The notes under the pieces: model-generated
What the model was told of the DNA's origin: nothing
Database searches by the model: none
What the model saw: only the letters and a program-made list of their open reading frames with translations
Position numbers and translations under genes: made by a program
Assembly (NCBI GenBank): GCA_021650915.1
Contig: CP091279.1
Coordinates: 3,690,001 to 3,722,000, forward strand
Length of the DNA stretch: 32,000 nucleotides
From: Candidatus Brocadia sp.
GTDB taxonomy: Bacteria > Planctomycetota > Brocadiia > Brocadiales > Brocadiaceae
Reading direction: 5' to 3'
Shown here: one piece after another, positions 1 to 32,000 of the stretch
How the letters are laid out: every line of letters starts with the position of its first letter
Numbering within the stretch: position 1 is the first letter of the stretch

Positions 1-1
1 T

Positions 2-442
2 TGTATCCCGGCCATGGTGATCTCTAAGTCGCACAAAAAGGAACACTGCAGACAGGTGTGTCAATATATGGGATACAGCCTCAGGGACGAACGGGGTGAA
101 GTGCGACCCATCGAAATAGATCAATATTGCCGCAACCATCTCCTGCTTGCCAGGGATATATGCCTGCTGCCCTATCTTCAATCATTTATCCAAACAGGGG
201 TAAAGGTGTTCAGGATCGAGGCGCAGTATTATGAAGATTCATTGGTAAAAACCCTGGTCGGTCTGTATCATAAGTATTTAAGCATATATGCAGAATATCC
301 CGATATTTCATTACCGATACAAGAGAGTGAATGGGACATGTTGACCGAAAATAGTCCAAGGGAATTTAACCTCGGCGGCTATGGACAGGATATAACCCAC
401 TCAAAAAGCACTGCAGCGGTGATGAAGAGTATCAGAGGGTAA
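2..442 (+). CDS. Peptidase U32 family protein, C-terminal part (5' end outside window)
   Basis: The frame is open from base 2, with no stop before the listed Met at 14, so the gene enters from the left edge. The segment LLPYLQSFIQTGVKVFRIEAQYYEDSLVKTLVGLYHKYL resembles the end of the U32 barrel (KIEGR-like RIEAQ) and its C-terminal region. Stop codon at 440-442. Confidence 0.5.
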   Translation, partial: CIPAMVISKSHKKEHCRQVCQYMGYSLRDERGEVRPIEIDQYCRNHLLLARDICLLPYLQSFIQTGVKVFRIEAQYYEDSLVKTLVGLYHKYLSIYAEYPDISLPIQESEWDMLTENSPREFNLGGYGQDITHSKSTAAVMKSIRG

Positions 443-475
443 CGAACAAAAGGTATCCGGAGGAATAACACTGTC

Positions 476-1510
476 ATGGCCACTCAAAAGAGAACGCTTC
501 TCTCATCTTGTTTTACCTGGGGAAAACTCATTTTCATCCTGCTTTGTGTCTCTTTTTTCTGCCTGGAATCCTATATTTTGCTCGTTCAACATTTTGAGGG
601 CAATAAGGATGTAAGCCACTTATCAGGCAATTTTCCGCAGAATAGAGGTGCCTTATCGCAGGAGAAACAAAGGGATGAATTCAGTTTCGCAGTTGTAGGA
701 GATACAAAGAGTTCCGGGACATTTGAAAGGATAGCCGAGAAATTGCGCAAAGAACCCTTGTCCTTCATCGTTTTTCTGGGTGATTTTGTTTATAAGGGTA
801 CCGAAGGCGAACACAACTTCTTTAAGGCTGAATATGCAACCGAGTTTTCCTTTCCCTATCCAGCGTTTTTTGTCCTGGGAAACCATGACGTTGACAGCAA
901 GAATTTCCCGATATCAAGATTCGAAGAAGTGTATGGCCCCAGCATCTTCTCATTCGAATATCAGGAATGTCTCTTTGTTGTCCTCCGTATCCTGGACAAC
1001 CCGTACCCGAATGAAGAAAGCCTCCGGTTTTTAGAGAAGTTAATTTCAGAAAAGGCCGCATCCCATTATCAGAAGACATTTGTCTTTATGCATATCCCGC
1101 CTCCCATATCTTCTGACTTCAGCGCCAGGTCGTTTGAAGGCTCTGACGAGATTGTTTCTTTAATCGAAAAACTGAAGCCGACCTACGTCATAACAGGTGA
1201 TTACCATGGATACGCGAGAATTAAAAGGAAAGGCACCGTGTATTTAGTAACCGGTGGAGGGGGTGCGCACCTTGAAGCAAAAAAATTTGGCAGTTTTCAT
1301 CACGCCATCGTTTTGAGGGTAGTGAAGGATGATGTTTCTGAAAGGATACTCGTTGTTGACAGGGACGAGGACCTCGAGGACCGGATTGAAAGATTTGCAT
1401 TAGCCAGCGCATATCCATGGTTAAAGGACAATTTGCTTGTGACAGCTTTTTTAAACAGTGTTGTACTAGCAATTTTAGTACTGTTATGTAGACGTATTTA
1501 CCAAAATTAG
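476..1510 (+). CDS. Membrane-anchored calcineurin-like metallophosphoesterase
   Basis: GGAGGA lies about 12 nt upstream of the ATG. Ordered metallophosphoesterase motifs are present: VVGDTKSSG, LGDFVYKG, VLGNHD, FMHIPP, TGDYHGY. Hydrophobic helices sit at the N-terminus (LIFILLCVSFFCL) and C-terminus (VTAFLNSVVLAILVLLC). Confidence 0.8.
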   Translation: MATQKRTLLSSCFTWGKLIFILLCVSFFCLESYILLVQHFEGNKDVSHLSGNFPQNRGALSQEKQRDEFSFAVVGDTKSSGTFERIAEKLRKEPLSFIVFLGDFVYKGTEGEHNFFKAEYATEFSFPYPAFFVLGNHDVDSKNFPISRFEEVYGPSIFSFEYQECLFVVLRILDNPYPNEESLRFLEKLISEKAASHYQKTFVFMHIPPPISSDFSARSFEGSDEIVSLIEKLKPTYVITGDYHGYARIKRKGTVYLVTGGGGAHLEAKKFGSFHHAIVLRVVKDDVSERILVVDRDEDLEDRIERFALASAYPWLKDNLLVTAFLNSVVLAILVLLCRRIYQN

Positions 1511-1638
1511 TAACCATGTAGCTTTTTGAAAAATCCCAATAAAGGCGATGTTTACCCCGTGTAGGGGCAGGTTTCAAACCTGCCCCTACAAGACAATAGT
1601 ATTTATGGAGAGAATTTTTCAAAAAGCCAGATCGTTAC
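1510..1638. repeat. Family-1 MITE-like hairpin element, short variant
   Basis: Terminal inverted repeats GTAACCATGTAGCTTTTTGAAAAAT (left) and ATTTTTCAAAAAGCCAGATCGTTAC (right). The central palindrome GTAGGGGCAGGTTT-C-AAACCTGCCCCTAC lies at 1561-1589. The ends match those of the copies at 3065, 8901 and 10693. Confidence 0.75.
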
Positions 1639-1658
1639 AAAAACAGAAAGATTTTATC

Positions 1659-2945
1659 ATGACAACAAACCATATCGGCCCTGATGCCATTCTTCAAAAA
1701 AAGCAGGAATATCTGATTCCCTGCGTTTACCATTTTTACAGGAAACCGATGCAGATCGTCAGGGGCAAGATGCAGCACCTTTATGACCATACGGGCAAGC
1801 AGTATCTGGATTTTTATGGCGGGGTGTCGGTAATGAATGCCGGGCACTGCAACCCGGAGGTGGTGGAAAAAATTTGCGAGCAGGTAAGAACGCTTCAGCA
1901 CACCACGGCTATCTATCTCACCCAGCCCATAGTAGACCTCGCAGAGAAACTGGCGCAGATTACCCCCCGGTCACTCAAGCGGTCTTTCTTTTGCGCCAGC
2001 GGGTCTGAGGCCAATGAAGGGGCCGCGCTCCTTGCCCAGTTGTATACCGGCAAGAATAAATTTGTTGCCATCCAGCAGGGACTTCACGGACGCACGAAAC
2101 TTACCATGAATCTCACCGGGCTCCCGATGTGGAGAACCGACCCCAATCCCCTCAGTGATGTTGTCCATATTCCAGGGGCATACTGTTACCGGTGCGCCTA
2201 TGGGCTTACCTATCCCAGATGTGATCTCACCTGTGCATGGAGACTTGAGGACGTGGTGAAGAACGGCGAGTATGCTGCCTTCATTGCCGAGCCAATTCAG
2301 GGAAACGGCGGCATTCTTACACCGCCTCCCGGTTATTTTAAGCTCATCAGGGAAATCCTCGACAGATATCACGTGCTCTTCATAGCGGACGAGGTTCAGA
2401 CGGGATTCGGCAGGACGGGAGAGATGTTTGCAATTGAACATTGGGATGTTCTGCCCGATATCATGACCCTGGCAAAGGCCCTGGCGAATGGCACTCCCAT
2501 TGGCGCCTTTATAACGAATGATACCATAGCATCGTCTTACACGCGTCCTGGCGCTTCCACAACGGGTGGGAATCCCGTGTCAGCCACGGCGGCCCTGGCA
2601 ACCATTGACGTCATTGAAAAACATCAACTGGTGGAAAGGGCACGAACGCTTGGCGCCTATTTTCAGGAAAAACTGCTGGAACTCCAGCAAAGACACACCA
2701 TCATCGGGGAGGTGCGGGGCAAAGGTCTCATGCTGGGTGTTGAACTGGTTAAGGAGGACAAAATTCCTGCTGCCGAAGAAACTGACCACATCCTTGAAAG
2801 GTTAAAAGATTGCGGTATTTTGGCGGGAAAGACCGGCGTATCCCGAAACGTGCTTACGTTTCAACCGCCTCTGGTTATTACCGGCACAGACATAGATCAC
2901 GTGGCAAAGACCCTGGATAGCATACTATATTCAGGATGCTCATAA
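1659..2945 (+). CDS. Class-III (fold type I) PLP-dependent aminotransferase
   Basis: Motifs DFYGGVSVMNAGHCNPEV, SGSEANEGA, FIADEVQTGFGRTGEMFA and TLAKALANG (Schiff-base Lys). I moved the start from 1548 to the ATG at 1659, because 1548-1638 lies inside a repeat element and the family typically begins near MTTNH... Confidence 0.85.
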   Translation: MTTNHIGPDAILQKKQEYLIPCVYHFYRKPMQIVRGKMQHLYDHTGKQYLDFYGGVSVMNAGHCNPEVVEKICEQVRTLQHTTAIYLTQPIVDLAEKLAQITPRSLKRSFFCASGSEANEGAALLAQLYTGKNKFVAIQQGLHGRTKLTMNLTGLPMWRTDPNPLSDVVHIPGAYCYRCAYGLTYPRCDLTCAWRLEDVVKNGEYAAFIAEPIQGNGGILTPPPGYFKLIREILDRYHVLFIADEVQTGFGRTGEMFAIEHWDVLPDIMTLAKALANGTPIGAFITNDTIASSYTRPGASTTGGNPVSATAALATIDVIEKHQLVERARTLGAYFQEKLLELQQRHTIIGEVRGKGLMLGVELVKEDKIPAAEETDHILERLKDCGILAGKTGVSRNVLTFQPPLVITGTDIDHVAKTLDSILYSGCS

Positions 2946-3043
2946 AATGTGAAGTTTAAATTGATAATAAGGTGGCATGGACAAACTCTGTTTGTCCGTG
3001 TTGAACTACTATAAATCACAAATTGTGAGCCTGTGGAGTATAT
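2943..3043 (+). repeat. Module-A repeat (101 bp), copy 1
   Basis: 97 of 101 positions are identical to 9282-9382 in the same orientation. It contains the perfect hairpin GGACAAAC-TCT-GTTTGTCC (2979-2997). It starts on the aminotransferase stop codon. Confidence 0.9.
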
Positions 3044-3064
3044 TCAGTAGAGAAAAATAAATTT

Positions 3065-3210
3065 GGTAACAATTTAGTTTTTTGAAAAAGTAGGGGCGAA
3101 GCATTTGCCTAATTGGGTATGCATGCATTTATGCCGATTGCAGCAAATGCTTCGCCCCTACCCTGGGTGGTAAATATTGCTATTATTGGGGTTTTTTAAA
3201 AAACTAAATT
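3065..3210. repeat. Family-1 MITE-like hairpin element, long variant
   Basis: Outer inverted repeats are AATTTAGTTTTTTGAAAAA (3071-3089) and TTTTTTAAAAAACTAAATT (3192-3210). Inner arms are GTAGGGGCGAAGCATTTGCC (3090-3109) and AGCAAATGCTTCGCCCCTAC (3142-3161), which are complementary at 19 of 20 positions. Confidence 0.85.
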
Positions 3211-3231
3211 ATTTTCTAAATTTGATAAATC

Positions 3232-3452
3232 ATAGCGCAGCACAGCCGCAACCAAATTTCCTTTATGAAAGTGGGGAGATTGCTTCGGAAAAGGCCCTCG
3301 CAATGACAGTGACCATGCACTTTGATGGCACACTGCACGTTGTCATTGCGAGTGAAGCGAAGCAATCTTTCACTCATAAAAAACGGTACCTCCTGAAAGG
3401 GGCTTATGAAAAAACTTACAAAAAAAAGAAGTTTTTATACAGTAATACTATA
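3232..3452 (+). repeat. Composite repeat C (outer element carrying an inner GATTGCTTCGG...CGAAGCAATC hairpin element), copy 1
   Basis: About 93 percent identical by eye to 15957-16177. The inner part has arms GATTGCTTCGG..CTCGCAATGAC and GTCATTGCGAG..CGAAGCAATC. It explains the VIASEAKQS pseudo-peptide at the start of track ORF 3177..4070. Confidence 0.9.
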
Positions 3453-3491
3453 ACCCGTGCACCACGAGAGTATATTTTGAAAATACAAAAT

Positions 3492-4070
3492 ATGAGCGCT
3501 AAAAAAACTGAAGCATTTATTTGCGATACAGAAAACAAAGGATTCCTGATGGAATTCATAGAAAGCAATATTACAAAACGCTTGATTCCCAGGGGACTAA
3601 GCTGGTTTGGCTGCATGGGGGGGTTGTCGCTGGTTGCCTTTATGATCCAGTTGGGTACGGGCATATTTCTCATGTTCTCTTTTATTCCGAGCGCGGCAGA
3701 AGCAGTCTCCAGTATTCAAAGAGTAAGCCATAGCGTCCCCTACGGCTGGCTTATCCACCGCATTCATGCAGTGGGGCCGCACGTGATGATCGGCATGGTA
3801 ATAAGCCACATGCTCCGCATCCTCTTTAAAGGCATTTACCGGCATCCACGGGAATTGCATTGGGTCTCCGGGGCGTGCCTGCTTATCCTGACTTTTATTA
3901 TGTATTATACCGGATATTTGTTATCTGCGGGCAATCACAGCAACCATTCCGTTCTATCAATGACTTCTGTATACGCATTGCACATTGCCGGTATTCCCCT
4001 GACGATGGGATTATTTATGGGTATGCACTTTTTTATGGTGAGGAGGACCGGGATTTACGAGCCTCTGTAA
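3492..4070 (+). CDS. Cytochrome b6-like protein (N-terminal four-helix, di-heme half of cytochrome b)
   Basis: Colinear with cytochrome b6. GCMGG matches the YCLGG site. HRIHAVGPHVMIGMVISHMLR carries the two helix-B His. PRELHWVSG matches PRELTWVTG. VYALHIAGIPLTMGLFMGMHFFMVRRTG carries the two helix-D His. The start is set at ATG 3492, because upstream codons belong to repeat C. Confidence 0.8.
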   Translation: MSAKKTEAFICDTENKGFLMEFIESNITKRLIPRGLSWFGCMGGLSLVAFMIQLGTGIFLMFSFIPSAAEAVSSIQRVSHSVPYGWLIHRIHAVGPHVMIGMVISHMLRILFKGIYRHPRELHWVSGACLLILTFIMYYTGYLLSAGNHSNHSVLSMTSVYALHIAGIPLTMGLFMGMHFFMVRRTGIYEPL

Positions 4071-4092
4071 GAATGGCCGGAAGGATTTTGGG

Positions 4093-4539
4093 ATGAAAGA
4101 CTATACAAAAGGCAAACGCCCTGAGATGCTCGAGCCATTTTTCCCAAACGAGCTTTTGAGACACATCATCATTTCGTGTTTTCTCATTATCCTTGAAATG
4201 GGAGCCATTATGGCATTCCCACTGACATGGAAGATACTCGACAAACCCGGCCACATCCCCTGGTTTCTCTTGCCCATATACCAGTTGCGTACCCTTGTTC
4301 AAAATGAGGCGGTATTCATCTCTGTCCTTGTGCTCTCCGCCCTGCTCTTTGTCTCGTGGCCGTTTTTGGTGCGTGACAGGAACTATCGCAGGTCTTCTTT
4401 CCCCGATGCAGAGGGCAGAAGCAGCAGCTATGCCCGGCATAGCAAAGAACGCCACAATTTGTGGCATCGGCCTCTACTCTTTGCGATCGTTATTACTACG
4501 ATTATTTCCCTGATTACGCTATGTTTTATAAAAACGTAA
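4093..4539 (+). CDS. Cytochrome b C-terminal half / b6f subunit-IV-like protein
   Basis: EPFFPNELLRHI matches the EPAWPNDLLY region. HIPWFLLPIYQLR aligns with LPEWYFFPVFQILR. There are three hydrophobic helices. GGAAGGA lies upstream of the ATG. Confidence 0.7.
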   Translation: MKDYTKGKRPEMLEPFFPNELLRHIIISCFLIILEMGAIMAFPLTWKILDKPGHIPWFLLPIYQLRTLVQNEAVFISVLVLSALLFVSWPFLVRDRNYRRSSFPDAEGRSSSYARHSKERHNLWHRPLLFAIVITTIISLITLCFIKT

Positions 4540-5504
4540 AATTCCTAAAGATATGTATCTCTTTTTTCTCTCTAAGTGCATGCCTGCTCCCCGTGAGCTG
4601 CACCCTTTATCCTGAACTGGTTGAAACAGGGCCCAAATCTCCTCAGTCAGAACGATGCGGGGATTGCCATCAGGATATCTACCGTGAGTGGAAAGACTCG
4701 CCTCACGCCAGCAGTTTTATCAATGCAGCATTCAGGGAAGAGACCAACGAGTATCAGTTTACCTTTTGTATCGGATGCCATGCCCCGGAAACCATCTTTA
4801 CGGACGAAAAGATTAAACCACGGAAGGTAAACGAATCCGAAGGAGTAAACTGCACTAGTTGCCACCTGAATGACTGCAAATTAAGCGGTCCCACTCCGGC
4901 GCACGGGCCGCACCCCATTGCCGGGGAAAACCCCTTTTTTCGATCAAGCGAATTGTGCGGAAAATGTCATGTAGGCACGTATGCGGCATGGAAGGAATCA
5001 GATATGGCAGAGGGAAAGAAGACCTGCCAGGACTGCCACATGCCCGCAATAACCCGCAAACTTATCCAGGACGACCCGTGGCAAAAAATCTATCCGAAAC
5101 GAGAAGGAAAGCAGCACCTGTTCTCATCCCTGGCCTTTTTTCAGGATAACGAGAATCCATTACCATTGTCGTTTATCCACGTGACCCGTTCGGCAGGCAA
5201 GGTTGAAGGGATTTTGGAACTGGAAAACGCCGGCATTCCTCACAGCGTGCCCACCGGAGATTACGGATACCGCGAGGTCGTTGTTGCGGTGGCACTCCTG
5301 GATAATGCGGGCCGGGTTATCGAATCGAAGAGAGAAAGCCTGTTTGTTGAATTAAAAACCGCCTTGCCGTACAAGGGGAAGAAAAGCATCCCCTTTTGCT
5401 TTGCCGGAGGTGAGAACGTCTCTATGATTAAGGCCACTGTGGTCCGAACCTCCTTTCAAAAAGACAAGGACTTTTTACTTGCTGAAACGACGTATCCACT
5501 GTAA
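4521..5504 (+). CDS. Pentaheme c-type cytochrome, probable lipoprotein
   Basis: Five CXXCH motifs: CGDCH, CIGCH, CTSCH, CGKCH, CQDCH. The signal peptide ends in the lipobox LSAC. The start is taken at ATG 4521 (MFYKNVKFLK...), which overlaps the upstream gene by 19 nt. Confidence 0.8.
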   Translation: MFYKNVKFLKICISFFSLSACLLPVSCTLYPELVETGPKSPQSERCGDCHQDIYREWKDSPHASSFINAAFREETNEYQFTFCIGCHAPETIFTDEKIKPRKVNESEGVNCTSCHLNDCKLSGPTPAHGPHPIAGENPFFRSSELCGKCHVGTYAAWKESDMAEGKKTCQDCHMPAITRKLIQDDPWQKIYPKREGKQHLFSSLAFFQDNENPLPLSFIHVTRSAGKVEGILELENAGIPHSVPTGDYGYREVVVAVALLDNAGRVIESKRESLFVELKTALPYKGKKSIPFCFAGGENVSMIKATVVRTSFQKDKDFLLAETTYPL

Positions 5505-5509
5505 TCCTT

Positions 5510-6772
5510 ATGTTTGCCGAAGTAAAAAGATTAAATAAAGGAACAGCCATCAGGCTTGCAATTGCCGCGGGAATTGCTATGGGAATGGTTGTTGTGGTAC
5601 TGCTCATTACCATAACAAGACCGAATACCGCTTCATTCTGTGCGAAATGCCACAACGACGTCACCTTCAATAATGCCTGCAAAAAACCATTATCAAAGGA
5701 TATTGCCTGTATCGAGTGTCATACCCATAAAAATGAGGGTGTAGCGCATCTGGCCGTTGAAATAAAGGATGAGCATTGCACTGCGGAGTCATGCCACCCC
5801 CTGAGCAAATTATCTGCGCAGGCAGTGAAGTACAAAAAGAGCATCCTCTTTCAGCATAAGACGCACCTGGCCAAATTGCCCGGCAATCTTACATTGAAAT
5901 GCACCTCGTGTCACGCCCATATCAGCAATGAGAAACATTTTGAAACGGACACAAAAACATGCGATACCTGTCATTTTATTAACACCACGAGGCCGCTGTA
6001 TGCACAGAATAAGAAACCCATCTCCGATTGCGCCCTGTGCCACGGTCGTATCGAAAAGACGAAGGACATCTACGGAAAGACCTTTCGGCACGAGGCGTAC
6101 GAAAAGAACGAAAAAACAGATTGCTCTGACTGCCATTTTAACATCATTCAGGGCGATGGAAGGGTAGACGAAAGGAACTGCTATCAGTGTCATGCTGAGA
6201 TCTCTGATTATTCCAAAAGGGTGCCGGATGTGCATGCCATTCATATTGTAAAACACAAGGTTGCCTGTACGTCATGTCATGATGCCCTTACCCATGGTTG
6301 GGTTACGCCAGGCAACCCCGCCCATGGGAATGATTCCGCCCAGCAGCCTGGTGCAGCAGCGCAAAAAGTACAGGAATTGATTATGATGGGAATGGGTGGC
6401 ACTGGCATCAGAGGCGAGCCGGATCCCATGTACCTTGCAACGCTAAATTGTTCCGCATGCCATAAGGACAAAGAACGGTTTGCTCATATTGAACCCAAGG
6501 TATGCAATAACTGCCACGAGAAGGGCTTTGATAAAATATTGACAGAACAGATGCGTTTCGTAACATCCCGGCTGCGATTGCTACGGAGCTTACTGACACA
6601 GGCCAAAAGATGCAACAGCGATGCCGCAAGCCAGGCCATCCATGAGGCAGAAGTGAATTATCATCTCATCAGGGAAGACGGCAGTAGTGGCGCTCATAAT
6701 ATCAAATATATCAAATATCTGCTGGATTATAGCATTACCAATTTAAGACAAATCCTAGAGCAAAAAACATGA
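5510..6772 (+). CDS. Membrane-anchored multiheme c-type cytochrome (10 CXXCH plus 1 CX4CH), NapC/NrfH-like N-terminus
   Basis: An N-terminal TM helix (IAAGIAMGMVVVVLLITI) is followed directly by CAKCH. Further motifs: CIECH, CTAESCH, CTSCH, CDTCH, CALCH, CSDCH, CYQCH, CTSCH, CSACH, CNNCH. Confidence 0.85.
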   Translation: MFAEVKRLNKGTAIRLAIAAGIAMGMVVVVLLITITRPNTASFCAKCHNDVTFNNACKKPLSKDIACIECHTHKNEGVAHLAVEIKDEHCTAESCHPLSKLSAQAVKYKKSILFQHKTHLAKLPGNLTLKCTSCHAHISNEKHFETDTKTCDTCHFINTTRPLYAQNKKPISDCALCHGRIEKTKDIYGKTFRHEAYEKNEKTDCSDCHFNIIQGDGRVDERNCYQCHAEISDYSKRVPDVHAIHIVKHKVACTSCHDALTHGWVTPGNPAHGNDSAQQPGAAAQKVQELIMMGMGGTGIRGEPDPMYLATLNCSACHKDKERFAHIEPKVCNNCHEKGFDKILTEQMRFVTSRLRLLRSLLTQAKRCNSDAASQAIHEAEVNYHLIREDGSSGAHNIKYIKYLLDYSITNLRQILEQKT

Positions 6773-7539
6773 TCACATATTTTTTACGTTTGATAGTGTG
6801 TTTGGGTATTGTTGTCTTGCCGCGGGTAGCCTGGGGAAACGATCGCCACCCCGCGAAGCCGGACAATCTCTCGTTTCCTGATGGCTCATGCACTGACAGG
6901 TGTCACGTGAATTACCTGACATATTATTCCCTGTACGAGGGTGAGATATTCAGGCATAAGAGTCACTCACTCAGTCAGGGATTGGAATGTAATCGATGTC
7001 ATAATAACGATGCCGCTCACACGAAGACCCACGGGGGGTTGCTTATACAAAAGAAAGACTGCTGGGCTTGTCACCACAAAAGAGGGTATGAAACAACCAC
7101 CGGTTCTTTCTCAAAGAATCAGGAATTATCCTTTTATCACGGAGATTGTATCAGGTGTCATACCCAAGTAAAAGATTACCTAAAGGGAGAAATCCAGGGC
7201 ATGGGAATAAAAATACCCGATTGGATGTCCGCTGCAGTTTCCTGTGCCGATTGCCACAAGCTGGAATCCGACGGACTTTCGTTTAAAGCCGTGCGCAATC
7301 ATTGCATCGCATGCCATAACAGCGATTATGGACTGTTGCATGATGCATGGAGGGAGACACTCGATAGACAGATCAAACAATTCTGCGAAAACGGCGCCGG
7401 GACACAAGGCGCACGGGATATCCTGAGGCTGGTGCAATCCTATGGCATGCATAATTTCCGGCTATCGCAATTTCTTTTAAAATCAATCGGCAACGCCAGC
7501 GAGGGGGAGCATACGAGGAATGCCCTTTTCAAGCCATGA
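6769..7539 (+). CDS. Secreted multiheme c-type cytochrome (5 CXXCH plus 1 CX3CH)
   Basis: Signal peptide ...LPRVAWG. Motifs: CTDRCH, CNRCH, CWACH, CIRCH, CADCH, CIACH. The start overlaps the upstream stop as ATGA. The C-terminal GMHNFRLSQFLL echoes GAHNIKYIKYLL of the preceding cytochrome. Confidence 0.85.
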   Translation: MITYFLRLIVCLGIVVLPRVAWGNDRHPAKPDNLSFPDGSCTDRCHVNYLTYYSLYEGEIFRHKSHSLSQGLECNRCHNNDAAHTKTHGGLLIQKKDCWACHHKRGYETTTGSFSKNQELSFYHGDCIRCHTQVKDYLKGEIQGMGIKIPDWMSAAVSCADCHKLESDGLSFKAVRNHCIACHNSDYGLLHDAWRETLDRQIKQFCENGAGTQGARDILRLVQSYGMHNFRLSQFLLKSIGNASEGEHTRNALFKP

Positions 7540-8237
7540 TTGAAGAATACGTCCATTTTTATTCCGGCAATCTGAAACTGGAAGGAATTTTGACCTACGA
7601 TGAAGATGCACAGGCATCCCCCGCAATCCTGATATGCGCACCACACCCCAATCTGGGCGGTGACATGGACAACAATATCACTGCCAGCATCGCCCGGATA
7701 GCCGGAGACAGGGGATTTGCATCCCTTCGGTTTAACTATCGGGGTGTGGGAAAGAGTGAATTGCACACAGCAGATATAGCCCAAAGATTCCACTACTGGG
7801 ATCAATCCCTGAATGGCGGCGACTGCGACTACACGGATGCCGTCGCGGACACCCACGCAGCGCTTGCATTGCTCATTTCACAGCCTGGTATAACACAAGA
7901 TATTTTTATTGCGGGATATTCATTTGGCGCGTTTGCCGGAATGAGGGTGGTTGCGGAGAGTAAAAAGGCAAAGGCATTTGCCGGTATATCAATTCCCTTT
8001 GGCCGATACCCGCTGGATTTTTTTCATACCTGCACAATAAACAAATTATGCATCTATAGCGAGAACGATTTCTCGACGGACGCAGAAGACACCCTGAAGG
8101 GTTTTGAAGGCCTGTCTCCGCCAAAGACCCTGGAACTCATTGAACATAGCGACCATTTCTACCGGGGGCAGGAAGATTTCATTTCAAAAAAGGTTTGCAT
8201 CTTTTTTGCAGATCAGATGAAAGATCATGTGCGGTAG
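7536..8237 (+). CDS. Alpha/beta-fold hydrolase (COG2945-like)
   Basis: Motifs ILICAPHPNLGGDMDNN and RFNYRGVGKSE, plus the nucleophile elbow GYSFG. The start overlaps the cytochrome stop as ATGA. Confidence 0.75.
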   Translation: MIEEYVHFYSGNLKLEGILTYDEDAQASPAILICAPHPNLGGDMDNNITASIARIAGDRGFASLRFNYRGVGKSELHTADIAQRFHYWDQSLNGGDCDYTDAVADTHAALALLISQPGITQDIFIAGYSFGAFAGMRVVAESKKAKAFAGISIPFGRYPLDFFHTCTINKLCIYSENDFSTDAEDTLKGFEGLSPPKTLELIEHSDHFYRGQEDFISKKVCIFFADQMKDHVR

Positions 8238-8257
8238 TAGAGGCACGAGAATATTCA

Positions 8258-8869
8258 TCATCCGGCATCAGGTCGCTCTGTGCATGGTTTATCGCCAGGT
8301 CCCGGCAGCGGTGCTTTTGCTCCACCCTTCGTTTCACCATCGATAAGCGCTTCTATGCTGGGATAGGCATAGATCGTCGGTGCATTATGTATCATCAGGC
8401 CGCCGGTATCTGCGGAAGGGCCATAGGTGCTGTAAATTTCCCGTCCCAACATGCGCAACATCACGGTTAACTGCCCACGATGATGCGCTGAATGTGCGAT
8501 TCTTCTGGTCATGATCCAGGCCCTTGACCGCTTCGTGTCAAAGAATACCGATACCTTTTCCCACCATGCCTTATCTGTCTTCTGTAATGCGGTAAGTCGT
8601 TTCCCGGAATCCTCCGCATAACGTTTTATAAACTCCAAACGGGTTTCCTCTTTTGGTAAAGGCGGGGCGCCAACATCGATCTCCAGCATATTGCGAAACC
8701 AGAGATTTTCACTCACACACTGATGCACCATATGCTCCAGGGCATTTCTTCCACGCCTGTCGTGCAGGCGGGGACGCACACGCATATCTTCATCCTTAAA
8801 CATACTCCAAACGCCCAGCGTCTTCACCCGCTCGGTTTCATAGGTATCGACGAGAAATTGATATTCCAT
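8258..8869 (-). CDS. DinB-superfamily (DinB_2-like) metal-binding protein
   Basis: C-terminal AHSAHHRGQLTVMLRMLG and an upstream LEHMVHQCVSE His-rich helix pattern. The start is set at MEYQF (complement of 8867-8869), because 8901-8965 lies inside a family-1 repeat. Confidence 0.65.
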   Translation of the reverse strand: MEYQFLVDTYETERVKTLGVWSMFKDEDMRVRPRLHDRRGRNALEHMVHQCVSENLWFRNMLEIDVGAPPLPKEETRLEFIKRYAEDSGKRLTALQKTDKAWWEKVSVFFDTKRSRAWIMTRRIAHSAHHRGQLTVMLRMLGREIYSTYGPSADTGGLMIHNAPTIYAYPSIEALIDGETKGGAKAPLPGPGDKPCTERPDAG

Positions 8870-8900
8870 AGAAGCATCCTTTTCAAGAAAGTAAATATAA

Positions 8901-9052
8901 GGTAACCATTTGGTTTTTTGAAAAGGTAGGGGCGAAGCATTTGCCTGCTTGTGGTGTGAATACATTTATGCCAATTTATGGCAAATGCTTCGCCCCTACA
9001 CCGTGCGGAAACATCGTTATTATTGCCATTTTTCAAAAAACTAAAGTGTTAC
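8901..9052. repeat. Family-1 MITE-like hairpin element, long variant
   Basis: Outer ends are GGTAACCATTTGGTTTTTTGAAAAG and TTTTTCAAAAAACTAAAGTGTTAC. The inner arms are perfect 20-nt complements: GTAGGGGCGAAGCATTTGCC (8926-8945) and GGCAAATGCTTCGCCCCTAC (8980-8999). Confidence 0.9.
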
Positions 9053-9055
9053 AAA

Positions 9056-9262
9056 TCTTTTTTTTGCAAGTTTTTTCGTAACCCTATCTATCCCTTATCA
9101 GAAGGCGCCGTTTATTGATAAGAGAAGGATTGCTTCGCTGTCGCTCGCAATGACAACGTACCGCATGTCATCAAAGACATAGCCAGTGTCATTGCGAGGG
9201 TCTTGTCCGAAGCAATCTCCCGCTTTCACAAGGGGGAAGTGGTTGCGGCTGTGCCGCGCTAT
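9056..9262 (-). repeat. Composite repeat C, inverted copy (outer-right end truncated against the family-1 element)
   Basis: The reverse complement reads CATAGCGCGGCACAGCCGCAACC...GAAAGCGGGAGATTGCTTCGG...GTCATTGCGAGCGACAGCGAAGCAATC..., colinear with 3232-3452. It explains track ORF 9098..9427. Confidence 0.85.
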
Positions 9263-9281
9263 GCTATACTCAAGATGCTCG

Positions 9282-9382
9282 TAAAATGTGAATTTTAAAT
9301 TGATAATAAGGTGGCATGGACAAACTCTGTTTGTCCGTGTTGAACTCCTATAAATCACAAATTGTAAGCCTATGGAGTATAT
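9282..9382 (+). repeat. Module-A repeat (101 bp), copy 2
   Basis: 97 of 101 positions are identical to 2943-3043. The hairpin GGACAAAC-TCT-GTTTGTCC lies at 9318-9336. The copy sits just 3' of proB, in the opposite relative orientation. Confidence 0.9.
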
Positions 9383-9456
9383 AATCATGACCTCCCTTTG
9401 GGATGAAAGAGGCGCTATGTTGTTCACTCGTAGTGATTGTGAGCAGGGGTAAACGG

Positions 9457-10599
9457 TTATAAAATTACCATATTATTCCGGTGAATAACCTCGTCGTATG
9501 ATTTATACCCCAGAAGCTTAACGATATGAGAGGTGCTGCATCCCTTAATCCTTTCGATCTCTTTGGAAGAATAGTTTACCAGGCCGCGCGCAATAACGGT
9601 TCCGTTCTCCTTGCCGCAGATGGAGATGATGTCCCCTTTGTGAAACGTCCCTTCCACCGACACGACGCCTGAGGCAAGCAAACTCTTGCCCTTTTCCCTT
9701 AAGGCATGAATAGCTCCATCATCCACATAGATCTTTCCCTTTGGTTTTATGGTATAACCGATCCATCGTTTACGGCTCGTCATCTTCTCTTCTTTGGGGA
9801 GAAACAGGGTTCCGAGCGGTTTGCCTTGCACAATCTTTTTCAATACCCCCGTTGCCCTTCCGTTGGCAATAATTACGGCCTCTCCTGCATTTGTCACCAC
9901 GGATGCCGCCTCCAGCTTGGTCTGCATGCCGCCTATGCCCCTTTTGGTCTTGAAATCAAAGGCCAGTTGACGGATTTCATCCGAGACGTTTTCAACCAGG
10001 GGAATAACGGATGGCTTGCTTTTCCCGGCAGGAAACGCATCGTATAGCCCGTCAACGGAAGAGAGGATGATAAGCAACTCCGCATTCAGCAGATTCGTTA
10101 CCAGGGCTGAGAGTGCGTCATTATCGCCAAACTTGATTTCATCCACGGAAATCGTATCATTTTCATTGACCACGGGGATGGCCTTGAGCTGAAAGAGCGT
10201 ATGAATCGTATTGCAGGTATTTAAGTATCTCTGCCGGTCCTCAAAGTCTTCGCGGGTCAGCAGTATCTGGGCCGCATGGTATCCGTGCACCTTAAAGCAA
10301 TCGTCATACATGCTGATCAATTTGCTTTGCCCCACTGCAGCAACCGCCTGCAATTCAGGCAGTGTCGCAGGTCTTTTCTCAATGCCAAGCTCCCCCATCC
10401 CGGAACCAATGGCGCCCGAACTCACGACGACCACATGGTATCCCATCTTGTTTAATTCCACCGCCTGCCCGGCAAGGTTCCTGATCTGCTCTTTATCCAA
10501 ATAGCCGTCATCATTGGTCAGAACGCCGGTCCCTATCTTGACAACGATCTTTTTTACCCGCGACAGAATTTGCCTTCGAATGTCTTCCTTAGATTCCAT
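9457..10599 (-). CDS. proB: Glutamate 5-kinase with C-terminal PUA domain
   Basis: Motifs VVKIGTGVLT, VVVSSGAIGSG and KFGDNDALSA, plus a C-terminal PUA-like segment (GVVSVEGTFHKGDIISI). The start is set at MESKED (complement of 10597-10599). Confidence 0.9.
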   Translation of the reverse strand: MESKEDIRRQILSRVKKIVVKIGTGVLTNDDGYLDKEQIRNLAGQAVELNKMGYHVVVVSSGAIGSGMGELGIEKRPATLPELQAVAAVGQSKLISMYDDCFKVHGYHAAQILLTREDFEDRQRYLNTCNTIHTLFQLKAIPVVNENDTISVDEIKFGDNDALSALVTNLLNAELLIILSSVDGLYDAFPAGKSKPSVIPLVENVSDEIRQLAFDFKTKRGIGGMQTKLEAASVVTNAGEAVIIANGRATGVLKKIVQGKPLGTLFLPKEEKMTSRKRWIGYTIKPKGKIYVDDGAIHALREKGKSLLASGVVSVEGTFHKGDIISICGKENGTVIARGLVNYSSKEIERIKGCSTSHIVKLLGYKSYDEVIHRNNMVIL

Positions 10600-10692
10600 A
10601 GTTCTCTCTTTACCAGAATTTTCCCCTGGACTCGTCCATAAAATAATTATACCAGAATTCAATCTGAAATTCAGAAAAAGTCAAGAAATATT

Positions 10693-10727
10693 GTAACGCT
10701 TTAGTTTTTTGAAAAAGGAGGGGCGAA
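10693..10727. repeat. Family-1 element, truncated left end only
   Basis: GTAACGCTTTAGTTTTTTGAAAAAGGAGGGGCGAA matches the left TIR and the start of the core arm. The rest of the element is absent. Confidence 0.7.
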
Positions 10728-10944
10728 TTGATCGGGCGACTGGAAGGGCTGCACATTAAGACTGGATTTATCAAGGTGTATCGGTTAGAATACGCATCCA
10801 GGGATACCGTAATCGGTCAGATGAAAAAGGCGAATATTGATGACGGCCATGCATTTATTGTCTAAACGGAGATATACCATCGGTTCTGATAGCCAAACGG
10901 CGACTGTTTACCCTGCCGCACATGCAAATTTACCCCATCCATTG

Positions 10945-10994
10945 AGAACCTCCCTGAAAAATCACTCATTGAAGGTGTTTTTGGGGGAGGTTCT
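10945..10994. other. 10-bp inverted repeat in the putative CRISPR leader
   Basis: AGAACCTCCC (10945-10954) and GGGAGGTTCT (10985-10994) are perfect complements separated by 30 nt. The structure ends 50 nt before the first CRISPR repeat. Its function is unknown. Confidence 0.4.
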
Positions 10995-11044
10995 AAATAT
11001 TGTCAATGTAACATATCAGCAAATAAAGACTTGTAAAGTGAAGA

Positions 11045-11820
11045 GTCTGAAAGGACATTCCTGCCGGTAGGAACTGAAACATATGCGACGCGTGCTGGTA
11101 GTACGCGCCGTGTCTGAAAGGACATTCCTGCCGGTAGGAACTGAAACTATTTTCTTTTCCATTTCCGTCTCCTCCGCTTAGTCTGAAAGGACATTCCTGC
11201 CGGTAGGAACTGAAACTTACTTCGCGTGGAAGATTTCCAGGATGCGGGTCTGAAAGGACATTCCTGCCGGTAGGAACTGAAACAAGGCGTGCTCCCACGC
11301 GACGGCGGCACTGGGTCTGAAAGGACATTCCTGCCGGTAGGAACTGAAACTTATTTTGGTCTTGCGCCGCAACACAAGTATGTCTGAAAGGACATTCCTG
11401 CCGGTAGGAACTGAAACCCAGATTTGCGCCGATGTCGCCTACCATTGCTGTCTGAAAGGACATTCCTGCCGGTAGGAACTGAAACATTGATACTGGGAGG
11501 CTCGAAACCAGCCTTTTAGTCTGAAAGGACATTCCTGCCGGTAGGAACTGAAACCTTTTTCATGATCTGAGCGTCGTGGGCCCTTGTCTGAAAGGACATT
11601 CCTGCCGGTAGGAACTGAAACAGTTCTCATCTTTCTCCTCCTTCCCGCCTTCGTCTGAAAGGACATTCCTGCCGGTAGGAACTGAAACTAGCCGAGCCGG
11701 CCTTCTTCTGCTGCCTTGTCTGAAAGGACATTCCTGCCGGTAGGAACTGAAACAGACGTAAAAAAAACCTCAGCCTTCTCGACGAGTCTGAAAGGACATT
11801 CCTGCCGGTAGGAACTGAAA
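11045..11820 (+). CRISPR. CRISPR array, 12 identical 36-nt repeats and 11 spacers (29-33 nt)
   Basis: The repeat GTCTGAAAGGACATTCCTGCCGGTAGGAACTGAAAC starts at 11045, 11112, 11181, 11248, 11315, 11382, 11450, 11519, 11586, 11653, 11718 and 11785. All copies are identical when read by hand, and all spacers are unique. The plus orientation is inferred from the 3' end ACTGAAAC, which resembles the ATTGAAA(C/G) tag, and from the small hairpin TTCCT-GCCGGT-AGGAA just 5' of it. Confidence 0.95.
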
Positions 11821-12125
11821 CCGTAAGGAGAGGAGAAGGACGAGGGACGAAAGACGAGAGAGGAGAGAGGAGGGGACATTTCGGGCGGGCGGGAAAATCC
11901 CGAAGGGATGATATGATTATAGGAAAAAATGCACCACGATATTCATCCCCGCAGGAGTGAAATATCGGTAAAAGAACGATACCATGCCACCTTGTTTATC
12001 ATTATCAGTTTCAATATTTACCGATCGTGAACCCTTTTGCGTGTAACGTGCAGGATTCTGTGTTAAGATAGTAAGATATGAGATAAATTCTGGAAGGTTC
12101 GTTTACCCGTTGGCAAGCCAAAAAC

Positions 12126-13250
12126 ATGCAAAACAGGACATTCCATATCTTCCTATTTCTGTGCATTGCGGCCATTGGTGGTTACGCAACCATTGCGCAG
12201 GTGCTGCTGATCCGTGAATTCCTGAACGTCTTTATGGCAACGCACTCTGTCTGGGTATCGTATTTGGCGCATGGTTTCTGGGTATTGCCGCAGGCGCCGT
12301 TACGGGCGCAAAGATTGAGCGGACGTTTCACCGCGCCTTCACTGTTTTTACCGTCACGTTGTTCGTTCTCTGCTTTCTGCAGCCCGTGCAAATCTTTTTT
12401 ATACGCGGGGTGCGGGGTGTTTTGCGTGTTGGGACTGGTGAGTATCTTTCCCTGATACCCCTGCTCCTTACCGCGTTTGGAGTAATCGTCCCATTTAGTT
12501 TTATCATCGGTTTTATCTTCCCGTTTTCGTCAAAGGCGGTGAGAATCGCCTCCACTGACCACGATGGCGACGGCCATGCCCCTGCTTCAGAGCGGAAATT
12601 GCAGAATTCGGATTCCTTATCCAATCCGCAATGCTCAATCCGAAATCAAAAATCAGAGATCCAAGATGGAGATACCCGTGATGCCGCGGTGGATATCGGA
12701 GCGGTTTACGTCGTTGAATCCATAGGAAGTCTTGTCGGGGGGCTGGTATTCTCATTTTTCATGGCATCGAGATTCCACCCGTTTACAATCATGACGCTTT
12801 TGAATGCAGGGATGTTTGCCCTTTTGACCGCTCTCCTGCTCCTGCTGGATCACCATGCTGATGATCTTTGAAGGGGTTATTGGATGCTATGCCCTTGTTC
12901 TGCCGTTTTTAATTCATATATTGTCTTCTTATTCCTTCGCGGCAGAAACCGGCTTAACCTGTTTGATTGGTATCGCAGGGATATTGACGGGCGTAGAGTT
13001 TCCCCTGGTCAATAAGATACTCACGGAACATCATCAGGATATTGCGATATCTGCCGGGGCTACAAACAGCGCCGATCACATCGGCGCCTTTCTGGGAGCA
13101 ATATTGACCGGGGTAATCTGTATCCCGCTTTTTGGCATCTCCGGCACGCGCCTGATCCTGGCGGCGCTCAATATAGCGAGTCTCATCCTAATCGCCTTTT
13201 CCATCGTATATCCTGGCCGTAGCAAAGCCGCAACCAATTCTCCGTTGTGA
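12126..13250 (+). pseudogene. Polytopic membrane protein resembling the N-terminal membrane domain of fused spermidine-synthase-like proteins; reading frame broken twice
   Basis: Three overlapping track ORFs (12126..12455, 12359..12871, 12855..13250) sit in frames 0, 2 and 0. The sense continues across 12231-12235 only with a -1 shift (LLIREFLNVF / YGNALCLGIVFGAWFLGIAAGA). It returns to frame 0 somewhere in 12828-12871. Motifs IGAVYVVESIGSLVGG and NSADHIGAFLGAILTG resemble the Y-x-x-(N/D)-x-x-G-A TM pattern of that family. No catalytic domain follows. Confidence 0.45.
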
Positions 13251-13449
13251 GAAAGCGGGAGATTGCTTCGGACAAGACCCTCGCAATGACACTGGCTATG
13301 TCCCTGATGACATAACGCAGCACAGCCGTAACCAAAAAAGTTCAACCACAAAGATTACAAAAAAAAGGAAGTTTTTGCAGAGTAATACTATACGGTATGT
13401 TGTCGAAGCGAGGCAGTTCTTCTCTTATAAATAAACGGCGCCTTCTGAT
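13251..13449 (+). repeat. Repeat C, rearranged copy: inner hairpin element split by an inserted outer element
   Basis: The inner-left half (13251-13313) and a degenerate inner-right half (13393-13449) flank AACGCAGCACAGCCGTAACC...AGTAATACTATA (13314-13392). That inserted sequence corresponds to the two ends of the outer element with no inner part. Confidence 0.75.
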
Positions 13450-13496
13450 CGCGGGCAAGGGACTTTGATTGCCCACAAGAGCTTCCCGTTAGCAGT

Positions 13497-14243
13497 TTAA
13501 TCCTTGGAGCGTATAAATAAGTCGTGGAGTTTCTGGCATATCTCCTTGACGACGGTGTTGTTGCAGAGAGAGAGAGCCCACGGAATTTCTTCTCCTTCAA
13601 AGGGTTCCGTGAATCCCGGCATTGCCTCGTCGGCAAAACAATGTACTTTGTTATGCCGTATTGACAAGGTTTGGATACGCTCTTCCCTGCTGGGGAGCAT
13701 TTCTACAGGGATGATGCCGTTCCACTCCTTTGAAAAACCTTCAACGATAAAAAGCCTGCCGCGCTTATCAAACAATTGGTACCACACGTGAGCAAAGGAG
13801 ATCGACTCATCTTTGTTTATCACCCAACCCCATACAATATCCCCGTCGATATTTAATTCGGATAGTTCGGAAAAGAACAGGAATACAGAGTCTTCGCAAT
13901 CGCCCTTTTTCCTTTGCCTCGTTTCTGTGGGTGTCTGCCAGTAATCTGTCTTTGGCGGTTCAGACCGGTAGTCAATATCAAAGGCTATTTTTTTATATGC
14001 CTCGTAAATGTGCTCGCCGTCATGGAAGGTCTCAGTACACCATTTTTTATACTTTGGGTTATCAGGAATACCGGCTCCGGGAGGAGCGGAAGGTATGAGA
14101 GGCGTTATTGACAAACTGTCCTCACATGGCTTGTAGCCCTTTCCCGTAAGAAACAGGTCGGCATACGAAACATCAGCAAATACCGCGGAACAATACAGAG
14201 TTGATAAACCAAGATAAATTATGGCTGCAAAGAAGTATCTCAT
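13497..14243 (-). CDS. Secreted transglutaminase-like cysteine peptidase family protein
   Basis: Signal peptide MRYFFAAIIYLGLSTLYCSAVFA. KGDCEDSVFLFFSEL matches the G-D-C-E-D nucleophile motif of periplasmic transglutaminase-like cysteine proteinases. A downstream FAHVWYQL (His) and an Asp follow. Confidence 0.5.
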   Translation of the reverse strand: MRYFFAAIIYLGLSTLYCSAVFADVSYADLFLTGKGYKPCEDSLSITPLIPSAPPGAGIPDNPKYKKWCTETFHDGEHIYEAYKKIAFDIDYRSEPPKTDYWQTPTETRQRKKGDCEDSVFLFFSELSELNIDGDIVWGWVINKDESISFAHVWYQLFDKRGRLFIVEGFSKEWNGIIPVEMLPSREERIQTLSIRHNKVHCFADEAMPGFTEPFEGEEIPWALSLCNNTVVKEICQKLHDLFIRSKD

Positions 14244-14303
14244 AGGTAATGATTATCCGGACCAGAAGATCAGCTATTATAACGCTCCGGCAAAATGGAA
14301 ACA

Positions 14304-14388
14304 GATTGCTCGCAATGACAACGCACGGTATGGCATCAAAGACATAGCCACTGTCATTGCGAGGGTCTTGTCCGAAGCAATCTCCCGC
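14304..14388 (-). repeat. Inner hairpin element of repeat C, solo copy with internal deletion
   Basis: GATTGCTCGCAATGACAACG...CACTGTCATTGCGAGGGTCTTGTCCGAAGCAATCTCCCGC is colinear with 9128-9235. It lacks the outer-element ends. Confidence 0.8.
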
Positions 14389-14511
14389 ATGAATAATTGA
14401 CGATATTGAATGAAACGGTATACTTTACAGCAACGAAACCTTTCTTGCCTCTATGGAAGATCTCAGATGGTTCGGGTGACCCGCCTGGAGCGGATCACCC
14501 GAATGAAACCC

Positions 14512-15528
14512 TTACAGCGCCTTCAGGAATTCAACCAGGTCCTGCATCTCCTGCTGAGTCAAATGCGATGTCCTTCCATGCATGTCCTTCTCATTCACCG
14601 TGTTGTTGATCGTGTCTATCAACGTCCGGGCTCCCCCGTCATGGAAATACGTGCCCGATGCATAAATATCCCTCAACGTCGGCGTATCAAACTCCTTCAC
14701 CAGGTCCAGCCCGATGATCGGCGTGTCACTCTCCTCGCCATAGGGATCTTCCCCTGCCTCTAATGCCTTCAGGTTAAAGACCTTTCCCGGCGTTGAACGG
14801 AAACCCTTTACCCCAACACGGCCCGTCCCCACGTCATGGGTCTGCGCATCGCTAAAAAGCGCCTTCGGATCACTTGCATCACCCGGATGGCACTCCACAC
14901 ATCCCACATTCGGATCGTTGAATATCTTCTCGCCCCTCTTCTGCGCATCCGTCAGCGAACCATCCGGATTCCTGAACGGACTTCCCGTGAATTCCAGCGC
15001 ACGGATGTAGCAGATCAACGCCTCCAACCTCAATGGCGAAAAGTTCTCACTCCTGAACACAAACCCAGGGTCTCTTCCGCACACCCTGTCCAGCGAACTC
15101 GTTGCTCCCACGATCTCATCCGGATGTCCCGTGAATCCCTCATGACGGAACGGCGGCAAATACCTTCCCCCACGGATGTACTTCGTGTTCTTCCAGCTTC
15201 CCCATCCCTCATCACCAAGGTCCCAGATCAATCCCGTCGTCTGGCCCCTCTCGTAATGACAGCTCGCGCATGCATACTCACCCTGAAGACCCCAGGATGC
15301 ATCGTTAAACTGGAACTGCCCGTACCGCACCAGCTCGCTCTTGTACGGTGAGTGCTTTACCCGGTAATGCACCTCCGGCACCGTAAGCGGTTCTGCCCGC
15401 GGAAGCGGCTCCCACTCCGGCCCCGTCTGGATCGTCGCCACTACCTGCGGCGTACCGGCCATCAACTGGCCAGTTCCGATAAGTCCTAGCGCTACAACTA
15501 AGCCTGCTTTTAGTTTCCTTGTAAACAT
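14512..15528 (-). CDS. Di-heme cytochrome c peroxidase / MauG family protein
   Basis: A signal peptide, then two CXXCH motifs (CASCH, CVECH). FDTPTLRDIYASGTYFHDGGARTL matches the conserved P-x-L-R-N / Y-F-H-D-G region of bacterial CCPs. Confidence 0.7.
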   Translation of the reverse strand: MFTRKLKAGLVVALGLIGTGQLMAGTPQVVATIQTGPEWEPLPRAEPLTVPEVHYRVKHSPYKSELVRYGQFQFNDASWGLQGEYACASCHYERGQTTGLIWDLGDEGWGSWKNTKYIRGGRYLPPFRHEGFTGHPDEIVGATSSLDRVCGRDPGFVFRSENFSPLRLEALICYIRALEFTGSPFRNPDGSLTDAQKRGEKIFNDPNVGCVECHPGDASDPKALFSDAQTHDVGTGRVGVKGFRSTPGKVFNLKALEAGEDPYGEESDTPIIGLDLVKEFDTPTLRDIYASGTYFHDGGARTLIDTINNTVNEKDMHGRTSHLTQQEMQDLVEFLKAL

Positions 15529-15956
15529 ATCAAACCTCCTTCATGAAAGACAAATATCTCTATTGCTAAATGCCACGGTCTATAGGTGAATTGTGTCCAA
15601 CAGGCAATATACTAATTTTATTTCCCAATCGACCTCCTTTCCAGAATATTTTCTTTTTTATAATCTTTTGGCAATTTCCATATATAGCTTTGTGTAGCAA
15701 TGGGAATGCCAGACGATAGCTTTTTAATATACCACGCTGTAACTGTTGAAGGTATGCGCTTTAGATGATGTAGAGAAAGCTGTTACCAAAACGTTTGGGG
15801 AGTATTAAATTTGACTGGAACAAGTCTGGGGTGTTTCCGACGAAAAATTATTTTATATTACCCATAGAAATTACGAGATTTAGGGTAGTGCCTGAATACG
15901 GGCATAATCTCGCCCATTCGTTGGCAGGAGCTTTGTCCTTATTATTGATTTTATGC

Positions 15957-16177
15957 CATAACGCAGCACAGCCGCAACCAAATTTCCTTTATGAAAGCGG
16001 GGAAATTGCTTCGGAAAAGGAACTCGCAATGACAGCGACCATGCACTTTGATGGCACACGGCACGTTGTCATTGCGAGTGAAGCGAAGCAATCTTTCACT
16101 CATAAAAAACGGTACCTTCTGAAAGGGGTTTGTGAAAAAACTTACAAAAAAAGAAGTTTTTATGGAGAAATACTATA
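15957..16177 (+). repeat. Composite repeat C, copy 5
   Basis: Colinear and about 93 percent identical to 3232-3452. It explains track ORF 15795..16178 (the VIASEAKQS peptide). Confidence 0.9.
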
Positions 16178-16328
16178 GCGCGGCGCGTTATCAAAATCCG
16201 GCTTGCCTATTATTACAATGGCCTTAATGCGGGATAGCTCGATCATGGGGGACTTTTCTCTGGTCTCCGGGTGGCAACGCCACGAGATGTTTGGCGTTTT
16301 TCAATTAATACGGATATTTTTGGTAAGC

Positions 16329-17585
16329 TTACCCTTTGTAATATTCAGAAGACTTGTATTTTGAAATGATCGCGTCTACAAAGACTTTTACCGTAGAAGC
16401 GATCGGCACGGCCAGGAGTAGCCCTAAAAATCCAAACAACTGGCTGCAGATCAGAATGGAGAGGATTACCATGACGGGGCTCAGCCCCAATCCCTTTCCC
16501 ATAATCCGGGGGGTTATTACGGTTGCCTCAAGCATTTGACCGACACCGAAGGTTATCAGGACATACACGATGTGTGCGAAATCGTGGAAATGGAAGAGCG
16601 CGAGGACGGAAGCCAGGAGGATTCCCGTGCCTGTGCCAACAAACGGAATCAGGTTGCCAAAACCCCCTGCAAAGCCGAGAAGAAACGACAGGGGGATGCC
16701 TGCTATAGTCAGGCCGATGCTGTAGATGAGGGAAAGAATAAGGCAGACGATGAGCTGTCCCCGCAGAAAATGCCGGAGATTGTCATTTACCTTCGATAAG
16801 ACCCTCACTGCGTGGTCTCTTTTCGATGCGGGAAAAAAGTCCTTTATTGCCTTGGCTATGGTGTTAAAGTCCTTGAGCAGGTACACGGACACGACACTGA
16901 AGATGATAACATTGACGATGATGCCAAAGAAACCAAAGGTGCTGTAAAAAATGTTTTTGCCGATGTCCAGGAAAAAACCGACCACCTGAGGAAAATGCTT
17001 TTTGAATCTCCATACCACGTCTATCAGGGGGGTTTTTTTCCCCTGTGAAGTTGTGTCAGCGGCTGTATTTTTGTGTTCGGGTGGTATCCAGCTACCGCTG
17101 TCTTTTTCAATATCTTCAGATGGTATCGTTTTCTGTTCGGAGTCGGGGGCAGGTTCTTGAGTTACCCCTAATAGCGATTTTATTGATTGGACAAATTCAG
17201 TGTCCCCGTGCGTTCCGAGCCACGACTCAAAGGCGGCCTGATATTTCGGGTAGTGATACCTGATGATACCGCCCACCTGATATACCCCACTGACCGTCTT
17301 TGGAATTGCGTAGGTCAGGAATCCGGCGGTAGTCAGGAATACGGTAATGATAATGAAGACGATGCCGAATCCGCGCTGGATGTGTTTCCGGGTAAATGGC
17401 CACGTTTTTCGTTCAAAGAAATCAACCGCAGGATCAAAGATGTAGGCAACAATAAATGCCAGGAGAAGGGAGATAAGCGTGCCTCTCAGGAAATAACACA
17501 GCACGAAAAAAAGAATAATCGAAATACCCGCGAGCATGACCCGCACCCACAGGTTATCCAGCATTTTTTGCCGTTCATTTTCCAT
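16329..17585 (-). CDS. AI-2E family transporter (PerM/UPF0118-like) with a long hydrophilic loop
   Basis: Multiple TM helices. The family-typical segment is LLGFAGGFGNLIPFVGTGTG. A hydrophilic insert of roughly 70-100 residues (...SLLGVTQEPAPDSEQKTIPSEDIEKDSG...) lies between the TM blocks. Confidence 0.8.
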   Translation of the reverse strand: MENERQKMLDNLWVRVMLAGISIILFFVLCYFLRGTLISLLLAFIVAYIFDPAVDFFERKTWPFTRKHIQRGFGIVFIIITVFLTTAGFLTYAIPKTVSGVYQVGGIIRYHYPKYQAAFESWLGTHGDTEFVQSIKSLLGVTQEPAPDSEQKTIPSEDIEKDSGSWIPPEHKNTAADTTSQGKKTPLIDVVWRFKKHFPQVVGFFLDIGKNIFYSTFGFFGIIVNVIIFSVVSVYLLKDFNTIAKAIKDFFPASKRDHAVRVLSKVNDNLRHFLRGQLIVCLILSLIYSIGLTIAGIPLSFLLGFAGGFGNLIPFVGTGTGILLASVLALFHFHDFAHIVYVLITFGVGQMLEATVITPRIMGKGLGLSPVMVILSILICSQLFGFLGLLLAVPIASTVKVFVDAIISKYKSSEYYKG

Positions 17586-17590
17586 ACGTT

Positions 17591-18037
17591 CTATTCCTGG
17601 TTATCCATATCAGCGCCGGCCGTGGCCGAGCCTATTATCAGGTGGTCACTGATAGCCTCGGTGATGGAAGCCCCGATGCCTTTTACCTTATTGAGTTCAT
17701 CCAAAGTCTTAAAATTGCCATGTTTTTCGCGATAAGCAACGATGGCCTTTGCCTTTGCCTCACCCAGTTTCGGCAGTAAAACCAGCTCATACCAGGGTGA
17801 TGTATTGACATCGAGTTTGACTTTTATATCCTCAGGTTTAAGGGTGCTGACAATCTCTGTTTCGGGCAACCACCAATGGTAATCCATGCCTATTTTTATT
17901 ATCGTGGCGATAAAAAGCGTTGTCGCCAAAAAATAAATGACGATGAGTTGTCGTTTTGTGGGAGAAGATCCATCGAACGGTCTTTGTGGTATGGTCATAA
18001 TAACCAGATTTTTAAGTGCTCTTGATGCATTCCACAA
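17591..18037 (-). CDS. comEA: ComEA-like helix-hairpin-helix DNA-binding protein with N-terminal TM anchor
   Basis: DVNTSPWYELVLLPKLGEAKAKAIVAYREKHGNFKTLDELNKVKGIGASI is the ComEA HhH pattern. The TTG start at 18037 has AAGGAG 8 nt upstream. ATG 17998 is an alternative start. Confidence 0.75.
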   Translation of the reverse strand: MWNASRALKNLVIMTIPQRPFDGSSPTKRQLIVIYFLATTLFIATIIKIGMDYHWWLPETEIVSTLKPEDIKVKLDVNTSPWYELVLLPKLGEAKAKAIVAYREKHGNFKTLDELNKVKGIGASITEAISDHLIIGSATAGADMDNQE

Positions 18038-18144
18038 TACGAACGCTCCTTTTTGCTATTATACCTTATCGTTCCTGACAATATCCAGCAGTAATTTCAA
18101 AGGAATCAAGTTGTGAAGCATGGATTTACCGAAAATAGCGATTC

Positions 18145-18417
18145 TCAGATATCGGATAATGGGTATCTGAAAGTTTGTGCGGTGGAAGTTTTCCCCGGCG
18201 AGCGAAAGATGCTGATAATGCAATTTCTGAAAAAAGCTATAATTCTGAGCGCATGGTTTGTTCGCATGGAGGAGCGGTCTTCATGAAAGGCGGCGTCACG
18301 AGCGTAATGAAGTCTGTTTTTAATACTCCTATGTCGCCGGTTCGGGCGGAATATGCGGGCATGGTCAGCCTTTTGTCGGGCTGGTCTTTTGCATGCGCAG
18401 AAAAGGACCAGCCTCAA
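18145..18417 (-). pseudogene. C-terminal relic of an ISAs1/IS4-like DDE transposase
   Basis: RRHRSIKNRLHYARDAAFHEDRSSMRTNHALRIIAFFRNCIISIF is colinear with the [23 protein letters not shown].GN...N.A.LR..ALNLL terminus of ISAs1-type transposases, with W-to-R and E-to-K changes. No catalytic domain lies upstream, and I found no terminal inverted repeats. Confidence 0.55.
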
Positions 18418-18499
18418 ATCCCTTCTTTCTCTTGCCTTGTCACTCCCTCTTTTTTGCTTATCATAACTTTGACGTTACCCTGGTAAGAAGCAATTATCC

Positions 18500-18528
18500 T
18501 TGACAAGAATAATATCCTGTGCTAGGAT
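18500..18528 (+). promoter_or_regulatory. Candidate sigma70-type promoter (TTGACA - 17 nt - TAGGAT)
   Basis: TTGACA at 18500-18505, an exact 17-nt spacer, then TAGGAT at 18523-18528. It lies about 45 nt upstream of the first gene of the long plus-strand gene train. This is a sequence match only. Confidence 0.3.
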
Positions 18529-18571
18529 TTGCAAATATAATAAGTTATAATTTATTGTGAAGTATTATGTT

Positions 18572-19015
18572 ATGATTCCAGAACATTTAAAATATACATC
18601 AACCCACGAATGGTTCTTTTGGGATAATAAAGTGGTCACGATTGGTCTTTCGAAATTTATTGTTGACGAACTCGATGACCTCTTGTTTCTTGATCTCCCA
18701 AAGGTAGGAGATGAAATCCTTTCTGGAATTTCCTTTGGAGAGCTCGAGGCATTAGACAAACTGATTGATATTACCTCTCCCATGGCAGGCGAGATTGTGG
18801 CAGTAAACGAACGCCTTTACGAAAATCTGAATATCTTAAGTAACGACCCATACCATCATGGTTGGTTAATAAAGTTTGTAACCACCGAAATACATCTTCT
18901 GAATGAACTCCTGGACGCAAAGGAATATAAGGCACATCTGAGTAAATTGCAATTTGCTGCGCCACGCCAACGAAAACGATACGCCAAAAGTATAAAAGGG
19001 AAGCGGCGGAAATAA
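18572..19015 (+). CDS. Glycine-cleavage H-protein-like (lipoyl-domain fold) protein, atypical
   Basis: LKYTSTHEW, TIGLSKFIVDELDDLLFLDLPKVG and SPMAGEIVAVNERL...NDPYHHGWLIKF are colinear with GcvH. The start is taken at ATG 18572; GTG 18557 is also possible. It has a basic C-terminal tail, APRQRKRYAKSIKGKRRK. Confidence 0.8.
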   Translation: MIPEHLKYTSTHEWFFWDNKVVTIGLSKFIVDELDDLLFLDLPKVGDEILSGISFGELEALDKLIDITSPMAGEIVAVNERLYENLNILSNDPYHHGWLIKFVTTEIHLLNELLDAKEYKAHLSKLQFAAPRQRKRYAKSIKGKRRK

Positions 19016-19021
19016 GTTTTT

Positions 19022-20068
19022 ATGAATTCCATACAGAACCGCAGACTTGTTATTTTAACTGAAGGAAGGCTCGATCTCTTTAGTGCAAAAACCGCCGTCA
19101 GCGTCATTCGTTACTGCAAAGAAGATGTGGTTGCGCTTGTAGACCGCGTAAATGCCGGCAACGATCCCGAATCGGTTATCGGTATTGGGAAAGGAATTCC
19201 CATTGTCCCTGCAATCGGAGACGCCCTTCATCTTAAACCCAATGCCCTCCTTATAGGGATTGCGCCACCCGGCGGCATGCTGCCGCCTGAATGGCGTAAA
19301 CATATTACCGATGCACTCAGAAACGGACTCCACATCATCAGCGGACTCCATTGCCATCTAAACGACGACCGCGAATTTCGCCAACTGGCAAACGAGCACC
19401 ACGTGAAAATCTGGGATGTTCGTAATCCTTCCGATGAGATCCCTTTGGGCACGGGAAAAGCAAAAAATACCAGGACGCTTCGTATCCTTACCGTAGGCTC
19501 TGATTGTAATATCGGGAAGATGGTGACTTCGATTGAAATTACCGGCGCAGCCAGACAGCGGGGTATCAACGCCTGCTTTGTTGCTACAGGACAAACCGGC
19601 ATTATGATCGATGGCAGCGGAATTGCCGTGGACCATGTTGTTTCTGACTTCATTTCCGGAGCGGCGGAAAAACTGGTGCTTGACCGCGCCCAGTATCAAC
19701 TCTTAAGCATTGAAGGGCAGGGCACAATCGTCCATCCGGCATATTCCGGCGTTACCCTTGGGCTGTTGCATGGATCAGCTCCCCAGGGACTTATCCTGTG
19801 TCATCAACCTACACGAAAGACACTTCGCCATTTCAACGATTTTCCCATTTTACCTCTTTCTTACCTGATCGATCTTTATGAAAAATTAGCACAGCCCGTC
19901 TATCCATGCAGGGTGCTTGGCATTTCACTCAATTGCTTCGGCATGACGGACCGTGATGCTTTACAGGAGATTCAACGGGTGGAGCGGGAGACAAAACTTC
20001 CTGCCACTGACCCCATTAAGTTTGGCGTAAGCAAATTTATCGACAGCATCCACCCCCTTTTGCCATGA
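19022..20068 (+). CDS. DUF1611 family protein (DgcN-like, putative D-glutamate N-acetyltransferase type)
   Basis: An N-terminal Rossmann-like segment (RLVILTEG...SAKTA) and a P-loop-like VGSDCNIGKMVTS are typical of DUF1611. It sits next to an enolase-superfamily epimerase, as is common for this family. Confidence 0.7.
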   Translation: MNSIQNRRLVILTEGRLDLFSAKTAVSVIRYCKEDVVALVDRVNAGNDPESVIGIGKGIPIVPAIGDALHLKPNALLIGIAPPGGMLPPEWRKHITDALRNGLHIISGLHCHLNDDREFRQLANEHHVKIWDVRNPSDEIPLGTGKAKNTRTLRILTVGSDCNIGKMVTSIEITGAARQRGINACFVATGQTGIMIDGSGIAVDHVVSDFISGAAEKLVLDRAQYQLLSIEGQGTIVHPAYSGVTLGLLHGSAPQGLILCHQPTRKTLRHFNDFPILPLSYLIDLYEKLAQPVYPCRVLGISLNCFGMTDRDALQEIQRVERETKLPATDPIKFGVSKFIDSIHPLLP

Positions 20069-21141
20069 ATCTCTCTTCTTATCCTCTCGATTTGAAACTA
20101 AGACACACCTTCCAGATTGCCAGAGAAACCCGTGATATTCAAAATAATGTTGTCGTCATGTTAAGAGACGGCGATGGTGTCATTGGTTTTGGAGAAGCCG
20201 CACCAACCCGCTTTTTTGGAGAGGATGTAAGGAGTGTTGCCAGGGCGCTTGGTCAGTCGGTTGACCTTTTGAAACAAGCCAATCCCTTTCACCTGGAGGA
20301 CATTACCCATCTCCTCAAAGAGAGATTTCCCGGAGATGCATCCGCCCGTGCGGCCATAGATATTGCCCTTTACGACCTCATTGGCAAGAAGCTCAATATC
20401 CCCCTGTATCAGCTTCTGGGATTAAAGCAACCCACTGAAAAAGTAACGTCATTTACTATAGGAATTGACACCCTGGAAAAGATGTGCAGGAAGGTTGACG
20501 AAGCAAAAGACTTCCCCGTCCTTAAGATCAAGGCGGGTTTTAAAGAAGACATGGAGACCCTGAGAGAATTGCGTAAAATCACCAAGGCGGTCTTTCGCAT
20601 TGACGCCAATACCGGATGGACACTTTCCGAAGCGAGAGAAAAACTGACTCTTATGGAAAACCTTGGCGTTGAGCTTGTGGAACAGCCATTTCCCGTTGGC
20701 AGTATTGAATTGCTTCAAAAGATCAGGCATTATGTAAAAATTCCCATCTTTGTTGACGAAGATGTAAAAACCGCACGAGATATACCCGCATTTTCCGGTG
20801 CAGTGGACGGAATTAATATCAAACTCATGAAATGTGGTGGGATTCGTGAAGCGATTCGGATGATTCATACAGCTCGTGCCCACGGACTCAAAATAATGAT
20901 TGGTTGCAATATTGAAAGCTCGGTATCAATCACAGCGGCTGCGCATTTAGCGACATTAGTTGACTATATTGATCTTGACGGGCATCTCCTTGTTGTCAAC
21001 GACCCATACACGGGGGTAACAGCCGATAAGGGAAGATTGACATTACCGGCGGGTGACGGATTAGGAGTGTCGCCACGCAGCAGCGAGACCTTATCGTCTT
21101 TGTGCAAAAGTGATGCGGATAAACCGTTTATCCGTAGTTAG
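20065..21141 (+). CDS. Enolase-superfamily dipeptide (L-Ala-D/L-Glu type) epimerase / N-acyl amino acid racemase-like
   Basis: Catalytic and metal motifs appear in order: LKIKAG (K-x-K), RIDANTGW (Asp), VEQP (Glu), FVDEDV (Asp), INIKLMKCGG (Lys). The start overlaps the upstream stop as ATGA. Confidence 0.85.
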   Translation: MNLSSYPLDLKLRHTFQIARETRDIQNNVVVMLRDGDGVIGFGEAAPTRFFGEDVRSVARALGQSVDLLKQANPFHLEDITHLLKERFPGDASARAAIDIALYDLIGKKLNIPLYQLLGLKQPTEKVTSFTIGIDTLEKMCRKVDEAKDFPVLKIKAGFKEDMETLRELRKITKAVFRIDANTGWTLSEAREKLTLMENLGVELVEQPFPVGSIELLQKIRHYVKIPIFVDEDVKTARDIPAFSGAVDGINIKLMKCGGIREAIRMIHTARAHGLKIMIGCNIESSVSITAAAHLATLVDYIDLDGHLLVVNDPYTGVTADKGRLTLPAGDGLGVSPRSSETLSSLCKSDADKPFIRS

Positions 21142-21173
21142 AAAATAAAATAAACGTTCTGGAAAAAGAAGCT

Positions 21174-22355
21174 ATGACAGATAAAACACTTACCCAGGAA
21201 ATACTAACCCATGCCAGAGGAATCCATGATTATGTTGTCAGGATGCGGCGGGATTTTCACAAGCATCCTGAAACGGGTTTTGGTGAAATCCGCACTGCCG
21301 GTGTTATTGTTGAGGAATTGAAGCGACTAGGATTACAGGTACAAACAGAAATTGCCAAAACAGGAGTCCTTGGTACGCTTCCGGTCGATGGGGCCTCAAG
21401 TACCGTTGCCTTTCGGGCTGATATGGATGCCTTGCCGATAACCGAAGAAAATGATCTCGAATTCAAATCCCAAAACGAAGGGATGTCCCATGCCTGCGGG
21501 CACGATGCGAACATGGCAATGCTTTTGGGCGCTGCCAAACTCATGGTACAGTTGAAGGACAAATTAAAACGACAGGTGAAGTTCATCTTTCAGCCTTGTG
21601 AAGAACAACACCCGGGTGGAGCAAAACTCATGGTTGAGCAAGGAATCCTAAAGGATATAAACGAAATCTATGGAGTGCATATCGACCCGAATATTCCATC
21701 CGGCACCTTTGGATTACGGGCAGGGGCTACCATGGCGGCGACGGACCGCATCGTCATTACCATTATAGGGAAGGGCGGCCATGCCTCTACCCCACACTTG
21801 TGTGTAGACCCCATTGTTACTGCAGCTGAGGTAATATTAGCAATTCAGACGATTGTTTCACGCAAGGTGAATCCGCTGTCTCCCTGCGTCGTTTCTTTGT
21901 GCCAGATATCTGGTGGGACAACTTTCAACGTCATCCCGGATAAGGTCAGGATCATCGGTACGGTAAGAACCCTTGCCAAGGAACTGAGATACAAGATGCC
22001 GATCCTGATAGAAGAGGCTATTCGGGGGATTACTTCACTCAACAATGCCTCATACCAATTTGAATATCTCAAGGGACATCCTCCGCTTCATAACCCGCAG
22101 CAACAGGTGGATTTCGTACAGGATAAAATCATTGAACTCTTTGGCAATAAATCGGTGGAGCAGATAGATCCCAAGATGGGAGGGGAGGACTTTTCCTATT
22201 ACCTGGAAAAAATAAAGGGCGCCTATCTTTTTTTAGGTTCAGGAAACATTGAAAAAGGCGCAAGCCAACCTTTACACAGCGCACGGTTCTTATTAGATGA
22301 AGACGTGCTTTCCATGGGTCCAGCCCTCTTCACGTATATTGCCTGTTGCCCATAA
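21174..22355 (+). CDS. M20D family amidohydrolase (N-acyl-L-amino acid amidohydrolase / hippuricase type)
   Basis: FHKHPETGFGE, the hallmark HACGHD, and QPCEEQHPGGAK (QPAEE-like) followed by GGEDFSYY. Confidence 0.85.
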   Translation: MTDKTLTQEILTHARGIHDYVVRMRRDFHKHPETGFGEIRTAGVIVEELKRLGLQVQTEIAKTGVLGTLPVDGASSTVAFRADMDALPITEENDLEFKSQNEGMSHACGHDANMAMLLGAAKLMVQLKDKLKRQVKFIFQPCEEQHPGGAKLMVEQGILKDINEIYGVHIDPNIPSGTFGLRAGATMAATDRIVITIIGKGGHASTPHLCVDPIVTAAEVILAIQTIVSRKVNPLSPCVVSLCQISGGTTFNVIPDKVRIIGTVRTLAKELRYKMPILIEEAIRGITSLNNASYQFEYLKGHPPLHNPQQQVDFVQDKIIELFGNKSVEQIDPKMGGEDFSYYLEKIKGAYLFLGSGNIEKGASQPLHSARFLLDEDVLSMGPALFTYIACCP

Positions 22356-22486
22356 TTGGCCGTAGGAAAAATTGTTGTGCCAATTATTTGAAACCACAAA
22401 CATGCTTTCTGATTAGACAAACGCTTTCCTGGGTTGTACAGAAAAGCTTACATACTTTTTTTGGGCAACGTCGTTCAAGAAAAATC

Positions 22487-23350
22487 ATGTCGAAGCATTT
22501 TCTTAATATACCTGTCATGTATCGGTTGGTAACAAGGTGGATAGGTTATTTGCCAACACCTGTATCCTACGCCATTTCGCAGCACATCGCAGATTTTAGT
22601 TACGTGCTCTATACTTCAGCAGGAAAGAACGTAAAGCAGAATCTTCGGTTGGTATTTCCAGATCTGCCGGACAAGAACCTCTCACGCCTCGCAAGAAGAC
22701 TCTTCAGAAACTACAGCAAATACATCGTCGATTGCGGCAGGTTTACCAATTTCAACAAAAAGGCGCTCACAGAGCAAATAGTTTGTTACGAAGGAAAAAA
22801 GAACCTCGACGAGGTGCTTCACATGAATAAAGGGTTGATCCTGTTGACAGCGCATCTTGGCAACTGGGAATTAGGAGGGATGTTTTTTGGAAGCTATGGT
22901 TTTAAAATAAATGTTCTGACCCTTCCCGATGAGAATCCGGAAATTGATACGATCAGGAGTTGGCACAGGAGTGTATATGGTGTAAAAACTATTCCGGTGG
23001 GTAACACGCCATTTTCGATGCTGGAAGTGGCAAGGGCGCTTGATAATAAGGAAATTATTGCCATGTTAATTGATCGGCACCATGCCGGACTGGACAGTAT
23101 TGCAACGGACTTTTTTCATAAACCTACCTTGTTTCCAAGAGGGCCGTTTGTCCTGAGCAGGCTAACGGGCGCTCCGATCATTGTCGCTTTTGTCGTGAAA
23201 GAGAAAGATGTATATAAAGGCATTATAGAAAGGCCTCTCATGGTTACACATGAAGACGAGGAATGCGCAATATTAAGAGAGGTTGTAAAAATATTTGAAA
23301 AGTATATAATGCTTTATCCAGACCAGTGGTATAATTTCACGCCCATCTGA
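22487..23350 (+). CDS. LpxL/HtrB-type lysophospholipid (lipid A late) acyltransferase family protein
   Basis: LLTAHLGNWELGG is the H-x-G-N-W-E motif of this family. It has an N-terminal membrane-associated helix. The start is set at ATG 22487 (MSKHFLN). Confidence 0.7.
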   Translation: MSKHFLNIPVMYRLVTRWIGYLPTPVSYAISQHIADFSYVLYTSAGKNVKQNLRLVFPDLPDKNLSRLARRLFRNYSKYIVDCGRFTNFNKKALTEQIVCYEGKKNLDEVLHMNKGLILLTAHLGNWELGGMFFGSYGFKINVLTLPDENPEIDTIRSWHRSVYGVKTIPVGNTPFSMLEVARALDNKEIIAMLIDRHHAGLDSIATDFFHKPTLFPRGPFVLSRLTGAPIIVAFVVKEKDVYKGIIERPLMVTHEDEECAILREVVKIFEKYIMLYPDQWYNFTPI

Positions 23351-23377
23351 CTTTAAGAGTAATACGGGAGATGGAAA

Positions 23378-24112
23378 ATGGTGAATGCAGAAAAATTTAA
23401 CATTTTATTTTCTGTGGTAGTGCTTATTAGTCTATTTTTTCTCATCCCTCTCAATGCAGCGAGTGATACTGCAGGAGAAGTGTCATTCTCTGACAGGCAG
23501 AAAATACTTGAAAAACTCAAGAAACTCGCCAAAGATACCCATACAATAACTGCTATAGTTACTCAGGAGAAACAACTCTCCCTATTGAAAAAAAAGATTT
23601 ACATTGATGGATCTGTGGTAATCATAAAAAACCCGAACGTATTCAGATGGGATATAGTCAAGCCTGATAAATCTATAATAATTATTGAAGGTGAGACGAT
23701 GACTATTTATCACCCTGATGTTAAAGAGGCGCAAGTATATAACCTTTCTGAAAATCCAATAGCTCGCAATACCGTGAATTTTTTTAGAACAACTCTCTGG
23801 GGTTCATACACTGAAATAGAAAAGAAATTTTCGGTAACTATACTCCGTAAAAATAACGAAATAGTCTTTCAATTAGTACCTTTATCAAAGACAGTTGGAC
23901 AATACTTATCTTCTATTCTTATATACTATGATGAAGGAACGGGGTTCCCACGGGGTTTCGAAATGACAACTCCGAAAGGCGGAAAGACTGTTACCAGGTT
24001 GTCAAACATTAAGATTAACCCGGAAATCAAGACAGACACCTTTAAGTTAAAATTGCCTGCGGATGTCTGGATAACGAACAATCCTGAGCATAGTCAATGC
24101 GATATTAAATAA
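23378..24112 (+). CDS. LolA-like outer-membrane lipoprotein carrier family protein
   Basis: Signal peptide (VVVLISLFFLIPLNAAS). The length and beta-rich pattern TITAIVTQEKQLSLLKKKIYIDGSVVIIKNPNVFRWDIVKPD...TIYHPD are typical of LolA/LolB-fold proteins. GGGAGA lies upstream. Confidence 0.6.
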   Translation: MVNAEKFNILFSVVVLISLFFLIPLNAASDTAGEVSFSDRQKILEKLKKLAKDTHTITAIVTQEKQLSLLKKKIYIDGSVVIIKNPNVFRWDIVKPDKSIIIIEGETMTIYHPDVKEAQVYNLSENPIARNTVNFFRTTLWGSYTEIEKKFSVTILRKNNEIVFQLVPLSKTVGQYLSSILIYYDEGTGFPRGFEMTTPKGGKTVTRLSNIKINPEIKTDTFKLKLPADVWITNNPEHSQCDIK

Positions 24113-24744
24113 TGGTTACTGTGATTAAACTCTTTACAGTTATCGCCATAATAGTATTGAGTGTTTATCTCTATCCACATCTGAATCATCAAAATATCGG
24201 CGCCTTTGTAAAAGAAAATAGAACTGCGGCACCTTTGTTTTTTATAGCAATTACCGGCTTGAGGCCGATTCTTTTTTTCCTGCCATCGATGGGTTTGACA
24301 ATCGTGGCGGGTATATTGTTTGGCACGATCTGGGGCACGGTGTACGTGGTTGTCGGCGGAGCGCTTTCCACACTCGTGGGATTCTATTTTGCGAGATGGC
24401 TTGGCAGGGACGTGGTGAAAAGGTTGGTGAATAAAAACTCTATAATCAGAACGCTTGATGAACGATCACGGATGTATGGGAAGCATGCAGTGCTTTATAT
24501 GCGGCTTTTCAATTTGCCCTGGGATATGGTTAGCTACTGGGCGGGTCTTTCAGGGATTTGTTTTTCTGATTATTATAGAGCGAGTCTGATTCCCCTTGTG
24601 CCCATCAGTTTTTTGTATACCTATTTTGGCAGCCATGTATTGACGCCGACCAGTACAGGATTTATTGTCTCGCTGTCAATCATGCTCGTAATGGGCGCGA
24701 TTCCTTATATAAAACCAAAATTTAAGAAGAAAGCGTATGGCTGA
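24112..24744 (+). CDS. TVP38/TMEM64 (DedA-related) family membrane protein
   Basis: PSMGLTIVAGILFGTIWGTVYVVVGGALSTLVGFYFARWLGRDVV is the family core. The start overlaps the upstream stop (TAATG). Confidence 0.75.
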   Translation: MVTVIKLFTVIAIIVLSVYLYPHLNHQNIGAFVKENRTAAPLFFIAITGLRPILFFLPSMGLTIVAGILFGTIWGTVYVVVGGALSTLVGFYFARWLGRDVVKRLVNKNSIIRTLDERSRMYGKHAVLYMRLFNLPWDMVSYWAGLSGICFSDYYRASLIPLVPISFLYTYFGSHVLTPTSTGFIVSLSIMLVMGAIPYIKPKFKKKAYG

Positions 24745-25798
24745 AAGTATTGGGGCAATAAAACTTCCCATAAACAGGCTACACATGGAACTAACAAATG
24801 CCTGTAATTTTTCCTGTGAGTTTTGTCCCGATTCAAGGATGAAAAGGCAGAGGGGATTCATGCCTCTCGAAATGGCCAGGTCCATACTGGACGATATTGG
24901 CAGGACGGGAATTGCGAAATTGGTATTGTTTCATGTGATGGGAGAGCCTGCCTTGCATCCCCATTTCATTGACATAGTCAGGTATGCAAATCATAAAAAT
25001 GTGGCCGTGTGTATAACAACAAACGGCAGCCGTATAGAAAAAAACGATTTGCTCAACACCCTTATCCAGGCCAATGCCAAACAAGTGATCCTGTCACTTC
25101 AAACGCCTGACGAAAACACCTTCTCCATGAGAGGCGCCAGGGGCGTGTCCTTTGAAGACTATGCTGAATATGTCACATCGATAGCAAGAACTTTTATGAA
25201 TAACGGGCACGAAAGTGAGCTGGTCATACATTTTCTTTCATCACCCTTACGGAAATTAATGATACCCATAGCTAAGGAGCTCAGTATTGCCGACACATCA
25301 AAAAAATTACGGTCGCATTTACAGGCATGGGCGGAAAGGATATTGAAAGGCACCAGTAACGAGCATCGGTTGTCCAATGTGCAAAGACAGATTACTCGTG
25401 CGAGAAGTTTTAAGGAAAACAAGATTTTTATCAACGACCGGCTTTCTTTTCAGACACGGATCGTCGGAGATTGGGCAACGCATTTTGACACAAAGGTCGT
25501 TAATGCAAGAGTTGGTTATTGTCCCGGGATTCAGGACAACTTTGGCATACTCTGGAACGGGGATTACACCTTTTGCTGCACGGATTATGACGGCAGGACA
25601 TCCACGCATAATTATAGCGATACTTCTATTCAAGATTATTTGAGCAATGAGGTGGTGCAAAAGGTTGTAAGGGGGTTTAGAAGGTTCAGGGTATTACACC
25701 CTTACTGCAAACAATGTCTCGGTGATAAGAATATGCTGAATTCACTGGTGAAGCAGGTGGGGTCCATTGTCTATTTTAAATGGATTAAAAAAAGATGA
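24737..25798 (+). CDS. Radical SAM enzyme with Cys-rich C-terminal (SPASM/twitch-like) extension
   Basis: CNFSCEFC is the CX3CX2C cluster motif. C-terminal cysteines are CPGIQDNFGILWNGDYTFCC and YCKQC. It overlaps the upstream gene by 8 nt. Confidence 0.85.
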   Translation: MAESIGAIKLPINRLHMELTNACNFSCEFCPDSRMKRQRGFMPLEMARSILDDIGRTGIAKLVLFHVMGEPALHPHFIDIVRYANHKNVAVCITTNGSRIEKNDLLNTLIQANAKQVILSLQTPDENTFSMRGARGVSFEDYAEYVTSIARTFMNNGHESELVIHFLSSPLRKLMIPIAKELSIADTSKKLRSHLQAWAERILKGTSNEHRLSNVQRQITRARSFKENKIFINDRLSFQTRIVGDWATHFDTKVVNARVGYCPGIQDNFGILWNGDYTFCCTDYDGRTSTHNYSDTSIQDYLSNEVVQKVVRGFRRFRVLHPYCKQCLGDKNMLNSLVKQVGSIVYFKWIKKR

Positions 25799-25926
25799 TG
25801 GTTATGAATAACCAATTAAAATATTTTTTGGATTGTCCTCTTATGGTGTTTATAGTGCTCGATGTTTTGATTTTACAACTTGGAATAATTGAAATTAAGG
25901 TCAACTTTTTAAGGGGGATATTATGA
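25795..25926 (+). CDS. Possible 43-aa hydrophobic micro-protein (MMVMNNQLKYFLDCPLMVFIVLDVLILQLGIIEIKVNFLRGIL)
   Basis: Hand-translated; it is below the 60-aa cut-off of the ORF track. Its ATG overlaps the radical-SAM stop (ATGATG, 25795-25800), and its TGA overlaps the next gene's ATG (ATGA, 25923-25926). There is no homology evidence. Confidence 0.25.
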   Translation: MMVMNNQLKYFLDCPLMVFIVLDVLILQLGIIEIKVNFLRGIL

Positions 25927-26492
25927 AAAAAATGAGAAATATGTTTCAGAGAACCCTGTTGTTGCTATTTTTAGTTTCAGGAGTTGTCTATGCAAATGAG
26001 GAGAATATTTATTATGCACGATGCAATCTAAAAGTATTTAAGGGTAATTATATTACATGGGTTAACTGGCAGGACTCCCAAACATTTATTCCTGTAGGCA
26101 CAAAGTTGAAAGTTACAAGATCAGGCAGTAAGGCATCACTGATAAATGCAGAAACCGGAGATCGTTATACCTTGGATATAGGCGCAAAAGGAGACGAATT
26201 CCTTGAGAAATATGTTATAAAAAAACAACCAGTTGACATTGTCTCATTACCAAAGGAAATTCAGGCCAGTATCAATAATACCACAGCCGAAATTGGTATG
26301 ACGAAAAAACATGTTTACATGTCCATGGGCCCACCCATAGGTCCCAAAAGCGCCAGAACAAACAAGATGACGTATGAGGATATAATGAATATCAACATGT
26401 GGGTTTATGCAAAACGTCGTTTCCAAAATATTAATATAACGTTTGATGCTAATACAGGCAAGGCAAAGAAAGTCGAAGGAATCTGGAAATAA
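25923..26492 (+). CDS. Secreted protein of unknown function with a BamE/SmpA_OmlA-like C-terminal segment
   Basis: AAGGGGGA SD. Signal peptide LLLLFLVSGVVYA. The segment EIGMTKKHVYMSMGPP resembles the G-M-T-x-x-x-V-x-x-x-x-G-x-P motif of BamE-like domains. Confidence 0.45.
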   Translation: MKKMRNMFQRTLLLLFLVSGVVYANEENIYYARCNLKVFKGNYITWVNWQDSQTFIPVGTKLKVTRSGSKASLINAETGDRYTLDIGAKGDEFLEKYVIKKQPVDIVSLPKEIQASINNTTAEIGMTKKHVYMSMGPPIGPKSARTNKMTYEDIMNINMWVYAKRRFQNINITFDANTGKAKKVEGIWK

Positions 26493-26508
26493 ATTTGGAG
26501 ACAATACT

Positions 26509-27049
26509 ATGAGATTAAAAATATTTTCTTTATTTCTATTCGTTATTTTCATTGCAGGCTGCGCTAGCTTGAAAGCAAACAGAGATATGGGAATGAAGAT
26601 TTCTAAGGCAGAAAATAAAATTATGGTATTCCCTTTCAGAAATCCTTATTACAAAGGCGTGGAATTAGAAGGAGTGGGTGATACTTTCGCACTTTCTTTT
26701 GTTAGTGAAATCCAGTCTACCGGAAGGACATGCGAGCTTGCTGAGGGTGATGATTTCAAAGCAAATAAATCAAGTTAAAGTTGATGATGCGTGTGCCTAC
26801 GCTCGCCAGAAAGGTGCAGCTATTGCTGTTATAGGTGTTGTTACTGAATGGCTTGACGGGGCTACACAATGGTCAGGTACCGTCGATGTGGCATCTGTTA
26901 TAGTGAATGCTTATGATACAGAAAATTGCAAACTCATATCTACTGCTTCTGGCAGGCAAAACGGACAACGGTTTACCTTTGTAAATGCACCGGCAACAAG
27001 ATTTATGCGTCCATTATCCCAAGAAGTAGTGAAATCCCTGTTTGAATGA
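26509..27049 (+). pseudogene. Lipoprotein (CsgG/LpoB-like alpha/beta lipoprotein pattern) with an apparent frameshift near 26762-26778
   Basis: Signal peptide plus lipobox (LFLFVIFIAGC) at ATG 26509. Frame 1 stops at 26778, while frame 2 (track ORF 26678..27049) continues as ...INQVKVDDACAYARQKGAAIAVIGVVTEW... with no start or signal of its own. Confidence 0.5.
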
Positions 27050-27138
27050 TTTTTCGCAACGATTATTAATTTTAGCCATGAAACTTTTAGTCGAACATGC
27101 AAAAGTGATATAAAGATATCCAAAAAAGGAGAAAAACG

Positions 27139-27711
27139 ATGTTATCAAAATACCGTCTGTGGTGCTTATTGTGTATGCTGGTTTTTATTGTATCTTGTGC
27201 AGGTTCTTCAGGCTATATGAGATCTTCGCAGACCTTGCTGAATCCAATACAAGATAAAGCATTAGTGCGTTTTATGAGACCTTCCGGTTTTGGATGTGCC
27301 ATAAATTTCAACATGCTGGATGGAGAAAAAGTTATTGGCAATAGTGTGGCAAAATCCCAATTTGATTATCTTGCAGACCCCGGAAAACACTTATTTGTTG
27401 CTACTGCTGAAAATAAAGCATTCCTTGAAGCGGAGCTGGAAGCAGGTAAAACTTATTACGTTATCACGAGAGTATACATAGGGGCATGGACTGCTCGCGT
27501 TGCTTTTTTACCCGTTAATAAAGGTTCTGAATTTTGGGATAAGGTTCTTAAATATGAAAATACTTTGCAAAAGCTCCAACCTGATATAAATGCCTTAAAA
27601 ACATGGGAAGATGCAAATAAAGCAAAAATACAAAAAGTTCTCTCTGCGTATGAAACAGAATGGAAAGATAAATATTCATGGCCCAAACTTATGCCAGAAG
27701 ATGGAAGATAA
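27139..27711 (+). CDS. DUF2846-like lipoprotein
   Basis: AAGGAG SD. Lipobox FIVSC. ALVRFMRPSGFG...MLDGEKVIGNS...ADPGKHLFVA...LEAGKTYYVI follows the DUF2846 pattern. Confidence 0.5.
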   Translation: MLSKYRLWCLLCMLVFIVSCAGSSGYMRSSQTLLNPIQDKALVRFMRPSGFGCAINFNMLDGEKVIGNSVAKSQFDYLADPGKHLFVATAENKAFLEAELEAGKTYYVITRVYIGAWTARVAFLPVNKGSEFWDKVLKYENTLQKLQPDINALKTWEDANKAKIQKVLSAYETEWKDKYSWPKLMPEDGR

Positions 27712-27712
27712 C

Positions 27713-29053
27713 ATGAAATTACTCTTAGTCTCTCCCCTTGCCTCGAAAAGCTTTCTCGGTGGTGATTTCTACTTCCGCCTCCCGTATCTGGGGCTTTTGA
27801 AGGTTGCTTCCCTTACTCCGCCTAACTGGGATGTCAGCATTATTGATGAAAAGGTTGAATCACTTGATTTAACTCAGGGCGCCGATCTTGTAGGCATTAC
27901 CGCCATGACGCCTGCCGTCAATCGCGCTTACGAAATAGCAGATAGTTTTCGATCACGGGGCATAAAAGTAATCATGGGCGGCATGCATGTGTCGAAGATG
28001 CCTGATGAGGCGCTGCGGCATTGTGACAGTGTGATTATCGGTGAGGCTGAGCGGCTATGGGACAAAGCCCTGAATGATTGTAAAAGGGACGAACTAAAAA
28101 GTATCTATCGGCATGACAATGAATACCCTTCTCTGGCTAATTTCCCTGCGCCAAATTGGAAATTATACGAAGGGAAACGATACCTGCCCGTGCATTTTCT
28201 TGAAACGACCCGGGGATGTCCCCACAACTGTGAGTTTTGCTCGGTGACAAATTCATTCGGCGGCAAGTTTAGAAACAGGCCGGTTGATGAGGTTGAAAGG
28301 GAGATACAAGACCTGAAGCCGTTTGAGGGCAGGTTTGTTCTGAAAAACGTAGTCTTTTTCGTAGACGATAACATCATAAGCAACAGGAAGCATACAAAAG
28401 AACTTCTAAGCAGGATTATCCCTTACAACCTCAAATGGACGGGGCAGGCGTCCGTTAATATTGCAAAAAACAACGAAATCCTTGAACTTTGCAAAAAGAG
28501 CGGCTGTATGGGACTTGTGGTAGGGTTTGAATCGTTATCACAGGGTAATCTTGCAAATATGGGGAAGACGTTCAATACGCCCGATACGTATATCGATGTG
28601 GTAAAAAAATTGCATGATTATGGCATAGGGGTCACCGGCGCCTTTGTTTTTGGCTTTGATCACGACGACGAAAGTGTCTTTGACAGAACTATTGAGTTTG
28701 TCATTAAGGCAAAGATTGATGTGTGTTATTTTTCCATTTTGACGCCGTATCCCGGCACGCGGGTGTATTCACAGATGTTGCAGGAAGGCCGAATAATCGA
28801 TCACGACTGGTCGAACTACAATACGAACCACGTCGTTTTTAAACCCAAATTAATGAAACCTGAAAAGCTCCTTGACGGATTTCACCATGCCTTAAAAGAA
28901 AGTTTCTCTTATACTGCAATTTTTAAAAGACTGTGGGGCAACGGGACATACAAGAATTTTTTCTACCCCATGAACTTTGGTTTCAGGCAGACCGTCAGAA
29001 AAACAATAAAAAACAAACAGCATTTTTCCTATGAAGAGGATCCTGATTCTTGA
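27713..29053 (+). CDS. B12-binding-domain radical SAM enzyme (class B type)
   Basis: N-terminal cobalamin-binding-like domain (KLLLVSP...ADLVGITAMT...KVIMGGMHVS...IIGEAE), then TTRGCPHNCEFCSV (CX3CX2C). The start is set at ATG 27713, 1 nt after the upstream stop. Confidence 0.85.
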   Translation: MKLLLVSPLASKSFLGGDFYFRLPYLGLLKVASLTPPNWDVSIIDEKVESLDLTQGADLVGITAMTPAVNRAYEIADSFRSRGIKVIMGGMHVSKMPDEALRHCDSVIIGEAERLWDKALNDCKRDELKSIYRHDNEYPSLANFPAPNWKLYEGKRYLPVHFLETTRGCPHNCEFCSVTNSFGGKFRNRPVDEVEREIQDLKPFEGRFVLKNVVFFVDDNIISNRKHTKELLSRIIPYNLKWTGQASVNIAKNNEILELCKKSGCMGLVVGFESLSQGNLANMGKTFNTPDTYIDVVKKLHDYGIGVTGAFVFGFDHDDESVFDRTIEFVIKAKIDVCYFSILTPYPGTRVYSQMLQEGRIIDHDWSNYNTNHVVFKPKLMKPEKLLDGFHHALKESFSYTAIFKRLWGNGTYKNFFYPMNFGFRQTVRKTIKNKQHFSYEEDPDS

Positions 29054-30194
29054 CGGGATGTGGAATAAATCCCTTGCGGCCGTGCGGTCTTTTGGCAGGA
29101 GAGGATTTTACGTCGCAGCAGGCGAAAGGACACGGCTTGCAGCGGCAATTTTTTCGAAATACTGCAGCAGGCGATGGGTCTATGCATCTCCAGGAGTATC
29201 CCCGGTTGATTTCCTCAATGACCTTGAAACGGAACTGAAAGCGGGTAAGTACGATGTTGTCTTTCCCATGGAATTTTCTACTCAGATTCTTTTAACTGAC
29301 GTTGCAAACAGACAGAGGATCGAAAGACACACACGATTGCCTTTTGCTGATGCCGATCTTGCCAAAAAAGGGAATGATAAAGCATGTGTTATGCAGTATG
29401 CAAGAGAAAGAGGGATTGATGTCCCAACAACGTATGTTGTAAGTGATATTGAGCAAATTACGATGATTGCAAAGGAAGTTGCGTATCCTATTCTTATAAA
29501 ACCACGGAATAGTTCTGGTTCAAGAGGTATTGTATTCGTTAAAGAAAGAGAGGAATTATTAACGTCATACCTGAAAGTGCACAAGGAATATCCATTTCCA
29601 ATCATTCAGGAATATATACCGGACGGTGGCGAAGTGTATGGAGTTGGATTGCTTCTCAATTTTCAATCGGAGATACGGGCGTCTTTTGTATACAAGCGTT
29701 TACGCTCGCATCCCGTGAGAGGTGGGCCGAGCACGCTCAGGGAAAGTGTGAAACGGGAAGACATCAGAGAGATTGCCGGGTCATTTATGAAGTCGCTTCG
29801 TTGGACAGGGGTTGCCCACGTGGAATTTAAAATCGATCCGAGAGACAGGAAGCCGAAATTGCTCGAAGTGAATCCACGATTCTGGGGATCTTTACAACTG
29901 GCTATTGAATCAGGAGTTGATTTTCCATTTCTCTTATATAAGATGGCAATGGAAGGCGATATTGAGCCTGTCATGGACTATAATGTTGGTGTCAGGTGCA
30001 GGTGGCTTATCCCGGGTGATTTATTGCACTTTATCAAAAACCCGGAGAGGTTAAGACTAAAACCCAGTTTTTTTGATTTCAAAACAAAAGACGATATTAT
30101 TTCCCTCAGCGATCCTATGCCAGTAATTGGAAGAATATCGTCCGTTCTGGCTTTTTTATATGATAAGGAAATGAAAAATCTTTTACATGGATGA
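29031..30194 (+). CDS. ATP-grasp family ligase
   Basis: The pre-ATP-grasp segment (RILILDG...AAVRSFGRRG), YPILIKPRNSSGSRGI, IIQEYIPDGGEVYGV and HVEFKIDPRDRKPKLLEVNPRFWGS are typical ATP-grasp motifs. It overlaps the upstream gene by 23 nt. Confidence 0.75.
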   Translation: MKRILILDGMWNKSLAAVRSFGRRGFYVAAGERTRLAAAIFSKYCSRRWVYASPGVSPVDFLNDLETELKAGKYDVVFPMEFSTQILLTDVANRQRIERHTRLPFADADLAKKGNDKACVMQYARERGIDVPTTYVVSDIEQITMIAKEVAYPILIKPRNSSGSRGIVFVKEREELLTSYLKVHKEYPFPIIQEYIPDGGEVYGVGLLLNFQSEIRASFVYKRLRSHPVRGGPSTLRESVKREDIREIAGSFMKSLRWTGVAHVEFKIDPRDRKPKLLEVNPRFWGSLQLAIESGVDFPFLLYKMAMEGDIEPVMDYNVGVRCRWLIPGDLLHFIKNPERLRLKPSFFDFKTKDDIISLSDPMPVIGRISSVLAFLYDKEMKNLLHG

Positions 30195-30203
30195 GGATAA
30201 TTT

Positions 30204-30995
30204 ATGAACATAAGAAGAAATTGTATTTTATTGGTATGGTTTGTAGCGATTGTTATTTTTTCCGTGACTACGATAAGCAATGCCGAAGAATCTCCTGCGC
30301 ATGTGGCTCAGGAAGATTTGTATGAAAAGGCGATGGTTCTTAAAGAAGATGGTAAGGGTGATGAGGCGATAAATATGTTCAATAAATTCATGGACACCAA
30401 CAAGGACGAATTAAAAAGAACTGATGCCATGTTAGAGCAATGCATGATTATGAAAGGTATGAAAACTCCTACTTGGAAAACTAAGGCAAGAGAGGCACAA
30501 CAAAAGGTTAAAATTCTTTATAGAACTAATTATATGAATCCAGAATACTGGCTTGTCTATGCAAAGTTTGCAGCGATTGTCAATGAGGAACGTGATGTAT
30601 ATGGAGCATTTAAAAAGGCATTTTACTATAAGCCGGATTATCCGGAAGGTTATATTGTAAAGGGAGATTTGTACAGCTACCTTGCAAAAAATACCGACCC
30701 GTCAGAATCCACTGCAAGCACTGCAATCGGTTATGAAGAGGCACATGTCAGTAAAGAGAATTCCGTCCGTTACCAGAAAGGAAAAGAGGCAAAGGAGTCT
30801 TACGAAATTGCACTTAGAAATTCAACCCTGGATAACGATAAAAAGGCGTCTATTCATTATAAAATTGGCGAACTGGAAATGAATATTTTATTAAATAAAG
30901 AAGAAGCGATTAAGAACTGGAAGAAGACGGTTGAGCTTTCCCGTGATAGTATGTATGGTAAAAAATCCGCCGAACTCTTGAGCAAGAATCTGTGA
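30204..30995 (+). CDS. Secreted TPR-like helical-repeat protein
   Basis: GAGGA SD. Signal/anchor LLVWFVAIVIFSVTTISNA. Repeated A-x-x-x-(F/Y)-x-K-A-(L/F) type helices are present (YEKAMVLKEDGKGDEAINMFNKFM, AFKKAFYYKPDYPEGY, AIKNWKKTVELS). Confidence 0.5.
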   Translation: MNIRRNCILLVWFVAIVIFSVTTISNAEESPAHVAQEDLYEKAMVLKEDGKGDEAINMFNKFMDTNKDELKRTDAMLEQCMIMKGMKTPTWKTKAREAQQKVKILYRTNYMNPEYWLVYAKFAAIVNEERDVYGAFKKAFYYKPDYPEGYIVKGDLYSYLAKNTDPSESTASTAIGYEEAHVSKENSVRYQKGKEAKESYEIALRNSTLDNDKKASIHYKIGELEMNILLNKEEAIKNWKKTVELSRDSMYGKKSAELLSKNL

Positions 30996-31816
30996 TTAAT
31001 GGTTTGACCGTTGACCTTGAAGACTGGTATCACATCTGTGGCGTAGAAGGCTATTCTGACCCACAGAACTGGGATACGTATGAAAATCGCATCATAAGAA
31101 ATACCGATAAGGTACTTGCCCTGTTAAGAACGTATAAAGTAAGGGCTACTTTTTTTGTCCTTGGATACATTGCCTTCAAAGAGCCGGATCTCATAAGAAC
31201 AATTAAGAGTGAGGGGCATGAAATAGCAACGCACGGCTTCTATCATAAAAGGATCTTTGAGATGACGGAACGGGAGTTTGAGGAAGATGTTCATAAGTCT
31301 ATTTCGGTCATATCATCAAATATCAACGAGGATGTTCTAGGCTTTAGGGCACCGGAATGGTCGATAAGAAAAGAAACTCCTTGGATGTTGAAAATACTCA
31401 GGAAACTTGGTATTCTCTATGACTCGAGTATGGTTCCCCTTACCAGAATGGGAAGCAGGGATTTTCCTCTTTATCCATGCAAATTTACTACTGATTACGG
31501 AGTAATATGGGAATTTCCTCTTACTACAACAAGGCTATTTTGGGAACATCTCCCTTTTACCGGAGGATTGCCCCTGAGGATATTCCCTTACTTTTACATT
31601 GTCTCGAAGATTCAAAGAATAAATCGGGAAGGATATCCGGTTATCGTTTATATTCATCCGTGGGAATTTGACGTGGAACAGCCACACATTGACCTCCCGG
31701 TAAGCAGACGTTTTATGCATTATTTTAATATAAAAGCAACGTGCAAAAAGGTGGAGGGCTTGCTTCAGCATTTCCAGTTTTCCACGGTGAAGGACGTGCT
31801 TGGGATCAGGACATGA
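30992..31816 (+). CDS. Polysaccharide deacetylase (NodB fold) with DUF3473-type C-terminus, as seen in exosortase/EPS loci
   Basis: LTVDLEDWYH (Asp-Asp motif region), ATHGFYH (His-His), FRAPEW and IYIHPWEF. The GTG start overlaps the TPR gene stop (GTGA). Confidence 0.8.
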   Translation: MINGLTVDLEDWYHICGVEGYSDPQNWDTYENRIIRNTDKVLALLRTYKVRATFFVLGYIAFKEPDLIRTIKSEGHEIATHGFYHKRIFEMTEREFEEDVHKSISVISSNINEDVLGFRAPEWSIRKETPWMLKILRKLGILYDSSMVPLTRMGSRDFPLYPCKFTTDYGVIWEFPLTTTRLFWEHLPFTGGLPLRIFPYFYIVSKIQRINREGYPVIVYIHPWEFDVEQPHIDLPVSRRFMHYFNIKATCKKVEGLLQHFQFSTVKDVLGIRT

Positions 31817-31830
31817 GAGATGCCTATTTT

Positions 31831-32000
31831 ATGAAATCATTATTTTCTGCCCTTTTGTGCTATGTTGTCTTGCTGGCCATTTTGATAATTTTCGTTGCTG
31901 TTACAGGCATTATGGGAGCGCTCTTTCTTCTTACAATCGGTGTAGTATTCCTGGTTTATTTTTATGGCGGGTTTAAAAAAATTACCGTTTTGGGAGGCAA
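31831..32000 (+). CDS. Membrane protein, N-terminal fragment (continues beyond window)
   Basis: ATG at 31831, open to the window end, strongly hydrophobic (LLCYVVLLAILIIFVAVTGIMGALFLLTIGVVFLVYF). Function unknown. Confidence 0.35.
   Translation, partial: MKSLFSALLCYVVLLAILIIFVAVTGIMGALFLLTIGVVFLVYFYGGFKKITVLGG

Follow-up and report, generated by a model that had tools for sequence, protein, structure and literature searches.

How does a cytochrome b6/subunit IV pair work when it is encoded with three multiheme cytochromes c and no Rieske protein? The question is raised by a locus of Candidatus Brocadia (fulgida type), an anammox planctomycete, in a stretch of 32,000 nucleotides (the window). 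At positions 3492-8237, six tightly packed genes encode a cytochrome b6, a subunit IV (SUIV)-like protein, cytochromes with five, eleven and six hemes (c5, c11 and c6) and an alpha/beta hydrolase (Table 1). According to the ORF coordinates, 22 nt separate b6 from the SUIV-like gene, which overlaps c5 by 19 nt; c5 and c11 are 5 nt apart, and the c11/c6 and c6/hydrolase junctions are ATGA overlaps. The packing and junctions given in the original prediction are thus all borne out.

Table 1. The six-gene cluster and its upstream neighbour, with coordinates in the window.
Feature	Position	Strand	Length	Sequence features	Matches
Class-III aminotransferase (AT)	1548..2945	+			PF00202 at 2e-100
Cytochrome b6, planctomycetal 'subfamily M'	3492..4070	+	192 aa		Pfam PF00033 at 1.4e-22; solved b6 structures at 1e-30
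SUIV homologue	4093..4539	+	148 aa	three predicted TM helices and ef helix	family profile; orthologues with PF00032
c5, pentaheme cytochrome c	4521..5504	+	327 aa	lipoprotein-type signal; five CxxCH	
c11, membrane-anchored 11-heme cytochrome c	5510..6772	+	420 aa	N-terminal TM helix (~13-35), then CAKCH; 10 CxxCH and 1 CxxxxCH in total	Pfam C7/c3
c6, 6-heme cytochrome c	6769..7539	+	256 aa	Sec signal (…AWG/N); 5 CxxCH and 1 CxxxCH	
Alpha/beta hydrolase, cytoplasmic	7536..8237	+	233 aa	GYSFG nucleophile elbow	weak Pfam matches Hydrolase_4, Abhydrolase

The membrane part of the locus is the split cytochrome b that had been proposed, with b6 identified by Pfam and solved structures and the SUIV homologue by its family profile and by PF00032 in the orthologues of Scalindua and Hypogeohydataceae. 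The window SUIV protein itself is not recognised by Pfam or NCBIfam. Its family profile has b6f subunit IV as first match (E = 0.0015), and the top four matches are all subunit 4. The start of the protein, MKDYTKGK, is invariant in 25 homologues, an EPFFPNE motif is present, and the helix layout comes from a low-confidence AF2 model. All four heme histidines of b6 (H92, H106, H164 and H179) and the CxGG motif of heme ci (C41) are kept, and they are invariant among orthologues with 47-82% identity. The gene belongs to the same family, in effect from the same organism, as subfamily M of Dibrova, Shalaeva, Galperin and Mulkidjanian (2017, PMC5600118), a short CxGG cytochrome b of Ca. Brocadia fulgida, Jettenia, Scalindua, Kuenenia and B. 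sinica. Adjoining SUIV genes were noted there for B. fulgida and Jettenia; the multiheme partners, the six-gene order, the PEWY and cd-loop loss and the ancestral loss of the Rieske gene in Brocadiales are not part of that work.

As predicted, the window has no Rieske ORF: a motif scan of the window was negative, as were HMM and tblastn searches of the window and 840 kb of related loci. None of the 48 Brocadiales loci has a Rieske gene, whereas all 27 loci of the nearest non-anammox relatives have a Rieske ORF immediately upstream of b6. In a neighbour-joining tree the Brocadiales b6 proteins form a single clade, sister to the Rieske-linked clade, and the loss of the Rieske gene dates to the Brocadiales ancestor. 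It is accompanied by loss of the PEWY glutamate and of the cd-loop motif. All 16 Rieske-linked SUIVs in the motif census keep PEWY, compared with 0 of 35 Rieske-less ones, and the Qo motif in the window is IPWF. The LPWxQ motif of the cd loop is kept in Rieske-linked b6 and degenerate in Scalindua, and the loop is wholly deleted in Brocadiaceae. The window b6 has lost ~29 residues of this loop, a gap seen in the structure alignment, where query residues 147-152 pair with chain residues 141-175.

The slot held by the Rieske gene in the outgroups is occupied in Brocadiales by the aminotransferase. It is a conserved upstream neighbour of b6 across the order, adjoins b6 in most of the 48 loci and lies merely 0-52 nt from it in Scalindua and Hypogeohydataceae. 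It is a generic class III enzyme and not HemL, and its membership in the module is uncertain. The order AT-b6-SUIV-c5-c11-c6-hydrolase is found in Scalindua, Loosdrechtia and Hypogeohydataceae and in ~35 of the 48 loci. The neighbourhood comparison called for by the original prediction finds the six-gene order kept across three families of Brocadiales. Every family of the order that was sampled has the cluster, and in Brocadiaceae, Scalindua and Hypogeohydataceae alike the hydrolase orthologue is found at this place.

The three cytochromes have 20 canonical CxxCH motifs (5 in c5, 10 in c11 and 5 in c6). The 22 heme motifs counted earlier are reached if CxxxxCH in c11 (C90-H96) and CxxxCH in c6 (C41-H46) are included, and a total of 22 hemes is reasonable because orthologues keep these two unusual motifs. 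c5 belongs to the PHC family (T. tepidum c552/Geobacter ExtKL), described in PMC11976967. Its five motifs are invariant in 37 homologues, and an AF2 model (pLDDT 84) has an N-terminal 5-heme domain followed by a C-terminal Ig-like beta-sandwich, with 5ze8 as best solved-structure match (E = 4.5e-13, TM 0.58). Lipobox-like LSAC and VSC sites in the N-terminal sequence agree with the suggestion that c5 is a lipoprotein, as far as sequence alone can tell. All 11 motifs of c11 are invariant in 23 orthologues (36-74% identity). The NapC/NrfH-type head proposed for c11 is half supported: the TM helix is followed by CAKCH and PF03264 (NapC/NirT) matches 11 of the 23 orthologues, but the window protein is not matched at E <= 0.01. 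PF03264 also matches several c5 homologues. Like NapC, NirT, NrfH and CymA, c11 has a single N-terminal TM helix with the first CxxCH within ~8 residues; unlike them, it has 11 hemes rather than 4-5 and is encoded together with a cytochrome b. The motif pattern of c6 is the same in orthologues, with 11+1 motifs in the Scalindua and Hypogeohydataceae versions, and in four genomes c11 and c6 are fused, with loss of the c6 signal peptide.

The closest homologous system is ExtKLMNOPQS/Cbc6 of Geobacter sulfurreducens. The best NCBIfam matches of b6 and c5 are ExtP and ExtKL, both far below the equivalog cut-offs (scores of 132 against 290 and 45 against 250). Both systems include a cytochrome b, a small membrane protein (ExtQ), a 5-heme PHC, 10- to 12-heme cytochromes and a lipoprotein cytochrome; the Ext cluster, however, has a Rieske protein (ExtO) and a linked porin and rhodanese (PMC5877670), all three of which the Brocadia cluster lacks. 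The Brocadia locus is from a planctomycete, not a deltaproteobacterium, and of the Rieske-less parallels that had been cited from metal-reducing deltaproteobacteria, the Geobacter cluster nearest in sequence is not one. Only Cbc5 (CbcEDCBA/CbcBA) is described without a Rieske protein, as a menaquinol:ferricytochrome c oxidoreductase for extracellular acceptors (PMC11434368). Cbc5, like the proposed Brocadia module, combines a b-type cytochrome, a membrane protein and several multiheme cytochromes c, but its gene order and heme counts differ and the likeness is one of functional analogy only. The nearest b6 relatives (31-43% identity) are in Rieske/b6/SUIV-multiheme superclusters of Phycisphaerae and Planctomycetaceae (loci L062-L087), which share SUIV, a 5-heme ORF and a c11-like 11-heme ORF (23-26% identity to c11). 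Unlike the Brocadia cluster, they keep an upstream Rieske gene, PEWY and the LPWxQ cd loop, and they encode many more hemes (ORFs of 13, 10, 11 and 13). Within the anammox bacteria, R/b-2 and R/b-3 (kustd1480-85 and kuste4569-74) likewise pair a four-helix, b6-like cytochrome b with an SUIV-like protein and use multiheme c in place of cytochrome f (PMC12954380). They differ from the Brocadia cluster in their Rieske proteins (+303 and +335 mV), their NAD(P) oxidoreductase subunits and a five-helix SUIV, and R/b-3 also in an HAO-like octaheme protein; the Brocadia cluster has none of these.

The reading that we favour, at somewhat better than even odds, is that the operon encodes a Rieske-independent menaquinone:multiheme-cytochrome-c oxidoreductase without a bifurcating Q cycle, which would derive from a planctomycetal Rieske/b6/SUIV/multiheme complex of Ext/Cbc6 type. 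The non-canonical quinol:multiheme module of the original prediction gains support from the distribution of Rieske genes, the PEWY and cd-loop losses and the conserved gene order. Gene content, conservation, Rieske absence and motif changes are direct observations; we infer that b6/SUIV assembles with the multihemes. The membrane core would consist of b6 and SUIV, holding hemes bL and bH and probably a covalent heme ci. The c11 protein (with one TM anchor and a NapC-like first heme near the membrane), the c5 lipoprotein and c6 would lie on the positive side and form a wire of ~22 hemes. Since the Rieske gene has been lost along with the glutamate of PEWY and the Qo wall made by the cd loop, and all negative-side features are invariant, we suspect that the bifurcating Q cycle is gone and that quinone reacts at the Qi/ci site, which is retained, and perhaps at the c11 head as well. 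The b hemes would take electrons across the membrane, and heme bL may swap electrons directly with the nearest c-heme.

The complex could instead still work as a Rieske/cytochrome b complex with a borrowed Rieske protein from another place in the genome, be it an orphan or one in common with R/b-1 to R/b-3; the multihemes would then serve as the high-potential chain of a modified Q cycle. A third B. fulgida Rieske protein encoded on a separate contig (KKO21266.1) was proposed as a possible partner of subfamily M (PMC5600118), and a full-length cd loop is still present in the b6 of Scalindua and Hypogeohydataceae. Moreover, the proline-2 Qo motifs PPWY, PPWF and APWY occur in working Rieske-containing complexes (PMC4122944), so that loss of the glutamate alone is no proof of Qo loss. 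However, the gene that always adjoins b6 in the sister clade is missing beside it in all 48 Brocadiales loci, LPWxQ is lost together with the glutamate, and Brocadiaceae lack the entire cd loop, the docking surface for the Rieske protein. In Kuenenia, and likewise in B. electricigens, each of the three annotated Rieske genes lies in the operon of one of the three known R/b complexes (PMC12954380). We regard a borrowed Rieske protein as the least probable explanation.

The direction of electron flow and the unity of the module bear on two further alternatives, and both turn in part on broken loci. Kuenenia has b6 alone, with no adjoining multihemes, the orthologous locus of B. sinica type retains c5-c6-hydrolase without b6, SUIV and c11, and in B. 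electricigens c11 and c5 adjoin the aminotransferase while no locus tags are left for b6 or SUIV. The main alternative, though an unlikely one, is an energy-conserving cytochrome c:menaquinone reductase running in reverse, in which low-potential positive-side electrons, for example from hydrazine oxidation, would pass through the c-hemes, bL, bH and ci to menaquinone at the negative side and generate a membrane potential. The invariant bH ligands and CxGG beside a decayed positive-side quinol site fit such a route, as do the presence of the cluster throughout the sampled families and c-hemes of c3/c7/PHC type, the solved PHC member being low-potential by the title of its report (Chen et al. 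2019, cited in PMC11976967). According to Shaw et al., it is not yet established which oxidoreductase delivers hydrazine-derived electrons to the quinone pool. Yet a core catabolic role is hard to square with the absence of the multihemes beside b6 in Kuenenia and of b6 and c11 from the B. sinica locus. The B. electricigens orthologues are weakly expressed (baseMean 44-61 versus 360-1100 for R/b-3 genes), and the lipoprotein signal and ExtKL kinship of c5 suggest the periplasm, not the anammoxosome. The same broken loci would suit separable parts, with c11 and c5 as a true NapC/CymA-type quinol dehydrogenase, a role consistent with the PF03264 matches on c11 orthologues and c5 homologues, and b6/SUIV as an accessory that can be dispensed with or a decaying remnant of the ancestral Rieske complex. 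Decay of b6 is argued against by the invariance of its heme ligands and CxGG at 47-82% identity; in addition, b6 has been duplicated along with c11 and c6 in two further paralogous cluster types, and the gene junctions are tight or overlapping. We find separable parts improbable, more so than the reverse route.

For the menaquinone:multiheme-cytochrome-c oxidoreductase that we prefer, we think electron flow from menaquinol to the c-hemes the more likely direction, which would export electrons to low-potential accessory acceptors as the Cbc and Ext systems of Geobacter do. The broken loci count against this reading too, as does the weak expression of the B. electricigens orthologues, which show no response to an electrode acceptor. 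Parts of this picture are already known: the cytochrome b clade is catalogued as subfamily M, and the 11-heme and 5-heme orthologues figure in a published model of extracellular electron transfer by Shaw et al. As judged from sequence, the operon probably encodes an electron wire linked to quinone and not a normal Q-cycle complex.

The six genes of the module (see the table) are packed as tightly as the original prediction held: b6 and SUIV, the subunit-IV homologue, are 22 nt apart, SUIV and c5 overlap by 19 nt, c5 and c11 are separated by 5 nt, and ATGA overlaps join c11 to c6 and c6 to the hydrolase. We place the start of SUIV at 4093 because its N-terminus (MKDYTKGK) is invariant. The predicted total of 22 heme-c motifs is reached when two non-canonical motifs are counted, and both are conserved in orthologues: the CxxxxCH motif of the 11-heme cytochrome c11 is invariant, as are its other ten motifs, in 23 c11 orthologues (36-74% identity), and the CxxxCH motif of the 6-heme cytochrome c6 is seen again in c6 orthologues. 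A motif scan of the window found no heme-c motifs in further plus-strand ORFs. The module is flanked by genes for an aminotransferase and a DinB protein, with the hydrolase also adjoining the cytochromes. Its host is an anammox planctomycete rather than a deltaproteobacterium; c11 has an identical counterpart on Candidatus Brocadia fulgida contig LAQJ01000132.1 (GCA_000987375.1), which also carries b6, and the protein-cluster members include KKO20066.1 of B. fulgida and L3J18_16370/16375 of Candidatus Brocadia sp. No tags of B. electricigens (EX330_) were found among these members. Counts from a promoter and terminator scan of 2800-9100 were not above those for shuffled sequence, and an Rfam scan of the whole window gave zero matches.

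Genes of the cytochrome b6/multiheme module of Candidatus Brocadia sp. CP091279.1, in window positions
Gene	Position	Strand	Features	Basis
b6	3492-4070	+		ORF listing and translation
SUIV	4093-4539	+	148-aa membrane protein	ORF listing and translation
c5	4521-5504	+	five CxxCH	ORF listing and translation
c11	5510-6772	+	10 CxxCH and one CxxxxCH	ORF listing and translation
c6	6769-7539	+	5 CxxCH and one CxxxCH	ORF listing and translation
alpha/beta hydrolase	7536-8237	+		ORF listing and translation

The first two genes encode a recognizable cytochrome b core. The b6 protein matches PF00033 with 80.9 bits (cut-off 27.2), and solved cytochrome b6 structures match it at 1e-30. Its axial histidines H92, H106, H164 and H179, two on helix B and two on helix D, are invariant in the b6 alignment, the helix D pair being spaced by 14 residues as in b6. 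C41, G43 and G44 of the CxGG motif for heme ci/cn are also invariant. SUIV from the window has no Pfam or NCBIfam match. When a profile was built from 25 SUIV homologues, its top four matches were all b6f subunit IV (E = 0.0015), in an alignment spanning the EPxxPN(D/E) motif and the (PE)W(Y/F) region, and PF00032 was found on orthologues from Scalindua and Hypogeohydataceae (loci L010 and L012). The AlphaFold2 helices of SUIV (18-41, 57-68, 72-99 and 127-146) are compatible with three transmembrane helices and the ef surface helix, at a pLDDT of only 61; a Foldseek search with this low-confidence model gave no meaningful match among solved structures. Together, b6 and SUIV would bind hemes bL and bH, and probably also the covalent heme ci. 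Alternative complex III, Qrc and an NrfD-type complex were dropped as candidates, given that none of the six proteins matches molybdopterin, NrfD or iron-sulfur families.

What the core lacks is a linked Rieske gene. As predicted, no ORF in the window carries the CxH...CxxH signature. A scan with the b6 alignment, taking one genome per species, yielded 80 loci, and a Rieske ORF was found at 0 of the 48 Brocadiales loci within about 8 kb on either side. Neither an HMM built from the 27 Rieske ORFs of non-Brocadiales relatives nor tblastn with the same ORFs found a Rieske sequence in the window and 840 kb of Brocadiales loci. The non-Brocadiales relatives belong to Phycisphaerae, Planctomycetaceae and Dehalococcoidia, with b6 proteins 31-43% identical, and an ORF with CxHLGC...CPCH lies directly 5' of b6 in all 27 that have upstream sequence. 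In a neighbour-joining tree, Brocadiales b6 proteins all fall in one clade, whose sister is the Rieske-linked clade. Because the Rieske gene is absent in 48 of 48 loci and upstream in 27 of 27, and because the Brocadiales b6 proteins form one clade, these comparisons indicate a single loss in the ancestor of Brocadiales.

The former Rieske position is now taken by the aminotransferase gene. We considered whether this protein could be HemL, of heme synthesis, and rejected the assignment: it is a generic class-III aminotransferase and falls under every equivalog cut-off. A pseudogenised Rieske gene in the 547-bp gap 5' of b6 was likewise rejected, with tblastn and the HMM both negative. The gap contains palindromic repeats. 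At 3090-3161 and 3297-3352 lie a palindrome with arms of 36 nt and a 12-nt inverted repeat that is perfect (CTCGCAATGACA / TGTCATTGCGAG), and the sequence resembles a small repeat element. An in-frame extension of b6 from a TTG at 3177 crosses it and is probably non-coding.

The loss extends to the positive-side quinol site (Qo). In bc1 and b6f complexes of known structure, the walls of the Qo pocket and the surface on which the Rieske protein docks are formed by the cd helices and the PEWY motif. Compared with solved b6 structures, about 28 residues are absent from the C-D loop of the window b6. The cd loop with its LPW(G/D/T)Q motif is deleted in this protein and in all Brocadiaceae, and the motif is degenerate in b6 of Scalindua and Hypogeohydataceae; in Rieske-linked b6 proteins the motif LPW(T/S)Q...YWGA is intact. 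SUIV of the window reads IPWF at the Qo motif. Among the SUIVs that could be scored, PEWY occurs in 0 of 35 Rieske-less Brocadiales proteins, which read IPWF, PPWY/F, PLWF, ISWF and similar, versus 16 of 16 Rieske-linked ones. Proline at position 2 of the motif also occurs in functional Rieske complexes (PMC4122944). Loss of the glutamate by itself is not decisive, and the weight comes from three changes together.

The heme proteins fall into recognizable types. The 5-heme cytochrome c5 has a PHC-type architecture, with five invariant CxxCH motifs followed by an Ig-like beta-sandwich. Its AlphaFold2 model (pLDDT 84) matches the pentaheme c552 of Thermochromatium tepidum (5ze8) over the whole length, heme and Ig-like domains included (E = 4.5e-13, TM 0.58). 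The best NCBIfam match of c5 is Geobacter ExtKL, which has been placed in one pentaheme cytochrome family with T. tepidum c552 (PMC11976967). In c11, a single N-terminal transmembrane helix is followed directly by CAKCH, which had been read as a NapC/NrfH quinol-dehydrogenase head. PF03264 (NapC/NirT) matches 11 of the 23 c11 orthologues (best 9.5e-8), yet gives no match to the window c11 at E <= 0.01. Such a head on c11 is thus plausible, though only half supported.

The gene order of the module is conserved. The sequence U32 peptidase, aminotransferase, b6, SUIV, c5, c11, c6, hydrolase recurs in Scalindua, Loosdrechtia, Hypogeohydataceae and most Brocadia and Jettenia loci. Upstream of b6, related loci (L010-L013) share a block encoding a 3beta-HSD/epimerase-like protein, SCP2, an MMPL transporter, a U32 peptidase of ~670 aa and the aminotransferase. 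Its counterpart in the window lies at 14-442 and 476-1510, with a metallophosphoesterase (476-1510) between the U32 gene and the aminotransferase. The pairing of U32 and SCP2 recalls UbiU/V/T, which we take to be proteins of O2-independent quinone hydroxylation.

Brocadiaceae also have two types of paralogous cluster, one with b6-SUIV-c11-c6 and the other with b6, a short SUIV, an 8-heme protein (621 aa), c11 and c6. Given that both types hold all three, b6, c11 and c6 travel together. The second type adjoins formate-dehydrogenase-like and NuoEF-like genes in B. sinica; at this locus (L009, 92-6930 of BAFN01000001) the b6 cluster is divergent from a gene for an FDH-like molybdopterin protein (895 aa) and NuoE/NuoF-like genes, neighbours that may hint at the electron donor of the paralogue. 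Fusions of c11 with c6 occur in four genomes (L021 4852-6831, L024 10179-12191, L027 7365-9503 and L028 10036-12048). The fused ORFs encode 660-713 aa, lack the c6 signal peptide and have 17 heme motifs (15 CxxCH, one CxxxCH and one CxxxxCH). Fusion without this signal peptide argues that c11 and c6 form one functional unit and face the same membrane side.

Some lineages retain parts of the module. In Kuenenia, an intact b6 comes after the aminotransferase, and the genes that follow it encode efflux proteins, not SUIV or multiheme cytochromes. The Kuenenia b6, a member of the planctomycetal subfamily M (L025 7968-8567 in Ca. Kuenenia hertensis; also L036, L039 and L030), keeps the heme ligands and CxGG, with a PMT-like glycosyltransferase gene inserted between the aminotransferase and b6 and RND efflux genes 3'. 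The B. sinica-type orthologous locus keeps c5, c6 and the hydrolase and is without b6, SUIV and c11. Four Scalindua loci (L046, L048, L057 and L091) are without c11 and have c5 followed by a c6-like protein with 6 to 9 hemes; two of them, L046 and L048, also have a shortened b6 cd loop (197 aa). These may represent a second, independent reduction of the module.

Elsewhere in the window, a CRISPR-like array (11045-11821) consists of a 36-nt repeat (GTCTGAAAGGACATTCCTGCCGGTAGGAACTGAAAC) present in 12 copies, separated by spacers of about 31-33 nt, and minus-strand "ORFs" across it are repeat artefacts. No cas genes were identified near it, and the adjoining ORFs (12359-13250 and 13497-14243) are without Pfam matches. 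The sole other heme-motif ORF of the window lies outside the operon, on the minus strand at 14512-15528; it encodes 338 aa with two CxxCH motifs and has weak matches to di-heme cytochrome c peroxidase/MauG and cytochrome c families.

The gene family has already been catalogued, and its multiheme cytochromes have been placed in a speculative model. Dibrova et al. (2017) described a planctomycetal subfamily M of short, CxGG-bearing cytochromes b, naming B. fulgida, and remarked on the SUIV genes beside its b6; they did not describe multiheme partners (PMC5600118). This subfamily is distinguished from the Rieske-linked subfamilies G and D, and the window b6 fits it, being short, bearing CxGG and falling in the single Brocadiales clade. 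For a Rieske partner of subfamily M, the same authors pointed to a third B. fulgida Rieske gene, located on a different contig, as a possibility (PMC5600118). In B. electricigens, three Rieske genes are annotated, each assigned to one of the known anammox Rieske/cytochrome b complexes (R/b-1 to R/b-3). Those complexes have Rieske and NAD(P)-oxidoreductase subunits, unlike the Brocadia module (PMC12954380). The B. electricigens orthologues figure in a model of extracellular electron transfer by Shaw et al., with EX330_00380 as a "membrane-anchored undeca-heme" cytochrome and EX330_00385 among the CymA-like "tetraheme" cytochromes. Their table shows matching synteny (proB, DinB, hydrolase, ..., c-type cytochromes, aminotransferase, U32 peptidase). 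Expression of the two genes was low (baseMean 44-61), and their changes on an electrode versus nitrite were not significant (log2FC -0.57 and +0.32). These two are the true orthologues; EX330_07910, the strongly electrode-induced pentaheme cytochrome of Shaw et al., was rejected as the orthologue of c5, as its locus is a different one, flanked by a sigma factor and an M6 protease and corresponding to BROSI_A3043.

The prediction that Rieske-less cytochrome b and multiheme clusters are known from metal reducers stands in part. Geobacter Cbc5, likened here by function only, is described as a b-type and multiheme menaquinol:cytochrome c oxidoreductase without a Rieske protein (PMC11434368). However, the best NCBIfam match of b6 is ExtP of the Geobacter Ext/Cbc6 cluster (132.4 against a cut-off of 290), and that cluster has a Rieske protein, ExtO (PMC5877670), whereas none was found in the Brocadia module. 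Nor does c5 reach equivalog level with ExtKL (45.3, cut-off 250). The neighbours also differ, with porin ExtI and rhodanese ExtH in Ext/Cbc6 and the aminotransferase, hydrolase and DinB in Brocadia. Clusters in Phycisphaerae and Planctomycetaceae read 13-heme, Rieske, b6, SUIV, 5-heme, 10-heme, 11-heme, 13-heme, 10-heme, and we consider them likely ancestors of the anammox module. Such giant clusters (L065, L066, L070, L073, L076, L078, L080 and L085, at about 4.5-16.6 kb in each) surround a canonical PEWY-type Rieske/b6 core with >60 heme-c motifs and appear uncharacterised.

Absence of the Rieske gene, loss of PEWY and the cd loop, and the conserved gene order all support the predicted non-canonical quinol:multiheme module in place of a standard Q-cycle complex. 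With the Rieske protein and the Qo wall lost and the sites on the negative side preserved, the simplest model would be a complex with no Rieske dependence and no bifurcating Q cycle. Quinone would be handled at the negative-side Qi/ci site, and possibly at the c11 head as well; the b hemes would carry electrons across the membrane, and bL would exchange electrons directly with a c-heme. On the positive side, c11, c5 and c6 would form a wire of ~22 c-hemes.

The direction of flow is a separate matter. Kinship with Ext/Cbc, the lipoprotein c5, the FDH neighbours of one paralogue and a module distribution that is patchy and accessory in character lead us to judge flow from quinol to c-heme more likely than the reverse. 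Were the direction reversed, positive-side electrons would cross the membrane via bL, bH and ci, and menaquinone would be reduced at its negative side. The module would then be a b6 complex that, once the Rieske protein and Qo were lost, became a one-way electrogenic quinone reductase, and such flow would conserve energy. We think it improbable that the module is a cytochrome c:menaquinone oxidoreductase of this kind, fed by low-potential hydrazine-derived electrons and providing the missing energy-conserving link of anammox. The module is a candidate for electron passage between multiheme cytochromes and the menaquinone pool.

The module is a Rieske-less derivative of planctomycetal Rieske/b6/multiheme complexes and a real departure from canonical bc complexes. 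To our knowledge, all characterised bc1 and b6f complexes rely on a Rieske protein to bifurcate quinol oxidation in the Q cycle. The b6/SUIV core of the anammox order has persisted through its whole radiation with no Rieske gene linked to it, its positive-side quinol site decayed and its negative-side heme sites kept, and thus it offers a natural experiment on a Rieske-free cytochrome b core. It adds a fourth bc-type module to the known respiratory complexes of anammox bacteria, and is a candidate for how these organisms may respire metals or electrodes.

Follow-up and report, generated by a model that had tools for sequence, protein, structure and literature searches.

Within the window, a stretch of 32,000 nucleotides from the chromosome of a Candidatus Brocadia species (one contig, C1, of 4.05 Mb, 100% complete), a CRISPR array stands apart from any cas operon. 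The question it raises is which system makes use of it, and how it came to be located there. All 12 exact copies of the 36-nt repeat described in the earlier note were recovered, as were its 11 spacers (29-33 nt, all different); the array ends at 11821 and not at 11820. Regular identical repeats and unique spacers of similar length, flanked by a leader on one side and a degenerate trailer on the opposite side, identify it as a CRISPR array. It is indeed located between proB (TIGR01027) and a broken membrane-protein gene, the latter being aminopropyltransferase-like. An Rfam scan of window positions 9000-14500 returned no match. That no cas gene is found in its vicinity stands as far as intact genes are concerned: none was recognised in the ORF list of the window, for which the families of 16 ORFs were examined, and genome-wide searches for Cas1, RAMP and Cas6 yielded no match near C1:3.70 Mb. 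It does not stand for remnants, as the 3' half of a cas2 gene is found 180 bp upstream of the array.

Table. Features of the array, of its partner locus and of related units in other genomes (plain numbers, window positions; C1, source chromosome).
Feature	Position	Strand	Description
Left stub (35 bp) of ~151-bp MITE	10693..10727	+	97% identical to intact MITE ends
cas2 3' half (~codons 46-94)	10717..10865	+	stop codon 10863-10865; without start codon and N-terminal half
CRISPR leader	10866..11044	+	3 differences from main-locus leader, none in last 69 bp
CRISPR array	11045..11821	+	12 identical repeats, 11 unique spacers; leader on left
Repeat starts	11045, 11112, 11181, 11248, 11315, 11382, 11450, 11519, 11586, 11653, 11718, 11786
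Trailer	11822..11882	+	old terminal spacer and degenerate-repeat start; homologous to main trailer C1:949394-949300
Internal fragment of ~267-bp MITE family	11894..11991	+	derived from C1:947492-947395 copy in main locus
Intact cas2 of main locus	C1:950852-951136		TIGR01573/PF09827
Cas6-RT-Cas1 fusion	C1:944045-947095		1016 aa; Cas6+RVT_1+Cas1, YADD motif
G005 satellite (C51)			cas2 codons 55-94; intact MITE at junction; 2 repeats
G011 satellite (C79)			starts at leader; 3 repeats
G044 satellite			starts at leader; 1 repeat
G017 second unit			in tandem; starts at cas2 codon 57

Elsewhere in the chromosome, 17 further exact copies of the repeat occur at C1:949559-950672, together with two degenerate ones. 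As a whole, this main array (C1:949288-950672) lies on the minus strand, 2.75 Mb away on the linear map and 1.30 Mb around the circle. In transcription order, the main locus encompasses cmr1, cmr2 (Cas10), cmr3, cmr4, cmr5, cmr6, corA, a DHH phosphodiesterase gene (NrN-like), cas2, the leader and the array; beyond the array follow three small ORFs, a second, truncated cas2, a MITE and a Cas6-RT-Cas1 fusion. The genes cmr1-4 and cmr6 were typed by TIGR01894, 02577, 01888, 02580 and 01898, Cmr3 scoring below the TIGR cut-off but above that of Pfam, while cmr5 was assigned by its position, its size and a 74% identical orthologue in the related genome G005. With cmr1-6, Cas10/Cmr2 included, all in open frames, the locus is of type III-B. 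Its corA adjoins the phosphodiesterase gene (PADLOC CorA 2e-103, DHH_CorA 6.5e-19), and the palm motif of Cmr2 (L002:2557-4242) is GGED instead of GGDD, a feature conserved in the G005 orthologue. The best PDB match of the fusion is Cas6-RT-Cas1 7KFT (E 8.6e-51); the glycine loop of its Cas6 domain is atypical, yet conserved in orthologues. A stand-alone Cas6 is encoded elsewhere, at C1:57062-58030. By eye, one of the three small ORFs looks PIN-like. Both in this chromosome (C1:947513) and in the main locus of another strain (L076:1-217, minus strand), the second cas2 copy breaks off at an identical base, in codon 64; it is interrupted by a MITE in the former and, as judged by eye, by the apparent 3' end of an antisense group II intron in the latter.

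An array with no intact cas gene within 20 kb, whose repeat is identical to the 17 copies of a resident cas locus, belongs among the distant arrays, and that of the window is most probably a satellite served by the type III-B Cmr/CorA/NrN system of its own chromosome. The earlier note had considered that a remote cas locus might service the array in trans, an option supported by a III-B operon with identical repeat and leader; its alternative, an unrecognised partner, is not needed given that operon. The subtype, held there to be unassignable from the sequence, can be given as III-B through the repeat, and the array is, in the terms of that note, real but not novel, a canonical operon elsewhere carrying the identical repeat. 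That an unrecognised or class 2 effector encoded close by is the array's partner, or that another resident system (III-E gRAMP, I-C) uses it, is highly improbable. The arguments in favour are confined to the combination of short spacers and a 36-nt repeat and to the other systems that the genome contains; it is also known that one system may use the crRNAs of another (work cited in PMC7145637). However, no ORF of the window has the character of a single large class 2 effector, the neighbouring genes are housekeeping genes that are also neighbours in relatives, with no array between them, and the III-B locus is the source of the repeat, the leader and the trailer alike. The other arrays of the chromosome, namely I-C (982609-988692), III-E beside gRAMP (1978406-1979701) and an eroded III-D mini-array near 60000, possess unrelated repeats. 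A single diverged repeat of the III-B family is located at C1:1986945-1986980 (8 mismatches, stem intact, reverse orientation, without leader motif), between cas1 and cas2 of an array-less RT/cas1/cas2 module near the III-E locus.

The repeat does form the hairpin noted earlier, with a stem better described as 6 bp, including one G-U pair, closed by a 4-nt loop than as 5 bp with a 6-nt loop. This stem (repeat columns 14-19/24-29) is paired in 100% of 11 repeat variants, originating from Brocadiales, a deltaproteobacterium and a Nitrospiraceae genome. Two-sided changes are observed at three stem pairs, a count that stems from related sequences and does not represent a probability. From the end of the stem to the 3' end of the repeat there are ~8 nt, the usual arrangement for Cas6. 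Judged on sequence, the covariation fits Cas6-cut crRNAs, and the earlier guess of a Cas6-processed type I/III repeat agrees with the identical repeat of the III-B locus. About 50-100 bp upstream of the first repeat, the leader displays an inverted repeat of 9-10 bp (arms near 10946-10954 and 10986-10994), which is kept in all 11 aligned leaders (7 genomes, two families) and is a candidate integrase or host-factor site; a version of it is visible in a Nitrospiraceae leader. A search of the + strand for a sigma-70-like promoter found none; one may have been lost with the upstream part that was deleted.

The flanks of the satellite reveal its origin. On the left, window positions 10717-11044 are 97.6% identical to C1:951000-950673, with 8 differences in 328 bp: five in the cas2 part, one of them at the junction, and three in the leader. 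The cas2 remnant alone gives no HMM match, and it is by this DNA homology that it is identified. The MITE stub marks the left edge of the insertion and is joined to cas2 via a short shared purine run. On the right, the trailer is followed by the MITE fragment, to which the C1:947492 copy of the main locus is the closest of 42 other copies (91.8% identity, as compared to at most 88.8%); two diagnostic 14-15-mers are confined to this pair. Since the cas2, leader, array, trailer and MITE pieces are collinear and co-oriented, the satellite descends from at least 3.6 kb of the main locus: it is a copy of a stretch reaching at least from C1:951000 to 947395, cut to ~1.35 kb by deletions. In G005 and G011, the region upstream of proB is separated by 56 bp from the homology of the next gene, and the homology of the window to this empty site stops at 10692. 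As both relatives have the empty site, the ~1.35 kb (10693 to ~12050) represent an insertion in the source lineage; none of the relatives searched carries the repeat at proB.

Other scenarios were considered and set aside. The array is not the cargo of one intact MITE: a left end exists, but neither a right end nor a target duplication lies close by. Fission of one array into two is unlikely, each having its own leader and trailer. MITEs are abundant in the chromosome (79 paired copies on one count, 56 of which with 8-bp target duplications) and are plausible agents of flank erosion. The family exhibits 24-bp terminal inverted repeats, 8-bp target duplications and several different REP-like hairpin cores, in forms of 131-151, 267 and 350 bp, with window copies at 1510-1638, 3065-3210 and 8901-9052.

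The gene downstream of the satellite is a pseudogene of a ~870-aa membrane aminopropyltransferase-like protein (window 12126-13250), with a frameshift near 12235 and ~1.47 kb deleted at 12829-12839. The insertion is not supported as the cause of the breakage, these lesions being internal to the gene. The G005 orthologue is an open frame of 877 codons, and that of G011 seems to be frameshifted too. Further downstream, a hydrazine synthase gamma subunit gene (window 14512-15528; NF052341, above cut-off) is apparently stand-alone, with repeat elements on both sides; no alpha or beta hydrazine synthase gene was recognised beside it. Together with the named relatives of the genome, this gene marks the source as an anammox bacterium of the genus Ca. 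Brocadia.

The main doubt bears on whether the satellite gained its spacers in place or arrived with them as part of another copy of the locus. In the latter case, the segment and its spacers would come from a second III-B acquisition from a related strain, the cas genes having since been lost and the array being silent or active in interference only. This route is among those listed for distant arrays (PMC7145637), and it would account for three observations: the main array and the satellite have no spacer in common; at three sites the satellite agrees with the main locus of another strain (L076) against that of its own chromosome; and of the four differences internal to cas2, three are synonymous, a pattern suggestive of an origin in a gene that was still intact. 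However, the absence of sharing is expected under either history, because spacer turnover in RT-linked arrays is very fast (PMC5513706). Furthermore, the heavy erosion of both flanks contrasts with 12 repeats without a single flaw and with leader-proximal DNA that has diverged less than the cas2 remnant, seven of the eight upstream differences falling outside the 156 bp that adjoin the first repeat. An import of this kind is thus considered unlikely, and it would alter the history and activity of the array, not its class. That the satellite is active or recently active, as proposed in the earlier note, is plausible.

Read on the opposite strand, satellite spacers 2 and 9 present a Shine-Dalgarno sequence followed by ATG. 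Two of 11 spacers with this pattern on the target strand correspond to p=0.013, in a test devised after seeing the spacers; for type III spacers as a whole, the count is 6 of 43, with 1.3 expected (p=0.0015, also post hoc). None of the 89 I-C spacers shows the pattern, and it is absent from the crRNA strand throughout. With the reserve due to a post hoc test, it fits mRNA-antisense crRNAs and the + orientation of the array, which is deduced from the leader/cas2 homology together with these spacers antisense to gene starts. Searches for the targets themselves found none. Against the own genome, the best satellite spacer matches (21-25) are the same as those of shuffled sequences, and BLAST against phages gave chance-level matches only (E 0.07 or worse). 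In IMG/VR, exact 23-24-mers of five satellite spacers are absent, as is one degenerate pattern built from main-array and III-E spacers. The repeat family was absent from the viral contigs searched, and a metagenome scan identified one contig, the main locus of a related strain with a single perfect repeat, the satellite being absent. RT-linked arrays typically harbor spacers lacking database matches (PMC5513706). To note, main III-B spacers 1 and 8 (C1:950140-950171 and 950606-950636) and III-E spacer 8 are antisense to three variants of one gene start, encoding M-x-WKGK... and without a match in IMG/VR; two RNA-targeting systems (III-B and III-E) appear to have met one diversifying invader family.

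The repeat family is present in 7 of the 61 genomes searched. Repeat and leader adjoin cas2 and Cas6-RT-Cas1 in G005, G008, G012 and G017, and Cas6-RT-Cas1 in G011. Separate leader-repeat units, without a III-B gene homologue in the 7-16 kb fetched, are found in G005, G011 and G044; together with the tandem unit of G017, they indicate that satellites recur in Brocadiales at different sites (Table). Their left ends fall within cas2 codons 46-57 in three units (the window, G005 and G017) and at the leader in two (G011 and G044). It might be imagined that a dedicated route, either MITE-assisted copying or 5'-truncated reverse transcription by RT-Cas1 itself, repeatedly seeds the leader-repeat end of Brocadiales Cas6-RT-Cas1 loci, the satellites then growing in trans. 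This is improbable: ordinary duplication, followed by deletion up to the part under selection, explains the recurrent left ends as well, and the copy in the window originally extended at least 2 kb beyond its array. In G008 (L072:10770-11955), three degenerate repeats are separated by inserts of 554-559 bp with four-helix-bundle-like cassettes, not spacers, and a deltaproteobacterial MAG (L080:192-983) harbors a 12-repeat array of this repeat family with no III-B homologue in 7 kb on the leader side.

As a satellite of the III-B system, the array would operate as follows. Its + strand would be transcribed, and the Cas6 domain of Cas6-RT-Cas1 would cut the transcript at the foot of the 6-bp stem, so that each crRNA carries the usual 5' tag of 8 nt. 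The resulting crRNAs would be loaded into Cmr1-6 complexes binding and cutting invader mRNA. By analogy with Bacteroides fragilis, the Cmr complex probably signals to CorA through SAM-AMP (PMC10600005). Cas6-RT-Cas1/Cas2 may add spacers in trans at the conserved leader, from RNA or DNA (by analogy with PMC8102632). The satellite would thereby serve as a second memory bank for the same III-B immune system. The significance of the array is modest, as it is placed in a known class, of which it is an example with a traceable origin. The main and satellite arrays form a natural pair for studying the effect of cas proximity on expression or on RNA-spacer capture, and the satellite spacers may help to trace viruses, still unknown, that infect anammox bacteria, organisms important in wastewater treatment.

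Distant arrays represent ~23% of bacterial arrays, with a mean of 13 repeats, and 75% of the typed ones match a resident system (PMC7145637). Like those used in trans that were described by Bernheim et al. (PMC7145637), the satellite is located more than 20 kb from cas genes, has a repeat matching a resident system and is shorter than the in-locus array (12 versus 17 repeats); it differs in that its origin can be traced through the cas2 remnant, the trailer and a specific MITE copy. A literature search for Brocadia type III-B returned no paper. The partner locus resembles the B. fragilis type III-B Cmr/CorA/NrN system (Chi et al. 2023, PMC10600005) in its cmr1-6, corA and DHH phosphodiesterase genes, and it possesses both RT-Cas1 and cas2, which occur in some CorA-1 loci (PMC10600005). 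In contrast to the B. fragilis system, its Cas6 is fused to RT-Cas1 and its Cmr2 bears GGED, SAM-AMP signalling being proposed here by analogy. With the Cas6-RT-Cas1/Cas2 of Thiomicrospira and Marinomonas (7KFT/7KFU; PMC8102632), it shares the triple fusion and the type III context and, as may be assumed by analogy, leader-repeat-directed integration; the satellite spacers are also without database matches, as in PMC5513706. The repeat family is different, and one Brocadia fusion would serve two arrays 1.3 Mb apart. In each feature examined, the satellite conforms to the distant-array class; it is an ordinary member of that class and not a new system, and its partner system is of a described kind.
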